Assembly (NCBI GenBank): GCA_965602225.1
Contig: CBFCYE010000008.1
Location: 7,053-71,052, forward strand
Reading direction: 5' to 3'
Length of the DNA: 64,000 nucleotides
Source of the DNA: an uncultured Gammaproteobacteria bacterium
GTDB taxonomy: Bacteria; Pseudomonadota; Gammaproteobacteria; Tenderiales; Tenderiaceae
Shown here in pieces: positions 1-64,000 of this stretch (the stretch's first letter is position 1; the number at the start of each line of letters is the position of its first letter). The translations under genes were made by a program, and so were the position numbers. Below the pieces are notes generated by a model that saw only the letters and a list, made by a program, of their open reading frames with translations, was not told where the DNA came from and did no database searches.

Positions 1-10939: not shown

Positions 10940-11483
10940 ATGATGAACGTACTAATCCCTCTGACCCAGGGTTGCGAGGAGCTGGAAGCCGTCACCATCA
11001 TTGACCTTTTGCGCCGCGCCCAATTCGAAGTCACTACCGCCGGACTAGAACCGCATCAAAGCCAGTCGCGGCACCACCCTGCTACCCGACACCAGCCTCG
11101 ACCAGGCCCTCAAAACAAACTATGACATGCTCGTTCTGCCTGGCGGACTGCCCGGTGCCGATCACCTCAACGATGACCCACGGATCATTGCGCTAATCCA
11201 GCAGATGGCAGCGGCAGACAAATTCACCTGCGCCATCTGCGCCGCCCCTCGCGCCCTGGCCCGCGCCGGAATATTGCAGGACAAACGCGCCACCAGCTAC
11301 CCCGGCACACTCGATCTAATGGAAGTTTCTGGCATGACATACACTGGCGAGGCCGTCACCATCGACGGCAAGACCATCACTGGCCGTGGCCCAGGCGTAG
11401 CTATAGATTTTGCGCTAGCACTAATTGAAGCCCTTGGCGGCAGCGAACTAAAACAACAAGTCGAAGCCCCCTTGCTGCGCTAA
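10940..11483 (+). pseudogene. yajL: DJ-1/PfpI family protein (YajL/ThiJ-like), interrupted by a +1 frameshift near 11050
   Basis: ORF 10940-11125 encodes MMNVLIPLTQGCEELEAVTIIDLLRRAQFEVTTAGLE..., a DJ-1 N-terminus. The family continues in another frame (..RIKASRGTTLLPDTSLDQALKTNYDMLVLPGGLPGA...CAICAAP nucleophile elbow...GRGPGVAIDFALALIE) up to 11483. Removing one C in GAACCGC (11048-11054) restores a single ~180-aa ORF. Confidence 0.75.
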
Positions 11484-11505
11484 GAAACACAGCCCCCAGA
11501 ACAAC

Positions 11506-11527
11506 AAAAAGCCGCTCAATGAGCGGC
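11506..11527 (-). terminator. terminator hairpin downstream of the 285-aa hypothetical gene
   Basis: GCCGCTCA-AT-GAGCGGC hairpin with a T-run on the minus strand (A5 on the plus strand). Confidence 0.45.
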
Positions 11528-11572
11528 CTAGCATGCCATCCGTGGCAGTATTTCTATCCACCCCTGTTATTA

Positions 11573-12430
11573 TTATTGAGCTTCCTGCAAACCCTTATTC
11601 ATTCCGCTCAACCAATCTGCCAAACATTCTACAGCAGCTTGCCAACGGGTCAATTGCTGCTCTATCTCCTGCTTTTGCGCTGCCGAAATAAATCTAAACA
11701 AACCATCTCCTGACAGCTTGATTGCGTCTCGCGCCTGAAACAAATGGACAATCTCTTCATACTGCTGACTAAACTGATTTTTAAACACATCCCCCATACC
11801 CGCCTTAACCAGAACCGCCGACTCCAGCCGCATACCCAAAGCTGTTTCGCAGGCCATGGTCAATTCCAGGCAGGCGCGTCGACTACGTTTGTGCTCGATT
11901 GAGCGAGCCGCATCATGTAACAAGGCCTGAGACAGCGAACGACTAAAAAATTCGCTCATGTAGTCATGCATATTTTGCTGTTCATAATCGGCCACCAGAT
12001 CCAGCTGCGGCTCAATGCGCATCAACTTCGCCTTCTCTTCCTCAGACATTGCCGAGTCAGAATCGCTGTAAAAACGCTCATACTTGTCTATGGCATCAAA
12101 CAACGAGCTCCACATTTTGAGCTGCAAAAACACCAGCAGACGCTCAACCATCACCTTGGCCGCCTCGCCATGCACCATCTCGTCACCCAGACGACCATCG
12201 CGCGTCACTGTAATTTCCATTTGCGATACCGGGTAGTACCAACCACTGCCCGTCGGCGGTTTGATACGACCAAGCCTGGCATTCGGAATCAACTTCACCT
12301 CCGAATCCCAACCCTTGAGGCTGACGGATATCACTACCGGCTCCTCCGATTCGGTCTTCACCAGAATCGGCTTGGGCAAATTTACTTCATAGGTTGCAAA
12401 TAGCCACATATCAGTCAAAGCGGTACTCAA
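11573..12430 (-). CDS. hypothetical protein (285 aa), no recognisable domain
   Basis: Long ORF with a coding-like composition: a beta-rich N-terminal ~90 aa followed by a helical, acidic C-terminal part. No motif I can assign. Confidence 0.5.
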   Translation of the reverse strand: MSTALTDMWLFATYEVNLPKPILVKTESEEPVVISVSLKGWDSEVKLIPNARLGRIKPPTGSGWYYPVSQMEITVTRDGRLGDEMVHGEAAKVMVERLLVFLQLKMWSSLFDAIDKYERFYSDSDSAMSEEEKAKLMRIEPQLDLVADYEQQNMHDYMSEFFSRSLSQALLHDAARSIEHKRSRRACLELTMACETALGMRLESAVLVKAGMGDVFKNQFSQQYEEIVHLFQARDAIKLSGDGLFRFISAAQKQEIEQQLTRWQAAVECLADWLSGMNKGLQEAQ

Positions 12431-12481
12431 AAAAGTGATTTACCTAGACAACTGCAAAAACATTGCCAAGTAGCCCGGAGA

Positions 12482-14146
12482 TTAATCACGCCCGCCACTT
12501 GATGGCCAGTAAGTCATTAATATCATTAAACCTATTCCACCTAACAACCAGGTAACAAAAGGTGCGTCGGCAACCATCCGCGGCGCATAACCATCCAGAC
12601 CGAGGATCACAGCGGCAGAAACAATCAGGCCTGTGGCAGCAATAGCGGCAAAGCTGCGCCGGCTTGCGGTTCGCACTTCACGCCGTAGTTTAACGATCTC
12701 TTCCGAGCGCCACTGCAATTCAAGCTCACCCTTTTGTGCCTGCTTGGCCAGATCATGAATCATAGCCGGCAATTGTGGCAGTATCTCGGCCCACATGGGT
12801 AGATTGGTCTTGAGATTTTTAAGCAGCGCTCGCGGCCCCAGCTGCTCGCTCATCCAGCGCTCCAGAAAGGGCTTGGCGGTCTGCCACAGATCCAGATCAG
12901 GATAGAGCTGTCGCCCCAGCCCCTCAATATTGAGCAGAGTCTTTTGCAACAGCACCAACTGCGGCTGGACCTCCATATTGAAACGGCGCGCCGTTTGAAA
13001 CAGGCGCAACAACAGATGCCCAAAAGAAATATCCTTTAGTGGCCGTTCGAAGATCGGCTCACAGACAGTGCGGATAGCCGCTTCGAATTCATCTATGCGT
13101 GTGCCACTCGGCACCCACTCTGACTCCACATGTAATTCGGCAACACGGCGATAATCGCGATTAAAAAAGGCCAGAAAGTTCTCCGCCAAATAGCGCTGAT
13201 CTTCATGGCTAAGCGTGCCCATAATGCCAAAATCAACCGCCAGATACTGGCCCTCGGGCGAGGCAAAGATATTGCCAGGATGCATGTCGGCATGAAAAAA
13301 ATTGTACTTGAACACCTGGGTAAAAAAGATCTCCACACCGCGCTCGGACAACTGCTTCAAATCCACATTCTGGCGCCGCAGCTCATCAATATTACCAATC
13401 GGAATACCCGAGATGCGCTCCATCACCATCACATTGCGACGGCAATGGGGCCAGTAAATCTCAGGAATATACAACTGATCTGAATCAAGAAAATGACGTC
13501 GCAGCTGCGAGGCATTGCCCGCCTCGCGCATCAGATCCAGCTCGTCGAGGATGGTCTTTTCATATTCACGCACCACCTCGACCGGCCGCAAGCGACGCCC
13601 TTCGCGCCAATAACGTTCAGCCAAACGGGCGACGATATAGAGCAGACTGACATCGCGTTTAATTACGCGCTTAATGCCCGGCCGTACTACCTTGACCACC
13701 ACATCAGTACCATCAAGCAAACGGGCAACATGAACCTGAGCAATGGAAGCCGAGGCCAACGGCATCTCATTGAATTCAGAAAAAACTTCATGAATCTCTT
13801 TTTTATAGGCCGCCTCAATCAGCTGCCGCGCCTGTGCGCCGGGAAAGGGCGAGACCCTATCCTGCAACTTGGCCAATTCGTCGGCAATATCATCCGGCAA
13901 TAGATCACGGCGAGTAGACAGGATCTGGCCAAACTTGACGAACAACGGCCCCAACTCTTCCAAGGCGCAACGAATCCGCTCGGCCCGCGGTGCCCGGTTA
14001 TGACGAAACCAGTGTGGCGGCCAGAAGTAGAGCAAAAAACTGAACGGCCGAAACAGATGGGTAGCAAAGATGACATCATCCAGACCGTGCTTCACCAACA
14101 CCCAGTGAATATGTAGCAGCCGCAGCAACTGACCAAAGCTAATCAT
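12482..14146 (-). CDS. ubiB: ubiquinone biosynthesis regulatory protein kinase UbiB (ABC1/ADCK family)
   Basis: 554 aa with the ABC1 kinase-like core and C-terminal transmembrane helices, in the ubiE-ubiJ-ubiB operon order. Confidence 0.95.
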
Positions 14147-14784
14147 GTTTGGTCTGCCTCGCTTGATTTAATCTGGGGTTTGAGCTGCGCCTGCAGACGT
14201 TTAACCCGCTGGGCCATGCGATCGACATCGGAACGCAGTGTATCGACGCGATCGAGAAATTGATCCAACTCCGGCTTGACCACCAGGTCACGGCTCTCTT
14301 CCTGAAAATACTCAGCCACGTCACGCCCCAGAGTCTCGGCCGTTTTACTGCCCCAGCTAAACAGCTCACGCACCGTATTACCAAGCTGATGAGCAATCAC
14401 ATCACCACTGAAATGGGAAAGCTGTTCTTCCCAGTCCAGATCAAGACTATCGAGGATATGCTGAACCTTGCGCCCCAGCTGGGCATCGCCCGCCATCTCG
14501 ACACCATCACCGAAGACGCTGGCAGGATGATCACTCAGCCCCAGCCGCGCCAGACTAAAAGGGCCGCCCTTGATGGTCACGTCCGCCTCACCCTCAAAGA
14601 CACTCTGCACTCGCAGGCCATCGGCAGTAGGGACGAGATAGATTGATTTGCCCAGACCGGCAATCGCCAACGCAATCACCTTACCCTCAAGCCGAGTCAC
14701 CTGGACCAGAGTCTCTGGGTCCATGTGCAGACAATGATTGAGCGCCTTTTCCAGCGCAGCGGTGGCTAACAGAGGCAAGACCAT
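14143..14784 (-). CDS. ubiJ: ubiquinone biosynthesis accessory factor UbiJ (SCP2 domain)
   Basis: 213 aa with an SCP2-like N-terminus, lying between ubiE and ubiB; 4-nt overlaps on both sides indicate translational coupling. Confidence 0.85.
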
Positions 14785-14786
14785 CT

Positions 14787-15539
14787 TTAGAATTTGTAAC
14801 CTCGGTGCAGAGCAACAATACCGCCGCTCATATTATGAAAATCACAGCGCTCGAAACCGGCTGTCTGCATCATCGTTTTTAATTCTTCCTGACCCGGATG
14901 CATGCGGATCGACTCGGCCAGATAACGGTAGCTGTCTTCGTCGTTGGCAATCAACTTGCCCATCAACGGCAACAGCTTGAATGAATAGGTGTCGTAAATC
15001 GGTTTCAGACCCGGCACCGCTGGCTTGGAAAACTCCAGCACCAGCAGACGGCCACCCGGTTTGAGGCAACGAAAAATGGACCGCAAGGCCAAGTCTTTAT
15101 CGGTGACGTTACGCAGGCCAAAGGCCATGGTGACGCAATCAAAATAGTTGTCAGGGAAGGGTAAGTACTGGGCATCGGCCTGGACAAAACGGACATTGCC
15201 AACAATGCCTTTATCCATCAAACGATCACGACCATTGCCGAGCATAGCGCCATTGATGTCAGACGAAACCACCTCGCCCTTACTGCCCACCAGCTTCGAT
15301 AGTTTGACCGCCAGGTCGCCGGTACCAGAGGCCAGATCCAAGGCGCGCTGGCCGGGCTTAAGGCCTGTCATCTCCATAGTGAAACGCTTCCACAGCCGAT
15401 GCACCCCAAACGACATCACATCATTCATGACATCGTATTTGTCCGCTACCGAATCAAACACCTCACGGACCTTTCCAGCCTTTTCTTCCAGCGGCACCTG
15501 CTTAAAACCAAAGTGGGTGTTCTTTTGTTGTTCAGTCAT
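14787..15539 (-). CDS. ubiE: bifunctional demethylmenaquinone / 2-methoxy-6-polyprenyl-1,4-benzoquinol methyltransferase
   Basis: 250 aa with the SAM motif [11 protein letters not shown] and the ending ...[12 protein letters not shown] typical of UbiE. Confidence 0.95.
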
Positions 15540-15937
15540 TTTTCTGATTCTTCAGTTTGTGGCGTCGCCATAGCAAGTGACAGATGCTGATGACCCGCTG
15601 CTTCTAGCCGCGCCAAATAATCCTGCCACATCTGTTGCTGATTCTGGCCATAGCGATACAGCAGATTCCAGTCGTAGAGACCGGTGTTATGGCCGTCATC
15701 AAAATAGAGCTTGATCGCGTACTGCCCCACCGGTTCTATGGCAACGATATTGACGCCCTCCTTGCCCACCTGCAACACCTCCTGACCAACGCCATGACCA
15801 CGCACTGCGGCCGAAGGAGAATGAACGCGCAGAAACTCACACGGCAGCTTGAAGGTGGCACCGTCGTCGAACGAAATCTCCAACAGATGAGACTTCTGAT
15901 GCAGACGAATATCCGTCGGTATGGGCATGTTCATCAC
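15536..15937 (-). CDS. DUF971 family protein (gamma-butyrobetaine hydroxylase-like N-terminal domain)
   Basis: 133 aa, conserved upstream of ubiE in pseudomonads; the pattern LEISFDDG...LR.HSPSA fits DUF971. Confidence 0.7.
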
Positions 15938-15950
15938 TAACCGCTCCGTC

Positions 15951-17270
15951 TTAAAGGATGTAACGACTCAGGTCTTCGTTATGAGCCAACTTATCCAGCT
16001 GTGAATCAACATAAGCAGAATCGATAATCAGATTGCTACCCGACTTATCTGGCGCTTCGTAAGAGATCAGCTCCAACAACCTTTCCATTACCGTATGCAG
16101 ACGACGGGCGCCGATGTTCTCAGTGCGCTCGTTGACCTGCCAGGCAATCTCGGCCAGACGGGCAACACCATCCTCGGCAAATTCCAACGTCACCCCTTCG
16201 GTGCCCATCAGGGCGCTATATTGTTCGGTCAGAGAGGCATCCGGCTCGGTGAGGATGCGGACAAAATCTTCTGTCGTCAGCGCATCCAGTTCGACCCTGA
16301 TCGGCAGGCGACCCTGCAGTTCCGGCACCAGGTCAGATGGCCGAGACATGTGAAACGCACCCGAAGCGATAAATAGAATGTGATCTGTCTTCAACATGCC
16401 GTGTTTGGTCGAGACAGTACAGCCCTCCACCAACGGCAACAGGTCACGCTGCACCCCTTCACGCGAAACATCGGTACCGGAGGTCTCACCGCGCTTGGCA
16501 ATCTTATCCAGCTCATCAAGAAAGACGATGCCGTTCTGCTCGGCGCTAAACAGCGCCTGAGTCTTGATATCGTCCTCATTGACCAACTTGGCAGCCTCTT
16601 CTTCCACCAGAAGTTTGTAGGCCTCTTTGACCGGCAGCTTGCGGGTCTGCAATTTACCGTTGCCCATGTTCTGGAAGATATTCTGCAGCTGACCAGTCAT
16701 GTCTTCCATTCCCGGTGGCCCCATGATTTCCACGTTACCGGCTGGCGCAGCAACTTCGACCTCAATCTCACGCTCATCCAGCTCACCTTCACGCAACTTT
16801 TTGCGAAACACCTGGCGCGTCGACGAACTACGGCTCGCCTCTTCATCACCACGAGCCGGTGGCAGCAGGATATCAAGCACTCTATCCTCGGCCGCCTCTT
16901 CAGCACGAAAACGCACCTCTTTTTTGGCCTGCTCACGAGTCATCTTGATTGAAACATCAACCAGGTCACGAATGATGGACTCAACGTCACGACCAACATA
17001 ACCAACCTCGGTAAACTTGGTCGCTTCCACCTTGATAAAGGGCGCATTGGCCAGCTTGGCCAGGCGACGGGCTATCTCGGTCTTGCCCACGCCAGTGGGG
17101 CCAATCATAAGGATGTTTTTAGGCGTGATTTCATTGCGCAGCGATTCATCTACCAAGCCGCGGCGCCAGCGATTACGCAGGGCGATGGCCACGGCGCGTT
17201 TGGCAGCAGCCTGACCGATGATGTGTTTGTCCAGTTCCTGGACGATCTCTCTTGGTGTCATCTCTGACAT
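15951..17270 (-). CDS. hslU: ATP-dependent protease ATPase subunit HslU
   Basis: 439 aa with Walker [16 protein letters not shown] and I-domain. Confidence 0.95.
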
Positions 17271-17288
17271 AGTCTTTTTGAACCTTTA

Positions 17289-17843
17289 TTACTGTTGTTC
17301 TGTGCTTAATTCTTCGATGGTGAGATTGCCGTTGGTATAGACGCAAATATCAGAGGCAATACCCAGACCCTTTTCGACAATGGTACGGGCATCCAGATCG
17401 GTATTATCCAATAGCGCACAGGCTGCCGCCTGGGCAAATGAACCACCGGAACCGATGGCCATCAGGTCTTCTTCATGCTCCGGCTCAATCACATCACCAT
17501 TACCAGTGATTATCAGTGAAGCCTTGGCATCGGCCACCAACAACAAGGCTTCAAGACGACGCAGGGCGCGATCAGTCCGCCAGTCCTTGGCCAACTCAAC
17601 AGCGGCACGCACCAGATGACCGGAATGTTTTTCCAGCTGAGCTTCAAACCTTTCGAACAAGGTAAAGGCATCGGCAGTGCCGCCAGCAAATCCGGCAATG
17701 ACTTTATCGTTATAAAGGCGACGCACCTTGCGGGCGTTACCCTTCATTACCGTATTGCCTAACGATACCTGACCATCCCCGCCAATCACTACCTTGTCGC
17801 CACGTCGGACAGACAAGATGGTTGTGCCACGATATTGCTCCAC
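17289..17843 (-). CDS. hslV: ATP-dependent protease subunit HslV
   Basis: 184 aa with the N-terminal TTILSVRR (catalytic Thr) and GSGG motif. Confidence 0.95.
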
Positions 17844-17933
17844 GAGGCCACTCCTTAAATGTGTTCTTGAAAAAAAGAGGCTTATTGTACACCAATAAAA
17901 AGGCAGGCCATCCCGGCCGAAAAGGGGTATTTA

Positions 17934-19598
17934 TTAAGCCGAATCAGCGACGATCTGATTACGACCATCCTGCTTGGCCTTGTAGAGCATCTGGTCAGCG
18001 GCTTCACGCAACTCGCCAGCATCTTCAAACGGCGGCGCAACAGCAATCCCGCCGCTCAAGCAAACCTTAAATATCTTTCCAGCAGCATGATGCTCAAGCG
18101 CAGCAAAACTCTGACGCACCTCTTCCATCACCTCCACCGCGGCCTGCAAAGAGGTTTCAGGCATAATCACCGCAAACTCTTCACCGCCATAACGGCCAAT
18201 GATATCCGTTCCACGCAGACGCTGTTTCAACAGCCGCGACAGGCTTTTGATAACCCGGTCACCAACTGCATGACCATAATTATCATTGACCTGTTTGAAA
18301 TGATCGATATCGAGCATGGCATAGGCAAGCTGACCGCCATGCCGCACTGCCCTTGCCACCTCGTTATATAGATTCTCCATAATACGACGGTGATTTAGCA
18401 GACCTGTCAGACTGTCTTCCGACATACGCGAACGAAGATTGCGGTAACGCTCGGCACGGATAGAAATCGAAGCAATCAAATCAGCTGACTTGATCGGTTT
18501 GGTAAGAAAATCATCCCCGCCCATGCTCAGCGCCTCAAGCTGGATATTCCGGTCAGTCTCGGCAGAAAGAAATACGATGGGTAAACCCAGGTAGTCCGGT
18601 TGCTGCCGAATCACTGAGGCCAGTTCGACACCATTGCAGTAAGGCATATACATATCCATTAACACCAACTCGGGCGAAAACTCCTTGATGGCAGCCAGCA
18701 CCTGACCAGCCTCAACAACAACCTCAGCTTCCATCCCGGCCTGGGCCAGCACACTGGAATAAAACAGCGCCTGCGGCTCAGAATCATCAACGACCAAAAC
18801 TCGATAGGGACGAACCGCTTCCACCACGGCCAGCTGATCAACCATATCCAGCAGCGATTCAAAGACAAATGGCTTTTTGAAATAGGCACGCCCACCGACT
18901 CGAACCGCTTCCAGCCTGGCCTCAAAATCATCACGCGTAGAGATAAACACAACCGGGATAGGCTCAGCTCGCTTGCCATTAATCGAGCGAATCACATCAA
19001 TACCCGCCAGCGCCCCCTCCACCATGACGATGTCAGCGATGATTATCGCCGGCGCTTGCCGTTCTACAGCCACCTTCAACTCCGATGGTGTCGCAAACAC
19101 TTCTGCTCTGTAACCAAAATATTCAAGCTGGGCCGCCAACTGAATGCGGCACCCGGCCTCATCTTCAAGAATATAAACCGTCTTCCCTGCCTGCATATCC
19201 TTTGGCTGAGACTGGGACTCGTGCGCTACAGGCAGCTCAGGCTCAACATAGGCATCCTCACCAGCCACCTGGATGGCAAGCCGAATCTCGTTCAGCAAAC
19301 GCTCGACTTCAGCCAGATCCTTGGCCGACTCAGCCGAAACCAACTGTTTTTCGAGCATCCGCGCCACCTGGCTTAGCGCCTCGCAGCCAAAGGTCGCCCC
19401 TGCCCCGGTCAGGGAATGCGCCAGACGATGGAACTCGGCCAGCTCAGTCTCACCCCAGCCTAGCCTCCAGGCCGCCAGACCAGCCTCCAAAGCCGCTAGT
19501 CGTTGCGGTAACTGATCAATAAAATTCCGCCGCAAGGCCTCAAGCTGTATTTTCAGTTTGTCTACATCCACGATCACGCAAACCCCACAAAAAAACAT
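17934..19598 (-). CDS. Hpt-REC-REC-GGDEF response regulator (diguanylate cyclase)
   Basis: N-terminal Hpt (FHRLAHSLTGAGATFG), two receiver domains (VYILEDE..., VLVVDDS...LMDMYMP) and a GGDEF domain with an intact RYGGEEF motif. The exact start codon is uncertain. Confidence 0.85.
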   Translation of the reverse strand: MFFCGVCVIVDVDKLKIQLEALRRNFIDQLPQRLAALEAGLAAWRLGWGETELAEFHRLAHSLTGAGATFGCEALSQVARMLEKQLVSAESAKDLAEVERLLNEIRLAIQVAGEDAYVEPELPVAHESQSQPKDMQAGKTVYILEDEAGCRIQLAAQLEYFGYRAEVFATPSELKVAVERQAPAIIIADIVMVEGALAGIDVIRSINGKRAEPIPVVFISTRDDFEARLEAVRVGGRAYFKKPFVFESLLDMVDQLAVVEAVRPYRVLVVDDSEPQALFYSSVLAQAGMEAEVVVEAGQVLAAIKEFSPELVLMDMYMPYCNGVELASVIRQQPDYLGLPIVFLSAETDRNIQLEALSMGGDDFLTKPIKSADLIASISIRAERYRNLRSRMSEDSLTGLLNHRRIMENLYNEVARAVRHGGQLAYAMLDIDHFKQVNDNYGHAVGDRVIKSLSRLLKQRLRGTDIIGRYGGEEFAVIMPETSLQAAVEVMEEVRQSFAALEHHAAGKIFKVCLSGGIAVAPPFEDAGELREAADQMLYKAKQDGRNQIVADSA

Positions 19599-19740
19599 TT
19601 TAAATCAATAATATATTACTGCACCCAAGTATCAACCCAAGCCACAGCTTTTCGAGCCCACAAAAAGCACATTAGAAGACTTTAATATAAAACTAAGCAT
19701 GCCGATATATATAGTAGACAAGCTTGCGCGGGGAAAAGAC

Positions 19741-20811
19741 ATGATCATCACCAACTCTCAAATTGGCCTGAGCAGCCAACACCAAAAAACCGAACACAGT
19801 GTCGAGCGCGAACGACTGCGTGTATGGATCGACAACCCCGGCCAGCCTGCTCGCCAACCGGCCACACAAGGCGCAGCCCGTTTCCGCACCGACCAAGCCG
19901 ATATCTCCGCCAGGGCCCACGCCGCCCAACCAATCAAAAAAGCGGCCGAACTGGAAGAAGAAACCGCCCCCATTGCCGTAACCAAGCTACAGGCCCTGAT
20001 CCAGATGATCGAACGCCTAACTGGCAAGAGGATCAAGTTCTTTGATCCAAAAGAAATGCACGACAAGAACAGGACTGAAACAAAAGACCTTGAAGCCCCA
20101 GCCAGGAGCGAACAACAAACACCACGCCGCGCTGGTTTCGGCATCGAATACGATTTTTACAGCGCCCGCATCGAACAAGAACAGACCAGCTTTTCCGCCC
20201 AGGGTCTGGTCAAAACCGCCGACGGCAAAGAGATCAGCATCGCCATGGAGCTGAATATGAGCCGCCGTTTTATGGAAGAGCAAAGCATTAGCATCCGCGC
20301 CGGCGATGCCGCACAACGACTGAAAGACCCGCTGGTTCTGAATTTCAACGGCAACGCCGCCGAGCTGAGCGAAACAAAATTCAGCTTCGATCTCGATGCC
20401 GATGGCCGTGAAGAACAGATCTCTTTGCTGGATTCAAACAGCGGCTTTCTTGCCCTGGACAAAAACATGGATGGCAGCATTAATGATGGCACCGAGTTAT
20501 TCGGCGCCCAATCGGGCAACGGCTTTGCCGATCTAGCCGCCTATGATGAAGACGGCAATCAATGGATAGATGAGGCCGACCCCATCTATTCCAAACTGCG
20601 CATCTGGAGCCGCGACGCTGATGGCAACGAGCAGTTGTTTGCCCTGGGCCAGAAAGATGTCGGCGCCATCTATCTCGGCAACGTCAGCACCGCCTTTGAC
20701 CTAACCCAAAACAGCGATAATGCACTGCTTGGCCAAATCGCCAGCACCGGTCTGTTTCTGAAAGAGAGTGGTGGCGCGGGCACAGCGCAACAACTCAATC
20801 TGGTTGTCTGA
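19741..20811 (+). CDS. hypothetical protein with EF-hand/dockerin-like Ca-binding-type loops
   Basis: The C-terminal half contains DLDADGREEQISLLD, DKNMDGSINDGTE, YDEDGNQWIDEAD and DADGNEQ motifs resembling EF-hand or dockerin calcium loops. There is no signal peptide. The start is placed at MIITNSQ (the track ORF begins at 19699). Confidence 0.5.
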   Translation: MIITNSQIGLSSQHQKTEHSVERERLRVWIDNPGQPARQPATQGAARFRTDQADISARAHAAQPIKKAAELEEETAPIAVTKLQALIQMIERLTGKRIKFFDPKEMHDKNRTETKDLEAPARSEQQTPRRAGFGIEYDFYSARIEQEQTSFSAQGLVKTADGKEISIAMELNMSRRFMEEQSISIRAGDAAQRLKDPLVLNFNGNAAELSETKFSFDLDADGREEQISLLDSNSGFLALDKNMDGSINDGTELFGAQSGNGFADLAAYDEDGNQWIDEADPIYSKLRIWSRDADGNEQLFALGQKDVGAIYLGNVSTAFDLTQNSDNALLGQIASTGLFLKESGGAGTAQQLNLVV

Positions 20812-21152
20812 ATATGAGGGGCCCGCTGTGCATTTATAGACCTCATCGCTACAAGCTATATGCTCCTGCAGCATTTAGGCCTGCAACAGCCTTCACTCTA
20901 TAATTCCGCCCCACACTCCCTTACAATCAAAAACGCCACCATCTGCACGATAGGCCTGGAATTAGCAACAGGCTTCATTTGAATGATCAACCCAGCCACT
21001 CAGGCAACAAACACTAAAAAAATCAACACCTAACAACATATTGCCCGGCGCAATTAACACGACTGTTAAGCCATATTTCAAAGCAAGGCTAGCGACAATC
21101 CCCACAAAGCCCTATTATGAAAAAACCAACAATAAATGAAGGAGAGAACTCG

Positions 21153-60002: not shown

Positions 60003-60467
60003 CTATAAGCCTTTTATCAAGGCCAAAACCTGTTCCGCATGGCCGTCGGCGCTGACGCCATAAATTGCCTCCGCGATCTCACCCTGTTTATTGATAATAA
60101 AGGTTGAGCGGACAATGCCCATTTTCTTAACACCATTCTTTTCCTTTTCCTGCCACACAGCATAGCTTTCACACAGCTCACCGGAAACATCCGCCAGCAA
60201 ATCCATTTTCAGGCCATACTTTTCAATAAAGGCCTGATGGCTCTGGCAAGAGTCTTTACTGACACCGATTACCACAGTATCAGCCGCAGCAAACTCACCA
60301 ATAAGCGCAGTGAACTGATTCGCCTCAATCGTGCAACCAGAGGTGTCGTCTTTGGGATAAAAGTACAGCACCACATTTTTCATGCCCTTGTAGTCCGACA
60401 GGCTGATGGTTTTATTGTCCTGATTCACTGAACTGAAATCCGGCGCTATTTGATTCTTCTGCAACAT
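60003..60467 (-). CDS. bcp: peroxiredoxin (Bcp-type thiol peroxidase, AhpC/TSA family)
   Basis: 154 aa with the peroxidatic-Cys motif YFYPKDDTSGCT. Confidence 0.9.
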   Translation of the reverse strand: MLQKNQIAPDFSSVNQDNKTISLSDYKGMKNVVLYFYPKDDTSGCTIEANQFTALIGEFAAADTVVIGVSKDSCQSHQAFIEKYGLKMDLLADVSGELCESYAVWQEKEKNGVKKMGIVRSTFIINKQGEIAEAIYGVSADGHAEQVLALIKGL

Positions 60468-60554
60468 TTTTTCTTCCTGTTTTTATGTTTCATTCAAAAC
60501 TTGGTGGCATGACCTTAGTTCAAGCACACCCCGCTCTCAAGCTTTTATTAGGCA

Positions 60555-60587
60555 CAAAAAAGCCCGGGTAGTTTCCTACCCGGGCGC
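60555..60587 (-). terminator. rho-independent terminator of amtB
   Basis: Minus-strand hairpin GCCCGGGTAG-GAAA-CTACCCGGGC followed by a T6 run. Confidence 0.65.
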
Positions 60588-60615
60588 AAACACCAATTGC
60601 AATGGAGGGTTGGTG

Positions 60616-61881
60616 TTATTTACCAGAGGTAAATTCTGGATAGGCCTCCAGCCCACATTCGGCCAAATCAACGCCGTTGTACTCATCTTCTTCGCTAACA
60701 CGAACACCCATGATGGCTTTCAGTGCCAACCAAACAATCAGACTAGCGACAAAGACCCAAACAAAGATGGTAGCAGCGCCAGCCAACTGACCCATGATGG
60801 TTCCGTTTGGACCCATGGCAACAGCCAGCAGACCCCAGATACCAACCACACCGTGAACCGAGATGGCACCGACAGGATCATCGATCTTCAGCTTATCCAA
60901 AGTCAGGATAGAAAACACCACCAGCACGCCACCAACCACACCAATGACAGTCGCCATCATTGGTGACGGCCAGTCAGGACCCGCAGTGATAGCTACCAAG
61001 CCAGCCAGAGCGCCATTACAAGCCATAGTTAGGTCAGCCTTACCGAACAGCAGTCGAGCCGTAATCAGGGCAGCCATCACGCCACCAGCAGCAGCAGCAT
61101 TAGTATTAAGGAACACCATCGCAACAGCGTTAGCGTTAACAATGTCACCCAATTTCAGCACTGAACCACCGTTGAAACCAAACCAGCCCATCCACAGAAT
61201 GAAGGTACCCAGCGCTACCAACGGCATGTTGGTGCCAGGGATTGCGTTGATTTCACCGTTTTTACCGTATTTACCTTTACGTGCACCCAGTACCAACACA
61301 GCAGCCAGGGCAGCAGCAGCACCGGCCATGTGAACAATGCCTGAACCAGCAAAGTCAGAGAAACCCAGATCACCCAGGTTGTACAGACCAAAAACGTCGT
61401 TACCACCCCAGGTCCATGAACCTTCCATTGGGTAGATCACAGCCGTCATTACCACTGCGAAAGCCAGGAAGGCCCACAATTTCATGCGCTCAGCGACTGC
61501 ACCAGAAACGATAGACATGGCAGTAGCAACAAACACCACCTGGAAGAAGAAATCGGATGCGCCGGAATAAACAGCACCGCCTTCAAAGCCCTCTTCAGCA
61601 GATTTGGCCAGGGCATCAGCCACCAGTGTTTCACCACCAGAGATGCCTGACAGGAACCAGCCGCCGCCGTACATGATTTCATAACCGCAAATCAGATACA
61701 TCATGCAAGAGATCGCAAACAGGGCGATGTTCTTGGTCAGAATTTCGGTGGTGTTCTTGGAACGCACCATACCGGCCTCGAGCATCGAAAAGCCCGCCGC
61801 CATCCACATTACCAATGCGCCACACACCAGAAAATAAAAGGTGTCTATGGCGTACTGTAGTTGAAAAATATTGCCTTCCAT
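60616..61881 (-). CDS. amtB: ammonium transporter
   Basis: 421 aa, 11 transmembrane helices, Amt signature regions (DFAGSGIVHMAGAAAALA); immediately downstream of glnK. Confidence 0.95.
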   Translation of the reverse strand: MEGNIFQLQYAIDTFYFLVCGALVMWMAAGFSMLEAGMVRSKNTTEILTKNIALFAISCMMYLICGYEIMYGGGWFLSGISGGETLVADALAKSAEEGFEGGAVYSGASDFFFQVVFVATAMSIVSGAVAERMKLWAFLAFAVVMTAVIYPMEGSWTWGGNDVFGLYNLGDLGFSDFAGSGIVHMAGAAAALAAVLVLGARKGKYGKNGEINAIPGTNMPLVALGTFILWMGWFGFNGGSVLKLGDIVNANAVAMVFLNTNAAAAGGVMAALITARLLFGKADLTMACNGALAGLVAITAGPDWPSPMMATVIGVVGGVLVVFSILTLDKLKIDDPVGAISVHGVVGIWGLLAVAMGPNGTIMGQLAGAATIFVWVFVASLIVWLALKAIMGVRVSEEDEYNGVDLAECGLEAYPEFTSGK

Positions 61882-61903
61882 CTTTCTCTACCTCTCAGTT
61901 TGC

Positions 61904-62344
<441 letters not shown>

Positions 62345-62433
62345 TTATTTTGTTATTTTTCAAAAAGTTACACGCGCAACCCTATTGGCAGATGCAGGCC
62401 ACGCACCATTTCGAATATGAGCAACAGTGATAT

Positions 62434-62450
62434 CGCACCAGTGTGGTGCG
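62434..62450. promoter_or_regulatory. candidate NtrC enhancer site
   Basis: The palindrome CGCACCAGTGTGGTGCG matches the NtrC consensus TGCACCA-N3-TGGTGCA. It lies ~110 bp upstream of the sigma-54 promoter. Confidence 0.5.
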
Positions 62451-62519
62451 CTTTTCTGGGGCGTTCAGTCATCAGCCAAATTGGCGTAAACTTGGCCCAC
62501 CAAAACAAAAGGAATAACC

Positions 62520-62768
62520 ATGTTTGAACCAAAGATGCTCGACGACCTGGCTAGAAAACTGGCCGACTCGGTCCCCTCCGGCGTGCGCGAACTACAACAG
62601 GATATGGAGAAGAATCTTCACGCCACCCTGCAGTCAGCCTTCAGCAAACTGGACTTGGTGACACGGGAAGAATTTGAAGTGCAGGCTGCACTATTGGCGC
62701 GCAGCCGCGCCAAATTAGACGAGCTGGAAAAGCTGGTCGCGGCACTGGAACAAGGCCAACAGAACTAA
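62520..62768 (+). CDS. ubiK: ubiquinone biosynthesis accessory factor UbiK (YqiC/BMFP family)
   Basis: 82-aa coiled-coil protein: ..VPSGVRELQQDMEKNLHATLQSAFSKLDLVTREEFEVQ.. aligns with YqiC. Confidence 0.8.
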   Translation: MFEPKMLDDLARKLADSVPSGVRELQQDMEKNLHATLQSAFSKLDLVTREEFEVQAALLARSRAKLDELEKLVAALEQGQQN

Positions 62769-62851
62769 GCCAGCAATAAAATCGATTGCCAGCCGCAGCC
62801 AGGCTGGCAATAATCAACCAATACGCGAACACAGATGGACAAGGGGGTCTA

Positions 62852-64000
62852 ATGTCACTCGCTGTTGTTTATAGCCGAGCCGGTGCAGGGATAGATGCGC
62901 CACTGGTGACGGTCGAAGTCCACCTGGCCAATGGTTTGCCCAGCCTGTCCATCGTCGGTCTGCCCGAGGCGGCCGTTAAAGAGAGCAAGGACCGGGTTCG
63001 CGGCGCACTCTTAAATAGCCAATTCGATTTTCCGGCGCGGCGCATCACTATCAACCTGGCACCGGCCGACCTGCCCAAGGAGGGCGGCCGCTTTGATCTG
63101 CCCATAGCCCTGGGCATCCTCGCCGCCTCCGGCCAGATCCCTAAAGATAGACTCGGTGACTACGAATTTGTCGGCGAACTGGCCCTGAGTGGTGAACTGC
63201 GCGGTATTCGTGGTGTGCTGCCGGTCGCGGCACAATGCCGCAACGCCAAACGGGCACTGATACTGCCCGAAGAAAACGGTGATGAGGCCACTCTGGCCGG
63301 TGATGTCACCATCCTCGCCACCAATCACCTGTTAAAGGTCTGCGCCCACCTTAATGGCACGACCAAGCTGCAAGCCCAAGCACCAATGACCATACCGCCC
63401 ATGCCTGACAGCATTGCTGATCTCAGCGACGTGCGCGGCCAGCATCATGCCAAACGGGCGTTGGAGATCGCAGCCGCTGGTGGTCATTCACTACTGATGG
63501 CTGGTCAGCCCGGCACCGGCAAGACCATGCTCGCCAGCCGCCTGCCTGGCATCCTGCCGAGCATGACAGAAGAAGAGGCGCTGGAGGCGGCGGCGATCCA
63601 GTCCATCAGTCACGCGGGCTTTGAAACATGCAACTGGAAGCAACGGCCGTTTCGTTCACCACACCACACCGCCTCGGGTGTGGCCTTGGTGGGGGGCGGC
63701 AGTAGTCCACGACCAGGCGAGATCTCACTGGCCCACAACGGCGTGATGTTTCTCGATGAGCTGCCGGAATATGATCGTAGAGTTTTAGAGGTGCTGCGCG
63801 AACCGCTGGAATCCGGCAAGGTGACTATCTCCCGCGCCGCCCGGCAGGCCGAATTCCCCGCCCGCTTTCAATTGATTGCGGCCATGAACCCCTGTCCCTG
63901 CGGCTATCTGGGTGACAGCAGTGGCCGCTGCCGTTGCACCTCAGACCAGATACAACGCTATCGCAGCCGCATCTCCGGCCCTATCCTCGACCGCATCGAC
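62852..64000 (+). CDS. YifB/ComM-family Mg-chelatase-like AAA+ ATPase (3' end beyond window)
   Basis: ATG at 62852 follows a GGGGGT ribosome-binding site. Translation [53 protein letters not shown]... includes Walker [10 protein letters not shown] and runs in frame to the window end. It is missing from the track because no stop codon lies in the window. Confidence 0.85.

Follow-up and report, generated by a model that had tools for sequence, protein, structure and literature searches.

A gene on the forward strand of a 64,000-nucleotide stretch of DNA from an uncultured gammaproteobacterium (the window) encodes, judging from sequence comparison, a two-part protein in which an N-terminal domain, DUF8379 (M1-D196), is joined via an invariant Asp-Pro pair to a minimal C-terminal self-processing module (SPM; P197-V356). 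Over its last ~160 residues it shares homology and fold with the self-processing module of FrpC-type toxins of Neisseria, and members of the family carry predicted sigma-28 (FliA/SigD) promoters across several phyla. We consider it rather probable that the product is a late flagellar-regulon protein, likely exported in an unfolded state, and that its SPM folds when it meets Ca2+ outside the cell, cuts between D196 and P197 and thereby arms the N-terminal domain with a reactive anhydride. Cleavage, its dependence on Ca2+, linking, dependence on FliA and export are the steps of this reading which we infer.

The SPM is among the very few modules in which ordinary amino acids give rise to a reactive anhydride, and it is the basis of NeissLock ligation. 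According to the literature, its occurrence is limited to some of the very large RTX toxins that Gram-negative pathogens produce (PMC7078468). The family presented here reveals a second, much larger natural habitat, comprising thousands of small proteins without RTX repeats in at least five phyla, in which the SPM is placed as a C-terminal leaving group. Sigma-28 promoters and fliD/fliS neighborhoods link this chemistry to the flagellar regulon, a connection between SPM and flagella which is made in no paper that we found. If the reading is true, a late flagellar gene of wide conservation has been newly identified, and its product suggests that a covalent step gated by Ca2+ takes place at the flagellum or on the cell surface. 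Protein engineers would, in addition, have many compact natural SPM variants (159 aa, with differing Ca2+ sites) to draw on.

Gene and Family Architecture

The open reading frame at 19699..20811 (forward strand) is present in the window and its coding is real. A preliminary description gave it a length of 356 to 370 aa; the start is almost certainly ATG 19741 (356 aa) rather than ATG 19699, since homologs begin there (96% query coverage, lengths of ~355). Inspection of the sequence revealed no Shine-Dalgarno-like element ahead of ATG 19699, which is itself overlapped by the predicted -10 promoter element (Table 1). With the start at 19741, the intergenic region to the divergent neighbor (17934..19598, minus strand) therefore measures 142 bp and not 100 bp. 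The proposal that the two genes share this region as a promoter also has to be revised: a sigma-70-like site for the neighbor lies at 19635..19608 on the minus strand, and each gene most likely has its own promoter.

Table 1. Positions of the features of the DUF8379-SPM gene and its product in the window.
Feature	Position	Strand	Basis
Predicted sigma-28 (FliA/SigD)-type promoter: -35 TAAT (19683-19686), 14-nt spacer, -10 GCCGATAT (19701-19708)	19683..19708	+	Sequence and family motif
Shine-Dalgarno-like GGGGAA, 5 nt before ATG 19741	19730..19735	+	Sequence
CDS of the DUF8379-SPM protein, 356 aa, stop codon included	19741..20811	+	Homologs 48-100% identical begin at the same Met; P0001 is 100% identical, 356 aa
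N-terminal domain DUF8379, M1-D196	19741..20328	+	Would be freed by cleavage, bearing a reactive Asp at its C-terminus
Predicted scissile bond Asp196-Pro197 (= FrpC D414-P415)	20326..20331	+	HMMER alignment to 6sjw/6sjx begins exactly here
Self-processing module, P197-V356	20329..20808	+	phmmer, family profile, Foldseek, precomputed PF26745 on homologs
NFNGNA, corresponding in degenerate form to FrpC Ca site 1 (D419-G424)	20341..20358	+	Position 419 is N in 99%; the rest varies
DLDADGREEQ, canonical DxDxDG loop specific to the family	20389..20418	+	F216, D217, D219, D221 and G222 invariant; Q226 at least 90%
DKNMDGSINDGTE, EF-hand-like loop (= FrpC D462-E474), followed by ELFG 'port' residues	20458..20496	+	D/N/D/G/E 91-100%; L475 and G477 equivalents 100%
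DEDGNQWIDEAD, EF-hand-like loop (= FrpC D499-D510)	20545..20580	+	Positions 1, 3, 5 and 12 at 100%
W289 (= FrpC W519) and shortened loop DADGNEQL (20614-20637; = FrpC D521-E532)	20605..20637	+	Family alignment
C-terminal strand QQLNLVV (= FrpC beta14, G578-D579-L-L-L582), packing over the scissile bond	20788..20808	+	Family alignment

The protein had been taken for an orphan without a nameable family. More than 5000 homologs (E<=1e-3) in at least five phyla contradict the former; as to the latter, the window protein indeed has no match in the local copies of Pfam (E<=1) and NCBIfam (E<=1) or in PADLOC, and a single weak one in PHROGs (phrog_3677, 'protease', E=0.002, residues 196-291), but the FrpC self-processing module can be named. 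Two newer Pfam models, PF26745 (SPM) and PF28292 (DUF8379), postdate the local copy and are known here as precomputed labels on homologs only. The closest sequences come from gammaproteobacterial MAGs. Cultivable hosts of the family include Methylobacter tundripaludum SV96, Hydrogenophaga defluvii, Sulfurimicrobium lacus and Desulfosediminicola flagellatus, and full-length members also occur in monoderm Firmicutes, among them a complete genome (L056, CP130740).

Used alone as a query, the N-terminal domain recovers 2208 cluster representatives (50% identity), in all of which it begins at residue 1 of proteins of ~350 aa; full-length family proteins span 335-404 aa, and the SPM part, of 158-168 aa, ends the protein. 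DUF8379, which is mentioned in no paper that we found, comprises three long beta-hairpins (residues 3-30, 133-159 and 164-187), a helix (77-94) with a conserved ExLTGK motif at its end, and a variable, disordered linker. A relationship to FlgM was considered because of the motif VxLSxxAxxxQP...LTGKKIK and the position upstream of fliD in locus L035. Neither this nor a likeness to FlaG was supported: hhalign of the N-domain profile against Escherichia coli FlgM gave a probability of 0.1%, and Pfam scans of 14 N-domains (E<=10) matched neither. No similarity to the Pfam flagellar families was found.

A Self-Processing Module with Calcium Loops

In a phmmer search of the PDB, the window protein matches the FrpC SPM (6sjw/6sjx, E=7.8e-6), which the family profile recovers at E=3.2e-12; the two modules are 26-29% identical. 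Foldseek against the PDB returned 6sjx as the sole significant match (E=1.6e-6, probability 1.00, TM 0.54 when target-normalized, 134 columns). The pLDDT of the model is 74-93 for residues 232-356 and below 50 for residues 190-231, i.e., around the DP site. The equivalents of D196 and P197 are invariant in 100 of 100 members of the family alignment, which come from at least five phyla and are ~45% identical overall. Conservation is also 100% at the port residues (L475, G477 and G491 equivalents), and the FrpC W519 equivalent is Trp in 98%. The last SPM strand is followed by only three residues to the end of the protein. For the alignment of this region the FrpC tail was rebuilt from the primers given in PMC7078468, and D579 of FrpC then aligns to Q351 (Q in 82%) or, shifted by two residues, to N353 (D in 82%, N in 18%). 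FrpC retains activity with D579N and loses it with D579A (PMC7078468).

All four Dx[DN]xDG-type loops which had been noted in the C-terminal half are in place, and their conservation across 100 homologs, with D240/N242/E252 and D269/D271/N273/D280 reaching 99-100%, puts them well outside what chance would produce. In the alignment, three of them correspond to Ca2+ sites that have been defined by experiment in the SPM of FrpC, namely D462-E474, D499-D510 and D521-E532 (PMC7078468). The last of these is three residues shorter in the family (D523 equivalent 77%, G526 equivalent 98%). According to the family alignment, the fourth (D419-G424 with D456) and the transient fifth (D414/D478/D579) Ca2+ sites of FrpC are not conserved: the first of these reads N-F-x-G-x-A in the family, with Ser in 96% in place of its D456 partner. 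At the position of the remaining loop, DLDADGREEQ, FrpC has FDHNRDG, which is not described as a Ca2+ site; the family loop is a predicted extra or replacement site and may compensate for the lost site or sites.

The earlier comparison of these loops with EF-hand or dockerin repeats thus holds insofar as they are genuine EF-hand-like Ca2+ loops; there is no match to an EF-hand or dockerin profile (E<=1), and the fold is instead that of the SPM. A well-characterized fold without calcium binding would have spoken against a calcium protein altogether, and the fold that emerged is the Ca2+-binding one of FrpC. Since the function of the SPM is Ca2+-induced Asp-Pro autocleavage, reversible Ca2+ sensing is disfavored.

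Promoters and Genomic Context

The family motif TAAA-N15-GCCGATAA occurs upstream of 25 of 71 members at a score of at least 11/12, as against 3 of 903 control genes (Fisher p=1e-27), and upstream of 47 members versus 27 controls at 10/12 or better; at this lower threshold, the antisense strand of the same regions and the downstream regions yielded 2/71 each. High scorers are distributed over Gamma- and Betaproteobacteria, Desulfobacterota, Nitrospirae, Firmicutes and Thermotogae. The motif is absent, with scores of 6-8, in Bacteroidota, Dehalococcoidia and Myxococcales MAGs where scored, and some family hosts are labeled as belonging to these lineages, which are usually without flagella. Taken alone, the window site (10/12) is not rare, with 34 sites of equal score in the window; in the intergenic alignment with close relatives, conservation centers mainly on the GCCGATAT block, and the -10 is kept in L088 and L089. 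As a positive control, fliC, MCP, cheA and motA of the same loci score only 7-10/12, possibly because these genes are operon-internal or their starts mis-called. The scan is specific, but because known late genes score in this range it is neither a calibrated nor a sensitive detector of the regulon.

The neighborhoods point in part in the same direction. Adjacency to fliD, fliS or fliC is found in some Firmicutes. The gene adjoins fliS/fliD/fliC in L015 and L083, it precedes fliD, fliS and an FlgN-like gene in L035, and in L038 it closes the order flgK-flgL...fliD-fliS-orf. Furthermore, it lies near fliG/fliI in L044, adjoins cheY-MCP-cheW-cheA in L055/L056 and is located between two MCP genes in L001. 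Most proteobacterial loci, the window included, offer housekeeping contexts, and the window holds an MCP gene and no flagellar structural genes. The gene is usually monocistronic, and clustering of 636 neighboring proteins revealed no conserved operon partner, only lineage-specific synteny (HrcA, ferrochelatase and GrpE; M18 peptidase; SLT) and generic REC/HK and ABC ATPase superfamily clusters.

The absence of a signal peptide, which had been noted before, was confirmed: the ORF has no hydrophobic N-terminal segment, the maximal Kyte-Doolittle 12-residue mean over the first 57 aa of 72 family members is 1.62, and neither Sec/Tat signals in the family proteins nor a TM segment were detected. 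The model predicts a structured beta-hairpin at the N-terminus instead of a disordered T3SS signal. At the same time, the Cys content is 0.10% in the family as opposed to 1.17% in neighboring proteins, and 57 of 72 family proteins are free of Cys versus 68 of 747 neighbors; the net charge is -7 for the N-fragment and -14 for the SPM. The cytoplasmic location assumed in the preliminary description appears doubtful in view of the sigma-28 promoters, the late flagellar clusters in some phyla and this strong Cys depletion.

Proposed Mechanism and Alternative Explanations

The SPM of FrpC is unfolded without Ca2+, and addition of Ca2+ leads to folding, D-P cleavage and formation of an anhydride or isopeptide (PMC7078468). 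By analogy, we propose that sigma-28 would drive synthesis late in flagellar assembly and that the SPM would stay unfolded in the cytoplasm, where free Ca2+ is very low, as in FrpC. The protein would then leave the cell, most plausibly via the flagellar type III export apparatus; this route is favored because it is the sole one common to monoderm and diderm hosts, and it does not need a cleavable signal. Outside, ambient Ca2+ would fill the loops and fold the SPM, folding would put strain on the amide bond between D196 and P197, which the side chain of the Asp would then attack, such that the 160-aa SPM departs and a 196-aa N-fragment with a C-terminal aspartic anhydride is left. The anhydride may be hydrolyzed, in which case the process would amount to plain release or maturation, or it may be captured by a nearby lysine to yield an Asp-Lys isopeptide; the acceptor might be K96, which is conserved within the family itself, or belong to a protein of the flagellum or the surface. 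Calcium would accordingly serve as a cue of location, outside versus inside, and not as a second messenger.

A more specific version, which we put forward tentatively and regard as possible rather than expected, is a natural 'NeissLock' of the flagellum, in which a late flagellar type III export substrate is cleaved upon Ca2+ binding and DUF8379 is covalently stapled to a lysine. The acceptor could be the surface of filament, cap or hook, another copy of the protein, or whatever the flagellum touches. If true, flagellar biology would gain a hitherto unknown step of covalent modification or adhesion, and the SPM would for the first time have a function other than in RTX toxins.

Alternatively, the protein may remain in the cytoplasm as a Ca2+-triggered switch in motility, chemotaxis or c-di-GMP signaling, where a rise in Ca2+ would fold the SPM and irreversibly free or activate the N-terminal domain, with the motor, the chemotaxis array or the neighboring Hpt-REC-REC-GGDEF pathway as possible targets. 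This is unlikely, even though signal peptide and TM segment are absent, che or MCP genes adjoin in three loci (L001, L055 and L056), and many members of the sigma-28 regulon, such as Che proteins, MCPs and c-di-GMP enzymes, are cytoplasmic. The divergent neighbor was correctly described as an Hpt-REC-REC-GGDEF gene, and an Hpt-containing gene adjoins in five of five members of the window's clade. The suggested role as partner or target in c-di-GMP signaling does not withstand the co-occurrence check: GGDEF genes account for 13 of 1065 neighborhood genes (1.2%) at 79 loci and are adjacent in five loci representing three lineages, and the Hpt-REC-REC-GGDEF adjacency is limited to the window and three close relatives that share its synteny (L002, L088 and L090). 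In L089, just a 107-aa Hpt gene remains of this neighbor, whereas the SPM gene is intact. A c-di-GMP partner as a family property was rejected because the neighbor gene is confined to the window's own clade, and on the export reading given above the diguanylate cyclase is a lineage-specific neighbor. Moreover, irreversible self-cleavage would be a poor signaling device, with Cys depleted ten-fold and an acidic composition the proteins look like exported ones, and the FrpC SPM is described as unfolded in the calcium-depleted cytosol and as folding only in the calcium-rich exterior (PMC7078468).

Export could also be combined with a loss of self-cleavage, giving an exported or released Ca2+-binding structural protein, whose SPM serves as a Ca2+-dependent folding or stabilizing domain, like RTX blocks, and keeps its DP pair for structural reasons. 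Several substitutions argue for this: the FrpC D478 equivalent is P, A or T, and D478A strongly impairs processing in FrpC (PMC7078468); the W451 equivalent is Phe in 73% of members and Leu in the window protein; Ca2+ site 1 is degenerate and the fourth loop shortened. Because D478, W451, site 1 with D456 and the fourth loop are not kept, kinetics or Ca2+ affinity could differ from those of FrpC, or cleavage could be lost. We nevertheless judge a non-cleaving protein to be quite unlikely, as Asp and Pro are invariant over the phyla sampled, the port residues enclosing the scissile bond are fully conserved and the module is always found at the extreme C-terminus as a removable unit, as in engineered binder-SPM fusions (PMC7846742, PMC12538545).

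A Ca2+-activated pore-former or toxin is very improbable; here the freed N-domain with its long amphipathic beta-hairpins would oligomerize into a membrane pore, following a gasdermin- or aerolysin-like logic, for example upon membrane damage or phage infection. Finally, a type I-secreted RTX relative, i.e., a truncated ordinary FrpC-like protein, which SPM homology and the name 'VCBS repeat-containing' given by NCBI to some members might suggest, is effectively refuted by the architecture: GGxGxD nonapeptides are present in 0/100 SPM parts and 0/79 full-length proteins, a C-terminal secretion domain is missing, no T1SS genes recur nearby (the sole ABC cluster is of the Opp/Dpp type), and full-length members exist in monoderms.

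Comparison with Known Systems

The closest relative is the SPM of FrpC, with which the family shares homologous sequence and fold, the Asp-Pro at the N-terminal edge of the module, EF-hand-like Ca2+ loops, port residues and the W519 equivalent; the expected likeness extends to a module which is unfolded without Ca2+ and, in its presence, cleaves and forms an Asp anhydride. The SPMs described so far lie inside RTX proteins longer than 1000 aa, ahead of RTX repeats and a T1SS signal, and are restricted to Gram-negative pathogens (PMC7078468, PMC3034196). In contrast, the family module is shorter (~159 vs 177 aa) and terminal in a 356-aa protein without RTX repeats, does not keep D478, W451 and Ca2+ site 1, has an extra DxDxDG loop, and is found in monoderms as well as diderms, tied to the flagellar regulon and not to iron or virulence operons. 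The repeats, T1SS tail and size above 1000 aa of the RTX/T1SS clip-and-link proteins (FrpC, ApxIVA class) are thus all missing.

In its layout, the family rather resembles the engineered binder-Asp-SPM fusions, i.e., NeissLock and SPM-based self-excising tags (PMC7846742, PMC12538545; Sadilkova 2008, as cited in PMC3034196), in which a cargo or binding domain is followed by D|P and the SPM as C-terminal leaving group, and Ca2+ arms the cargo with an anhydride. These are laboratory constructs, whereas the family is natural and widespread, with DUF8379 as the cargo.

EF-hand proteins and dockerins likewise use 12-residue DxDxDG-type loops which bind Ca2+ via positions 1, 3, 5 and 12. However, the loops of the family sit in a mostly beta SPM fold and not in paired helix-loop-helix units, and the expected output is cleavage of a peptide bond instead of reversible sensing or cohesin binding.

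Non-filament proteins exported by the flagellar T3SS include FlgM and, in Campylobacter, FspA, FedB and the Cia proteins. With these and other products of sigma-28 late genes, the family has in common the TAAA-N15-GCCGATAA promoter, a small, Cys-poor, signal-less and partly disordered protein and, in some genomes, a location near fliD/fliS/fliC. It differs in that it lacks similarity to FlgM or to Pfam flagellar families and in that its own export is proposed from context; to our knowledge, there is no known flagellar-regulon protein with a self-cleaving Ca2+ module.

In a wider sense, inteins and Hedgehog proteins, the NPTH autocleavage of FlhB and the isopeptides of Gram-positive pilins and SpyCatcher also rely on enzyme-free, self-catalyzed backbone chemistry which leads to a reactive intermediate or a covalent cross-link. 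Their folds and chemistry are unrelated to those of the SPM, which is distinguished by an Asp anhydride at an Asp-Pro bond and by Ca2+-induced folding as the trigger.

The gene, its start and its family

The preliminary description had assigned to this locus an orphan EF-hand- or dockerin-like calcium protein, possibly the c-di-GMP partner of a divergently transcribed GGDEF regulator. The open reading frame, its four Asp-rich loops and the divergent neighbor are all present as described. Translation almost certainly starts with ATG 19741, giving 356 aa, because all close homologs begin at that Met; in a homology search with the window protein, these show 96% query coverage and lengths of about 355, and one homolog of 356 aa (P0001) is 100% identical. 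The ribosome-binding site GGGGAA precedes this ATG, and the upstream ATG (19699) is overlapped by the predicted -10 promoter box.

No match for the window ORF was found in the local Pfam-A and NCBIfam libraries. It is nevertheless no orphan, as more than 5000 homologs scored at E<=1e-3, and the profile of the N-terminal half alone retrieved 2208 cluster representatives (50% identity), with E<=1e-10 for 1243. Precomputed Pfam labels on homologs are PF26745 ('SPM') and PF28292 ('DUF8379'), two models which postdate the local Pfam copy. The hosts of full-length members belong to Gamma- and Betaproteobacteria, Desulfobacterota, Myxococcota, Nitrospirae, Firmicutes (among them the complete genome CP130740), Thermotogae and further groups.

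Coordinates of features in the window and at loci carrying homologs (L numbers)
Locus	Position	Strand	Feature
Window	17934-19598	-	Hpt-REC-REC-GGDEF protein, 554 aa
Window	19699-20811	+	ORF of the DUF8379-SPM protein
Window	19701-19708		GCCGATAT, 33 nt 5' of ATG
Window	21117-21698	+	Ribosomal_S30AE/HPF (residues 17-118) fused to C-terminal CSD (131-192)
Window	23591-25744	+	Ribonucleotide reductase (Ribonuc_red_lgC family), 717 aa, intein-free
Window	25774-26469		Separate TSCPD gene
Window	29986-37900		492-aa ORF without Pfam family; 944-aa multi-TPR/YfiO-like protein; 209-aa TPR protein; 321-aa ORF without family
Window	35262-35912		MotA/ExbB-family proton-channel protein, within 29986-37900
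Window	37993-38020		Sigma-28-like TAAAG-N15-GCCGTTAG, 10/12, 28 nt upstream of MCP gene
Window	38048-40078	+	MCP gene
Window	43994-44020		TAAA-N15-GCCGATAG, 11/12
Window	44134-45234	+	Two cyclic-nucleotide-binding domains and a rhodanese domain
L002	12712-16977		Ribonucleotide reductase orthologue, 1421 aa, two intein/LAGLIDADG insertions
L017	2124-3203		DUF8379-SPM paralog
L083	8113-9219		DUF8379-SPM paralog
L035	2033-7306		1757-aa ORF with flagellin-like termini (giant flagellin)
L089	3499-3822		Stand-alone Hpt gene, 107 aa
L090	2925-3335		Extra Hpt-like ORF

A C-terminal self-processing module

In FrpC, the 177-residue SPM stays unfolded until Ca2+ binds; its folding then strains D414-P415, the Asp side chain attacks and the bond breaks, yielding an aspartic anhydride which, captured by a lysine, forms an Asp-Lys isopeptide ('clip-and-link'; PMC7078468). 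Four Ca2+ sites are seen in the structure, three of them EF-hand-like loops and the other composite; D414, D478 and D579 take part in a fifth, transient site (PMC7078468).

The window protein matches the SPM structure sequence at E=7.8e-6 in a single-sequence search and a 23-sequence family profile does so at E=3.2e-12, both alignments starting exactly at the query Asp-Pro that corresponds to D414-P415. The AlphaFold model of the window protein (mean pLDDT 61.7; 74-93 for residues 232-356) gave a sole significant Foldseek match, 6sjx, with probability 1.00 and a target-normalised TM of 0.54.

For a residue-by-residue comparison, the FrpC SPM, whose last 18 residues were rebuilt from primers printed in PMC7078468, was aligned with 100 family members. 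The D-P pair is invariant (100/100), every liganding position in the counterparts of the D462-E474 and D499-D510 loops is 91-100% conserved, and so are the 'port' residues L475, G477 and G491 (100%) and W519 (98%). Site 1 of FrpC (DLDGDG plus D456) is degenerate in the family (N-F-x-G-x-A; Ser), the D478 position is occupied by P/A/T, that of W451 by Phe in 73% of the family and by Leu in the window protein, and the fourth loop lacks three residues relative to FrpC. An extra FDxDxDG loop, invariant in the family, takes the place of FDHNRDG in FrpC. The C-terminal strand, 'QQxDLxV-stop', is the counterpart of G578-D579-L-L-L582; D579 aligns with Gln or, after a two-residue shift, with Asp/Asn (Asn in the window protein). 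The D579N variant of FrpC retains full activity and D579A has lost it (PMC7078468).

The window protein probably contains a functional, Ca2+-dependent self-cleaving SPM. Of the preliminary description, predicted calcium binding stands and the four calcium loops are real, three of them mapping onto experimentally defined FrpC sites; the loops are part of a cleavage module and not of an EF-hand sensor or dockerin, and the suggested domain type, function and partner find no support. As a separate observation, residues 196-291, spanning the DP site and first Ca loops, weakly match positions 76-179 of phrog_3677, a phage 'protease' family of 1125 positions (E=0.002), which hints that SPM-like modules may also occur in phage proteins.

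Predicted sigma-28-type promoters

The GCCGATAT element upstream of the window gene matches the consensus -10 box recognised by the flagellar sigma factor. The FliA consensus of E. coli is TAAAGTTT-N11-GCCGATAA and the SigD consensus of B. subtilis is TAAA-N15-GCCGATAT. On the sense strand, <=200 nt upstream, CCGATA is found at 33/72 family genes vs 30/903 other genes. A two-box score (TAAA, 14-16 nt spacer, GCCGATAA; maximum 12) reached >=11/12 at 25/71 family genes vs 3/903 controls (Fisher p=1.2e-27) and >=10 at 47/71 vs 27/903, the latter threshold being reached by 2/71 when the antisense strand of these regions was scored and by 2/71 in the 200 nt downstream. Nine loci match the scored TAAA/GCCGATAA boxes perfectly (12/12), L078 carries the full E. 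coli consensus TAAAGTTT-N11-GCCGATAA, and many remaining loci show a TCAAG...GCCGTTAA pattern, presumably a proteobacterial sigma-28 variant. High-scoring loci are spread over five phyla. The scan has specificity but cannot serve as a calibrated detector of the regulon, because fliC, MCP, cheA and motA genes of the same loci scored only 7-10/12. It is very likely that the family is under sigma-28 control.

The window site, TAAT-N14-GCCGATAT (10/12), is not significant alone, because 34 sites of equal score lie within the 64-kb window. In the intergenic alignment of the window and four close relatives, conservation lies mainly in the ATGCCGATAT block, the RBS and start aside, and sigma-28 control of the window gene itself appears reasonably probable. 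Elsewhere in the window, the MCP gene and its site are consistent with a motile host in which FliA-type promoters are in use. The best sigma-28-like match just 5' of any gene start is the GCCGATAG site; the cyclic-nucleotide-binding/rhodanese gene behind it may belong to the FliA regulon as well, or the site may be a chance match.

Gene neighborhood and protein composition

Among 80 loci from species-representative genomes, gene position in some lineages lends the sigma-28 assignment independent support. The SPM-family gene is followed by fliD, fliS and a FlgN-like gene in Pelotomaculum (L035), terminates the order flgK-flgL...fliD-fliS-orf in Selenomonadales (L038), has fliS, fliD and fliC beside it in Syntrophomonadaceae (L015, L083) and fliG and fliI nearby in Thermotogae (L044), abuts cheY-MCP-cheW-cheA in Eubacteriaceae (L055/L056), and is flanked by two MCP genes in Sulfurimicrobium lacus. 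Most proteobacterial loci, that of the window among them, have housekeeping surroundings. The 64-kb window contains no flagellar structural genes but encodes an MCP. The giant flagellin-like ORF belongs to the same Pelotomaculum cluster, and one Syntrophomonadaceae MAG (CTOTU19814) holds two paralogs on separate contigs (L017, L083), one of them near fliD and fliC.

Clustering of 636 neighboring proteins revealed no conserved partner gene. As a rule, the SPM-family gene is monocistronic: in 43/75 loci the gene before it is transcribed divergently, in 48/73 the gene after it converges on it, and no same-strand gap upstream is shorter than 53 nt. A c-di-GMP partner is unsupported as a family property, because GGDEF genes make up only 13/1065 neighborhood genes and the Hpt-REC-REC-GGDEF neighbor is confined to the window clade (window, L002, L088, L090). 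In L089, the stand-alone Hpt gene adjoins an intact SPM gene, and in L090 the Hpt-like ORF lies between cyclase and SPM genes; within this clade, what remains adjacent is the Hpt portion and not the GGDEF portion.

The downstream gene of the window combines a ribosome hibernation factor domain with a cold-shock domain, and L002, L088 and L089 have an ATP-sulfurylase gene in its place. The intein-bearing reductase of L002 comes from a 60%-identical relative. The 29986-37900 region resembles an energised envelope system of the Tol/Exb type that includes uncharacterised components. Across 1-64000, GC skew is negative in all 2-kb bins (cumulative -3.9) and AT skew mostly positive; the whole window therefore lies on one replichore, with a C-rich + strand.

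Family proteins contain 0.10% Cys vs 1.17% in neighboring proteins (Cys-free: 57/72 vs 68/747), both halves are acidic, and a hydrophobic N-terminal segment is absent in the 72 members. This composition points to a location outside the cell.

Proposed mechanism and alternatives

We lean towards a late flagellar-regulon, exported, Ca2+-triggered self-cleaving protein. The gene would be transcribed late in flagellar assembly, and in the Ca2+-poor cytoplasm the SPM would remain unfolded, as in FrpC. The protein would then leave the cell, most economically via the flagellar type III export apparatus, favored because it is common to monoderm and diderm hosts, functions without a cleavable signal and accepts only unfolded substrates; given the host range, a secretion route restricted to Gram-negatives is excluded. 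Flagellar export itself is tentative, and we give it slightly less than even weight. External Ca2+ would fold the SPM and trigger cleavage at D196-P197, leaving a 196-aa N-fragment whose anhydride could be hydrolysed or form an isopeptide with a lysine, either the conserved K96 or one on a protein of the flagellum or the surface.

A Ca2+ switch that acts in the cytoplasm, in motility or c-di-GMP signalling, would accommodate the absent signal peptide and the che and Hpt neighbors, but it conflicts with SPM calcium physiology, irreversibility and Cys depletion, and we consider it unlikely. Loss of D478 and W451 would suit a non-cleaving, Ca2+-stabilised structural protein, which the invariant D-P and port residues render quite improbable. 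A Ca2+-activated pore-former, suggested by sub-threshold fold matches only, is highly improbable, and a truncated RTX protein is refuted by architecture and taxonomy.

Architecture and comparison with known systems

The DUF8379-D|P-SPM architecture is obligate, and RTX, T1SS and Sec features are absent. Across the 2208 cluster representatives, the N-domain invariably starts with residue 1 of a ~350-aa protein; shorter matches look like contig-end fragments. Models from the full protein and from residues 1-196 alone agree on three long beta-hairpins (3-30, 133-159, 164-187; pLDDT 75-93), a helix (77-94) that closes with the invariant E-x-L-T-G-K motif, and a linker that is variable and disordered. 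Among the invariant residues are E91, T94, G95, Y137, E145, E147, F151, T159, D161, G162, R175, R186 and G188.

The module is already known and both halves are catalogued by Pfam, so the protein is not categorically new. Our literature search found no mention of DUF8379, of a stand-alone or non-RTX SPM, or of an SPM-flagella link, and the published view restricts SPMs to large RTX toxins (PMC7078468). What is new is a compact C-terminal SPM joined to a conserved DUF8379 in several phyla and, very likely, wired into the late flagellar regulon. All described SPMs are internal to RTX proteins >1000 aa, with nonapeptide repeats and a T1SS signal behind them (PMC7078468, PMC3034196), whereas the family SPM (158-168 aa) is terminal and lacks these, the protein ending three residues past the last SPM strand and GGxGxD motifs occurring in 0/100 SPM parts and 0/79 full-length proteins. 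The order of cargo, D|P and leaving group is shared with the engineered binder-Asp-SPM fusions of NeissLock (PMC7846742, PMC12538545).
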